This document shows positions 1-64,000 of a DNA stretch of 64,000 nucleotides, piece by piece (the stretch's first letter is position 1; each line of letters begins with the position of its first letter). Location: positions 856,153-920,152 of the forward strand of contig MU004231.1 of NCBI GenBank assembly GCA_010405405.1, given 5' to 3'. The notes under the pieces are model-generated. The model made no database searches. It was not told the DNA's origin and saw only the letters and a program-made list of their open reading frames with translations. The position numbers and the translations under genes are program-made. The DNA is from Microthyrium microscopicum. Taxonomy: Eukaryota.

Positions 1-1056
1 TGATGGCGCAGGATGCTCTGTCATCCCACCATGCTGTCCTACCAGTCCAGCATCGCGCGTTGGCCGATGAAGAAATCAGATGGCGTGGATAGCTGCGCCC
101 ATTGAAATAGGGAAATGCTAAAGTTGCAAGGAGGGGCAAGTCATGTCATCATCAGCATATAGTTGCAAAAGCGTCTTTGTGGCGGCTGTCAGAATGGTAT
201 GTGTGGTGAATTGGCCAACGCCAGGGCAAGTCAGTGTCAGGTCTCAGCATTTCTAGCATCCCCTCAGAGCTTCATACCTACATGCTCCCGCAGTAGATCG
301 ATAGGCTGCAAACATACAGGCCCCTACTGAGACACAGGATTTCAATCTCATTCTGAGAGCGTCCCCACCCTAGCGGTTCCTGGAGATCCTGCAATTGGGC
401 CCTGTTAGGTGTCCGAGTCGCTGGATCATGGCCATGGCATCCCATCCACGCGTGGTCGAAATTACAGTCCGAGCAAAGACCAAAAGCGACAAAGCGTGGC
501 TATTAAATGTCTCGTGTGTCGCGGGCAATACAGCTAGATTCAATAGACTGAATCTGTTCATAAAGAAAGGATGCATGGCGGCGCGCCCAGCAGCAGCCGA
601 CGGCTAGTGATGAAGGACAAGGTGTAACAGGTTACCCAACAATGCTTCCTAGGGATCAAAGGTATACTATTGCCCCGTAGCCTCGTAATGGTAGCTATAC
701 GCTGAATGTTGCTGATGTCCATCAGTGTCGCATGTTGTACATAGCTGTCCCGCGGCCCAGACTTAGAACTGCTAGGTAAGGCAGGTACCCTCCAGACTCT
801 CCCACACGTAGTTTCTGTAGTTGGGAATGTTTCTTGTTCGCCCCTGCCGTTTTTTGACCTGCTCCTACCTATCGTGTCTCTCGTTCCTTCCAAATCAACT
901 GCTGCCTCCCACCTTTAGTCTCAACTGCGAACCTCGCACCTCCCGTTACCTCTTTCTAACCTCCGTCCGGCGTCAACCAACTGTGGAATCTGGATCTGTC
1001 TGAACATCGACTATTTCAACTATTCTCCTGGAGGCGAGCTATCCAATGACTAGACA

Positions 1057-3249
1057 ATGAGCTCGAGAACCATTACCAGTGTGGTCACCTCCGACACCAT
1101 AGCCTTGAACGCTGCTGTGTTCGGTTATGCGGGACATTCGCTCGTCACGCCCCACTCGGCCATCAAGCAGATATGGTGGACCGAAGAACGCATTCAGGCC
1201 AAAGTCACGAGAGACTTTATCGTCTCTAAGCTTCGTCCAGACGAGCGCGCCCAGCTTGATCAGCCCGTTTCGTTTGGTAGCGAGCTCACCGACGCTACCT
1301 ACATTGACTGGATCCTTGACAAGACGAAGCGACTCTTTCTGATTCTGGTTGAAGTTGGCGTGCCAGATCAGATCTTTGGTGCCATTGACGATGTCTGGGA
1401 CGACCATGATCTCCCGATACCTCTGGAAGATGTCGACAAACTGGCATTATCCTGGAAAAATGACGAGACCCTGAATCGAAAATTCTATTCTACTCAATAT
1501 TCATTTCTCCTCCGACCACTCACGGAGGACGCTCATATCAAATATGGACCAAATGAAGTGATTCCCCTCGAATATGTTCACCGACTCCCGCCAGCGGCAA
1601 TTCTCCAAAGCTGGCTGAAAATGCATTTACCTAAAGAACCAAATGAAATATACGTCCGTAGAAAGGTTAACCTGGGAGCGACTGGAGACAAAGTTGATCC
1701 AACCAAGGAGGCTCAATTTCTTGCCGACATACAAAAGGCACGATTGATCCAACATAAACACATTGCTTTCGTGTGGGCTTCATATACTTCCAAAGGAAAT
1801 GGCTTCTTCCTCACAACCTTCGAAGCCGAACATACATTAAAGTCTTTCATTGATTTCCGTTCCGCAGCATCTCTTCAGAAACTTACCAAAACCCAACGAA
1901 ACGAGACTCTTCTCACCTGGCTTCACTGTCTTGCGGATGCCCTGGCATCTATCCATGATCAAGGAATGTATCACTGCGCCATTACTCCATCCAACATCCT
2001 CATCGATGGCGAGAACCAAATCGCCTTTAGTGATATTGGTTCCCTTAAGACTTTCCAGACCGAGAAGAAGCATGACCCGTCAGAAGGGTACAATTACGGC
2101 GCACCCGAAAATCATGCCACAAAGCCTCTACCATTTCTCAATAGCTCGCCCGAGAGTAGCTTTTCCAGATTTACACATCGCCGGAAGAAATCGACCGACA
2201 GCAAGCGATCCTCAACCACAAAGTCACGCCAGAGTAGCCATTCATCTGGTAATTCAGTGTCCAGCTTGCCCGACATCGTCCCACCTCTGGTTGAATGCCA
2301 AACCCCTAGTGTGTCATCCATGTCCTCAATGGACTCCCCTCAAACTCCGACATCCGAGATCTCCCCAATGCAGCCAATGCGCCCTCCACCACCTCTTCCT
2401 AAGGACGATATCTTGAAGACGAAAGTGTCCGTCGTCGATACACTTAGCCTTTTCAACGCTTCCTGGGCAACGATGACAACAACGTCATCTCCACCTTCAT
2501 CTCCTACGCGTACAGGTCACACCTTGCCATCGAGCTACTTTGGTCAACAAGCTGACGTCTTCTCTTTGGCGTGCATCTTCACCGACATCATAACTTATAT
2601 GATTAAGAAGAAATTGTCCGACTTTGTCAAGTACAGAACTACCAAGCGCAAGGATTCAATTAGTGCATCCAATCTAATGTCCCCCCCTTCCTCTGGGTCA
2701 AGCTCGTCACCCCAAGCTTCTTCGCCCTCCAAAGGCAACGCCGATTCTTCGTTTCACAATAATCTCGGCAAGATCACAGACTGGACCGAAGTACTCGAGG
2801 CAGAGGCAGCCGTCCAGGACGACCCAACCTGCCGGGCCATTCCACTCCTAATGCGCCTTGTCCGATGGATGATGTCGCCTAATCCGCTACATCGTCCTTC
2901 CGCCGCCGAGGTTCGTGAGCGAGTCTTTGATATCCTCATTGGCCATGCCGGAGTCGAAAGTGTCTGCTGCCACTCTGCCCATCGTGCCATGCCTGGGAAC
3001 AGCGCACCTACTGTGCCGCGATTGACCTTACCGCCGAAGCCAATGAAGGGTGGTGATGAGGTCAAGAGTCGCGCCGGACCCAGTGGATCCAGCGAGCAAC
3101 GCAAGCAGACACAGCGCAAACCGGTGCCACTCTACATTCCCAAAGACTCAGAGACGAGTGTCAATAATGTCCCACCGTCACCCAGCAAAACTTCCTCGTC
3201 CTTCAGCGGTTTTGTTCGCGGCCTTAAATGGCGCAAACAGAATACTTGA
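1057..3249 (+). CDS. Protein kinase-fold protein, probable pseudokinase, with Ser/Pro-rich insertions
   Basis: Intronless 730-aa ORF. Kinase subdomain remnants: HKHIAFV, LASIHDQGMYHCAITPSNILI (HRD replaced by HCA), SDIG (DFG position), YGAPE, ADVFSLACI, HRPSAAEV. Confidence 0.75.
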   Translation: MSSRTITSVVTSDTIALNAAVFGYAGHSLVTPHSAIKQIWWTEERIQAKVTRDFIVSKLRPDERAQLDQPVSFGSELTDATYIDWILDKTKRLFLILVEVGVPDQIFGAIDDVWDDHDLPIPLEDVDKLALSWKNDETLNRKFYSTQYSFLLRPLTEDAHIKYGPNEVIPLEYVHRLPPAAILQSWLKMHLPKEPNEIYVRRKVNLGATGDKVDPTKEAQFLADIQKARLIQHKHIAFVWASYTSKGNGFFLTTFEAEHTLKSFIDFRSAASLQKLTKTQRNETLLTWLHCLADALASIHDQGMYHCAITPSNILIDGENQIAFSDIGSLKTFQTEKKHDPSEGYNYGAPENHATKPLPFLNSSPESSFSRFTHRRKKSTDSKRSSTTKSRQSSHSSGNSVSSLPDIVPPLVECQTPSVSSMSSMDSPQTPTSEISPMQPMRPPPPLPKDDILKTKVSVVDTLSLFNASWATMTTTSSPPSSPTRTGHTLPSSYFGQQADVFSLACIFTDIITYMIKKKLSDFVKYRTTKRKDSISASNLMSPPSSGSSSSPQASSPSKGNADSSFHNNLGKITDWTEVLEAEAAVQDDPTCRAIPLLMRLVRWMMSPNPLHRPSAAEVRERVFDILIGHAGVESVCCHSAHRAMPGNSAPTVPRLTLPPKPMKGGDEVKSRAGPSGSSEQRKQTQRKPVPLYIPKDSETSVNNVPPSPSKTSSSFSGFVRGLKWRKQNT

Positions 3250-4791
3250 GCATCGCATCGTGCCTAGCTGGCATATATCACCAGCTCGTTTTTTTCGTTT
3301 TCATTTTCGTCTGTCTTTTTCGACATTAACGATACCCCCGTCATGGCGACATTCTACAAATTTGTTCTCAGGAGTATGTATGAGCAACCATTAACTAATG
3401 GAGTTTATGTGTGGGAAAAGGCATGGACAGATTCTGCCTTGTACATTCATTTCATGGAAAAGATATGTTCGGGCGCCAACAGATGCGCCGAACTCTTTAC
3501 TGGCTTTATTTTGACAAGCTTATTTGCGGCTGCTGCCTTTTGTACGAAAGCTTATACTATGGCCTTTTAGAGGCACATTACATCAATGGTAGTTTCTTCT
3601 GTGTAGTTTTAGATCAACTGGTGGAATACCATTGACTGCGGAGAATGGAAGTGGACAGTTGTAAGCATAATCCAATCAGTACAGTCAACCCAATGCTTCC
3701 CACTATCCGGTGTCCCCTGTAGTCGTGAACAGCATCATGAACTTGCATAACTCTCGACGTTTTCTGCTGTCCCCAAAACCCGCTGCCCAACTGCTACTGC
3801 CAGGCTGTCCACCATCACCACTAACTGTCCCAGTTCCCTCGCCGCTAACTTCCCCGTACAACAGCCGCATACTCGCACACAACCTCTCGTACCTGGCACT
3901 AGTCACACACTACGGACAATACCTACCGCATGGCAGCAAGACAATCATGAGAGAAGGGAGAAAAATATCCATTTTGCAATTTTTGCCGGCACCCGGCAAC
4001 GTCCGTGGGAACATTATTACATACATAGTTAAGAGACACGAGAGAAGAACATTCTAAAACGCAACACACATACAACCCAACAGAGAAACGTTTCAGCGCG
4101 TTGTCCCAGCATCACCACATCACCCAGCCAACGGAACCAAAAATGGAGCCTACGACGCCTGATGCCCAATGGTGTACAATGAAAGAATAGCAAGACCATA
4201 GCACATTACGGTATGTTTTTTTTGGAGGGGAGGTGAAGAATGATTGTAAACGTGCAAAAGGGGTCATGAAATTATGTTATGTACAAAGTTGGGTGCGCTT
4301 CTCACACTAAGTGTGCATAGTAATGTATGAAGGTCGCTGTAAAAGCCAAAGAATGAAGAGCGGGGAAAGATTGAATGGCTAGAAGGGCGTAGACGGCAAG
4401 ACACAGTAGTCGTATGTGCGAGTATGCGGTCGCACACGATCCAGCACTGCCTCGGAGCGCCAGTACCGAAGAGCTGTGTCCGTTGCGAGGAAACGTGGTG
4501 CGGTGCAGCTGGTGCGAGGGAAATCGGGGCTTATGTGGAAGAGGTTGGGAAGGAAGAGCGCCTATTGGGTATTCTTTTGAGCGGATTTCTTTTGAGCGAG
4601 AAGAGGAGTTTTGTATAGTTTGGCGCACAGTTGGGGACAGTCAAAAAATCTTCAGTAAGGTCGATGCCTGTCTCATGGACTGCTGATTTCCACAAGGCTT
4701 CGATTGCCCGCAGGTACTGAAGGGAATCAAGTCCCCACGTGCGCATCATACCCGATGGAGTAAAAAGCAGGAAGGCGATAGGTTTATGCTT

Positions 4792-6909
4792 CTAGTATGG
4801 TACTGCCCCACCCATTGGACCACCCATCGAGCGCATATGCTCGGCGAGTTGGGGATACTTTTGTTGCACCTATATCACGACGGAATGTTAGCATGGCGAA
4901 CGATATGGAAAGACTTGCAACAACGACAAGAAACGTAATGACATGGAAGGAAGAACGTGGACTGACCTCGATTTGAGTACGTGTTGCCTCGGCGTATTGT
5001 AGCGCATTAACTATCTCGCCTTCTGTCCGGGATAGGTCTGCGGCCTTTTCAAAGTACTTGAGTGCTTCGGTGACGTTGCCTTGGGTCAGCAACAGTTGTG
5101 CCATGGTGGCCACGGCGATGTCGCATTCTTCATCGACTATTGAATCTTGTGAGCCAGAACATCACTAATTGGGAATATATAGCGGTAAAACTTACGGAGC
5201 AGAGCCTTTTGACATAGTTCCTGCGCTTCATCCATGTTCTGCTCCCATTGGAATTTGGAGAGGGCTTTGTTGACTAATGGGAGCACGTTCATGCCTGTGG
5301 GATGGACTTGCTTCTCAAGATCAATGGCAGTGTCGAATTGTTCCACGGCTTTTTGGAACTGTTTTTGATCGAGTAGGATTTCACCATAATAGTTGTATAC
5401 ATCTGGAACGCGTTCAAAGTTCTTGATACAGCGTCTGAATGTTGCCATCGACGAGGCTATTGATCCTTGCTTGTATTGTGTGACGCCAAGTTGGATATGT
5501 GAGTAGATGAAGTCCTTATCGAGATCAATCGATTTCTGATAGTCAGCAGCTGCTTCATTCAATTCCTGGTTCAAGAAGTGGAATTGGCCTCGGTGATACC
5601 AGATATCAGGGTCGTCTGGCGTATGCTCCATAGCTGCCTCAAAGTCCCGGAGAGCACCATCACGATCTCCTAAGATAAGTTAGACAGCAGTCGATGAAAA
5701 GAATGGCTTCGGCTCTTACCATTTTCCAGGTACATGCTGACGCGCTTGACATAGCTTTGCGTCATGGTTGGATCAAGCTCAATGCTCTTGTTGATATGTG
5801 TCATGGCACTATCAGTGTCGCCAAGGAGCCATAAGAATGTCGCCCGCATATTGTGGGCAAGAGCCTCATATTCACCCAGGTCATCGAGCTCCAGAGATTT
5901 CGTAAAAGCCTCGGAAGCTTCGTTATAGTCAGCAGCACTGCGTCCTCGTAGAGCAACCAGTCCTTTCCGCAATTGTCCCTTTCCAGATGATTCGTCAATG
6001 TCGTCGGTTTCCGTCAACCCGGCGGGCAAATCTTTTGGTCGGAAGCTTTGTAAGTAGTTAGATATGAAAGCCGCGCTAGGTAGCCGGGCTTTTTTGGTCT
6101 CGAGCATTGCTGAAGCCTTCTCGGTTGCGACAATTTGCAAGAGGGATTCGACCTTGTTGGCACTTGTTGGATTCTGGAACTTTTCGATTATGCAACTTGC
6201 AGTATAGTCCAGGAGTGCTTCGCTGTACTTCTTCAACTGCTCATATGCATTGGCACGTCGGTTCAACGCCTTAACGTACATACGGTCCAGATTGAGAGCG
6301 GCTGTAGTGTCGTCGACAACCTTCTCCCAGTCACCCATAGCTTGATGACATGCAGCGCGGTTGGAATAGAAGATTGGATCTTGCTTCAGATCAATTGCCT
6401 TGGTATAGAGCTCGATAGCTCGATTGAAATCCTTGGATCCATAAGCCTTGTTACCTGCGGCCTTGAGCTTGGAAGCATAATCCTTTCGTTCCTGCAATGA
6501 CGTTAGTGGGCTGCAAGTTAGGCAGACGCGTATAGCAAACCTGTTCTGACAGCGAAGTGATAAATTCTTCACTCATATCTACATTCTCAAGTTCATAATC
6601 ACCGGTTGACGCCGAGACCGATGGAGGGGTTTCGCGGCTGGTGGTGGCTCCAGTGGAAGCATCTTCATCCTTCTTGCCCTTCCGCTTCTTGGACTTCTTC
6701 TTTGGGGATGGTTTCGAAGGGGTGGTATCATTGACGTAATAGTATATGCCGGCGGCAGAGACCAGGACTGTTACGCCAGCGATTGTGTATACGACAGCTT
6801 TATTCTCTGATGCCCATGTTGATATCCGGTCGAACAACGAGGAGGACGAAGCGGAGGGATCGTACGGGATGGGTAGAGTCTGAGGAGGGAGATCGGTGGC
6901 GTTTGCCAT
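4792..6909 (-). CDS. TOM70: Mitochondrial import receptor Tom70 (TPR protein), 5 exons
   Basis: N-terminal TM anchor ([20 protein letters not shown]) followed by a Lys-rich stretch. TPR clamp [29 protein letters not shown]. Exons 6909-6541, 6491-5720, 5669-5196, 5136-4967 and 4869-4792 join in frame through GT-AG introns. Confidence 0.95.
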
Positions 6910-7145
6910 TTCGACGATGGCCGCAGATTAAGAAATGTGGATGAGATCCAAGTAATAGAATGAGGAGGATGTCTGGATCAAGAGATCAGTATTGTGTTGA
7001 TGGACAATGCAGTTTGTCAAGATGCATGAGATCGCGCTCAATCTGATGGTGAATTATCGGCTCTTAGCTTTGCAGTTACCCAGATTTTTGAGAAAAGCTT
7101 TGGCGCTAGCTGGTTATTGCCTAGCGCTTCTCCTCAACAAATCTC

Positions 7146-8313
7146 ATGTCAAGCAATGAGAACAAACATTTCGACCTTTCACAACCAACAATGTCTGCTA
7201 GTGGTAATAATACAGTCGGTGTCGCCTCTCATCCAGACGATAAAGTGAAAGATGTGCCTTATATCTTCACCAGTCTCCGATATGATCCTCTTTTAAGAGA
7301 TTTTGAAGATCCTCTGAAGCAGAAGTAAGTCGCGACTTTAAAAGCATGACTTCATATGCATATACCCGTCGCAGTTCGGATCTTACGGCAAACCTTCTAC
7401 CATATTCATATGCGTTGCTTGAAGCATATTGACAAGATTTCCTAGAACTAAATCGGCTTCAAGTCATGGGAGAAACAATCCCTGGTACAACAGTCCTTTA
7501 TATCACTGTCGATTCCATCAAGAACGACTCATACAAGCAGCCCAGAAATTAGATCTCAAAGAATGCCTACGCCGACCATGCCTCAAGAGCCCAGAGTCAT
7601 TCGAAATCTACATCCTCGGGGCGTACGGTCGTTACTTGGAAACATCTGACAACCATGCCATATCTAGTGATACACCGCTCAAAATCCGCTTCGTGATGAC
7701 CGAACCAGGAACAGGAAAGTCAACAAGCACTGAAGACATCATCAAAATATCCTTCGACCCAACTCCCGCCACAAGTCTCGACCTCTTATACCCAACTAGT
7801 CTCACCCTCACCCCCATCCAACGCCAATCACTAAAACCGCACTACACCGTAGTCTTGGACTACCTTCCAACCGAAATAACACTTTACACGACCATCAAAA
7901 CCGAGCGTCGAGCTATGTATACCGCAGCCCGCGAACGTATGGACACGCTATTGGCCGCTTTACACACCGAGAATATCAAGACTGCTTCCACCATCACCAG
8001 CGACGCTACTGAAATCATCCTCTTCAATCCTGCTGGCCAAATCACGGAGGGCTCAGTCACCAGTGTCTACTTCTACCGCGATGGGCGGTGGATTACGCCG
8101 CCTGTTGGTATGGAGTACGGTGGTCTAGCGGGGACGGCTCGACGGTGGGCGTTGGAGATGGGGATTTGTGAAGAGCGGGTGGTTACGAGGGACTCGGTGA
8201 AGGAGGGAGAGGAGGTTTGGCTCAGTAATGGGGTTCGTGGGTTTTTGCCTGGTGTTGTGCTGTGGGCAAGAGGAGAACCGGGTACGAATGGGTCTGGGGA
8301 GCAAGATGAATGA
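7146..8313 (+). CDS. Aminotransferase class IV / 4-amino-4-deoxychorismate lyase-like protein (Abz2-like)
   Basis: Motifs FTSLRYDP, HQERL, catalytic-Lys motif TTIKTERR, ITEGSVTSVYF, GGLAGTARRWAL and LSNGVRG. Intron 7325-7445 joins the two ORFs in frame. Confidence 0.8.
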
Positions 8314-11010
8314 TCTACTGCAGCTTTATGTCTTGAGTAGGATCAAACCAGACCAGCTGCGATTCTTCGAACATTCTGGACTTTCTACTGTCATTTGCAC
8401 AAGAGGTTCATTCTTGTCACCTTGGTATGGGTTGGTTTGATGAAGCCAAGCGCAATAAGAGCGAAAGATACAGATTGATCGAGTCATGGCTTGTGAAGCA
8501 AATATGGCAAAAATGATGATGAGCGAGCGCGAGATGATATGAAGTACCATGGGCTGTGGTCAAAGGCACATCATTCACCTAATCTGTATATACTATAAAA
8601 CTTCTGGACTGATCGACAATGTTCCGCTTGCACCATCATGAATGAAGAAACCTGCAGTGATCGTAATAGTCCTTTCTGGTGTATTCCACATGCAGATACC
8701 TCACAGCAGTAGCACATTATCTTGCATCGTGTGTCAGCCAAATAAGTTTCCGTCATGACAGAATCTTCAATATCTTTCAGGTAAGAGGATCTCCAGCCAT
8801 CTTAATCCTTAAGGAAACATACATGTAGGCTCCCAAAATACACACAACCAACCCCAAGCTTTGATCCTACAGAGAATTCGTCAACAGTGTGCATGCAGAC
8901 TCGATCTCCCGTCATCGCGGTCTTCGGGACGCGAATATGAACTAGCCTCATGCTGGTCTTCTGTATAAACACACAGCTCCAGGATTCCCTTGTTCGAAAC
9001 CCAAAACATATATTGAAACCACCATCGCACAGTCTCCAATTGCGCCATGTCCATCTAGTTCACTAAAGAACACATGTCTGGCATACATACGCTCAGATAC
9101 CATCATCATTTTACTCCGTTTATTGAGAACGGAAGACTTTGAGAGACAAAATAAAAAAGTTTTCCAAACACACAAACACTGCTAAAAGATTTTCAACAAT
9201 TGGCAAGGGCACGAGTCATTTGATGGTTTGGCGTAGGACATACACACAGGGTCGCCCAGAGCTGTATATTTCAGGGCATCTCTTTGCCATCACACCAGGT
9301 CCCTTCTCGGAAAAGCGGTTGGATATACCTGGTTGGTTGTTACCTGGTAGGTTGGTAGGGCAGACGGCAGTAGCACCGAGTGGATGGTATTGTTCAATCG
9401 ATGGCCTGTAGGACGGTCATGCTGTAGTGATAAGATGGTTACACGGGAGAAAGGGAATGGCTTGGGAGGGTGTACAGGGCGGCTGGGTTTGTTATGCGGG
9501 TGGATGATGGATGGAGGAGCGTTTGTGCTTCATTGTCAATACCTAAGTACGTGAGAAGAGATTGACGGATAGACGTTGGGGTGGGCGAGGGAAGAGTGCT
9601 GAATGTGGTCTGATAAGTCTAGGAGTAGAGTATCAAAGGAGTGGATGGGTCTTGATTTGGGTACCCGGTGGTCATCAGTCAATTGAATCTTCTGTGATGA
9701 GGATTGCTGGATGTACCTGTATCAGACTTTTGAAGATGAGTAGTGGGGCTCCTTAAGGATCAATTGAATTAGCTTTACTATTACTACTTTACTGGGTCAC
9801 TGAATAGTAGTAGGGTAAAAAAGATGGAGTGTTGAGGTGACAGCTGGGGCGAAATTGCACTTTAAACAGAGGGGCAATGTGATCTAGCAATTAAAGAGAA
9901 CGACAGGGCAGGGGATAGTGGGCGACCAAGCGAGAAAAGGATTATTGAGTGCAGATGGATGGACGGCGAGAAATTAGAATTGATTGGATTTAAAATCTCG
10001 CTCTCGTGTTCGGAGACTATTGATCAATATGTATGCAGAATCAGCAAAGAAGCGAGGGAACAGAAAGCAAACAGTTCGCATGAGATGATAGATGGAATGT
10101 TCTTGGAAAGGGTGATGACAGGCTCGCGAAACAAACGAAACAGAGTGCTGCAGGTATTCGGAAGATAAGATATCAAGATCATTGGAAGCACTGAAATTCT
10201 TCTGTATGGTAAAATGAGAGAGTCGTGGCCATCTTGCAGCAAAAGACCGGGATATTGTAAGGATCAATTGATTACTCGCGATGAGTGGAGGGATGGGGAA
10301 GGAGCGCAAGGGAACACAAGCAAAGACAGGGAAGGAACAAGTCAGATTGAGGCAGTCTCCACCGGCAGACCTCCTGCGCCCCTTCCCTTCTCCACTCAAT
10401 CCACTGACAGCACTTGCCCAGAAGAGCCAGTGCAGAGCCAGTGCAGAGTGCAGTCTGGTCGCAACTGCCAAAGCCAAACCGTCGAACCGTTCAACACCAC
10501 CACTTGAGAGATCAGCAGTCGACTGTCTCTTGCACCTTTCTTTCTTCTCGTCAAACTTCGCTACTTCCATACACTCCCCAAATCACCCACAATACCTTCT
10601 CTTTGTTCTTCAAAGCACTCGACTCTGTGCCGCAACAAAGAACCGTCCAAACTTCCAAAGACTCCTCCTACACCTCCCTTTCCCACCTTCGGGCCCCCAG
10701 CCGTTTCATCACCACTTAGGTTCACGACGCCCAGCGCCACTTTCCCCCTTCGCCTTTGTCCTCCGCTTTCTTCTCAACTTCTCATCCGCCATCACAATCC
10801 TCCTTCAACTGACAATACCACTCACTCTTTTCCCTTCAACAACGACCAACTCGTAACCATTCGCTCGCTCTTCAATTCCTACGACCCTCGACCGGCACGT
10901 CACGACTACAATCTTTCAATTTCTTCAACGAGTACCAATCTTCACCCGGCGGGCCATCCTTTCCTACTTCTGTTTCTCGCCCTTCAAGGCGGGGAGCATT
11001 ACAATCTACC

Positions 11011-12399
11011 ATGACACACTCTCCGTTCGGTACGAATAGCTCTTTCGCACCACTCACTCTCCTCAGCCGACTAATCCCCATAGCAGATATCCGTTCCAAA
11101 AACTTATTCAAGCGATGCGTTCAATGTAGTCCATTGACCAGCGCGGCTTGTCCAAAATGCGATTCCGACCAAGTCTGTACACTGCTTCCGGCCACCTGCG
11201 ATCAATGCCCCCAATACACATGCGAGTCTGCTGCCGAATCGGGCGCCGTAACAAGTACTGCCACAGCACCAACTACACACAAGTCACCTGCTCCCGAGAT
11301 TGCTGGCGGTGTTATAGGCGGTGTGTTGCTAATTGCTGCTTTGACGTATCTCATCTGGAAATGTGTACTAAAGGGAAAGAGACATGAGGTGGTAGAGGAG
11401 GAGTGGGACCCAATGGACTATCCCATGGAGAAGCCTGGCCACGACACCATGTTTTCGCGGGAGGCACGCTCTCGTGCGTCAACACATACAGTTACATCCA
11501 TGGCTTCCACAGTTCTTACACGCGCTTCCAATGTTATCCAGATTGCGTTCATTCCAGGCGTAACGACCAGACAACAGCAAAATTCTCCAACCACACCCTC
11601 TACCCTCGTACCTCCTGTACCGCCAATTCCCATTCCCACAAACCCTGGAAGCAGTCATGCTCACGAAGAGCAAATGCTCTTCCTTCCTGGCGACATCCGC
11701 GACTCTACATGGTCGGGCATGAGTGACGACTCGAATGGACGTCAATCTATTGCGCCAAGCTTGGCACGAACAAGTATTGCTTCAACAATGTACAAGGACA
11801 ACGCAGTGGCAGTTAGCTCGCTCAAACCAAGCATCGTCAGTGTGTCAAAGCACGGCAGTATGAATTCCACGCCTGTTGGAACCCCATCAGTCCCATCGTT
11901 GGACATGAGACGCTTTCCTTCTGGTACTCCTAGCAAGCCAGTACTAGTGCAAATGCCAGTCTCACGCGAGGGAGAACCAAGCTCAACGGGTCGAAGTCCT
12001 GTGGGTAGCATGCGTGGCTTGAAACCCAAGGCTGTGATGCTATCGAAAGGCAAAACAGTGAACGCTTCTTCCGAATCCCTAACATCATCACCTACTATTG
12101 TCGAAGAAGGCTCATCTACATCTGGCGATACACCACCCAAGAAATACCCATCGTCACCGCTTGCTCAATCAGCTCGAATCCAGTCACTAGCTTCGACTCT
12201 AGATTCGCCGCACGGTCGAGCAAAGCAAGCTGATCTCCTAGACGAAACCGACGATGAAGCCAGCCCTCACGAGCGTTCGCGGCAGAGCTTACTAAGAAAA
12301 GAATCAAGCCCATTCAGTGATTCTGCAGCATTATCGAAAAAGGCAGTAGATCCACGGACCAAGACTGAAAGTCCATTCGACGATAAAAACGAACTATAA
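11011..12399 (+). CDS. OPY2: Opy2-like membrane anchor (HOG / filamentous-growth MAPK signalling)
   Basis: Extracellular Cys-rich domain CVQC..ACPKCDSDQVCTLLPATCDQCPQYTC, a single TM (IAGGVIGGVLLIAALTYLIW), the motif STVLTRASNVIQIAFIPGV and a disordered tail. Confidence 0.85.
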   Translation: MTHSPFGTNSSFAPLTLLSRLIPIADIRSKNLFKRCVQCSPLTSAACPKCDSDQVCTLLPATCDQCPQYTCESAAESGAVTSTATAPTTHKSPAPEIAGGVIGGVLLIAALTYLIWKCVLKGKRHEVVEEEWDPMDYPMEKPGHDTMFSREARSRASTHTVTSMASTVLTRASNVIQIAFIPGVTTRQQQNSPTTPSTLVPPVPPIPIPTNPGSSHAHEEQMLFLPGDIRDSTWSGMSDDSNGRQSIAPSLARTSIASTMYKDNAVAVSSLKPSIVSVSKHGSMNSTPVGTPSVPSLDMRRFPSGTPSKPVLVQMPVSREGEPSSTGRSPVGSMRGLKPKAVMLSKGKTVNASSESLTSSPTIVEEGSSTSGDTPPKKYPSSPLAQSARIQSLASTLDSPHGRAKQADLLDETDDEASPHERSRQSLLRKESSPFSDSAALSKKAVDPRTKTESPFDDKNEL

Positions 12400-13176
12400 T
12401 TTATGACCTTTCGTGCGGCGGACAAGCAAAGTCACTCATCTACAACTTCACTTCTTCATATGGCCAGCAACAAGCACCAAGCCGCCAGTACTTTATTCAC
12501 ATCTACTATCTTCCGACCTTTTACAAACTAGAGCTAGCGTAGCTCTTATGATATCTTGGCTTTTGCTTCTTTCTTCATTATACCATTTAGCCAGAAGCCG
12601 ATAAGCGTCCTTTGGCAATGTGTATCTTTTGGGACAGGTTTTATGGGTAGACGCGCCCTAGGAAAATGGGCTGCTTTTTGCGGAGGAGTTACAGATTATT
12701 CAGCCGATGATGCTAATGGCGTTGATTCTATCCTCGTATGAGCGAGAGCACAGAGCATATGGTCCAAGGACCTTGAATAGCAAAGCTTGTTCACTATACA
12801 TTGTACCTTTGTACTTGATTTGTGATTGATCTTGGATAATATCGCTTCGGTATGTTAAGATTCTCGCAAACCACTTTGAAGAACAAATATTCATACAGAA
12901 GCGACGAATCCCGCTACATTGAATTCGTAAACTACTCGCTTCTAGAATAGCGAGTAGGGGTATCTATTGATCCTACTCCACCAAGGGAGCATATCTACTA
13001 TAAAAAAAATAAGAACAATGAACTATTCCATCCAAAAACCTTGGTTTTGGGGAGCTCCTCGCAATATCTCTCTCGTGCAGGTCGGCAAAAAGGCATTGGC
13101 CTGGCCCACTATCAATATAAGCGTCTGCTCGTCCAATCTTGCTCGCTTCATCCTCTCTCGTCGTCAAAGAAATGGG

Positions 13177-14367
13177 TCAATCAGCGATTTCCACCACCCC
13201 GTTCTTCGCCGCCGTCCCATCCACCGCGCCATTCGCACCATCCTTAAGATACAATCCATGATCATTAATATAACTTATCACCTGCCACACACACACTTTC
13301 ATTAGCCCACACATCCATCTGTACCTCTCACCCCCTGGAAAACTTACAAGTTCAGGCACTAAATAGCGAATACTCATATCCTGGCTCAAAAAGTCACGGA
13401 TCTTGGTACTGCTCACATCATTCCGTATCTGCTGATGAATCGCATGCACGCGCTCCCTCCACTCTGGCTTCAGGCGCTGCAGCGCATCGGCCATGTCTGT
13501 GCCTGCGCGCTCGATTATAAAGGCGCCGTAGTCGGTGAGGATGTGGTCGAGATCGGCGGTGCTCCAGACGCCGGGCTGGGTGAAGGTTTCGAGGAGGTCT
13601 GCGCCGCCGAGGAGGGCGATTTTGGCGGGGGTTTTGGTGGATGTTCCCGTGCCGTCGTCGATGCCGCCGAGGACTGTGTTGATTTCGTGGTTGAAGTCTG
13701 GGATATAATGTGTTAGGACTGGAGAGAAGAGGGGAGTACGATGGGGGAGATGGGATTGTAGGGGATGAATTACGGTCGAGGACTTGGGCGGTCGGTTGGT
13801 AGGCGGATTGAGAAGCTTCCCAGTTGTCGACCATTAGGAAGCGGACTTTTTGTTCTTGTGTTGAGCAGGCGAGTTCGCACATTTTGACGCGGTCTTCGGC
13901 GGGCGCGAGACCTTTTTTCTTGTAGGCGTCGCCGACTGGCGAGAGGTCTGGCAGTCTTTTCGTTAGTTATAGACCCTTGGATAAGCGGTGAAGTTGGATG
14001 GTCTTACATCCGCCCACTACGGTATAGTTTGTGTGTAATCGTGCCCAGTCCTTTGCCATCTGTACGACTTGTTAGATTGGCTCCAATGTGAGTAAGGCTG
14101 GGTAGGGGAGGGTGGTCACGCACTTCGAACATTCGGAGATGTACTATTCGCAAGGTCAGCATTGGTTTCATGCCATGTATGAGTGTAGATAGGCAACATA
14201 CGGTATGTCACTGGGGAGAAAGATCCACAAGCACATAATACAAGCGGTATTCTGCCTCGATCCTTCTCTTGTAGCCCCGTCAGTACGTCTGTCGGCAGAG
14301 AGTACCCCTTAAGCTCCGTGGTTTGCCCATGGCCGTTGGCAGTTGACGTTCCTTGCTCTTCAGACAT
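13177..14367 (-). CDS. NMA1: Nicotinamide/nicotinate mononucleotide adenylyltransferase (NMNAT), multi-exon
   Basis: Spliced motif ACGSFSPVTY-LHLRMFE, YLSPVGDAYKKKGL, R..MCELA, MVDNWEA, and NDVSSTKIR..MSIRYLVP. Includes a 20-nt microexon at 14124-14143. Confidence 0.93.
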
Positions 14368-15642
14368 GGTGTATGAAAGAATGTGATTATGGAAGAGGCT
14401 GAGTTGGTTTAGGGGGAGAATATAATGTTGTCGAAGAGAGGAGATAGGCTGCTGCGGGTACGGCCTGGATGTTTATGCAAGCAACAAGGCAGCCGATATG
14501 CGGGGTGATAAATGTCGCAAGAATAACAAAGGGTTATATATGTGTCCAGCAGTCCTTTGTTTTGTTGTGACAGGCTGCCACTCCAACAAATTGAATGAAG
14601 CAGGCTACAATTTAGCCAGCGCCAGTGTTTGGAAGAGGAAAATAGGCGGGCGAGTGGAAGGGCGTGGGGTACTACTTTTTGCGCTTGCGGGTTCGGGATG
14701 CGGAGACTGGAGTGACACCTTTGGGGCCGGTGTCTGCAACTGGCTCAATTTCGGGAGGACAGGATGAGAATGAGAATGGGCTTCTGAGGTATTGAAGGAC
14801 GATGCGGATATACTGTGTGTATATCAAGGACGAGAAGTGAGTCACGGTTGATATATCCAGGATGGGAAAAACTCCGCAGCCAGCAACTGGGTGGATAATG
14901 GTAGCGTGAGCAGATGCACCGACCAAATGAGGGAAGATCTAGTGGGCCTTTTTGTAGTCGTAAATGGAATCCTACGGCGGTAAAAATGCGAGTTATGGGC
15001 TAAGATTTAGGAGAAGGCCTAGAATACCTCCGTATGCGCTGTAAGTTGGAGTGATACAGATCTGACTCGTTCAAAATATGTACCAAATGATGCCATTACC
15101 GCTGCGTTGCTGATCTGGCTCATCGGGCCGAGCCACTTTTTCTTCATCTCAGGGTCCTTGGTGCTGTTAGATCTTGAAGTCATGTCCCATAAGATACAGC
15201 GGATTATCTTGGAGCTCGCTCTCGCCGTCGATTTACCACCTGCCTGGTAAAAGTTCGTCATAATTTTTGTGGGGTTTGCATAATTTCTTGCATTGCATCA
15301 AGTGCCCAACAGCACACAAGCATGGAATTTACGCCCGATGGCAACAGTTAGTAGCTGATACATGTCAAATCAGATACAGGAAATTATGGGATTGGCCAGA
15401 ATATTTACGAACAAACAATAATGGATCGGAAGAGCTTGTCATCTTTCGACCTGAAGTCATCTATCTCTGTATGTCTTTCATGTTTGGCTTATGTACTTCG
15501 AAGGCGTTACTGTATGTGTCCAAGGGTCTTGTGAAACACCATCAGAGGCTAGAATCGACAGCGAGCCATTCGGACGATATACGCCGAGTCTCTTGTCATC
15601 AAGTGTTATCTTGATGCTGATATCTATGTATCAGTCCGCTGC

Positions 15643-16250
15643 TCATAATCTTCCTTCCGCTTTTTCCTGTTCAAGCATTTGCAAAAATGCTATAGAAAAC
15701 CTATTCATCTGCTCGTAGCATTTCTTGAAGCCATTGTCACCGCCATAGTATGGATCCTCCACCTCCTCACCTTGGCCTCTCTTGTTCTTCTTGCCTCCGT
15801 AGTCACCAAACAGGCCTACATGGGCCAGACCAGTCTCGTCACCATCTCTCCGGTGAACTAACCGAGCTCTGATGAATTTGAGGTTGGAGACATTTTCGCG
15901 ATCCATGCCTAATATGTATTGAAAGTCTTCAAAGTCCGACTCGCTGACTTGCCGAGCGGCATGTTCGTAGTCGTCGATGCCGTTCACGTCTAAGGTAGCG
16001 GTTGTGCGGGGATCGGGATTCGAGCCTGTGTGATATGCAGCGGTGCCAGCCGAGTCTACAAAATCAATCAAAGGATGAGGAGGATCTTTTTCAGCAATGT
16101 GTCGGAATACAGCTTCAGCCATGGGGCTCCGGCCTTGCGGGAGTTAGCAATATGCTTTGATTGGCAAGGGTAGTGGGGCTCACAAATGTTGCCCAAGCAG
16201 ACAAATAGCACATTGACCTTGCCGGTGTCTGTTGTCTCTTCTTCAGTCAT
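15643..16250 (-). CDS. LTP1: Low-molecular-weight protein tyrosine phosphatase
   Basis: The P-loop VLFVCLGNIC|RSPMAE is restored across an intron. Also DSAGT..YH, ARQV, GMD..N and the EDPYYG acid loop. Confidence 0.95.
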
Positions 16251-16820
16251 TGTGTCGATAATATGTACAGATGTTATAGATACTAGGACAAAGGAAGTAG
16301 AAATACAGAGTTGGAAATACAGGGAGAAGAGTGGATCTCAAGTTCACTGCAGCACATGTCATGTAGCCTAAATAGGCAAGATCGATGCGAAGCTTGAAAG
16401 CTTGGCCTGCCCTTGAGGCCGCCTCAATGTTTGCGGAGTGGGTGAATGCATTGGAGCTGCTAGGACATGCTTGAATCGCCTGGAATATTCTACGTGGCAA
16501 GATGAGGAGAATTGATGTTTTGTCTGTTTGAATATTGAAGAGGAAGTATTCAGCCTGATGGCCATTAATGAGTACAGTGAGAGGTTGGAGAAGAGTTGCG
16601 ACTTCCTTCGGATCTGGAAAAGGACAGGGGCTGGCAGCCTGGATTGGGAAGGAGTGAGGCTGGTTCGCAAGGCAGGAACCAGGCGCAACAGCCTCAAAGA
16701 GCTGGCAATTGTTGCTTTTGCAGGCAGGAGCTCACTGAGCTTTGGCAAAAGGCGCACGGAAGGGCAAGCGCAGCCTAGCAACCAGCAGCTGGCGCTTGGA
16801 CCAAGGCTAGGTGGGCAAAA

Positions 16821-16880
16821 TTCTAGCAGATTCTAAATTTCCAGAGCCTTCTGCCTCTTCCTAGACACTTCTCTATTAAA
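16821..16880 (+). promoter_or_regulatory. Putative step/gap-type heat-shock element array plus TATA-like box upstream of HSP90
   Basis: TTC triplets at 16821, 16831, 16839, 16849, 16858 and 16869 (about 10-bp phasing), then TATTAAA at 16874, about 180 bp before the HSP90 ATG. Confidence 0.55.
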
Positions 16881-17054
16881 GAATTCAAACACCTTCAACC
16901 ACCGCTTTCATCTACATCCCTCTCCAAAAATACTCCCTTAACCATCTCGCAAAGGTGCATCTTGCTCCCAAGCTAATACTTCTATACCCATCCATCATAA
17001 CTCCTATTTACTCTCATTCCCCCCTCTTCACAAGCAAACATCACAACCGCAGTC

Positions 17055-19208
17055 ATGTCTGAATCCTTTGAGTTTCAGGCTGAGATTTCTCAGCTCTTGT
17101 CTCTCATCATCAACACTGTCTACTCTAACAAGGAAATCTTCCTAAGAGAACTCATCTCCAACGCTTCTGATGCTCTAGACAAGATTCGCTATGAGTCGCT
17201 CTCAGATCCATCCAAGTTGGACTCCAACAAGGATCTCCGCATCGACATTATCCCCGACAAGGAGAACAAGACACTCACCATCCGCGATACCGGTATGGGT
17301 ATGACCAAGGCTGTAAGTTGCACTCTCAAACCATTTTCGAGCCATGAGCTAACACGTCTCTAGGACCTCGTCAACAACCTTGGTACGATTGCCCGCTCTG
17401 GTACTAAGCAATTCATGGAGGCCCTGAGTGCTGGTGCCGATGTTTCCATGATTGGTCAATTCGGTGTCGGTTTCTACTCCGCATATCTCGTTGCCGACAA
17501 GGTCACTGTCGTCTCCAAGCACAACGACGATGAGCAATACATCTGGGAGTCGTCTGCTGGCGGTACCTTCACCGTCATTCCAGACACCGAGGGCGAGCAA
17601 CTTGGTCGTGGTACCAAGATCATCCTCCATCTCAAGGATGAGCAGACCGACTACTTAAACGAGAGCCGTATCAAGGAGGTCGTCAAGAAGCACTCCGAGT
17701 TCATCTCATACCCCATCTACCTCCATGTTCTCAAGGAGTCTGAGAAGGAGGTCCCAGATGAGGACGCCGAAGAGGTCAAGGACGAGGAAGATGACGAGAA
17801 GAAGCCAAAGGTTGAGGAAGTCGATGACGACGAAGAGGAGAAGAAACCCAAGACCAAGACTGTCAAGGAGTCGAAAATTGAGGAGGAAGAACTAAACAAG
17901 ACAAAACCAATCTGGACTCGCAATCCTCAAGATATCACTACTGAGGAGTACGGTGCCTTCTACAAGTCTCTTAGCAACGACTGGGAAGATCATCTTGCCG
18001 TGAAGCATTTCTCTGTTGAGGGTCAGCTCGAATTCCGAGCCATTCTCTTCGTCCCCAAGCGCGCTCCTTTCGATCTCTTCGAGACCAAGCGAGCAAAGAA
18101 CAACATCAAGCTCTATGTTCGCCGTGTCTTCATCACTGATGATGCCACTGATCTCATGCCCGAATGGCTTGGTTTCGTCAAGGGTGTCGTCGACTCTGAG
18201 GATCTTCCACTCAACTTGTCTCGTGAGACTCTTCAACAAAACAAAATCATGAAAGTCATCCGCAAGAATCTTGTCAAGAAGACTCTTGAGCTTTTCCAAG
18301 AGATTGCCGAGGACCGTGAGCAATTCGACAAGTTCTACACTGCTTTCAGCAAGAACTTGAAGCTCGGAATCCACGAAGACACCCAAAACCGCAACTTGCT
18401 TGCCAAGCTGCTCCGCTTCCACTCCACCAAGTCTGGTGATGACATGACATCTCTCACCGACTACATCACTCGCATGCCCGAACATCAAAAGAACATGTAC
18501 TACATTACTGGCGAGTCTCTCAAGGCCGTCAACAAGAGCCCCTTCTTGGATTCCATCAAGGAGCGAAACTTTGAGGTTCTCTTCCTCACTGACCCCATTG
18601 ATGAGTATGCCATGACTCAACTCAAGGAGTTCGAGGGTAAGAAGCTTGTTGATATCACCAAGGACTTTGAGCTCGAGGAGACCGATGAGGAGAAGAAGGC
18701 TCGTGAGGCTGAGGAGAAGGAGTACGAGGGTCTCGCCAAGGCCCTCAAGAACGTCCTTGGCGACAAGGTCGAGAAGGTTGTCGTCAGCCACATGCTCACC
18801 GGAGCTCCATGCGCCATCCGCACTGGTCAATTCGGTTGGTCTGCCAACATGGAGCGTATCATGAAGGCTCAAGCTCTACGTGATACCAGCATGAGCAGTT
18901 ACATGCAGAGCAAGAAGACTTTCGAGATCTCTCCCAAGAGCGCTATCATCAAGGAGCTCAAGGCCAAGGTTGAGGCTGATGGCGAGGAAGACAAGACCGT
19001 CAAGAGCATCACCACGCTGCTCTACGAGACCTCTCTCCTCGTCTCGGGCTTCACTATCGATGAGCCCGTTCAGTTCTCTGAGCGTATCCACAAGCTCGTC
19101 AGCTTGGGTCTCAACATCGACGAAGAGCTTGACACTGCCGATGAGAAGGCCGATGACTCAACCGCCGCTGCTGCCGAGGGTGAGAGCGCCATGGAAGAGG
19201 TCGACTAG
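17055..19208 (+). CDS. HSP90: Heat shock protein 90 (cytosolic)
   Basis: [31 protein letters not shown] and C-terminal MEEVD. Intron 17313-17363. Strong codon bias. Confidence 0.99.
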
Positions 19209-19750
19209 ATTGTTGGTTAATGCCGATGGATGAGTGATGCTTCATTTTGATATCCCAGTAGTGTTTTGTTGCCTCTTCTGTGAGGTTTTTGGTTTGCCGG
19301 CTAGTCATCGGCGTTGTTAGGAGTGTGTAAAAAAGGAAATGGGCCGTGTTTTCGGTTCTCCTGTTGCCAACACATGCACACTCAGATGACGGCTTTTCGA
19401 AAACGGGGTTTGATCGATCGATCGTGTTTAGATAGTAATCACGTTAGAAGTCATAATTCAAGCGAGTCTTTCGAAATCTCTCATATCTTTTTCCCAATAA
19501 TAGTAATGTGATTCGAGCTACGCTAACTTCGTGCTATATGCAAAGGGTATTCGCAATGAATGATAAGCCAAAAATGAAGCGCAATAGTAGTACAGCGATA
19601 GCCAAACAGAAAATGCTAATGTTGCTAATGTGTCTCCATGTCCAAACTCCCAATAGTAACCTCATTGCAGTCAGATCAGCACCCGCCTCATCTGAAAGTT
19701 CTCTTCATCATCCCTCCCTCCGTCATCCTCCGTCCACAGCCCGCAATTCG

Positions 19751-20600
19751 CTAAGTGTACTGATGATTATGCGCCATCCAAAACACCAACCGCTGTATCC
19801 GCCGATAATCATCAACAACATGCAGCGCCACTCCAGCTTCCATCTCGCGCATCGCATACTCCTGCCCCACCCACTCGTAAAACTTGATCAGCGCACCACT
19901 CGCCAGCGCGCCAAACACTCGCCCACGCATCCCTTGCCGCTGGCGCGTCCCTGGTAGCGCTGTATCACGCACTACGGAATCAGTGTGCGTTATGCGGATC
20001 AAGTAGCCGCGCAATCGAGCGTGTACTTCGCGCGGCGTTTCTACTATGGATGTGCCGTTGTCTAGAGATGTCGTGCGGCGTAGGCAGACGGCTAGGAGCG
20101 GGTGTGTGGCTGGATCGGTGGGTTGCGCGGTTGTGATGAGGTGGGTGGTGTAGATGTCGGGGATGGTCAGGAGGGATGCGAGGGTGGAGTATGAGTAATT
20201 TGGGAAGAGGTCTGCGTGGTAGGGCGGGAGGTTTGTCTCGTCGGTTATTATTTGGTGGTTGTATGAAGGTGCGATGGTGCGCGCGGGTATGGTGTTGTAC
20301 AGCGCGGATGGAAAGGCCTCGGTGAAAACAGCGGTCCACATGGAGATGGCGATTGTGTTGGTGTCGTCGGCGAGGGATGGCGCTATGAGAGCGCGCACGG
20401 TGGGAGATGCGAGATACTGTGGTGTGGCTGTTAGTTGTTGGCTGATGGTGGAAAGGATGGTGTAGAGGAAGAGTACGCACGGTGGCTTCGTATCCTTCGC
20501 GGTAGGGATATTCGGGGATGTCTTCTTCTTGTTCTTCTTCTTCTAGAGATGGGTCTTTGAACATAGTCTCAAAAAATGGGTCTGAAAGTGTTGTAGACAT
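19751..20600 (-). CDS. Hypothetical protein, 2 exons
   Basis: Acidic first exon (MSTTLSDPFF..EEEEQEEDIPEYPYREGYEAT) joins the 215-aa ORF in phase 0 via intron 20417-20480 (GTGCGT..CTAAC..CAG). No recognisable family. Confidence 0.5.
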
Positions 20601-20826
20601 TGTTGTGGAAGATAGGTTGTGGAGTGGTTTTCGTGCCAATGGCCGGAGGAGATTCTTCGAAGAAGAGCATAGTGTCTTCTTGCATTTTCGACTTGGGAGT
20701 CCTCTGCGCTGGGAGGTGACAGCCATGGAGTAAAACATATCCGTGGAGCATCGCGTGCTAGGAGTGATTACTGGCAGCGTGACTGGAGATGGCACCTCAA
20801 ATCGTACATTGCCTAATCAGGAAAGT

Positions 20827-22458
20827 TCACCTGCCTCGAAACAAATGACCTTCAGTACTGAAGATCCAGTCATCCAAGCTCATAACATTGACATCGTCAA
20901 ATATCAAGTATAGATACTTGAGAGTTTCGGCAGCCCAGAATGATTCAGTGTCATCAATTAGTTTTATACCCTCCTTCACCATGACATCCTCGATTCCGGC
21001 ATACCCAAACTCTGTCTTGCAGTACTTTTCCATAGCTTCAAATGCTTCCCAAGCCCAGTCTCGATATCGTTGCTCGCCAGTAGTCCGGAACGCATAGAAT
21101 AAAGATTCGACATACTCAGGTCGGAGTTGGAAGCGAGCATCGGCGACCCAGAAGCCAAACTTAGCAAGCTCGTTCTTTTGACGGTCTGTTTTGGGCTCGA
21201 ATGTTCCATTGTGAGATCCAGGTGATGGCAACCATGAGAACTTCTCCGGGCCAATACCTAGGGGTGAAGTTGCATAAGTATGCCTACATCCATCAAGCAA
21301 TGCTTTTCCCAGAGTGACGAGATCCTTGCGGCGCAATACTCGACCACCAAGTAGCAGATTGCCTGGCGCAAAGCAAGCCAGATGGGACATTTCATTAAGG
21401 TACCAAGGACCATTCCATTTTCCCATGTAGAGGTGAGAAGTCGCATCTTTCTGGTAGGGGGAACTCCGACTGGTGATATTGTGACGCACGGCCTCCGCGG
21501 CTTGAGTCCATCGATTACGATATACTTTAGAGTTTGGTGAACTAGGGAAGAGAAGACTAGCTTTTAGCAAGTATTCATAGTACGAATCATGACCGGCATC
21601 CCAATGTCGATTGCGACCAAGCAATTCTCCAGTCTCGACATTGATCTTGCCATCTACCAGACCGGGCAGGTCTTCCACGTATTTGTTACGCACTAGACTT
21701 GACCATGCTATGGTGGCCTTGCTACAGTATTCCGGATCTCCAGTAAGTCTGCTCAATGTACACATCTCCAGAAAGTTGGATCCTATCCGCGCGGGTCCAA
21801 CAGTGGCATCCATGGGCGAGACCTTGAAGTTACGAAAGTCGATACGCGGATACGGCAGTCCAGTCCGAGGATCAAAAGCAACAAGGAGATTGGTCGCTAA
21901 AGCTTCCGCCTGCATGAGTATGCCTTTACGTATCCTCGTGGTGAATAAACTGCTCGGTATAAGGCCATTGTCGCCAAGTTCAATTACAGACACCATTCCT
22001 CCAAGGTATCTTATCGTTGTCTCGAATGGATCGACCAGACCTTCCGGCGTCTGGAAGTTGATCTCTTTTGTTATAAAGTTGAGCTCCTCCGTCAACTCCT
22101 CCCACATGCCCATGACGGCCAACGTTGTAGTGGAATCCACAATGAAAGCACCCCATCCATTACGACTATTATTAAACTTGCCAGAGACTGGCTTAATATC
22201 ATCTTTGCCCCATGCTTTTTCACGATATCCCTTGTATGTATGTATCATCGCCTGCTTGACTTTCAGTCGCTTGTCTAAATCAGCTTTGCCCGTCTTGTTC
22301 CATCGTTCATATTGTATGGCTTGTCTCTTTGGCAGTGGTTTGCCTTGTGTACGTGCGGGTGGATGTAGCTGGGCGTAGAAGAGGTAAAATGTGACGACAA
22401 ATATGGCGCAGACAATCTTGGAGGTTGCAATGGGGTTGCTTCGACGACGGTACCTCAT
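20827..22458 (-). CDS. Glycoside hydrolase family 47 alpha-1,2-mannosidase (type II membrane protein)
   Basis: N-terminal TM. Motifs AWGKDDIKP, FETTIRYLGG, DSYYEYLLK, HLACF, LRPEYVES, ESFWAAETLKYLYL and STEGH. Confidence 0.95.
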   Translation of the reverse strand: MRYRRRSNPIATSKIVCAIFVVTFYLFYAQLHPPARTQGKPLPKRQAIQYERWNKTGKADLDKRLKVKQAMIHTYKGYREKAWGKDDIKPVSGKFNNSRNGWGAFIVDSTTTLAVMGMWEELTEELNFITKEINFQTPEGLVDPFETTIRYLGGMVSVIELGDNGLIPSSLFTTRIRKGILMQAEALATNLLVAFDPRTGLPYPRIDFRNFKVSPMDATVGPARIGSNFLEMCTLSRLTGDPEYCSKATIAWSSLVRNKYVEDLPGLVDGKINVETGELLGRNRHWDAGHDSYYEYLLKASLLFPSSPNSKVYRNRWTQAAEAVRHNITSRSSPYQKDATSHLYMGKWNGPWYLNEMSHLACFAPGNLLLGGRVLRRKDLVTLGKALLDGCRHTYATSPLGIGPEKFSWLPSPGSHNGTFEPKTDRQKNELAKFGFWVADARFQLRPEYVESLFYAFRTTGEQRYRDWAWEAFEAMEKYCKTEFGYAGIEDVMVKEGIKLIDDTESFWAAETLKYLYLIFDDVNVMSLDDWIFSTEGHLFRGR

Positions 22459-23034
22459 GATTGCTGCGAGGTGGGTTCAACGCTCAATGCAATGGATCGA
22501 CAAGAAAAAGCTCGCGACGTGCTCTCCTCATGTTGCCTTGTGGTTTTCCAGAGCGCAAGAGCTCTTGAGCAAGTAGCTTGGCTTGTATGATCGTCGGTCG
22601 AAGTGGTGGAATGGCAGGACACGTAAGCGCGCTTGACCAGAGCAGACTGGGGAATAAGCGCCTCAACTAGATCGCCTGGTGTATTGTTTGTTGAACAAAG
22701 GAGAGAAGAACTTGGTCAGAAATGTGTCCAGTAACACGGAAGAGGTAAGGATCAGGATTTCATCCCCTGATGCTTTCCACGGATTCAATAAATCTTGATG
22801 TTAAAACCAGGTCAACACTTGGTCTGAGCGTTAGGAAATATCCAACGCTCGGAACCAACTCTCACCTCCCACAACTACAAACCATTCGTTGACATCTATT
22901 CGAATTCTATCTCATACTATTGGGCTTGACTGGCCAGCTCTTTCCCTGCTGGAATTATCCCGTCCCGCTAAGTTTGGCGCATTGTCTTGTAGTCCGCACA
23001 GGACCAACAAACACCTGCATAAACTCGGCGAGCC

Positions 23035-23287
23035 ATGTTCAGGTACTGATCGTCAGTATTTTGGAATGTTTACATTTTCTAACAATTACACTAGGGCCTA
23101 CTCAAAGCTTCCAACGAACCAGAAGCTGATTCTCGGAGGCGCTTTCTTGATCTGGGGTGGGCTTGGCCTTCAAGTTCTTCCGCGCATGGAGAAGAAACTT
23201 GATCTTGAACCAGATGCAAAAGAGACAGGAAGAATGACGAAAGTCCTTCCCAGGATTGAAGTACTAGAACCATTACCCAAGAAATGA
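23035..23287 (+). CDS. Small single-TM protein (about 66 aa), probably a conserved fungal micro-protein
   Basis: An 8-nt first exon (ATGTTCAG) and intron 23043-23094 (GTACTG..TTCTAAC..TAG) give MFRAYSKLPTNQKLILGGAFLIWGGLGLQVLPRMEKKLDLEP...LPRIEV. Confidence 0.65.
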
Positions 23288-24039
23288 TTGCAATGGGAGA
23301 AAATGGGTTGAAGAGGTTGGTATGATCACTCGTCTACCGTATTGAGATGGAGTGCCAAATCGTTGTATTGCAGTGAAGAAGGAAGCCAAGGCGCTGAGAC
23401 TGTAGTTATGGTGATTCACATAACCAAGATCGCGTGTATCTTAGATTGGAAGTGCTAACATCGCATAGAATTTACGGCTCAATGTACATTAGCAGATACA
23501 TTTCATTGAAATTGAAAGAAGTAACCAAACTCGTGTATACGGCTCACAGCAGGATATCACTCTCGTCAAGCCCCGGCATCCAACCCACCTCCACTCGATA
23601 TTTCTTATCATCTTGATTTGGAAACATCGCTGCCTGTACCTTTTCAAGCGTTATGGGACAAAATGTTGAGATTTATGATATCATGGTATTGAGGCTGGGA
23701 TCCTTCGCCCGCTCAAGCTTCTGGATTAGGAATCCCCCACATCCCCATGTCTAACCATCAATCCCGTGGAGGAGCAACATCCATACATCGAGAAATACTG
23801 AACCCTCGATTTGACCACTTATAGGATAAGTATGACTCTCTTATAATTGGTACTATTATACCTTGCAGCTGCTAGGTGTGCATTGAACCAATTGGTCACG
23901 CTGAGTAAGGACTCCGCTTTTGAGCTCCAACTTCCCAGTTTGAGCATACAGAGTACAGTACTTTAGTACTTATATCTAACAACAATCCAGTTCAAACATT
24001 TTCCGATTTCGACATCTCGTCTACTATCCTCTGGTCTAT

Positions 24040-25575
24040 ATGTTCACCAACTTCAGCCGCCTAGCACCAATCCCCAGAAATATCCCAAGAATCATCCCAA
24101 AACTCACACCAACAACCAACATTCGCAAACTCACCATGTCAACTGCACCACCAGCATCCTACGACGCCATAATAATCGGCTCCGGCCAATCCGGCAACCC
24201 CCTCGCCTCCGCCTTGACTGCTGCCGGCCACTCCACCGCCCTCATCGAAGCTACCCACATTGGCGGCTGCTGTATCAACGATGGCTGTACGCCCACCAAG
24301 ACCCTCGTTGCGTCCGCTCGCGTCGCGTACCTTGCGCGCAGAGCCGCCTCTTATGGTATCACTGTTCCCACCGTTGGCGTAGATATGCCAGCAGTGCGTC
24401 AGCGGAAGCGCGATATCGTATCCAGCTGGCGTTCTGGCTCAGAAGGACGGCTGGAAAAAGCTGGCGTCAAGGTAGTTATGGGGAAGGCGCGGTTTACGGG
24501 GGAGAGGGAAATTGTTGTGGATTTGGTTGGGGGCGGCGAGGAAAGGATGGTGGGGAAGAAGGTGTTTGTCAATGTTGGGGAGCGGCCGGTTGTGCCGGAT
24601 TTGGTAGGCCTCAGCGAAGTCATGGAAAAGTCGCCTGATCGCGTGTTGGATTCGACGAGTGTGCAGGAGCTTGGAGTGGTGCCGGGGAAACTGTTGGTGT
24701 TGGGCGGTGGATATATTGGGCTTGAGTTTGGACAGCTGTTTCGAAGGCTTGGAGCGGAGGTTACGGTGGTTCAGAGAGCGGATAGGTTGGCGGTGAGAGA
24801 GGATGAGGACATTGCGGAGTGCTTGAAGGGGATTTTGGAAGAGGATGGTATTGAGGTACTTGTTGGATCGCAGGCGACGGAGATTAAGATGGCGGGTGGG
24901 GAGAAGTTGGAACTTACAGTGAAGTCAAAGGATGGGTTGGAGAAGAAGTTGGAGGGGACGCATGTCTTGCTTGCTACGGGACGAAGACCGAATACCGATA
25001 CACTGGACCTTGATAAGACCAGCGTAAAGGTCAACAAGCGAGGATATATTGAGTTCAACGACGATCTCACGACGAGTGTGGAGGGTATCTACGTTTTGGG
25101 AGACGTTAAAGGACCTCCTGCCTTTACCCACGTTTCCTACGACGACTTTCGTATTCTCAGAGACAGTCTGGGCTTGAATCCGGATGGAAAGATAGTCACA
25201 CGAACAGTCAAGTCACGAGATGGCCTCGTCCCATACTGTATGTATACGGATCCACAGCTGGGGCACGTTGGACTCCATCTGCACGAAGTTCCAGCCGGCA
25301 CGAAAGTCAAGGTTGCGAAGATGCCAATGAGCTATGTTGCCCGAGCACTAGAAACAGACGAGCCTCGTGGGATGATGAAAGCTGTAGTCGACGCAGAAAC
25401 CGGAAAGATAGTGGGATTTACTTGCCTGGGAATTGAAGGGGGCGAGTTGGTTAGTGTAGTGCAGTTGGCGATGATGGGTGGACTGCACTATCAGCAGCTC
25501 GCGGACGCGGTGTTCGCTCACCCAGCGATTGCGGAATGCTTAAATAATCTATGGGGGTATCTGGAAGACGTATGA
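24040..25575 (+). CDS. Class I pyridine nucleotide-disulfide oxidoreductase, bacterial mercuric-reductase-like/RclA-like
   Basis: FAD motif IIGSGQSG, redox disulfide GGCCINDGCTPTK, NAD(P) motif LGGGYIGLE, ATGRRPN, LGDVKG and FAHP..AE. Intronless. No C-terminal Cys-Cys pair. Confidence 0.88.
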   Translation: MFTNFSRLAPIPRNIPRIIPKLTPTTNIRKLTMSTAPPASYDAIIIGSGQSGNPLASALTAAGHSTALIEATHIGGCCINDGCTPTKTLVASARVAYLARRAASYGITVPTVGVDMPAVRQRKRDIVSSWRSGSEGRLEKAGVKVVMGKARFTGEREIVVDLVGGGEERMVGKKVFVNVGERPVVPDLVGLSEVMEKSPDRVLDSTSVQELGVVPGKLLVLGGGYIGLEFGQLFRRLGAEVTVVQRADRLAVREDEDIAECLKGILEEDGIEVLVGSQATEIKMAGGEKLELTVKSKDGLEKKLEGTHVLLATGRRPNTDTLDLDKTSVKVNKRGYIEFNDDLTTSVEGIYVLGDVKGPPAFTHVSYDDFRILRDSLGLNPDGKIVTRTVKSRDGLVPYCMYTDPQLGHVGLHLHEVPAGTKVKVAKMPMSYVARALETDEPRGMMKAVVDAETGKIVGFTCLGIEGGELVSVVQLAMMGGLHYQQLADAVFAHPAIAECLNNLWGYLEDV

Positions 25576-26401
25576 TGAGCAATAATGTTAGCGGTGGGCG
25601 GATGCGACTATGATGAAGCTCGTTGGGTGTCATGGCAAACAAAGAGATTCTTGGTAGTTGAGCTCTTACGCACAGCCTTGATTGAATCACTGCGGATTAT
25701 GGAAGCTGTTGGTCACCTGTATCTGACTGTACTCTCCCAAGAAGATGTGTCTTTATGTAGTGAGAATAAGAATGTACTGTATAGTTATTTTTACACATTA
25801 GGAGGATCATAAGCCAAAGCCTATTAAGATAGACATCAGAGTTGATCTGCGATATCAGATCCGATATCTTAAATGGCAGGAACCAATGGCAAGCGGAAAG
25901 AAGGAGCGAAGCATAAAAGTCACGTGCTTCAAACAACGCGGGAACTAGCGAATGGTCCGTGACTCGACTAGTAGCCAATTGAAAGAGCCGCCGAGATCTG
26001 GGATGCTTCCGGGTGCAGTTTGCGCGGACCGTCAGGAGGTCGATGCGCCCGCTTCCTTTCCTATGCGCGCAGACACTGACTGCAGCTTCATCCCAACTTG
26101 TTCTTTTGTTGCCAAACCGGACACGAAGAGAGAGGCTCCAAACGCCAATCCAGAACGACTCATCAAAATCTTCACTTCTCTTTCCTTCACTCTTCATTTG
26201 AAATAGCTTCTTTGATCAGCCTTGCTTTTTCTCTTCTTTTTCACTTGTACTATCTAGTCACTTTTTTATCAAATACTCCGTTATGATACCCTGATGTCAG
26301 CGAGCCCTTACATCTCGCCCCTAATCTCCGCCTGACCATCTTAATTCATCGCCGACCATCGTCGCTGGTGCCTACCACCATTTTCGACTCCTACGAACAT
26401 C

Positions 26402-29203
26402 ATGGCTCCAGACGCCGCTACTGAAGTAGCCTCTCGCGGCTCATCCGCTGCTTCGGCAAGATCTTCTATTTCGCGCAGAGCTCCAGTAAACCCCCAGCAA
26501 CAACTATCCCAAATCGAAAAGAGCGTAACCCATCTCCTCGTCGCGACAAAACAATTACTTGAAACACTTACACAATGGTCGAGGGGAAGCGCTACCGAAA
26601 ATGAGGTGTCTGATGTCTATGTTCGACTCGGATATGAGTTTAACATAGCATGCCGAGCTTTCACTGCCATCGGTGTCGACACGGGCGATCTTGGCAATGT
26701 CCCTGAAATGCTTCGCGGCATACTTGAAGATACACTGAGCCAAGAAGCATCACAAGCGAGTTTGGACAGATTTCTACCCCGAATCCGAGATATAATAATA
26801 GGACTGTTACAAGGACTCAAAAGGAAGCAGGCACGGTTACGATCTCGAAACACCAGGGATCTTGATAGATCTGGGAGTACTGCATCGGTGAACAATGCCG
26901 CCACAGAAGAACCCACTTTGCCTCTTCCAGCTCGAGGATCAGTCCGTCATGGTGGTAGTCGAGAGGGTTCATTGGGAGAAATTCCTCCGCGCACATCTTC
27001 AAGAGCCGAAGGAAGAGCCTCCCCCAATGGACCAGAACCACCGCCACCTCGTATTGAACTTTTCGATGGACCGCGAGAGCTATCCGATTCGTCTCTGTCT
27101 AGTAAGACTGCACAGAATCTACCGGTACAAAGCCCTCCATATCCAACCGACGACTCAATGCCGCAACCTACACCACCCCCTCATGCCTCTTTTCCAAACC
27201 CACCAGTTCCCCCACCAAAGGGAGGCCAAGATGCACTGCTCGCTTTACAAAAAGGAGGTGAACTGGAGCGACGTGCGTCGCGGCGATTTTCAACATATCA
27301 AATAAATAAACAGCTGGGTGGTGGGTCCATGAGCGGCATCATGATACCCCCGGCTCAAAATGGCCCAGCTCCGAATCGTGGTCGCGAAGTCCGAGAGTCC
27401 CTGAATGCCGTGCGACAGCGCGGATCCCAGCTGTACAACCGTGCAAAGTCCGAAAGACGGTTAGTCGGAGACGATTCGCCCTCGCGAAACGTACCAAATC
27501 GGATATCTGAAGAGAGTCTGTCAAAGGGCTCGGACAAGAACGCCGAGGCGCTAGCGGAATTGGAGGGTGGTGATCAATCGCCTGCCATATCTGCTACGCT
27601 CTCCGGACCACTGGATACACCTGCTTCTACGGCAGCTGGGACACCGACTGTACCGGCGAGACGGATTTCTTCCAAGAAGCGAGATAGTCCAAATACATCG
27701 GGGCAGTTTATAGCAGAGGAATCGCCACAGCCCGGCAAACCGTTGACCCTGTTTTTACAATTCAAGCAAAAAGTCAAGAAGATTGTTCTAGACGATGGTT
27801 CGAATGATTTGTCCATTGCTCGCTTACAGCTCGCCTTCATCGACAAATTCGCATGGAATACTCATGGTAATGGCATGGATTTGCCAGAAATATACATTCA
27901 AGATTCAGTTTCAGGTGTGCGGTATGAATTGGAAGACTTGAATGACATAAAAAACAACTGTGTGCTGGTTCTCAATTATGAACCGCTCGATGAGGTGAAA
28001 AGACATATCGACGATGGGATAGGAGGCCTAAGAAGGGTAGTTGAAGGAATCAAAACCTCAGTCGATAATCAACAGTCAACCATCCAGAGAATCAACGACC
28101 GACAAACCGAGACACAGAAAGAAATCGCTACAATTGCTTCTGCTCCACCAACAGCCTTGAGAGTAACATCCTCAAGTAGTACTTCTTTAGCGGCACCCAA
28201 GTTCAGTGGCAATCAATTAACCGAGATACAAATTCTCCGCCGAAATCTTGCAGTTTTACGCCAATCCTACTCATCATTCGCCTCAGACATGGCAGCTTGC
28301 ATGTCAGAAGTCCGCACCAAAGCCAAAGCAGTCACATCCGCAGCCGTCACCGCCGCCCTGCCAAACATGGACGGCGAAAGTGGTCGCGCATACATGAAAA
28401 CTACGCTCTACGAATCAGTCGCCAAGGAACAATCTGCCATTGTCGACCGCGTCGATGACGTCCAGGACTCGATTGAGGATCTGCGCAAAGATGTCGTTAC
28501 GCGCGGCGTCCGTCCTCTTCCTCGCCAGCTTGAACAAGTCGCCAAAGATCTCAGCAATGCAACCTCAGACCTCAAGAAACTTGAAGCTCTTGTCAACAAC
28601 GAACGTCCACTCTGGAACAAGATCTGGAAACAAGAGTTGCAAGACGTTTGCGATGATCGAGAAACGCTCAAGGAGGTCGAGGCGCTGTTTGGCGACATGA
28701 AGCTTGATCTCGAGGAGAGCGAGAAGACATTCCGACTCGTTGAGGAGGCGTGCAAGCAGCAAAATGCTATGGCGGGAAATACACCCGCCAACGGAACTGC
28801 ACGTAGTTCAAGTGGCACTGCGCGTGTTCCTGCGCTTGCATTCAATATCAATCCTCCGGATCCTGATAAGGCTAAGCATGGTTTGCTTGTTGAGGTCCAA
28901 GGACTGACAGTGGATCACGAGTCGAGGCTTGAAGCTATTCAGAGGGCGGAGCGCGCTCGGCAGAAGGAGCTAGAGAGTCGTAAGGACAACGATGAGCTGA
29001 AGAAGGAGCTCGGCAGCTTTGTCAAGGAAGACAAGTTGAAGAAGAGCGGAGGTGTTGAGGAGGCTGAGCGGATACGGAAAGCGAAAGATGAGCGAATACG
29101 CAAGGAGTACTGGGAGCGGCAGAATGGGATAGAACCAGCGGCTGAAGCAGATGCCGCTGAGCAGCAGGCACCCGAGGAAGAGAAAGTAAATGGGGAGAGT
29201 TAG
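26402..29203 (+). CDS. BUD6: Actin-interacting protein Bud6/Aip3 (polarisome)
   Basis: N-terminal IEKSVTHLLVATKQLLETLTQWS. AIP3 domain LFLQFKQKVKK..LQLAFIDKF..YELEDL, IEDLRKDVVTRGVRP and ERPLWNKIW. Confidence 0.93.
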   Translation: MAPDAATEVASRGSSAASARSSISRRAPVNPQQQLSQIEKSVTHLLVATKQLLETLTQWSRGSATENEVSDVYVRLGYEFNIACRAFTAIGVDTGDLGNVPEMLRGILEDTLSQEASQASLDRFLPRIRDIIIGLLQGLKRKQARLRSRNTRDLDRSGSTASVNNAATEEPTLPLPARGSVRHGGSREGSLGEIPPRTSSRAEGRASPNGPEPPPPRIELFDGPRELSDSSLSSKTAQNLPVQSPPYPTDDSMPQPTPPPHASFPNPPVPPPKGGQDALLALQKGGELERRASRRFSTYQINKQLGGGSMSGIMIPPAQNGPAPNRGREVRESLNAVRQRGSQLYNRAKSERRLVGDDSPSRNVPNRISEESLSKGSDKNAEALAELEGGDQSPAISATLSGPLDTPASTAAGTPTVPARRISSKKRDSPNTSGQFIAEESPQPGKPLTLFLQFKQKVKKIVLDDGSNDLSIARLQLAFIDKFAWNTHGNGMDLPEIYIQDSVSGVRYELEDLNDIKNNCVLVLNYEPLDEVKRHIDDGIGGLRRVVEGIKTSVDNQQSTIQRINDRQTETQKEIATIASAPPTALRVTSSSSTSLAAPKFSGNQLTEIQILRRNLAVLRQSYSSFASDMAACMSEVRTKAKAVTSAAVTAALPNMDGESGRAYMKTTLYESVAKEQSAIVDRVDDVQDSIEDLRKDVVTRGVRPLPRQLEQVAKDLSNATSDLKKLEALVNNERPLWNKIWKQELQDVCDDRETLKEVEALFGDMKLDLEESEKTFRLVEEACKQQNAMAGNTPANGTARSSSGTARVPALAFNINPPDPDKAKHGLLVEVQGLTVDHESRLEAIQRAERARQKELESRKDNDELKKELGSFVKEDKLKKSGGVEEAERIRKAKDERIRKEYWERQNGIEPAAEADAAEQQAPEEEKVNGES

Positions 29204-29951
29204 ACATGAAATTGCATGTATAATGTTTTTAATGTTGCCAATGGACGAATACGGGGTTCCAAATGGCATGTTGTTGAGCTATAAGCAGTCAGCTATAGTA
29301 AGCGGGAGTGATATATTGTCTCTGGGTTGATGTTTTTGCTTTACTTTAGCAGTAACTACCCCCTATTGCGCAACAAACAATTGATCTTTGCTACCTTTCA
29401 TTTATATTTACCCAGTGGGTATCACATCTTCTTTATCAAAACTGTCTACGGTAATATGCAAGGAGAAACCATGCACAATGTGAAATACATCCCCTGTAAG
29501 AGCAATGATCGTCATTGCCCATTGGCACATTATCCACTCTTCCCAACTTCACTCCCTCCACCAGAACTCCCCCTCAGTTCCAATCAACAGCCCACCAAAC
29601 AATCTACTAGTCAAATCCATCTTTGCTTTTGCTCTCCCATCTCCTCATTTGCTGCTCGTTTTTGTTGCATCAATATAAGCTTGATCTCTTGCTTCTTCTC
29701 TCCTTGTTGTTGCTGTTTAACGCTCCTTCAAACAATCTCAGACCACCCCACTTCATACACCACAGCTATCTACATCACAACCACAACCAACAATCCCAAA
29801 TTGATCTCGCCCTGACGGCATGTCCTGGGCTGCAGTCCGTCCGGTCGACTGCGACAAGGAGACCTGCCCCTCAGGTTCTCCAGTCGAGCGCCGCAACCCA
29901 TAATACACCACTCTCACTGGAGCCGCCACCCAACCTATCTAGAAATCAACC

Positions 29952-31225
29952 ATGCCCTCATCGCCCACAACCACCACCAAAAACACAGCCGTCGCTCCCC
30001 AAGATGCGGTCCGTCCCCAAGACCACCGCCGACCCCGGCAACGCGCCCGTCCATATCCTCTCAGCGACTACGCGCCCACCCAAATAGCCAAAATCCTCGC
30101 CCAAGAAAATCGCGTCAAAACTGCTTCCCTCGTCTCTTCCATCTGCTCCCAGGTAGCCCTCTATCCAATGGACAGTATAAAAACGCGCATGCAGGTCCAC
30201 AAATTCTCCTCCGTCTACGATTGCATTTCCGAAATTAAACGCACAGAGGGCTTACGACATGGGCTATATCGAGGGATAGTGGGACCCACTGTTAGCTACT
30301 CGATTGTCCGGATGATCACGTTTGACTGGTATAATAAGATGAAGTACAATGTTGATGATCTGGTTACGAGTGCGACGGGGGAGAGTGTGTTGGTGGCGGT
30401 GAATACGCCGGGGAGTAGGCCGAGTTTGTTGAGTACGGCGTGTTTTGCGTCGGCTGGGGCGGTGGTGGGGTTTGGGGTGAGCTTTTTGGCTTGTCCGTTT
30501 GAGTTGTTGAAGGTGGGGAGGCAGATGTCGGGAATGGTGGGGGCGGGCAGTAAGAGTTCGTTTGATGAGACGTTGAGTAAGAGGTATAGGGATCGGGGGA
30601 CGTTGAGTGCGGCGTTGGATTTGTATCGGAGGATTGGTATAAGGGGTCTTTATTCGGGCATACATCTTCATGCGGGTAAGTCAATTGATATCGTGGTGCG
30701 CATGGTGGAGCTAATGGTTTGTAGTTCGCGATACGGTAGGCACTGGTATCTTTTGGGGGTCATACGAGGGAGTCAAGCAATTGCTAAGCGTCACTCGCGG
30801 AGGCCGACCAGACAGTCCATTGGCAGGCGGTATAGCAGGCGGTTTTTGCGGAATGCTGGCATATCTCGCAGTAAGGCCTTTTATAACACTTTCACAACAT
30901 CTTTCTAACGTAACAGGCCTATCCAATCGACACGGTCAAAGCAGTCTACCAACGTAATTGCCTTTTCTCCAAAGATGGTCACAAGAACTACGTCCCAGTT
31001 CAATGGTTCAACCCCGAACAATACAGAGGTACATATCTCTACCACTTTGAGCCAGCATTGGTTTCTAATAATCTACCCACAGGTCTGCCTATTACCATGA
31101 CGCGAGTATTCATGAGCAACCTCATACAGATGTGGATCTTTGAATATATGAAGAAAGAAATCCGCGCATTTGACATTGATCCTCCTCCACCGGCACGCCT
31201 TCCCAAACACGACCCCTTGAATTAG
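29952..31225 (+). CDS. Mitochondrial carrier family protein, 4 exons
   Basis: Px[DE]xx[KR] signatures YPMDSIKTR, CPFELLK and YPIDTVK, plus GLYRG and GLYSG. The last exon ends with TAG at 31223-31225. Confidence 0.9.
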
Positions 31226-31595
31226 GGATGCACTCTTTCGCAGCCTATTTTATTGAGCACGAGCATCACTTAGGCGTTGGATGGTAACTTTGTGGTCTAG
31301 CTTATTTTGTTGGGTGAGAAACTCAGATTGTTATGTTTATGTATGATATAGTGGCTGGATGGATGGATAAGATAATGATATATAAGAAAAACATATCAAA
31401 GAAATGAGAACATTACTGAAATCATCACCGTTTACTCGGTTACAATAAGCATGTCTGGCGTAGCAGTCTTCTTGGTATTGGTTTGTCATTTTGATACAAG
31501 ACTAATAATCGAGCTGCTCTGTTCACAGGTTATCTACTCTGCCAAATCTCCGCATGACTGCAGCTTTCAAAGCATCCAGATACACTTCTTCTCAT

Positions 31596-32028
31596 CTAGT
31601 ATTCAACGATTGGGTTGCCCCGGAGCTTGCCTCGAAATTCATACTTTCCCTATCATCACCAGCAATTAGTCTTTGATCTCCAACAGCCCCAATTCTCTCC
31701 AGCCCCCCGCGAAGGTGTATTCCGCCAAGCGTAGACTTACATCCGTTTGCAATCCCACATATAGAAAGGCGGCTGGTATTATAGCAACGTATACGAGCGA
31801 TATCCGTGCTGTTCTCGGTGTCCATTTGAAGTACTTGTATCGGTTCGCGCTCATGTCTGGCAGATTAGGGTCAGTCGGCCGAATGTATACGTCCTTCGTG
31901 TGTTTTACGTACTGTACCACTTCAACAGCGCCGGGTCCATGTTGACCACTACATCATTTGGTTAGCTTTTCCGTCTTCAGAAAGCTGTTGAAGTTGTGCG
32001 GACCTTGGGGTCCGTGGCCGCCTGCCAT
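31596..32028 (-). CDS. NADH:ubiquinone oxidoreductase accessory subunit NDUFB4/B15-like, 4 exons
   Basis: Spliced product MAGGHGPQVVNMDPALLKWYNMSANRYKYFKWTPRTARISLVYVAIIPAAFLYVGLQTDGKYEFRGKLRGNPIVEY. The DPA..RYKYF.WTPRT motif and single TM are typical of this subunit. Confidence 0.85.
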
Positions 32029-33058
32029 TGTGGTCGTGGGAATTCGCTGTTGTTGCGGGTGATCTGGGTTGTGAAGAGCGGTACTCGGGGAGGTCTTTAG
32101 ATGGCGAGATAGGGCGTGTTCTGGTGAGTTTGAGGACTTTAGAGGCGGTGTTCAATGGATGAAGTTGGGTGCAGATGATGCGCTTGGCGGGAGACCGAAG
32201 GTGTTCCGAGCACTATGATTGGTCGGTGCGGAATAGAGCTTCCTAACTTCATGGCGACTGTGAGCCTTTGTAGATGCTTCTTTGCATCGATGTAGTACAT
32301 AATCTTTCAGCGTGCTATCGCTTCCGGAGAGGATTTCAAACAAGAGCTTTTGAATCTTCATTCCAATGCTGCACCGGTTGAGGCCTGCATTCGATGCGCC
32401 TACTTGACAATGTCCTTGGACGGCCAACCGCTTTCTCATCCGGAACTATTGACGACTCTGAATACCATTGAGTACGTAGAAAGGGTCGTAGAATGTTGGA
32501 TTTGAATATTCTATGTGTGGGGTACAGTACTAATGGACATCGCGTGCCGCTTAATTTGTTAACCTGTGCCAAACCACATGCAACCACAGATACAACTCTT
32601 TACTCTAGTGATTCCAGCATATCTCGGTGATCTCAAGTAAACCGCGAAGAAGCTTGTTCTCCTTTTCCGAGCTCGCTTTCTTCCTTTCCAGTCTTGCTAC
32701 AAGCTCACTCTAATGCAAGTTTTCTTTCCAAGGCGGACCTGAATACATGTCTAAACGAGGATCCTAAAAGGTCCACACACCGTATTAATATCGACAAAAA
32801 CACGAAACGAAAAAGGTGAATTCAGTTGCTTATTGACACCAAAGGTCTTTGTTCCATAAACAGATCAGGGGACAGCATACAAAGCTATGATCCGAACACA
32901 CCAAACACCAGACAATGGAGCGCATCATTTTTGGAACAAAGAATGACAATTCGGTTTTAGATTCTTCATGTTTCCATTTGAACACCCACAAAACATTTCT
33001 TGTTGCGCTTTTGCAGCCAAGATTACTTGCATCAAGAAATTTATAAGCCCTCGCAAAT

Positions 33059-34570
33059 ATGTCTTTCCGTTCGTCCAAGAGAATGACTGCTGGACCGTCC
33101 GAGAAAAGCGGTTCTGCTCAAGTCCGGAATAGACCTTCTTCCATGGGCGTTCTAGCCTCTGCCACCAAGGACCTCTTGAATTTCAAGTTAGACGGCAAGC
33201 CTCCTCTCATTAGATTCAAACAAATGCCAAAGAGTGACTTGGAAAAATGGGCGTCCATCTTATGCCATCAGGTGCCACCAAAGCAGCAGGTCTCGACTAG
33301 TTGGAGTGTTTATCGAAAGAACACAAAAGCAGAAATTGCAAAGCTTCCGGATCATCTTAGAGACAGCCCGACCATGTGGCATCGTTTCATGAACCAGAGA
33401 ATGGACGATGAGACTAGAGCCACAACACGGGAACTTTGTTCAATGCATCATCGAATGAACCGAAAGCTCGTTCGCAGCACGCTCGGTTGGATAAAGAAGG
33501 AAATTGAACTCAACATCCCTGGTGTAATGACACCTTTAGTGGCTAATGGGCTCCTAGACTCTAAAACAGCTGCTATTCTGGCTACGTTGCAAGATATTGG
33601 TGCAATGTGGTTAGATCCAACCAACTTCGAGGCCGCTTTTCGTAGGCCAGTGAAGCAATCTTGGGAACAGCAAGCTGATCGCTGTGCTGCTTGTGTTCTA
33701 GCTAGATTTGCAGGCTCGAGCGATGCTGTCTGTGCTTTCAAAGCAGGCCTTATCGGTCGTGCATTATCCACTGGAGCGTCCAGTCGTCGCATGCAATATG
33801 TAAACTTCTTAATACAGGCTTACTCAAGTGGAAAAGCGCTCAATACCGCGGCTGAAGCATCTGGGCTCAAGATTCGAAGGGCTTTGAACGAGCTGAGATC
33901 TGTTCAACACTCTGTTTTAGGTCCTGGCTCAGAAAATGACAGCAACAAAAATGCATCACAACACCAGAAAGCACTTCCCCAAACTCCTCCTCATCTGTCG
34001 TTGCCACCAGGATCACCAACATCGCCAATGTCGCCTGCATCACCAGTTTCTCCACTTGATCCATCAGAAGGTTCATCCAAACCCGACGTCTATGCCCCGA
34101 TCCCATGGCGCTCCCCGACTGGAAGACGGAGGCAGAGAGATCAAGTGTCCGAGCTGATTGATCACTATCGTCGAACAATTTACGAGCCCCATTTTGGCCA
34201 GGAAGATCATGCCGGCTTTGAAGAAGAACTAGAAGACGCTCCTGCGCCAGTGCGAGATTCCAATCGATGGCCAACAGCTCAGCATGAGGAGAGCATTGCG
34301 ACAATGGTTTCTGAGCAAGACAGGCAATCCAGAACGCCTTATGAACGGCTAGGGGAGATTAGCCGACCAGCTGATCCTTACGGGAGCTACACAGCGAACA
34401 CTCAAACAACTGATTCACCTATTGCTGAAGCAGAAAATTCTTTCACAGGCCCAGTTCTGCCGCGGCCAATTCATACACCACAGCGAACTCGTGAAGCACG
34501 CAATCGAAGCTCAAGCATATATGAAGAAGACGTAATAGACAGAAGAACTAAGCTAGACGATTTCATTTAA
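33059..34570 (+). CDS. Hypothetical fungal protein with a Cys/His-containing N-terminal domain and disordered C-terminus
   Basis: Intronless 503-aa ORF with motifs LCSMH and QQADRCAACVLARF, and a Pro/Ser-rich tail. Confidence 0.7.
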   Translation: MSFRSSKRMTAGPSEKSGSAQVRNRPSSMGVLASATKDLLNFKLDGKPPLIRFKQMPKSDLEKWASILCHQVPPKQQVSTSWSVYRKNTKAEIAKLPDHLRDSPTMWHRFMNQRMDDETRATTRELCSMHHRMNRKLVRSTLGWIKKEIELNIPGVMTPLVANGLLDSKTAAILATLQDIGAMWLDPTNFEAAFRRPVKQSWEQQADRCAACVLARFAGSSDAVCAFKAGLIGRALSTGASSRRMQYVNFLIQAYSSGKALNTAAEASGLKIRRALNELRSVQHSVLGPGSENDSNKNASQHQKALPQTPPHLSLPPGSPTSPMSPASPVSPLDPSEGSSKPDVYAPIPWRSPTGRRRQRDQVSELIDHYRRTIYEPHFGQEDHAGFEEELEDAPAPVRDSNRWPTAQHEESIATMVSEQDRQSRTPYERLGEISRPADPYGSYTANTQTTDSPIAEAENSFTGPVLPRPIHTPQRTREARNRSSSIYEEDVIDRRTKLDDFI

Positions 34571-35150
34571 GTAAGTATTTTGTCGCATCTGTTCGATTTC
34601 CTCCTTCAGATCAATAGCTCCACACAATCAGAGGCTATTCTGTTGCTTGGTCAGTGGCCTCATTTTGTACTACCCTTACTTGATACCTTATTTTAGCAGA
34701 ATAGCATATGTAATTCATTGTGTGGAACCTTCAAGTCCTCAATATGGCCCTCAGTGACTGTTAACAATCGTGATCCTAGCTAGGTGCTGCGATTCTTCGT
34801 AAACACTTGACGTAACGACTTGTCTGTACCTGAAGAGGTAGTAGTTAACTACAAACTGTGAGGATGTTTATTTATTTCGGAGCCATACTGGACTTTTTTG
34901 CGTTACTTGACGATGGTTGTGGGCCACATTGCGCCCCTATACACGCAAATATATTAAAACACTTACCTTTAAGTAAAAAGAATTTCCACTTCCAGTAATG
35001 AAGCATGTCCAAACTAGATTCACTACCAAATGTTCGGCATCCGGAAGAATGCAACCATATTGTTATGTATGATGTGTCTAGAATTGAGACAGGCAACGCT
35101 ATTTTTTGGCATTTTGCTCAACTTTACTCCCTCAAATATTGTCGCAGATA

Positions 35151-37477
35151 ATGTTGTCTAAGTTGGTGTTTGGGGTACTAGCCCTGGTGGATTGCTCCGT
35201 TGAAGCCTCTCGCCTAGCGATGCGATCAATATCAGAAGATGCGTTTAAGGGAGCTGTAAACAAGGCAACCGGCCCAGTGTCTTTGGACATTTCAGTCAAA
35301 AGCTCAGTAGGCAGGAACAAGACTGCCCCGTGAGTCAGCCATCATCCCTTTTTGATAACCTTCGAACCTAAAAAATTGAAAGCCACTTGTACGGGTTGAT
35401 GTTTGAGGATATCAGCCATTCGGGCGATGGCGGGATTTACGGTGAACTACTGATGAATCGTGACTTCGCTGGTATTGTAGACAGGCTATAGACCATTTTC
35501 ATGTTGGAGAGCTGAACAATTATAGGTGTTAATGGTACGCGCCATCCAAGTTTAGATGGCTGGTCTGCAATTGGAAGTGCAAAACTCTCGCTGGACTCAA
35601 GTAATCCTCTTTCGAAAGCTTTGCCGACAGTAATGAAAATTGAAATACCACAAAATGCTAGTGGTGAAGTAGGATTTCAGAATTCAGGTATATTTTGTTT
35701 TCAAGCGAATGCCAAATCAATCAACGATACTTACTAAATGTCATAGGCTGGTGGGGAGTATCGGTTCGTCCACAAACATATACTGCCTCTTTCCATGTCA
35801 AAGGCGGCAGCAATACCAAGGGAGGCAAAATTTATGCATCTCTTATATCCATGGGAGGAGAGTTATATGCACGATCAATGGTCGAGCCACAAATAGAATC
35901 TGTATTTGAAGAACTCTCCATGAAGATTGAGAATACCAAATCCGCACAGAATGGTGCCGCCAACAGATTTGCTATAACTCTCGATGCAAAAGATTTTGCC
36001 GGTCAGACTCTGTACTTCAGTCTCGTCAGCCTTTTTGGTGAGACTTTCAAAGGCCGTAAGAACGGGTTGAGGAAGGATATCGGTGAGGCTTTCTACGATT
36101 TGAAGCCAAAGTTTCTGCGTTTCCCAGGGGGCAACAACCTGGAAGGCGAGTCGATCGATTCTCGCTGGAAGTGGTTCGAAACCGTTGGACCATTGAAGGA
36201 TAGGCCTGGTCGGAAAGGAAATTGGGGTTACTCGTAAATACAAATTCCATGATTGAGAGCTTGATCGACTAATGGGCGATAGGAACACCGATGGCCTAGG
36301 TCTTCTCGAATACCTGTATTGGTGCGAAGACATGGAGATGACGCCTGTGCTAGCAGTGTTTGCTGGATATGCTCTTCAGGGAAAAGACGGTATCTCTGTA
36401 GCTGAAAAAGATATGGGATGGGTCCTTCAGGAGGCACTGGATATGCTGGAATACGTGACTGGTCCTGAAACCAGTAAATTCGGATCTATGCGTGCTCAAC
36501 ATGGTCATCCTGCACCGTTCGAGCTCGAATACATTGAAATAGGAAACGAAGACTGGTTCTCCACCACTTATGACTACCGCTGGAGGATTATGTACAATGG
36601 CCTGAAAGCAAAGTATCCTAATATCACTTACATCAGCACGGTGTTTAACGAAAGAAACAACAAAATGCAGCTTCCTGCCGGAACAATTTGGGATACTCAT
36701 CACTATGAGGAACCGCAGTATTTCTTGAAAAACTTCAACTACTACGACAACTGGAATGTAGTGGCTAACCAGACCGGAGTTGGTGTCCTCCTTGGTGAAT
36801 ACAGTGTGATTCAAGTCGACACTCCTTCCGGCGAGGTCAATTGGAATAATCCAAATGAACTTCGTGTTGAGGTACCAAGGTTGGTCTCTGCAATCGCTGA
36901 AGGCATATACGCCATGGGAGGAGAGCGAAATCCAAACACTGTCAAACTCTCAAGTTATGCTCCAAGTCTTCAGCGGAAAGAAGCCGTGAACTGGACACCG
37001 AATATGATCATGTTTTCCACTGATCCTGAGAGGACAATCAAGAGCGCGAGTTACTGGCAACAGTGGATGTTCAGCAGATACCAAGGCACTCACACCTTGC
37101 CAACCAACAATAGCAAAGGCAGCTACAATCCGTTGTATTGGGTGGCAAGCATCAACGAGCCAACAAGGGAAGTCTATGTCAAGGTCAGTTTCGCTATTTA
37201 CTAGCATGCTTTGCCAATGGATGTACTCACCAGATTTTAGGTAATCAACGCTGGCGCAGATTCTATCCCATTGTCCATTAGCTTTGATGTCGCATTCGCT
37301 TCGTTCAACGTTACAAGTTTGGCTGGTGATAGCCTTAGTCTTTTCAACACATACGAGACCCCCTCCGTTGTACAGCCAAAAAACACTAGCGTAGAAGCAT
37401 CAGCGCTTCAAGGTGGTGTTTTCTCGTGGATCGTCCCACGTTACTCGATCCATGTTTTGCAGTTTAATTCAAAATGA
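35151..37477 (+). CDS. Secreted GH51 alpha-L-arabinofuranosidase, multi-exon
   Basis: Signal peptide. Motifs LYGLMFEDISHSGDGGIYGELL, FLRFPGGNNLEG, GLLEYLYWCED, EIGNED, DTHHY, GEY and SYAP. Confidence 0.93.
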
Positions 37478-38278
37478 TGAGAAGGTTTGAGAGCACCAGA
37501 GGCATTGTGTAATTCCATGAAGAAAGACAGGAAAAAGATATCTCAATTGTCTCCTGCGCTAAGCCTAAATGGATCGTACTTGAACGCCAACATGCATACA
37601 CTTGGCAAGCAGCGCCCACTGTGCCATCGCGACTTCGTGATGCTTCATTGGCGATGGCACATGCCCTCGGCAGTCAGCTGAGGTAATGCAGACCATTTCC
37701 GGGCAATTCTTCATCTTCGCAGTCAGCCCAAGGTATGTTGTCCATCAGCCTGCTTCGTGACTTGTCTGTGTGCGATCCATATCTGGCCGGCCTCCAGGCT
37801 GATCGCTTCGCTCTTTTTGAGGATGCATCAGGTTGTTCAATCACATCCAACAACCCCAGTTAGCGCCCTGCGGCTTCTCCAGCTCGATCAGCCTTAAGAA
37901 GCACCTCAGAATCTTTGCAGCGACATTGGAGTCGGTCGCACCCGCTATGCCGCTCCTGCAGTTCCTATTTGATCATTCATGCAACGCCTAGGTTTGTTTC
38001 TTCAGCTGGCTGCGGACACCAGAGGCACGCCCTTCACCGTTATTTAATATCTCTACGTGCCGTTTCTTTACAAGGAAACATACGATCATCCAATTCCTCT
38101 TCGAATCCCTGGTTATACGCGGTACTGAATGCTACCATTAGGTTCTCAGTCTGCTTGCACATTTTTGCGTTCTGTTGGAATTATCAAGCCTCACACTCGA
38201 ACCTTTCGTGTTTATACTTTCAGCCTTCGTGCAAGCCGAGTCGTATCGCGAAATAACAGAACAAGAGGTCTTGCAAAC

Positions 38279-40088
38279 ATGACGGAATCCCAAAACGCCT
38301 CTCAAAACGTAAATGTACCAAGCACAAAGTTGAAGTTACCGAAGAAGCTGGTTGTGCTTTGTGACGGTGAGGACAAAAAGTAACGCACATCCACTGTACT
38401 CCTAGGCTAATACTTCAATTAGGCACTTGGCAGGTTCGAAAAGATACTGCATTTCGCATATCAACAAGTGCTAATGAAGCTATAGAACAGCGACTATGGA
38501 TGGGAGAAGGACTCGTGGTCACCGTTTGACCACGGCCATCCACAAGGTATGGAGTCGCCCATCACTCCCAATGGCTTCCATGCTGACTATTTGCTGCAAG
38601 TACCAACTAATGTGACTCGCCTCGGAAGAGCTTTGCTACCAGAAAGCTCGGATTCGCACCCTCAGATTATTTCGTATCATGCTGGAGTAGGCAGTTCTTC
38701 ATGGAGTATCACAGATCACCTTCTTGGTGGTGGACTAGCATACGGAATCTCTTCCAACATTCGCGACGCCTACGTATTTCTGGTAGATAACTTCATGGAG
38801 GCAGCTCCACATGTGTCAGATCAGATATTCCTTGTAGGATTCTCGAGAGGCGCGTTTACGGCTCGCAGCATCGGTGGTATGATCTCATCTATCGGCTTGT
38901 TGCACAAGGATGCGATGCAATACTTCTATTACATCTTCCAGGATTACGAGATGGCCGGTGCTGACAAACCTCATTACACTCCGATGATTAAGAAAGCATT
39001 TCCGGATTTCCATGTTGAAAGTAGCGTCAGCGACGCAGCCAGGTTCTTAGAAGATTACAAAAAGGAGCTAGTCAAGGTATGCAGAGATTCATTTTTGGTT
39101 CTCGTTAGAGGCAAAAAGACTAACGAAGGTAGCGGAACCTCACTCGAATCGTCGACATTGAAGCAATCGCTGTGTGGGATACGGTCGGAACTTTGGGCCT
39201 TCCAGTGACGCCAGTGTTGCAGAAGATAGGTCTGCCCAGTGCTATTCATGCATATCGATTCTATGATACTGGCATTAGCGAACGGGTTAGACATGCTTTC
39301 CATGCAATGGCCCTGGATGAGCGACGATCGGCCTTTAATGCTACTGTATGGGAGAGACAAGCTGACAACAAAACTACGGTAAGTCAGAGGACAGTCAAGA
39401 GATTAAATCAAACTGATTGACATCTTAGATCCTCAAACAAGTTTGGTTTCCGGGGGCTCACTCCAACATCGGAGGAGGCTACGAAAATCAAGCAATGGCA
39501 GATATTTCACTCGCTTGGATGATGGACCAACTTGACCCGTTCCTTGATTTCGACAAGAACTACCTCAAGAAGCAGAATCAAGCACTCGTCAAGAATTTCT
39601 TCGCAGCCGATGGCGTAAAACCGACAAAACAGAAACCAGCTTTTGAGTGGGGTCTTGGCCCAGTTTATGAAGGCCTACAATTTCCATTGAGTCTTTTGGG
39701 ATCCATCACTCGTACGCCTGGGCGGTACTTTGAGCTCGATTACCAGACCGGAAAGCCAAACTCGAAGAACCCCAAACTTCTTCAGAACACCAATGAGTAC
39801 ATTCATGCCAGCGTCAGAGCTCGATACCAGTATAGTGACGAGTTTGGTGGCTTCGATGCTCATGGTAAACCGTACAAACTGTCTGCAGCTCTGAAGAACT
39901 GGGAGCTTGTAACGGGAAAAAGAGAGGATGGCACTAAATGCAATAGTTGGAGAAGGAATTTGGCTGGTGATGCAGCGAATGGGCGCGAGTTACCAGAGGC
40001 CGAAATTGGTCATTTCGAATCACAACTGCTGGATCTCGATCCCGCCATGAAGACGAAGCTTTTCCCGACAACCACTGTTGCAACTTGA
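38279..40088 (+). CDS. DUF2235 / Tle1-like alpha-beta hydrolase (putative phospholipase), multi-exon
   Basis: KKLVVLCDG-TWQ-N restored via an 11-nt microexon (38423-38433). Motifs TNVTR, YHAGVG, nucleophile GFSRGAFTAR, AVWDTVG, HAMALDERR and QVWFPGAHSNIGGG. Confidence 0.92.
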
Positions 40089-40324
40089 GGGCCTCTCTTT
40101 TGGAGCGAATGGATCAATGAGAGGACACGAACTATTACTGAGAGTAAATAGCCTGGACGCGTAGATTTCCTTGGTTTTCATGTACACCTACCTGCCTTTG
40201 TACAAGTCGCGTTCCTAGGAAACATCGACTTCACCCAAAGATTAATCCTAATTCCAAACTAATTGATTGTTTCGTTATCTACAAACACGTTTTCTAGTTC
40301 TGACCTGCAAGTCAAGCTCTATGT

Positions 40325-40663
40325 TTACGTCTCCTCGTTCGCATCGAATGGGGTAGGTTTTGGTTCAAGCCAAGTAGTGCACGGCAACAACCTCCAGCTC
40401 TACTGATGCTTGCGTTCAAACAGATAATAGACGACATATTTCAGAAACCATGGAAAGCCAGTACCGACAGCTTTACCCTCGAAAGTTGCGTCGAAGAAAC
40501 CCATAAGAAGCGGCAGCTGAACTTTGCTATTGCACGTCTTCATGACATACTCGTGTGTCTTAGTCCACGCAACTGCTAGGGTCTTGCTGTCATAGGAACT
40601 GAGAGATAATGGCAGATTTGGCTGAAGACCCTTATTGGAGAAAATCCTAATATATTTCCACAT
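40325..40663 (-). pseudogene. C-terminal remnant resembling fungal hemerythrin/HHE-domain proteins, with an internal TAG
   Basis: Reads LSLSSYDSKTLAVAW...LPLLMGFFDATFEG...FPWFLKYVVYYLFERKHQ*SWRLLPCTTWLEPKPTPF. The similarity continues past the stop at 40400-40402. No HHE-bearing 5' part was found. Confidence 0.55.
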
Positions 40664-41102
40664 GAAGGCTTTGCTTCGTGGGAAAAGCTAGCGAAAGTCA
40701 AGAATTTGCGACATTACTGATATTATGTCCGGCCTTCGATGGAAAGAATCAAACATTGCAACGGGACCAACAATTGTAGGGTATGGTGGAATCAGTTGGA
40801 TCGGAAAGCATTAGTGGGAAGATCTAATTTGACCTTGGTAGAGGTTAAAAAGGAGTTGAAGACAAGTTATGGTATTGAACTGCTATCTATCAGACGACGC
40901 CACTGGAAGAGTGCGCCCAAAGGCTCATCACAATCATGTGCAAGAGCAAACCAAGTTCCAAAAGCTAGAACGTCCATCAGAAAGGGAACCCTTCCACAAT
41001 CCGTGGGAATGAAGAATAGAAATTACACAAAACATAGTCCAAATCGAAACGCCAGTCGCTGATGCTAAAAATGGCTTCATAAGCCCAGTGAAGCCAAATG
41101 CC

Positions 41103-43052
41103 TTAGTATGTGAAAGCCTCTTCGATGAAGTCAATCAACCCCTTGTCAACTTGCCATCTAACAGCATCACGCACTGCATCAGCAAACACTCCCGGCCCAC
41201 ATACTGTTACTGCCACTGCTCCTTTGCGTGTGCGTATGACCTCTTTCATGATCTCATCAGCTTTGGCGCGCTCTTGATGGAAGACCTGCACCTTGCCGCT
41301 CTTTGACTTTTCTGCAGGATTGCGCCCTGGTGCCCGCGTAGATCTGGTGACATAGATCTTGATATCCAACAGATTTGGTCGGTTTTCCATGCTCAGAATA
41401 TCATTCATCCATGGAACGATCCACTTGAGATTCTTCTCAGATGGGATTGCCCATACCAGAGTAATTCGTTGGGTTGCGACAGTGCCTTGGTTGAAGCCGT
41501 CAATGAGTTGTTTACAGAACATGAGTTGATGAGTGATGCCAACGCCGCCTGCGAACAGGACAACGTCGCCGTAGGAAGAGAGGTTTTCATGCCCGCTGTA
41601 GAAGCCCTCAACGTAACCCCAGGTCTCGACGATTTTGCGGTCGTCTTTGGGATTGGCAAGGAGGTGGACCTTTTCCCAAAGATCGCGGGTGAAGCCAGTG
41701 CGAGCACGGCATATCAGTGATACGGTGCTGCGCCACTCGGGTTTGTGGTCGAACTTTGGATCTTCCCACTCTGTGTCCTGAGTGGTGGAAGGAAGCTTTT
41801 CGGAACGTTGGTTCAGGTCATATCGTTCGGACCAGGCGACCGAGAAGGGGTGAGATTGAAGGTGGGCGAATTGAGGAAGATAGGCATGTACATGTGTTCC
41901 AGGACGCGCTTTCCAGTATCCGTTGAGATGGAAAGTGACGCGGCATGCTTCAGTCTCGAATGCTTCCACAGTGACCCGCGATGACCACTTTCTCCTCCTT
42001 ATGCTGATGTTGTACTTGTAGATCCTGTAAAAGCGCATAGCATAGTCATATCCCCAAAGAATGAACACGGCGACCAGCCACATAGACTGTGGAAGATTGT
42101 CGAGCTTCAAATGAAGCAATGTGCCTAATAGGACAAGAAAGACCAGAGTCTTATGAAGGAATAAGAAGGTTTCGTAGAAGGCATGTCGAATTGGGCTCCA
42201 TGCTTGGAATAGTATTATGAAGCCGGCAAACGTGGAGACAAGCCCCCAGGCATAGGACGCAGCATGAGGGCCTTCTGACAAACCAATCCTTACTGCGGTC
42301 CACCCGCCAGCTTCTCGTGTGTTGCCAACCCATGATAGGGCATGGATGAGAGCTTCGATGATGAAAATGCGAGCTGCCCAGCGGTGAAATAATTGAAATG
42401 TGTCGTAGGAAACATGAATGACCCAGATCAGGGGATTGTTCCGTAGGGCGAAGACGATGGTAGGGAACAGGTTAAAGACAGCAATGAGACCACTGCGACC
42501 TCTGAGGGAGGCAATGACTTCACGGCTTGGTTTATCATATGGGAGTGTGAGGGTCCATACGATCGTGAAAACCCCATAAATGAACAACAAGATTGAATGA
42601 TTGCGACCTGGTAAGGTGCCGACGTTGACAGCCTTGGACAAAGAAATTTCCTCGTTATGCCGTTTCTTCCATAGTGGAGCATATATTATATGCTTCTTCA
42701 ACCATGGAAACCAGTTATTTCCATTTTGCTTCCAGTAGTTTTGTCGTTCTGGGTTGGAAAGGATGGCCATCAGTCGGTTCCAATTTACAAACATATGAGT
42801 CCATCTTGCGATCAAGGTAAAGGCTAGTGCTATGGCAAGCAATGTGCCCATGATCTGGATCGCTAGATAGTTGCGATCTTGGTCGACACCATTAAGTCCC
42901 ACCGAAAATGGGAACAGGGAGCCGAAGGTGCCATCGAGAGTAGAATTGGTGTATATGGGGTCCACGCCGTCCGGGGTTAATGGCGTAGAGCTGCTGCTCG
43001 TCATGTTTGTGGTGGCATTTGCAAGCTGCCGTAAGGAAATACGGGGGCTCAT
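41103..43052 (-). CDS. Ferric/cupric reductase transmembrane component (FRE family)
   Basis: Heme ligands FHRW..H and FLHK..LH. FAD motif HPFS, EGFY, NADPH motif AGGVGIT, CGP and terminal EEAFTY. The first ATG is at 43052; the track ORF starts at an upstream GTG. Confidence 0.93.
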   Translation of the reverse strand: MSPRISLRQLANATTNMTSSSSTPLTPDGVDPIYTNSTLDGTFGSLFPFSVGLNGVDQDRNYLAIQIMGTLLAIALAFTLIARWTHMFVNWNRLMAILSNPERQNYWKQNGNNWFPWLKKHIIYAPLWKKRHNEEISLSKAVNVGTLPGRNHSILLFIYGVFTIVWTLTLPYDKPSREVIASLRGRSGLIAVFNLFPTIVFALRNNPLIWVIHVSYDTFQLFHRWAARIFIIEALIHALSWVGNTREAGGWTAVRIGLSEGPHAASYAWGLVSTFAGFIILFQAWSPIRHAFYETFLFLHKTLVFLVLLGTLLHLKLDNLPQSMWLVAVFILWGYDYAMRFYRIYKYNISIRRRKWSSRVTVEAFETEACRVTFHLNGYWKARPGTHVHAYLPQFAHLQSHPFSVAWSERYDLNQRSEKLPSTTQDTEWEDPKFDHKPEWRSTVSLICRARTGFTRDLWEKVHLLANPKDDRKIVETWGYVEGFYSGHENLSSYGDVVLFAGGVGITHQLMFCKQLIDGFNQGTVATQRITLVWAIPSEKNLKWIVPWMNDILSMENRPNLLDIKIYVTRSTRAPGRNPAEKSKSGKVQVFHQERAKADEIMKEVIRTRKGAVAVTVCGPGVFADAVRDAVRWQVDKGLIDFIEEAFTY

Positions 43053-44009
43053 GATTCGGGTTGATCGCTTGTGTTGTTTGTGTTCGCGCCAGGCGATTCT
43101 GGTGGTCAAAGGAATCCGAAAGCGTGCATATAAGCGGTCTACTAATGGAAGTTGGGGAAAGTAGATATTGAGCACAAAGCAAAATAAAGTCTTTCAAGAG
43201 GATCTCAGACTGGGGGGTGTTGATGTGTTATTGAGGGCCGGACAATAGTCAACTGATCAATGGTGAAAAGTTCAACTTAACAATGGACAACAAAATCCTT
43301 TGTTCACTAATAATGGTGTTATTCTCTTAAGCCTCAAGTTCCAGACTTGCTGATAACTGTCGCATTGTGATCCTCCAGGGAGTGTAATATGGTGATGAAG
43401 ATCCTGATGAGGGTGAGGTGTTGAGTAGAGCCAAGCCAAAGATAGATACCAACAGGAGAATGAAGTTAGCCAACGGAAGTACCTAGAATAGTGAATCGAG
43501 GGGAGCCGTGAGTAAGGAGGAGACTGTTGGTGCAAAGGGCAGCTCCAGGCGTTTTGTGCTCCCAGAGAAGAGTTAGTGCAGTGACTGTAGGCGCTATGGT
43601 TTTTGCATTGCCTAGTTGTTTCCAACCGTTTGACAAGAACCTGGAAGGAATATAATAATGTGAAAAGCGGGCCGGAAATGTCGTTGAACTGTGGCGTCGA
43701 TATTCAACTCCGATGTTTTGTTTCCTTGTGGGTTTGCAAGACATGAAGTGTCACTTCACTTACGTGGACAAAGTTGCTGCACGCTACTACCCGGCATCAA
43801 CTCTATAGTAGGTCTGTTTTAAACATGTGCAGCTGTCGAGATCTGAAAATCGTTGAATCTGGATTTCCGATTCACGTCCTTGTCGACGATTTGACTCAAA
43901 CCCTGCCTCCCACAGCCTTGCGCAATCTGAGCCAGCCTTGCCAAGAATGCCTACAAGGCTGGCTTCTTTGTTGCTGGTCTAGATGGTTGACATTCTCGAC
44001 TACCAAGAA

Positions 44010-44801
44010 TGAGCAAAACTCAGCAAAACTCTCATCAGAATTAAACACTCCGTAATGAGATGATTCTCCAATTTTGGCCTATCCTTCACCTTGTGCCATG
44101 GCAGGTATCAAAAGTTGTCATGCTGCCAATGATGTTGAGCCCTGTCGTCGGAGATCACTGCATTGGCTGAATCGCTGCAACAATTTTAGTTTCCGATGGC
44201 CCACAATCGATTGGCTGAATGCGTCCTGTGCGATTGGCCGCTTCAAGGGGTTTGGAGTTGGGCCCTTGCAGTAGCACGCCACAACCAGGTTGACGATCAA
44301 TCCCTTGTTCATCTGTCAGCCTTCTGGGCCTGGTCACTGCCAACTGGCACCTGGCCAACGTCGCGAACTTCTCAACGCGTGCGGATTGCGTTTTGCCTGC
44401 CCATCGATGTTTCTCGAACAATTGAATGCTTCGATTGCTACTTTCGGAAGAGTTGAAGCTCAAACCACTTTCACCAGCCACACGGCGGTCGGCGTTCACA
44501 ATGCCCGATCTCAATACGTCGTGGACGAAAACAGATCCCAGTTGGAGCACTTCGGAACGTTGTGATACACGTCGTAGAACGGCTTTTTATCAGACAATCT
44601 TGAGAAAGCCGACGTAATCTGATAACACGGCTGTCAAAATGACAAGTCCTTTTGTAATATTCCGCTGTACTCTGTACCTGGATTTCCACTAGTTGCTGAT
44701 CTAGTGGTTTGAGCAGGTGTACCGTGTGGAGGGCTCTCGTGATGCTGAGTCGTATTCGAATATGCACCCTCAAGCCCATGGGTAATCTGATTTTGAGCAA
44801 A
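44010..44801. promoter_or_regulatory. Putative Mac1 copper-response elements and SreA-type GATA sites upstream of the FRE gene
   Basis: TGAGCAAA (= TTTGCTCA) at 44010-44017 and 44794-44801. ATCTGATAA at 44617-44625 and TTATCAGAC at 44587-44595. Confidence 0.45.
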
Positions 44802-45504
44802 TACCCAACTCCGTGAAAAGGAGGCCGCTGTGGTGTCGCATTCCACGAGCCAAGGACAGTTCAAGATATATCATTAGAGAACTCACCACCGGATGTAAAT
44901 CCGATCTGGAAACAATATTTCACTTGGCAGGCTTGCTGGAAGACCCTAAAACGGTTGGATCGGGCAATGAGATGTAAGATCCGCGATTTCATTTGATTTG
45001 CAAGTCAAGAGTGCGTCAACGGAAGCCTGTCGATACTGCTAGTTGAAGTTGAAGAGAAAATGAAGTTGGATAATGTGGACAGGTTGACGGGCTAGAAAAG
45101 CATGATGGGTGGTTGAATTAAGCATGTTCGTGGTTGCCCCTTGAGGCACGAGCATGCCTTCCCTGGTTATTGACAATGACAGCGTTTACCTTTTTTCATT
45201 TGACTTCTCAATGTTGCTCAGGCGAAGAAGAGATATCATTTCAATATTAGCGCCTCGAAGATGATATCATAACTGTTAAGAAATGCTTCTTCCACAAGAC
45301 GAAAATCTTACTTCAAAACCACGGACTCGTTCGACAGCGCAGTGGTCAATCGATGGAAACAAAATAATCTCAACAACCTATGGTTCTAAGCATGATATAT
45401 GCATACCGAGACCGAGCGTCTCAACCCTCCGACCTGCCGACAATAACCTACAATAAAGCCAAGCATCTGGTGAATATGCTTGCCTCTCTTGGCCAGAAAC
45501 TTCA

Positions 45505-46513
45505 CTAAATAGCTCTACCTCCATCAACTTCCAAATTCACCCCAGTGACAAACCTACCCTCATCACTCGCCAAGTACAACGCTGCGTTCGCAATGTCCAT
45601 CGGGTCCGTCAAACGACCCAGTGGCACATTGGCCACAAACTTTTCCCTGTTCTCTGGCGTATCTGGCACCCCCACAAAAGACTCAAATAGACCAGTGCCA
45701 GAAAGCAGTGGCGCAATAGCATTGACGCGGATTTGGTCAGGGCCAAATTCGGCAGCAAGACCTTTGGTTGCCTAGATTATGTTTTGGTCAGTGTCTATAT
45801 GTTGCGGTAATATAGAATGTGAAGCAATGATGTGGGTGGATCACGAACATTTGTAACTGCACCTTTCGTCGCATTGTACCATACTAGACCTATAATAGCC
45901 ACATTAGTGACATGTGCGTTGTGGAGAAGATGCTGAAACTTGCCTGGTCGTGGGCGTACACTTCCTATGGAGGAGATGTTGATGATTGATCCGCCGCCGG
46001 CTTTTTTCATCTCTGGGACTACGGTTTGGACGGAAAGAAAGATGCTCTTGATATTGACGTTGACTACTCGATCGAACTCTTCAGCGGTGACGTCGAGTGT
46101 TGGTTTATTCTTATAGGTTGTGCCTACAAAAGTAGTGTCAATACATTTAGTCCCTTGAATCAAATTTTAATTGATTGACGTACCTGCATTGTTGACCAAA
46201 ATATCAATTTTACCACCAAATTCTAGGCATTTGCTGACAGCATCTTTCCAAGCTGCCTCATTGGTAACATCCATCTTTATATGTATGGTGTTGCCTCCAG
46301 CCTCGTTGATCTTTTGAGACACTGAAGCTACGCCAGGCTCATTGATGTCTGACATAATTACTTTGCAGCCTTCTTGCGCAAATCGAGTGGCTATAGCAGC
46401 TCCAAAACCAGATCCAGCTCCTTGATACTGAGTCAGACTGGGGCTGATAGGCAATGCGATATATGCTCACCTGTTACCAGCGCCACTCGATCCTTAAGTC
46501 TGGTGGAAGCCAT
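45505..46513 (-). CDS. Classical short-chain dehydrogenase/reductase (FabG-like), multi-exon
   Basis: VALVTG|AGSGFG, LVNNAG, NISS, catalytic YNATK, IRVNAIAP and C-terminal VDGGRAI. Confidence 0.93.
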
Positions 46514-46849
46514 TACTTGGATTTTTCTGTGATCACTGACAATATCAACGATTCCGATCAAATGCGTGCTTGTATGTTCGTACTCAAATGGATATGACGA
46601 ATCTTCGAGTAGTCAGGTTTAGGAACAGAGTACTCGATGAGTTCATTGATCGTGAAGTGTACAGTTTGCGGGGTCTCCTAACATCGGCTGCTGAGAACCG
46701 GAGAGATCGTCATACAATCATATCACGGAACCACATATTTCAAGAAGCACAGGTTAGGAGTATATTATACTTGTTCTACGTTGTATGCTTGTGGCTCCTT
46801 TCCTATCAAATGCCCAAAAGTGTATTATCCACCAGTTATGCGATGTAAA

Positions 46850-49837
46850 TTATGTTGCCCATACCAACTTCTTCAATGAGTATCCAAGAGCGTCCAGGTA
46901 GCTTGTACTCTTCTTGGCTTCAGCAATGCTGACGATCTCTTGCTCTTCGATTTTGACATTGGTCACCTTGTCTGCATCTTCTTCTCCAGCCTCTTCTGCG
47001 CGAACATGATTGACCTCCCTGGCTATCTGATCGCAGATGCTTCTCGTCGATTCCTCTTCGCTTGGTGGGTTCTCATCTACCCCTTTAGACGTCACATAGC
47101 TACTCCGTGGTGGCAGTGCCTTGAAAGCTAAAACTTTTTCTGCACCATTATCGGTCTGGCCTTTGTTCATGACCGCAGCCCCTGTACTATCGTCTTCATT
47201 GCTGGTCAAGCTTCGTGTGTTAATTCTGACCATATCTTTGCCTTTCGTGGAATAGTTAACCAGGAACCCGACATTCTTCTTTTCGTCTAAATCGCGGGAC
47301 GCGAACGTATCCGTGATGAATGTGCCTCGGGTCAGCCCTGTGATTGCCTCCAACTCGACCTTCTCGAATGCCTGCACTTTCTCTGTCGCCCAGTCCATGC
47401 GGCAAAAATACAATGCGCGGTTGGTGAGAAGAAGAACGCACTCTTCAAAAGGATGTGACTTGATGGTGCCACTGATTCTTGGACATCGTAATGCCCACCC
47501 AGCAATGAGATGCTCGCCAGCAGCACCACCTTGCTCCTCAACACAGATAGTGGTACACGTTTCTATCGCGTTTTGACGTACTTTACGAAGGTCGATAGCA
47601 TAATCTTGGCCTTTCATGTCGGCTTCAAAGTCAATGAAGATGTTCTCGTCGGCTCTGCCGAGCAAAAAGTCGATGACAGCTTGTGTGAAATAATCGTTGA
47701 CAATATTGTTGTAGTATCGATTGAGAGTGAGTCCAAAGTCCGTCAAAGCACCGCTTACATTTCGCTTTCGGGTTCTTGTAAAGTCGCCCTTTAGTGCTGC
47801 GGTGCCGGCATACTGCTTAGAAATTGCATCTCCGTTGTCTGCCCACAAAGTGTTAAACCATGATGTGGAGGGGTCGTTTTGCAAGTCAATCTTTAGACCT
47901 TCCTCAGCAAGCTGAGCCTCCAGAACACCTCGACCAGCAGCGGACTGCACGACATTGGTTCGATCGAGACAGTCCATACAGTTGGTCCTGAGAACACCGT
48001 TCTGCTTTTCAGTAGCTTGGGCACCTGTTTGTGACGTCCAGCCAAAGGACGATAAGTTGTCTTTGAGAGTATCAAATAGATATGACACGTTTTCAAATTT
48101 CATCCCTTTACATGCGTGGTGAAAGTCAAACCAGTAGAAAGCCAACTTCGATTGAGGCTCATCACTGAATTCACCTGACTTTTCAGCAAGTCTTTCGTAG
48201 AGCTCGCCCACCTTGCCCTCATTGCCTTTCTTTTCCACCAGATTGACCACTTGAATTCGTCCATAGCGTTGGGAAAGTTCACTGAAATGGACCTTGAACG
48301 CTTCAAGGTTCTGTTCCGGTGTTCCTCGGAAGACTGGTATTGGTTTTAGACTGTACGGGCTTTGAGAGAAGAACAAGGGCATGGAACCACGGTACTGTAA
48401 GTAAGAGTACAGCTTTTCATTAGGGGTATTGGCACCATCCCAAGATGGCGAGCAGAGAATCTGTTCGGTCTCCACACTGTTGGCGACGTGGCCGTCTTCG
48501 TCCGCCCCGCGGCGAAGATATCGGAGGCCAGCGCGATCAACAGAACGGCGAGAAACTAAGGTCAGGAGGAATGTTCGGCTATCTGTAGAGTCTTGCTCTT
48601 GCTCCGAAGGTGAACTGGAGTCTTTCACGGTCATTTCGATTTCATCCTGTTTGGCTGTCGCATCCTCAATTGCCTGTGTTTGTGGTTTCGAGGGATCGAT
48701 AGTGAATTCTCTCTGGCCTACGAAACCTTGGATAAGTGGTGTTGTAAAAGCATCTTGTCCTACATCAAGGAATGGCTGGATGAGATGCTTGTTCCAAAAG
48801 AACTAATATCCATGAGTAACAATCTGCGACTACGAAGATGGCATAACATACCTGAGAATCAAAAGTTCTATGTAGTGGAACTGAGCTGCCTGCTGTCTGG
48901 TTCGTTACGCCATGTGAGATGTCATAGTCATAGGAATAAAAGAAGTTCTTGGAGCCGAAGAAGATCTTAGTTGTTGCCAAGACCTTGGGGAGAAGTGGTA
49001 TTTGCTGAGTCTGCTTAGTGTCAACTGTGTGAGCCACTTCCGTTGGCACTTCTTGCGTTTCTTCTAGATCAGTTTTGGGAGTTTCGGGTCGCTCGTCCTC
49101 GGAAAGTTGTGCTCTATCAGGAGTAGGATTCCTGACTCTTTGTATGTCTTCTTCACTGCTCATTCCTTGACGGGTTCGACTGTCTGCAGTCCATCCTTGT
49201 TTCGAAAACCATTTGTCGGCGAAACGACCGTATATTCCCTTTTTATTAATCACATTCTCGGCCACATTAGACACTTTTTGCTTCGCTTGCTCTATCTGGT
49301 CCTTATCAGGATCCGGGTCCGCCGTTATCACCGAGGCGTCGTCCGGCAGTGATATATTATCCTCCGAGTTCTCGCTGTCGCTAAGGAAATCTTCATTGGA
49401 GGTTGAGTGACGGAACTGTGCGCTTCGGGCTTTGGCAATGGCCTGCTCCGCATCTGCTTGTGATGATAAGGGGATGAGTGCAACCTCGCTAATGGAGTAT
49501 ATTGGCTTTCCCGATATAAGGGCAACTTGCTCACGACGAGATATTGATACTAAGAAGGACAATGAGGCGACATTGAGGAGTCCTAGAACTAATGAGACAC
49601 AATATTTTGGCAATCGGAATACTCAAAGGGCTCACCAACGATGCCATGTGCCTCGAGAGTTTCTCCTGAAGTGTCTTCGTCTCGGCGATCATGCAACAGC
49701 GGGGATATGTTGGCGCCCTTGTATGTAATTTTGATGGCCTGCTCCGTTGCCGGCCTGTGAGACTTTGGAGGCGCTGGCTGCAGTATCAAGCCATCTACGG
49801 CAGCAAAAATAAGTAGCTTGCGGACAATGCCAGGCAT
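46850..49837 (-). CDS. SAC-domain phosphoinositide phosphatase with probable hSac2 domain (Sac2/INPP5F-like)
   Basis: FFYSYDYD, SRRSVDRAGLRYLRRG, QYRGSMPLFF, catalytic RTNCMDCLDRTN and WADNGDAISKQYAGT. The C-terminal ECVLLLTNRALY region is PH-like/hSac2-like. Confidence 0.9.
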
Positions 49838-50444
49838 TTCAGAGGTCCTAGATAACCGAATGGCCTTCTGAGCGGTGATCTAAAAAGATGATGGCAAAGG
49901 GAAGAGAGACTTGGTGTTGGCCTGTTGGTGGTGCTGGAAGTTCACCACCAAAATGGCATGACGTCGCTGCGACTTGCTCTCGCAGCTTTCAAGTCCAACC
50001 ACCATTCGCGCACGTGGGATGTACATGCGCTGGCCTAAGAAACCTTAGATCTGATCTACGATTTTTTTTAAACCTACGACTACTACTGTCTCCTCCTACT
50101 ACTACAACTGATGGTATTCTTGCGCTCACACCCAGAGACTTGCTCGTACTACTGTACGTCTGCAGTAGCGAAAGAAGCATGCACCCGCACAACTCTTGAT
50201 AGCCAACCCCACCTGCACCCTTCAACCTATGGCAACTCCTCACTCGTTCGCTGATTGCAGGTTGCCGTAATCAGTGATCGAATCAGGCTCTGTCTGGTTC
50301 ATTTAGAAACATATCTACCATGGCTGCTCCCGCACTTAATCATAACTGGCCCCAAGAGTGTTGGAAGGCCTTCGAGCAGGCCGCTTTCCTCCCCGGATGC
50401 GCAGCTGGATCTGCAACTTTCTGCGTATTTGACGTTGGATCATA

Positions 50445-51884
50445 ATGGCATCTGTCCAAGAAACAACTCTAGCTTTCGAGAATACGCATCCTAGCTCAAT
50501 TCCAACATCACGACTGGGCTCGACGCCAGAGGCTGGGTCAGGGGCTGAAAATTCCTCAGTAACTGTACAGTCAACAAAGGAGCCCATTTCTGTCCAAACA
50601 TCGACGGCAACGAATCATGACAAACTAAATGCGACTGAATATGAGCTACTCGTGGCGACTCAGTCCACAAAGGCACCAAGCTACGAGCCATATCGTGCCT
50701 TCACTCATGCGTATGGCAAACACGCGGATTCTCAGGAAGCCTTTGAGCGGCCTATTCTATTCTCTGGCCCCAAGCCTGATACCCATCCCGATCAAAAAGA
50801 TGATAATGACGAGGATAGTGCGATCGAAGACTACTCGACACAAAGATCCGCCAGTGTATCATCGAGCATTTATGAATTTCGTGAGGAGCATGGCAGGCGG
50901 TATCATGCAATGAATCAAGGAGCGGAGTATCATCTCCCAAATGGTAAGACTGACCTTTTGATACCAGTATTGTTGTGAGAGACTTTGTGGCCACCATCAT
51001 ATCACTGGTCTCTGTTCTGTCAGCAGTTCTCACAGCTTGATGATGACTGACATACTATAACAGACGACCTTGAACTAGACCGTCTGGACCTTCAGCATGC
51101 TTTATTCCTCCTAGCTCTAGGCAATAACCTTCATCGTGCGCCAATTGCACCCGATATCCAAAATGTTCTAGATATTGGCACTGGAACCGGCATCTGGGCC
51201 ATAGATTTTGCCGACAAGTACAAAAGTGCTATTGTAGTAGGAACAGACCTTTCCCCCGTCCAGCCTGACTTTGTCCCACCAAACTGTCGATTCTATGTTG
51301 AGAATGCCGAAGACACCTGGGCCTTTGAAACACAATTCGATTTCATTCACACCCGCATGCTCGTAGTCGGCATCAAAGACTGGCCAAGACTCTTTCAACA
51401 ATCTTTCAAGGCTCTCCGGCCAGGGGGTTACATCGAGCTACAGGACTTGACATTTCCAGTTCGCTGTGACGATGCAAGCGCACCTCCGGACAGTCCACTG
51501 ATGGTATGGGGCGAAAATATGATTAAAGGTGCTGCAAAAGTCGGTGTCAATTTGTCAGCTAGTAACCAATTTCCCAAAATGCTCGCTGAAGCGGGCTTTG
51601 TCGATATCCACGTCGAAACTTTCGGTTGGCCGATCAATAAATGGCCGAAGGAGAAGACCATGAAGCGGATAGGCATGTATGGTAATGAGAACTTCTTGCA
51701 AGGTCTCCAAGGCTTTACTATGGCATTTTTTGCGAGGGGTTTGGGCTGGAGTGTTGATGAGATCAAACCTTTTGTTGAGAAGGTTAGAGCACAGGCTTGC
51801 GATGTTCGAAGCCATGTGTATATTCCAGTCTCTTTCTTTTGGGCACGAAAGCCTGAAGGTAATAAGTTAGAGGATACTGTTTGA
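50445..51884 (+). CDS. SAM-dependent methyltransferase (LaeA-like family)
   Basis: SSSIYEFREEHGRRYH..YHLPND..ELDRLDLQH, LDIGTGTGIWA, GTDLSP and LRPGGYIE. Intron 50944-51063. Confidence 0.92.
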
Positions 51885-52499
51885 TGGTAACACTTTTGTC
51901 AGTTATGCGTACGGACACCGTATGCTCTGAAATCAAAGTTTGAAGCTTGAATGATCTGACCTCCTAAAGAGGAAATGAACGAGCACACAAGCTAACTAGG
52001 TGACAAAATAAATGGCGTGCCTCTCACTGAATGCGATGGCTTTCGCACAACACGCTCTGGTATCGAGTGCTTTATTTACCATCTAGGGCGTTCAAAGTCG
52101 AATATTTTATCCAATGCAATGGAATATATCCTCCCTTGATTAGAAGGGTTCGTGGGAGCCAGCGAAGTTGAAGGGAGAGTGCCAGTTATTTTGTCATGCG
52201 GTTGACAAGCATAGTTCTTCTCTAACAGGAGCGGAAGGAAGAAAGTCGTAGGCGGTGATCATGAACCTCAATCAAGCGCCATTGACGGCGGCGGTTGGGC
52301 ATAGAATGTCTCTCGCACGGCTCGAGTTTAAGCACCTTCTGACTGGAGTCTAGACTTCAAATGTGAAGATTTGTTTTTTCTCTCCTTATTTTGCAACCAT
52401 TTATATGCCAAGTTGTTCTTACCTCTGAAAAGTTGAACTCAATCTTGAACTACATCAACTTTCTAACACAAATATATACCGTAAAACCTTCCTTCAGCA

Positions 52500-52763
52500 A
52501 TGAAGTTTTCTACTTCCCTTCTCATCTGCTCTGGTGTCGTCGCCGCACAACAGCTGACATCGACTACCGCGAATGCAACTCAGACCATTGTTTCTTCGAG
52601 TAGCTCAAAACCGTTTACTACAAAGGTCATTTCTATATCAAGCGCGGTACCGCCAAACTCCTATGTGACAACACCAATTATCAGTACGCCAACATCAGGT
52701 GCTCCGCCGTCAAATTCATACGTGAATGAGGCCTATCGACCTGTTCAGGTAGGTGTAGTCTGA
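52500..52763 (+). CDS. Small secreted Ser/Thr-rich protein (3' end uncertain; probable intron from 52749 to 52795)
   Basis: Signal peptide MKFSTSLLICSGVVAA, followed by an S/T-rich body with a duplicated PP(N/S)(N)SYV motif. Confidence 0.55.
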   Translation: MKFSTSLLICSGVVAAQQLTSTTANATQTIVSSSSSKPFTTKVISISSAVPPNSYVTTPIISTPTSGAPPSNSYVNEAYRPVQVGVV

Positions 52764-52963
52764 AGCTCATGAAACTTTATATGCTAAAGACCTAGGCGGA
52801 CAATGGATTGTGGGAGGGAATCTCACTGCTGCTCTCTGCGCTCATGTTGAGCAGAATCCAGATCTACTATCACCCTGACATTCCACCAAGCATTGATTAA
52901 ACAGCAATAGAGTATGATAATTGTATTATGTAAAAGATGCTCAAGGAACTAGAATCTCAGCCC

Positions 52964-54523
52964 CTACTGGTTGCCCCTTCTTTCCAATATCTGATGCTGT
53001 TCTAAAGCAACTATCTCCTCCTCACGGTTTATGCTAATCTCTTTAACATAGCGCTGTTGTAAGATGATTTTGAACTGTCGTAATAGACTTTGAGCAATTC
53101 CTTCGGCCGTAAGATTATCGCCTCTTCCATAAAGCGTACCTACTTGTTCCTCGTTGCCTTGCAAAATATCTCGCTTAAAACGTCCTCCTTTAGGTTCTTC
53201 CTCTGATTCATTGACACGATAGACAGCGAGACAGCGAGTCCATATCTGTCGAGACCCGGCCAGTGTCAAACACAGTGCCAACTTGCCGTTGGTACGGGCT
53301 TGCGCTCGCTTTGCTTTACCTCCGCTTTGAAAATACCTGCGATTAGTCCACCAGTCAAGAGGTAGAGTAACCGGAAAGAATTGGAATCCTTGGTTGGGTT
53401 TGAACCAGCAGTCTTTGGAACCTTGATTGCTGGTAGAACCAAAGATTTTGTTGCCAGGCTGATCGATCGCCAAGTCGCCTGGATTGAAGTGTGGCGATCT
53501 TTTAAACCAGGTTCCTCCTTGGCCAATATAACAGATGTTATATTGGTAAGCAGCAAAGTCTGTGAATGTTAATAAGTAAACGAAAGTTAGAAGAAATTGT
53601 AGAAACGTACATTGCTCACCATTGGCAGCGCAGTGCAGGTTAATCGCCTCCGCTAGATCTGCAGCACATTTCTCTACAGAGTCCATTTCGCCCCATATTG
53701 CCGTCGTTGGCGACATAGCTTGACACTTCTGACACTGTCGATGCAACCAATCTGTCTGAATTGTCCAGCATGTTTCGTAGAGAACCCATGATCCTCTGGA
53801 TTCTGGGTCTTTGAAACTTGTTTGGTACTTTTGCAACTCACAACACTCTTTGCAACGAAAGCCATGAGGAACGACATTAAGTTTGTGAGGGCTCCAGGTA
53901 TGCTTGTCGGGGTTACCGACACCAGGATCGTGTAAGCGATCAACTCCTGTCTTCCATATCTCGAGTTTCTCTTCAATTGTCTTCTTTTGATTCTCTGCTT
54001 GTGAGAAGCGGAGTTTGCCTGTTTTGAGCAGTTGTTGTCGCACGCCTGCCATGGAATCATGATTTGTACACTGTAATTCTACGCCTGGGCGAAGCGCAAG
54101 ATCATGTTCGCCCAGGCCATGTCTCCTTCTGCATGCGTCACAGCATTGAATATTCCAAGTTTTCTTTTTACCGTTGTATCCTGTAGGAACGTGGACCTGG
54201 TTGTATCCTGTAGGAACGTGGCCCTGTCCAGTGTGTTTTAGTCTATTCAGAATATGCGTTTCTCCTTCTTTATTAAAAAAGGGGCATGGCTCAGAGTCAG
54301 CTATATATAATTAGTACTGTTGATAAACCTAAAGCATAATAAACATTACCTGGCGGCGACTCTTGGGAGGGCGATGGCTCTCCCTTGGCTCGTTTAGCTA
54401 TATACAGTTAGCCAATTCCAAGACGAGATGTTAACATGGCATACTTGAACGAGACGAGGTTGGAGAAACGTCTTCTGGTTGGGTACGCTTTTTTGTAATA
54501 GAAGCTTTCTTGCCACGAGCCAT
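52964..54523 (-). CDS. Orphan nuclear protein (about 470 aa) with NLS, Cys clusters and a GIY-YIG-like nuclease motif, 4 exons
   Basis: Exons 54523-54445, 54397-54350, 54300-53611 and 53559-52964 total 1413 nt in one frame, all with GT-AG introns. N-terminus MARGKKASITKKR..STKRAK. Cys clusters CCDACRRR and CKECC..CW..CQKC. Motif GEQY-x9-YIGQGGTWFKRSPH. Confidence 0.7.
54173..54226. repeat. 27-bp tandem duplication (2 copies, 1 mismatch)
   Basis: GTTGTATCCTGTAGGAACGTGG(A/C)CCTG occurs twice. On the minus strand it encodes QGHVPTGYN-QVHVPTGYN in frame. Confidence 0.95.
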
Positions 54524-55053
54524 AATAGCTTTGATTTAGTATTCAAGTTAGAAGTGGGCCAAGGAACAGTGTAGGCGAGAGAATGAGGTTGGAGAATAGC
54601 TTGCAAAAAGATTGTGGACTAAAGTATTTATGGGAAAGAGTCTAGACCAGAGTGTTATAAAGAAAAGGGAGAGATGGTTATTGAAGAAACAAGGAGTGAA
54701 GTATGAATTTTCTAGTCACTTGGTAACGGGTTTAACCCTCGTGATAGCGGTAGTCACTAAAGCTGAAGGTGATTCTAGGAGGTGAAGTTTAATATAATTG
54801 ACGTGACATGCGGATTATCTTTTGTTTTGCCAAAGAAATTTGCTATGCGGAGCCAAGGTAGGGAGCAGGAGAGTTTGTTGATGCCCAATATACAAACCTT
54901 TTGTTATAATCGATTTGACAAGCATCTCAACGGTGATATTAGTGACTGCTATCTTGATTTCTATTATGACGACGTGAACAAAATCTAGGTAGATTTGGAA
55001 AGTGATAATTACTAAGATATACCTTCCGCCTTATTGTTCTCTAGGATATGTCA

Positions 55054-56093
55054 CTAAACTCTTTCTATCTGGCATTGAAGCTCCCTAATTGTTCGACTTA
55101 GATCTCGCCAGTCGCGTTGTATGTCAAGCAGTGTTTGGACAGGGATAAGATGATGAAGTCCGCCAAGTTTGACCTGGAATGGCTGGGTTTGATGAATCAA
55201 GATGAATCGTGTATTGATAGCGGTATGTGCATATCCCTGATTGTGCAAATACTGTAGTGCGGATGTGCATTGGCTAACAATAGCATCTTTGTCATTCTTG
55301 GACAGGTCATTAGGGAGGTCATGGCAAGAGACAAACTTGGAAATCAAGAACTGCCAGTCGAGGTGGCATCCCGTCTGGACGATTTCCACGAGATGAGGCT
55401 TTTGAATGTTAGCAGGAAATGCGCTAGATATCAAGTAATACATACATGATTGAGGCGCTTAAATCGTAGCCCATGACTGTGCACCTTGCCATAATGCTGT
55501 TGCTGGATGCGGATAACCTTTAGCTCAGGATCATCTATAGCTACGCATGTATATACCTGCCTGGATGGTCTATAAGCGAGGCGATGTAGTAGCCAATATT
55601 TAGGTGTGCGCAAGAACTTTGCCGGCATTGGAAGCCTTGTCAAATCAACAGTTTGCTGACCGGTTGACTGCGAGTAGAGCTTGAGAAGGGCTGATAGTCT
55701 CTCGGGGCAATAGTGAAAATACAGCTGGAACTTGCACTGGTTGAGTTCAAGCCCAACGGATACTAGAAATGGATACATTGCATTATTAAGCTTCAGCGAG
55801 CCCGAAGGACCGCGCACAATAATACCGTCGCCCGACGAGTCGGATAGAAGTAATAGGCCAGTAGATGGCTCAATTCGCAAGAGACACTGATGACTAGCAC
55901 ACGAATCTGGTAGCAAAACATCATTGCAGAGATGGCGCCCAAACCTTAGGTGTTGTCGTCCCAGAAGTTTTCCTAGTGGAATACGTAGAGTTTGGCCTTG
56001 GAGAAAATATCGATTCTCACGAATGTCAAGAACTGGTTTCGCGAAGTGGTTGAGTGGAACTAACGCGATGTAAGCGTTTTTGAGAGCGTCCAT
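55054..56093 (-). CDS. FHA domain plus truncated protein-kinase-like (pseudokinase) protein, 2 exons
   Basis: FHA motif LRFGRHLCNDVLLPDSCASHQC..LLLSDSSGDG. Intron 55399-55445 gives LNH|PHLVEI. ALQYLHNQGYAHTAINTRFILI and VKLGG show that HRD and DFG are lost. Confidence 0.75.
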
Positions 56094-56587
56094 GAGTAGA
56101 ATGTTGATGCGAAAAGCAACTAGATCTTGGTGAGCTAGATATACACTAGGAATGGCAAGGATAGGAGACACCCTCGGATGAATCATAAAGCCTTGCGCCA
56201 CCTCCGTGCCTACAGCACCCGGGCCCTTTGTGCCTGAGCCATAGTCCTGTCCCACTGGCGTGTTTAATTACTTTTAAAACGTATTGTGGTTGTCGAAAAA
56301 AGTCTAGACTGCCTTAACTCTATGAGTCCAAGTACTTATGTAACTAATACGCTAACATCTGTGTCTCATACTGGGCTAAAGTTATGCAATCAAGAGGTCT
56401 TGAAAAGGGGCTAACTACCAAGACACTGGATAATTGTCTGAATATCAAGACAAAGCAAAATTCATGATTTGAAGACCTTGTGATCCCTTGGTCGGCTACG
56501 GCGCGACAGATAAAAACACTTGGATTCGTCGGGATTCGTGACCACTGTATCCTGCCCAGCTTTCGCGACACTGTACGCTTATCCTCA

Positions 56588-57277
56588 ATGTCCGCTACAA
56601 CACTTTCTAGCGTCGAAGCACGCTTGGCGGCCCTGGCCGACCACCCACTACCCCAAAAGGCTATTGTCTTGGGAATCGCGCGCCCACGTATGAGGTCGGG
56701 TGAATACCTCATCAAAGCTGTCTATACCGAGAAACCCAAAGAAAAGGTCGAGTTTTGTATAATGAACAAGGATCTACAAGGACGAACATTGCTCGACTTT
56801 CCACGGAAAAAGAATCACTTTTTATGGGAAGAGTTGTTTGAGCGCGAACCAACCCATTCATCGGTGGAGATCTTTGAGGCATGGGGACAGATTCCGGCGT
56901 CAAACGCGAAAGACACGACACTCCACATGATTCGCTGGTTTCGATCCTGGGATGGACAAGTCAAGACTGCTCCCTCACTGGCAGTTCGTATTCCAGTAAT
57001 TGCCGACCGTATCACCGCACTGGGCTCTGGTTTACGAAAACTTGAGCTTGAGCGCGACAATGTAGTGGAAGAAGCAAGCGCAGCTCCTACTCATCACGAG
57101 CGAGTTGAAGGTCAAGAGCCTATCCAGTCGCCGGCCATGCTGCCCTGGCAAATTCAGAAACCAAGAGCCTCACACTCAAAGTCAGCAGCAGAGTCAATAT
57201 CCTCGATTGAAGAGCTAGATCCACCTACGGCCCACGCCGGTCAACCTCAAGGCTCCTACAACCATATCTTTGGGTGA
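56588..57277 (+). CDS. Orphan hypothetical protein
   Basis: About 230-aa ORF from the ATG at 56588, with a globular-looking N-terminal part and a low-complexity tail. No family recognised. Confidence 0.55.
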   Translation: MSATTLSSVEARLAALADHPLPQKAIVLGIARPRMRSGEYLIKAVYTEKPKEKVEFCIMNKDLQGRTLLDFPRKKNHFLWEELFEREPTHSSVEIFEAWGQIPASNAKDTTLHMIRWFRSWDGQVKTAPSLAVRIPVIADRITALGSGLRKLELERDNVVEEASAAPTHHERVEGQEPIQSPAMLPWQIQKPRASHSKSAAESISSIEELDPPTAHAGQPQGSYNHIFG

Positions 57278-57511
57278 GGTTTTCTGGCATGAATATTCTG
57301 GCTATACTAACTAGGCTAGGAATGAGGACGCCACTCTCGACTCCAAAACAATCCAGTTGCCGATTCCGATTCAAGCCAAAAGACCCGTCTTGGAGCTGAA
57401 GAAGAAGAGCCAAGCACATATTGTGCCGGACGTGATGGATTTGGCCTCGTTGGAATGAGGGTTACGGTACAACCGCAACAAACGCGGCTTGCCCGGTATT
57501 TGCAGCGGTTT

Positions 57512-57781
57512 CTAACCTGAAACTTGGGCATCTGTACCTTGATCTTTTTGTTCCTTCAATAGTCTTTCTTCTAGTATTTCTAGCTCTTTTAATTTCTTGA
57601 GGACACTGTCGTCTGCTTGCATGTGCTTATAGAGGGATTGGAAGGATTCGTTCTCTGGGCGGATAATATGGGCAAGGCTGAGAAATGCGTCCTTGATTTT
57701 CTCATTCTCGACTACGAGGATCTTATTCTCGATTTGGAGGAGTTGGTAGTCGTTGGATAGCTCGCGTGTTTTGTCGCTCAT
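57512..57781 (-). CDS. Small coiled-coil protein
   Basis: 89-aa ATG-initiated ORF with heptad-like E/K/L-rich composition. Confidence 0.45.
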   Translation of the reverse strand: MSDKTRELSNDYQLLQIENKILVVENEKIKDAFLSLAHIIRPENESFQSLYKHMQADDSVLKKLKELEILEERLLKEQKDQGTDAQVSG

Positions 57782-58191
57782 GGATTGGATGATTTTTCGA
57801 TAAGCTTGGTGATCACGGACGAGCTCGTCTCTAGTTAATTGAGCCGTCTTGAGAAATTTAGCAATCTAGTCTTGATGTAGGCACGTACATTTTACCTCTA
57901 CCTGGACATCTGTTGCAGTCGACTCCATTGCTGATGCTGCTTATTGTAAAGGGTTGAGATGGGGAATCTTGAGTTAAGCAAAATCTTAATGAAATCAGAT
58001 AAACAAGTTTTGGGTCCGTCGTTTTTGTCATGTCGTGTGCGGTTGATGAGGCAGCGGATACCTAACGCAAGGTTCAATGTTGTCAATGTCGCACAAACAA
58101 CTCTTGGGCCACATGCAGCATACTTGTTGAAGCCTGAACCAATATTACTTTCTCTACTAGTATTACTCTCTGCAACTTCCAAGCCTCCATA

Positions 58192-60210
58192 ATGGCCTTT
58201 CCAGCCATGAGAGTATTGGACCCAATAATCAAAGACATTGGGCACTACTTTGAAGGGGATGTCATGTCTATCGCTCGGCACTCTCCATTTGCTGGTCGGG
58301 CCTTTGAGTCGGCACTAGCAGACGGCTTTCTTACCTGCTCGTCTTCGTTCAGCCCGGAAGACAGCTTCGCCACCCGGTTTTTCAAATTGGAACAACAAGA
58401 ACAGTACAGGGTTGTTCTGTTTGACGTCAAGAGCAAGATCCATCGCCAAGCAGGATATCAAACATACAGCACTACAGAACGACAGCGACATAACATGGCC
58501 TTTTTTATTGGCATCTGTGCATCAGACACATCCATGGTTGAACTCATTCCCAACCTTGATCAAGATCCTAGCAAAACGAGCGAGACTACTAATAGTGGCG
58601 TTGGCGTTAATACAACGCGCGCTTTGCCATTTCCATTCTACACATATGGCTTTGATCCGTGTAGCGCCCCGTTTCGAATGTACCTGTCACAGCTGCCAGA
58701 GGCTCTCAACCGCGTCCATCGCTGTGCCATACATGGGGAGCCGTATATCAATCCTCATACTGGTGTTGAATTTGATTGGACACCAATAGTGGTCAATCAC
58801 ATTGACCACTTACGACCAAGCGATCAAACCCAAAACTATTCTTCATTTCGAGCGATTCGAGACATGTTCTATCATGTCGAGACAGCACGCTTTCTGGGTT
58901 CGGGAATAGAAATGGACTTTGTGCAGCTACAGCCACGGCTTGCGGACTTTAAATTCATTGTCGCCGACCGGCAATACTTTGTACAGCACAAGATTGATGG
59001 ATGGACCCGCGGAGAAGACAATAACCTACACCGAGTGGCTATTGCAAGAAACAAGGCAGGAGCGCCTAAAAAGTACTTTACGGTGATTGAAAGGTGTGTA
59101 GGCGCTTTTAAGGAACGTACAGCAGTTGTTAATGTATAAAGCAGATTTGATTTTTTCATGTACCAATTCGAATTCAACTTCCATGGGAGAATAGTCAAGA
59201 AGGCCCTCTTTATTCCGGAATACCAGATCCCTAGAGAATTCTACACAACTAGCGAAATGTACGCCAACTTTGATCGCCCCGAGTTCCAGTCGTACCGCTT
59301 TGACCTGGATGAAGAAGGTGGCTGGGTTTCAAAAGTCGTCAACATTATCAAGGCGACTCCACGCCCACGACGTTCAGAAGCAGCATTGCAAACGCTCGGT
59401 ACCTTTAACGAATCGAGCATCAACCCCCCAGAGGAAGAAAAGACTATGTCGATTCCATCAGTTTCTATTCTGAACAAAATGCATCAAAAGTGCCTTTGTC
59501 AATTATGGACCCGTCTGATGACTGTTTTTGCTATTCGCAAGTCCGGGCTATTGCTCATCCAGGCTTCTGAGCATCCAGTTGCTGATCTAGCTTATGCTCG
59601 CTATAAGTGGACCGAGAGAGAGCAGCATAGCTTTCTAGAGCACGGTATTCCACCAAGAACTATACATCGAATGCCTCCAAAGACTCCACTCGTAGCAGTG
59701 TTGTATTACTGGAGGAAGGCTGCAATCGACCACCAAGGCCCGAACTTATCAGTCAGCACATTTCGAAGATGGGATAACAAATTTGCCAAACTCATCATTG
59801 TTGATTTTTGGAGTGGCGATCAGCCAGTGGAAAGTGTCAGCCTCCCGTATCTTCTTATTCCTTCGGATGATGTCAGGCCTACTGAAGAGCAACGAGCACG
59901 ATACTTTCAAAATTTAGACATGCGGGATAATCGTACACTGGTAGCTGTCTTGTGCTATCTACTAGGATGCGGAGTATCACTGACAAGCTATCGCGTTGCT
60001 GTATTAGGGCCCCAATCATACGATGGCCTTGATCGCGCTTGGTCCTCAATGATTAAGATATTAGACAAGTTTATAAGCGACGAGTATGTACATCACCCAC
60101 ATGGGAACGAGCATTGGGCAGTACGGTATCGCACGACTCTTCAAGCGCTGAATCAAGAGTTGGCTAGAGACCTTTACCAGTTTCGTTCCCACGATCCCAG
60201 CTCTATATAA
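58192..60210 (+). CDS. Orphan protein (about 655 aa) with tandem PD-(D/E)XK nuclease-like motifs, paralogue A, 2 exons
   Basis: Intron 59094-59144 joins the 315-aa and 350-aa ORFs in frame (..IER|FDFFMY..). Motifs IGHYFEG..ADGFL..LFDVKS and QPRLADF..VQHK. Confidence 0.75.
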
Positions 60211-60337
60211 ATTAACAGCGTTGGTTTCCGCAACGCGGGTTGGAGTATTGCGCGCAGTCAAGGAACATGTATTGGATATAGGTAAATAATCAAATGTTTT
60301 GTGATCTTCTGTTCATTGACTTGTCTTCCCCATCTCT

Positions 60338-63165
60338 CTACTTCAATGTCTCTGGCCATTTCTTTTCATATTCCGCCAATACTTTTCCATACTCAACTCG
60401 CTCTTTGTCAGAGAGGATTCGAGCAAATTCCATGGTCTTTTCTACTAGCTTCTTTTGGTCTTGGCTAGCTTGGGTTTCATTCTTGCGAATTTGCCCACCG
60501 AAAGACACGATATTGAGAACGCAAGCACTAAGGAGTTCCGTCCATTCAATAGTTTCACGCTTTTCGTGACTTTTCAAAATTGATGAAATCGTCTTCACGC
60601 TATCCGTATTATCGGATACGCGCGGTTTCTCAAATCGAAAATGCCTCGGTATCAGCATATTCACAAAGTCATTATTGTGCACACCTGAGAACAAGCCTTG
60701 CACTGTTTCCTCTAGTAGGCTGTCCAATGAGAAACTTTCTGGGTGCTTAAGACCAGTGGTTGGATCTCTTTTGTCTACTCTGTGTTAGAAACTGCTTTTT
60801 AGATAGAGAAAGGTGTACTTGCAGTCAATCTTCATGCAAATCATTGCAATATCTTGATATTGTTCTAGGACTTGTTGATCGTCGACAATACCAGGCAAGC
60901 GCCGAAGTCCTGCACACACCCCATACCAGCGCAACTCGTAAACCCCAGGTACTCCCGGGATGGGAGAGTCTGGTTTGAAAGCACACCGTATAGGAGCCTT
61001 AAGCTTATCAACAGGATCAGGATCGTTTGGCTGATGACTCTTATCGAGATAGTTCTTAGGAGGACCTTTGGGTTTCTTTTCGGCTAGCGTCAATGCATCA
61101 ACTGATGGCGCTTCATCTAAAGTCTTATTAGTATTGTGGTCATTTACTAGCAGGTTTGATTACTCGAGTCATAGAGCTAATAGAGAATAGACGAGCGGTT
61201 ACTATACCTTTTGATATGCGAGTTGGGCTCGCATCATTGTCGCTTGAACCTATAGGTACGAGAGGTGGACTTGAATGTTGAACGCCTTTATCCACCTTTG
61301 TATCTTCCTTATCCTGTGCTGGTTCAGCCTCCGTGGAGATTTCAATGTGGTCTTTCAGCGACTTTTGGAATAACGTATTAAAGTCTTGGTCATATTCCTC
61401 GTCGAGTTGGATCAATTGTTGGGAACGTTCAAGGAGATATGTCCCATTGGCACAGGCGCGAAACAAGTTCTTCCAGATCGACTCCAGTGGATGGTGCCAT
61501 TGCGTTTTCAGTGTAGTGCGGACTTGAGTAGGCACTAAGGTTTCCAGTGAGAGCGTTCTCGGCCGATTCTTGTTTCGTGTGCCTGCGTGGATTCCGAGGT
61601 GTGAATATGAGTAAGACCGAGTCCCCCATGGCTTTGCTGTACCATTGAACGGCTCAACAAGCTCTGAAGGAAGACAGCAGTTGTCTTTGACATTGAAGGC
61701 TTCTGGCGAGGTGTACTTGTTGGCGGGAAATGAGAGGATGAAGAATCTATTATTCTCAAGTCTATATTTCCAAGACGTGAACTCGTTCGTATCTCGGCCG
61801 TTGTAGTACTCCACAAGCCAGAGGGCAAGATGTTTGTCTTCCGCAGCATCCCAGGGGTCGTAGGGGCTTGTCTGGCGAATAAGGTAGTCTTGCCGTTGTG
61901 GCAAAGTCCATTCCTTGAATGTAATGGAGTAGTTGCCATCGGGGTTTTCGGCAGGAAGATCTTGCACAAATCCCGTTGCATAATCGCAGCAAATGTTGTT
62001 CAGCGCTTTGACGTGTTGCCTCTTCATCAAGTCCACAGAGTCTGGCGCTGATGATTCCTCCACGAATAACTCGGGCTCTTGGGCCTCCACGTCATCATCA
62101 ACTGGATCGATGTGTTTGATTTTTGGTGGTGCCTTCTTGAAAACATTCGCATAAAGCCATTTGAAAAGCCTGTGGTAGTTGGGTTCTTGGTTGGGGCCAT
62201 CGAAGTCTTTCTTGAACGTGAAATATTGAGGTATGTTGTCCGGATCACGAAAGCTCGCAGCGATGTTCTTGTCGTCATGCTCCCAAATGAGCACAGTATG
62301 CATTGCAGAGGGTCGAGACTGCCATTCACGTAGCCACTGGTTCAAGGTCTTGTGTTCAATTGTTATGCCCCCAATGGTGAAATCGTAGGGGCGTGGAGAG
62401 TAACTAGAAAAGCGAGCTTCAATGCCGGCCCTTTTAGCCGCAGAAAAGATTTTCTGAATGTACTTGTAGGATTGCTCATGGTTACCTTGCGGCATCAAAG
62501 CTTGCTTGGTTGTCTCATAATCCCAGTTGGGCTGTACGATTCTGCGCTTGATTGTAAAGCCGCTTGGGTAGACTATGTCGGTTTCTGCAGGTCTCGTAAG
62601 CTCTAGAAAGAATTCTACGCCTTTGTCAAGGCTAGGTATGAAAAAAGGCCAGAATTCCGGCAAGATGCTATATGATGGAGATTTGCGACTGCGAAAATGC
62701 CTGTAGACCTGCGCTGGTATTATTCCAAAGCATCCTGGGTGGGTAATGCTTTGAAACAATACGAATAAAGGATTTTGGTGAGGAAGCAGAGTAGGGCCGC
62801 TGTGGGCAGGACTTATGCAGTAGGTCTTGCAATCAATTCCCAGAGCTCTGAATTGGTGACTGTCCTGATTATTGATCAAATTGTGTCCTGCTTGAAATGC
62901 TTCATGGACATCTATGTGCTTCTTTCCCCCAAAGTGCGGCGATAGCTCTATGGTCGAGAAGACTAGGTCAATCTTGCTTCCTTCATACCCTAAATAGTAG
63001 TTAGACTAGTATTCTTCATAATCAAGATATAGTCTGCATACCGTGAATTATGAATCCTTTTTCAGGGCAAAAGATGGACTGGAATAATCCTTCAAAAAGG
63101 TACCCAATATTTGTTGCATGGGGGCCTCCTATCTTGAGCTCTTTGTTGGGACCTTTGGGAGGCAT
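60338..63165 (-). CDS. Orphan protein (about 878 aa) with tandem PD-(D/E)XK nuclease-like motifs, paralogue B, 4 exons
   Basis: Exons 63165-63042, 62989-61208, 61116-60823 and 60774-60338 total 2637 nt in frame. Motifs IGYLFEG..KIDLVF..GIDCKT and SPRPYDF..IEHK. Confidence 0.7.
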
Positions 63166-63451
63166 GACTGACTCTTGATGGACGTGAATGTCGGCAACAA
63201 TAGTTGGTATGATGAAATGAAACCTCTATCTGAGAAGCTAGGAGGATAGGCGCTTATACGCTACATAAAGTTGCCTCAACGACTTAATGCGGTGTCTCGT
63301 TGCACATGAACAATTATGGATATTATAAAGTTTGCCCCAACATTCTAGATTGATATCACATAGTATAATCTAGGTATACGAAAAGAATTGACACTAATGT
63401 TCAAGGTTCATCTGGATTGATTAGCTAGGCAAATAGCAAACTTGTGGTGTA

Positions 63452-63949
63452 CTACCCATCACGACGGTCAGCCTCGGAATCAGTTGGACCGTGTCGTAAC
63501 CAGTCCAAGACCTGGGTCTGATTGCTAATGTTGCCACGACGGTTGAGTAATAGACTAGCCCGGTAAAGATCTACATCATGTAGTATATCCTTTTCTTGCT
63601 TGTATTGAGCAGTGTCAAACTCAGCCTGAGTCTTGTGCGTCGTACCGATACAGCGATTGCGAGTGTCCCGAGTCATATCCAGGACCTGTTGTCGGAAAGA
63701 ATTCTCCACCTTTTCGTTGAATCGTAGCTCGGGAATGACAAGCATTGCGACTGAGTAGGCGTCGTCCCCTAGCAAGAGATTGATCAGACGAGAATTGAAT
63801 TCCTTGGCGACTTGTGGATCCGTCTCAAACAACGCCCAAACGTTTTCAGCCAAGAACTGAACTTTGGCCGCCCAGTCTTGACAATCGGGTGTTTGGTCAA
63901 GGTCATTGACAATGATTCGTAATTTGGAAAGCAGGGTTGAAGCGCTCAT
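63452..63949 (-). CDS. Orphan alpha-helical hypothetical protein
   Basis: 165-aa ATG-initiated ORF with protein-like composition. No family recognised. Confidence 0.5.
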   Translation of the reverse strand: MSASTLLSKLRIIVNDLDQTPDCQDWAAKVQFLAENVWALFETDPQVAKEFNSRLINLLLGDDAYSVAMLVIPELRFNEKVENSFRQQVLDMTRDTRNRCIGTTHKTQAEFDTAQYKQEKDILHDVDLYRASLLLNRRGNISNQTQVLDWLRHGPTDSEADRRDG

Positions 63950-64000
63950 GATGCAAATGGGGAGCTAAACTATGAGGGTGGAGCCAAAGACTTTGGCTGT

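Follow-up and report, generated by a model that had tools for sequence, protein, structure and literature searches.

A large fungal family of predicted three-domain PD-(D/E)XK nucleases with candidate partner genes in an accessory island of Microthyrium microscopicum

What might two convergent genes with nuclease-like motifs do in the genome of the leaf-litter fungus Microthyrium microscopicum, and with which neighbours would they act? We analysed a 64,000-nucleotide stretch of DNA (the window), in which an earlier note had described two convergent genes as anciently diverged paralogues with tandem restriction-endonuclease-like domains. Both genes are real, intact and convergent, and all peptide blocks quoted for them are present and collinear in the two proteins. 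Gene A (BT63DRAFT_436691; 58192-60210, plus strand; exons 58192-59093 and 59145-60210, intron 59094-59144) encodes a 655-aa triple PD-(D/E)XK-fold protein and is single copy in the genome. Gene B (BT63DRAFT_138382; 60338-63165, minus strand) encodes a distant paralogue of 878 aa from exons 63165-63042, 62989-61208, 61116-60823 and 60774-60338, with introns at 63041-62990, 61207-61117 and 60822-60775. All four A and B introns are supported by spliced contigs from one sequencing run, which is taken as RNA by guess, no run being recorded as RNA. The last B intron (60822-60775) is GC-AG; a GT donor for it, which would give 881 aa, was ruled out by the contigs and the NCBI model.

The family to which A belongs is ascomycete and has no name; it comprises 473 clusters at 50% identity (E ≤ 0.001), with pairwise identities of 31-63% and many single-exon members. 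Neither A nor B has a family match in Pfam, PHROGs or PDB sequence searches, and no description of the A family was found in the literature searched, which was covered in part. The structure model of A (pLDDT 79, pTM 0.80) contains three PD-(D/E)XK-fold domains, and nucleases stand at the top of three structure searches made with it. All three domains of this predicted model align to superfamily members over the typical core, in which a helix leads into a mixed beta-sheet (alpha-beta-beta-beta-alpha-beta), at Z 5.7, 6.7 and 7.0-8.3, respectively, values that are middling by the structure tool's own grading. Foldseek of the model against the PDB gave no match at E 0.001 or better, its top row being I-Ssp6803I (2ost).

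Domain 1 (aa 17-181; 58240-58734, plus strand) carries the motif E21, D44, D78-x-K80, which is intact in 90 of the 95 homologue rows that cover it, and aligns with Hje (1ob8; Z 5.7, rmsd 3.3, 106 aligned). Domain 2 (aa 210-374; 58819-59364, plus strand, with the intron inside) carries D252 and Q265-x-K267, intact in 94/95 homologue rows, and aligns with RecU (1y1o; Z 6.7, rmsd 3.4, 131 aligned). The motif residues of both domains fall on the expected helix and strands of the model. Domain 3 (aa 405-644; 59455-60174, plus strand) has the same fold and keeps D448 (75/82 rows) without a (D/E/Q)xK; on the third strand, position 489 is Y/F and position 491 is R/Q/K, and no acidic residue is present. 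It aligns with SPARDA DREN (9qcc; Z 8.3, rmsd 3.8, 139 aligned) and with I-Ssp6803I (2ost; Z 7.1, rmsd 3.6, 125 aligned). Motifs and model together predict that domains 1 and 2 are active and look able to cut DNA, and that domain 3 is dead and structural.

B appears to follow the same plan. Its domain 1 carries E25/D49/D94-x-K96 and its domain 2 D244/E253-x-K255, while its third block, with N394 at the Asp position and no (D/E/Q)xK, looks dead; a tail of ~290 aa, absent from A, is unassigned. The domain-2 residues D244, E253 and K255 aligned in three separate comparisons. An ungapped profile scan favoured the D94-x-K96 register given for block 1 by the earlier note (8.2 vs 1.2 for D68-x-H70), and the D68-x-H70 register proposed by MAFFT was rejected on this score. 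The earlier description of a multi-domain family with conserved catalytic residues thus holds for the PD-(D/E)XK character of the proteins and for blocks 1 and 2, but the domains number three, and the third lacks (D/E/Q)xK and looks dead in both A and B. The PD-(D/E)XK fold expected by that note is seen in the model of A, with its three fold domains. For B, a single-sequence AlphaFold model (pLDDT 33.6) and its fold search, which returned only helices, were too poor to use and were set aside. An Atlas model of B (pLDDT 0.40) has PD-(D/E)XK matches over aa 14-179 and over aa 209-324, with rows for PDDEXK_5, NOV_C and Hjc, and all of them lie below the Atlas bar.

We then asked whether B is a relative of A at all. 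We judge it very unlikely that the blocks match by chance and that B is either a passenger in decay or no genuine paralogue, although several observations favour that reading. The direct A-B alignment, proposed earlier together with shuffling statistics, is not significant (BLASTP best E 0.34; Smith-Waterman score 47, equalled by 66/500 shuffles), nor is block 1 by itself (8/100 shuffles reach its score); moreover, a word-based search found no full-length B relative, and the B branch is extremely long. Family profiles speak otherwise. The A-family alignment matches B at hhalign E 8.4e-4 over 269 collinear columns, a deep A-family HMM scores B at 7.0 bits (equalled by 0/1000 shuffles), and the score of a 17-row HMM was reached by 0/1000 full and 1/1000 local shuffles. 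Blocks 2 and 3 each score above 100/100 shuffles and keep their order, and the B frame is intact across four exons. Furthermore, a metagenome locus (L038) encodes a bridging paralogue that matches the A family at E 2.6e-16, to which B scores above 300/300 shuffles, and which has its first intron at the same position and in the same phase as B. Because the family profiles match and this bridge shares the first intron of B, ancient paralogy of A and B is supported at the profile level and through the bridge, but not by direct pairwise alignment. As a separate observation that we do not use as evidence, a tree groups B with the L038 paralogue (97/97) on branches of ~6 changes per column.

The earlier note suggested that A and B might be partners, forming a heterodimer or acting as killer and resistance factor. 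The two are convergent neighbours in M. microscopicum, and L038 also pairs A with its intron-sharing B-like gene. Against this, the catalytic motifs kept in two B domains make B unlike a dead antidote, and a separate B-like gene lies beside an A homologue in just 1 of 21 metagenome loci, a count of low sensitivity with many short contigs; further B-like genes may have escaped detection, since even B reaches no more than 7 bits with the family profile. An obligate pairing of A and B is accordingly not supported, and we regard a dedicated partnership of this kind as quite unlikely. In the reading that we prefer (below), B would be an old, optional second nuclease of A's design, probably with another target.

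Better partner candidates, judged from gene neighbourhoods, are two upstream neighbours that the earlier note had missed. Gene C (63408-63949, minus strand, with a small intron at 63455-63412 at its 3′ end) encodes 165 aa with no Pfam family. Only the 3′ end of gene D lies in the window (63973-64000, minus strand), the gene continuing beyond it (G000:C2:920125-921180 in all). A splice fusion of C to B was rejected: visual inspection gave no in-frame junction, and in the contigs the two genes have small introns of their own. C matches lie beside A homologues in 8/21 loci and D matches in 9/21, compared with 1/21 for the B-like gene, which is why we prefer C and D as candidate partners; these 21 loci are not 21 independent cases, because just three contig-name prefixes cover 11 of them and four pairs seem each to represent a single locus. 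Loci with C and D are spread over the A-family tree, and L038 carries A, the B-like gene, C and D, as in M. microscopicum, while L021 has no C, D or FHA gene over 22 kb. As a control, 0/82 ORFs from flanking core DNA match the 21 loci, against 9/106 island ORFs.

C is homologous to the N-terminal part of four uninterrupted A-family fusion ORFs (P0003-P0006; BLASTP E 6e-20 for C against P0003), and none of 19 candidates was a stand-alone C relative of 90-289 aa. A complex prediction for A and C scored 0.00 without alignments used and was counted neither for nor against binding. D is probably a stand-alone version of the dead domain 3: against the domain-3 HMM, only 0-2/300 shuffles score as high as or higher than the real sequence for 6 of 7 D sequences, with no such excess for the domain-1 and domain-2 HMMs, and hhalign links D to domain 3 at E 0.001, although the link spans ~50 residues and a further three comparisons gave weak values (E 0.077, 0.15 and 0.035). 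An FHA gene often lies beside A homologues as well. The window holds a spliced gene with an FHA-like domain and a degenerate kinase, in which HTA replaces HRD (55054-56267, minus strand), whose introns, like that of C, are seen in contigs of the same presumed-RNA run; it is a weak counterpart at best (Pkinase E 0.0017, below cut-off; FHA-neighbour HMM only E 0.027).

Genes A to D belong to an island of ~64 kb that is set between core genes and made up of lineage-specific genes without Pfam families. The left part of the island (52003-64000, from an ORF survey and Pfam scans) lies in the window; its right border falls at about G000:C2:972000, both borders being our reading of where core genes resume. 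A 204-bp dispersed repeat with at least 35 matches marks the left edge (52003-52205). Like a Starship, the island is a large block of lineage-specific genes inserted among core genes. However, Starships have a DUF3435 captain at the element end, and there is none near the island: the sole matches in the genome (C2:1152410-1153116) are below cut-off and ~180 kb beyond it, and a captain may be divergent or lost. Further marks of a Starship are short direct repeats at the borders and an empty site; self-BLAST in the one strain found no terminal repeats. With no captain near, no terminal repeats and a single-copy A, the mobility of the island is putative. Three unlinked sites of the genome hold patchworks of island-like fragments of 40-310 bp, which suggest that free island DNA once existed in the nucleus.

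A neighbouring Starship ~130-180 kb beyond the island was considered and rejected as a relative, with no DNA, gene families or enriched words in common; a D-profile match within it (E 0.021) is a 47-residue low-complexity match. A candidate island-wide motif turned out to be one tandem repeat. A Starship accessory cluster of myosin/kinesin and transmembrane genes was not found in print in the literature as far as it was covered.

The nuclease could instead be part of the movement machinery of the island, cutting target or donor DNA or resolving branched intermediates as Hjc and RecU do, with the mover enzyme unrecognised. Junction resolvases and a homing endonuclease lead the structure lists, the fragment patchworks would fit free nuclear island DNA, and the best viral structure matches are giant-virus proteins with PD-(D/E)XK-like domains in tandem. 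Resolvase-fold likeness is, however, common to the whole superfamily, and the island has no terminal repeats and no recombinase or transposase other than that of a nested LTR retrotransposon; we consider this account unlikely. The giant-virus matches (E 2.1e-6 to 3.1e-4, the sole structure matches of A at E ≤ 0.001) are uncharacterised tandem-domain proteins from Klosneuvirus (A0A1V0SIJ8), Aureococcus anophagefferens virus (A0A076FH51) and Hyperionvirus (A0A3G5A8P9), at an identity to A of just 10-13%. In the Atlas, B aa 1-328 aligns with two clusters from Nucleocytoviricota as well, below its bar, and among viral contigs 85 pattern matches yielded no confirmed case and no sequence relative.

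To our knowledge, few eukaryotic PD-(D/E)XK conflict nucleases have been described, and those compared here are Spok and the Crinkler REases. Spok of Podospora and other ascomycetes is a fungal PD-(D/E)XK protein in selfish blocks whose killing requires the catalytic lysine (PMC6660238), a precedent for a selfish role. In Spok, a single nuclease domain shares its chain with a cysteine cluster and a resistance-giving kinase domain, whereas three nuclease-fold domains account for the A model, which has no kinase by Pfam; the kinase-like gene nearby is separate from A and degenerate, unlike the in-chain kinase of Spok. Crinkler (CR) effectors with REase domains are, according to a report citing Zhang et al. 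2016 (PMC5289972), REase-fold eukaryotic toxins linked to transposons. CR proteins have a header at the N-terminus and couple the REase to an NTPase or a kinase; no header, NTPase or kinase was detected in A, where the first nuclease domain begins at about residue 17.

The best structural matches of A are I-Ssp6803I (2ost) and SPARDA DREN (9qcc), which have the PD-(D/E)XK core in common with it and which act as tetramers, two of the domains cutting and the other two being structural (10.1101/2025.04.08.647717, PMC3384342). Both are bacterial single-domain units without a sequence-level match to A (Pfam, PDB sequences), whereas A fuses three domains and has no Argonaute or APAZ partner. Moreover, the I-Ssp6803I type is coded in a self-splicing intron or intein, a feature absent here, A and B being free-standing nuclear genes with spliceosomal introns. 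That SPARDA DREN is closest to domain 3 would also suit a host-beneficial nuclease of defence or non-self recognition, triggered when DNA invades or when the strain fuses with an incompatible one; C and D would then be its sensor or inhibitor. In favour, the one presumed-RNA run shows the genes intact and spliced, and paralogues are strongly diversified. However, no NLR, HET, Argonaute or NTPase sensor was found among the scanned neighbours, and a place in an accessory island suits a selfish role equally; we think a defensive role rather unlikely.

Our preferred, still tentative reading (about 45%) is that A, as a single-chain nuclease, makes double-strand breaks on behalf of a selfish island, while dead and small partners act as its scaffold or brake. 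Domains 1 and 2 would supply two metal-dependent PD-(D/E)XK sites, which could jointly cleave the two DNA strands; domain 3 would be a dead structural copy. A, with two live domains and one dead, plus the dead-domain protein D would give a four-domain arrangement like that of I-Ssp6803I and DREN. The module of A, C, D and often an FHA gene may serve the selfish accessory island, the nuclease making double-strand breaks in DNA or nuclei without the island and C and D assembling or restraining it in carriers. A broader combination is doubtful: an undescribed class of large selfish fungal island, distinct from Starships and marked by this module, would be driven or moved by a single-chain I-Ssp6803I-like double-strand-break nuclease, possibly related to giant-virus tandem nucleases, with a dead paralogue completing or restraining it, and shredded island copies, captured at a few chromosomal sites as patchworks with fold-back hairpins, could be a small-RNA memory directed against such islands.

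The family and its partners suggest a DNA-cutting system, selfish or defensive, that has no description so far. The family is large and fungal, has no Pfam match, and combines a live-live-dead three-domain design with conserved partner genes; with that design and those partners, toxin, antidote and target become directly testable in yeast. A single-chain, double-site nuclease could be a practical cutter of long DNA sites. If A drives or moves accessory islands, it would add a mechanism by which fungi gain and retain accessory DNA.

The predicted structure of gene A (window 58192-60210, + strand; one intron, 655 aa) comprises three alpha/beta domains (pLDDT 79, pTM 0.80), and PD-(D/E)XK nucleases head the structure lists for all three, with middling Z-scores. 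In this model, residues 17-181 superpose on Hje (Z 5.7), residues 219-374 on RecU (Z 6.7), and residues 405-644 on I-Ssp6803I (Z 7.0-7.1) and the SPARDA DREN domain (Z 8.3). The best Foldseek matches in the PDB all fell short of E 0.001, and the only structure matches at E<=0.001 were three uncharacterised giant-virus proteins. The domain 1 motif E21/D44/D78-x-K80 is kept in 90 of the 95 rows of the family alignment and the domain 2 motif D252/Q265-x-K267 in 94 of 95; domain 3 retains D448, with neither an acidic partner nor a fixed lysine. On predicted fold and motifs, A would belong to the PD-(D/E)XK superfamily.

Searches with the first exon of A recovered 16 further proteins (17 including A). 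Their sources are Dothideomycetes and lichen fungi such as Aureobasidium, Bipolaris, Friedmanniomyces and Bacidia, and a look-up extended the list to Hortaea, Neophaeotheca and Zasmidium. The family profile matched 473 clusters (50% identity) at E<=0.001, of which the best 150 were inspected, and the number of genes is lower because many clusters are single exons. The family had no match among Pfam, PHROGs or PDB sequences. An ORF near one metagenomic A homologue (L033:12715-14607) is JmjC-like by eye, and the Aureobasidium model P0028 carries a similar N-terminal stretch fused to its A-family protein, neither with a Pfam match. The A-family loci L034/L036 and L041 show broken frames and a TpA/ApT ratio raised to 1.3-2.2; this pattern, resembling repeat-induced point mutation, suggests that the module was once repeated in those genomes.

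The earlier note had read A and the convergent gene B (63165-60338, - strand; three introns, 878 aa) as diverged paralogues. Direct pairwise alignment with shuffling statistics was not significant (BLASTP E 0.34; Smith-Waterman score reached by 66 of 500 shuffles), and the similarity was recovered instead through family profiles and a bridging gene. Compared by hhalign with 17 aligned rows of A homologues, B matched at E 8.4e-4 across 269 collinear columns, and it scored 7.0 bits against the 158-row family HMM, exceeding 1000 of 1000 shuffles. Taken singly, blocks 2 and 3 of B each scored above all 100 shuffles; block 1 was not significant, its score being reached by 8 of 100. The metagenome locus L038 holds an A homologue plus a second divergent three-block gene, which matches the A family at E 2.6e-16, outscores 300 of 300 shuffles against B, and has a predicted intron at the codon and phase of B's first intron, where A has none. 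Judged from these sequence comparisons, it is a bridge between B and the A family. B has motif residues E25/D49/D94-x-K96 in block 1 and D244/E253-x-K255 in block 2, with Asn at the position of the third-domain Asp; its Atlas model matched PD-(D/E)XK clusters at residues 14-179 and 209-324, all below the Atlas threshold.

All four A and B introns, with GT-AG or GC-AG ends, are spanned by contigs of one public run, presumed to be RNA and possibly from the same isolate, which likewise join across the introns of C and of the FHA-kinase gene. A word-based search for full-length relatives of B found none; set beside the spliced introns and profile matches, a spurious or decaying B seems very improbable. 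That A and B form a partner pair is unlikely; a separate B-like gene was detected beside the A homologue in one of 21 metagenome loci.

The earlier note missed two candidate partners. C (63408-63949, - strand) is the ORF immediately upstream of B. Four A-family ORFs have an N-terminal part homologous to C (E 6e-20 against P0003), so these records show C as a fusion with the nuclease; D, the next gene (3' end at 63973-64000, - strand), lies mostly outside the window. The window's C matches 8 and its D 9 of the 21 loci holding A homologues. Profiles built partly from those loci place C or D in 12 of 21 (9 of 17 after merging four apparent duplicate pairs), and 11 of the 21 carry just three contig-name prefixes. 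Seven of the eight distinct negative loci are contigs under 5.5 kb; L021 has neither gene across 22 kb. As a control, flanking core ORFs matched these loci in 0 of 82 cases versus 9 of 106 island ORFs. Because the linked A homologues are 31-58% identical and scattered over the tree, the A-C-D linkage is, on sequence divergence, old. Ten of the 21 loci also have an FHA gene, and seven have another conserved gene, methyltransferase-like by eye. For six of seven D sequences the domain 3 HMM exceeds all but 0-2 of 300 shuffles (all but nine for the seventh), and the domain 1 and 2 HMMs did not exceed shuffles. Since the match spans ~50 residues and three whole-protein comparisons are weak, D is only probably a dead nuclease domain like domain 3 of A.

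These genes lie in an island of lineage-specific genes, most without a Pfam family, running from ~window 52000 to C2:972000 between core genes; the window itself corresponds to C2:856153-920152. Some of the island's genes are paralogous to each other, and a chromodomain LTR retrotransposon (L011:4699-9999 and L012:1-2639, flanked by identical 140-bp repeats) is nested in it. A MITE-like 204-bp dispersed repeat (window 52003-52205; at least 35 matches at 75-83% identity) lies at the left edge, and a 125-base N run sits at C2 ~936817-936942. Spliced genes near A encode an FHA-like domain plus pseudokinase (55054-56267, -), a chromo-shadow-like protein by eye (56468-57520, +) and a coiled-coil-like protein (57512-58032, -), the latter two without a Pfam family; in P0036 an FHA-like N-terminus, by eye, is fused to an A-family protein. 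Genes whose products seem to have a single membrane segment and a helical tail occur in the island (L009:5529-6572, L010:3730-4887, L010:6211-7260), and similar ones beside A homologues (L026:9737-10708, L030:5860-6915, L031:9383-10789, L040:2916-4013), with no sequence link detected between the two sets. Island ORFs L010:1759-3087 and L014:1902-3656 match L021:338-1009 (E 6e-5 and 7e-6), 9 kb from that locus's A homologue, which makes this a further shared island family.

Patchworks of island-like pieces in mixed orientation occur at three unlinked sites of the same genome: C13:501000-504700 (501-505 kb; nine matches, fold-back hairpins), C9:165900-169500 (166-170 kb; ten matches) and C6:351900-353200 (352-353 kb; eight matches, nested inverted-repeat elements). 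The pieces (40-310 bp, 72-98% identical to island DNA) are drawn from across the island, and several abut end to end. Control DNA (85 kb) had no match in the three regions, and 16 kb of contiguous core sequence gave one weak match, elsewhere in the genome. A cysteine-rich 448-aa ORF without a Pfam family (window 52964-54310, -) has a 308-bp relative in the C9 patchwork. Fragments of B and D are present in the patchworks, none of A were found there, and contigs of the presumed-RNA run extend from B sequence into the copies at C13 and C9. No DUF3435 captain, as in Starships (PMC9156397), was found near the island, and the island shared no DNA, families or enriched words with the Starship 184 kb beyond the window.

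I-Ssp6803I and DREN are described as tetramers of two cutting and two structural domains (PMC3384342; 10.1101/2025.04.08.647717). The two conserved catalytic sites on A's single chain would suit a double-strand cut; A would supply two live domains and one dead, and, going by architecture, D could add a fourth. We favour, at roughly 45%, a selfish module that makes DNA breaks, in which C and D serve as scaffold or brake; a role for the nuclease in element movement is rather unlikely, and host defence is unlikely. A lacks the defining architectures of Spok (PMC6660238), of Crinkler REases (PMC5289972) and of intron-encoded homing endonucleases. The part of the literature covered held no description of the A family. 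The module is predicted to work like a PD-(D/E)XK conflict nuclease, and the linkage over long divergence, the C fusion and the location within an accessory island point to a self-contained conflict module. A real variant on a known kind of enzyme, A appears not to have been described before, and it sits in a new gene module.
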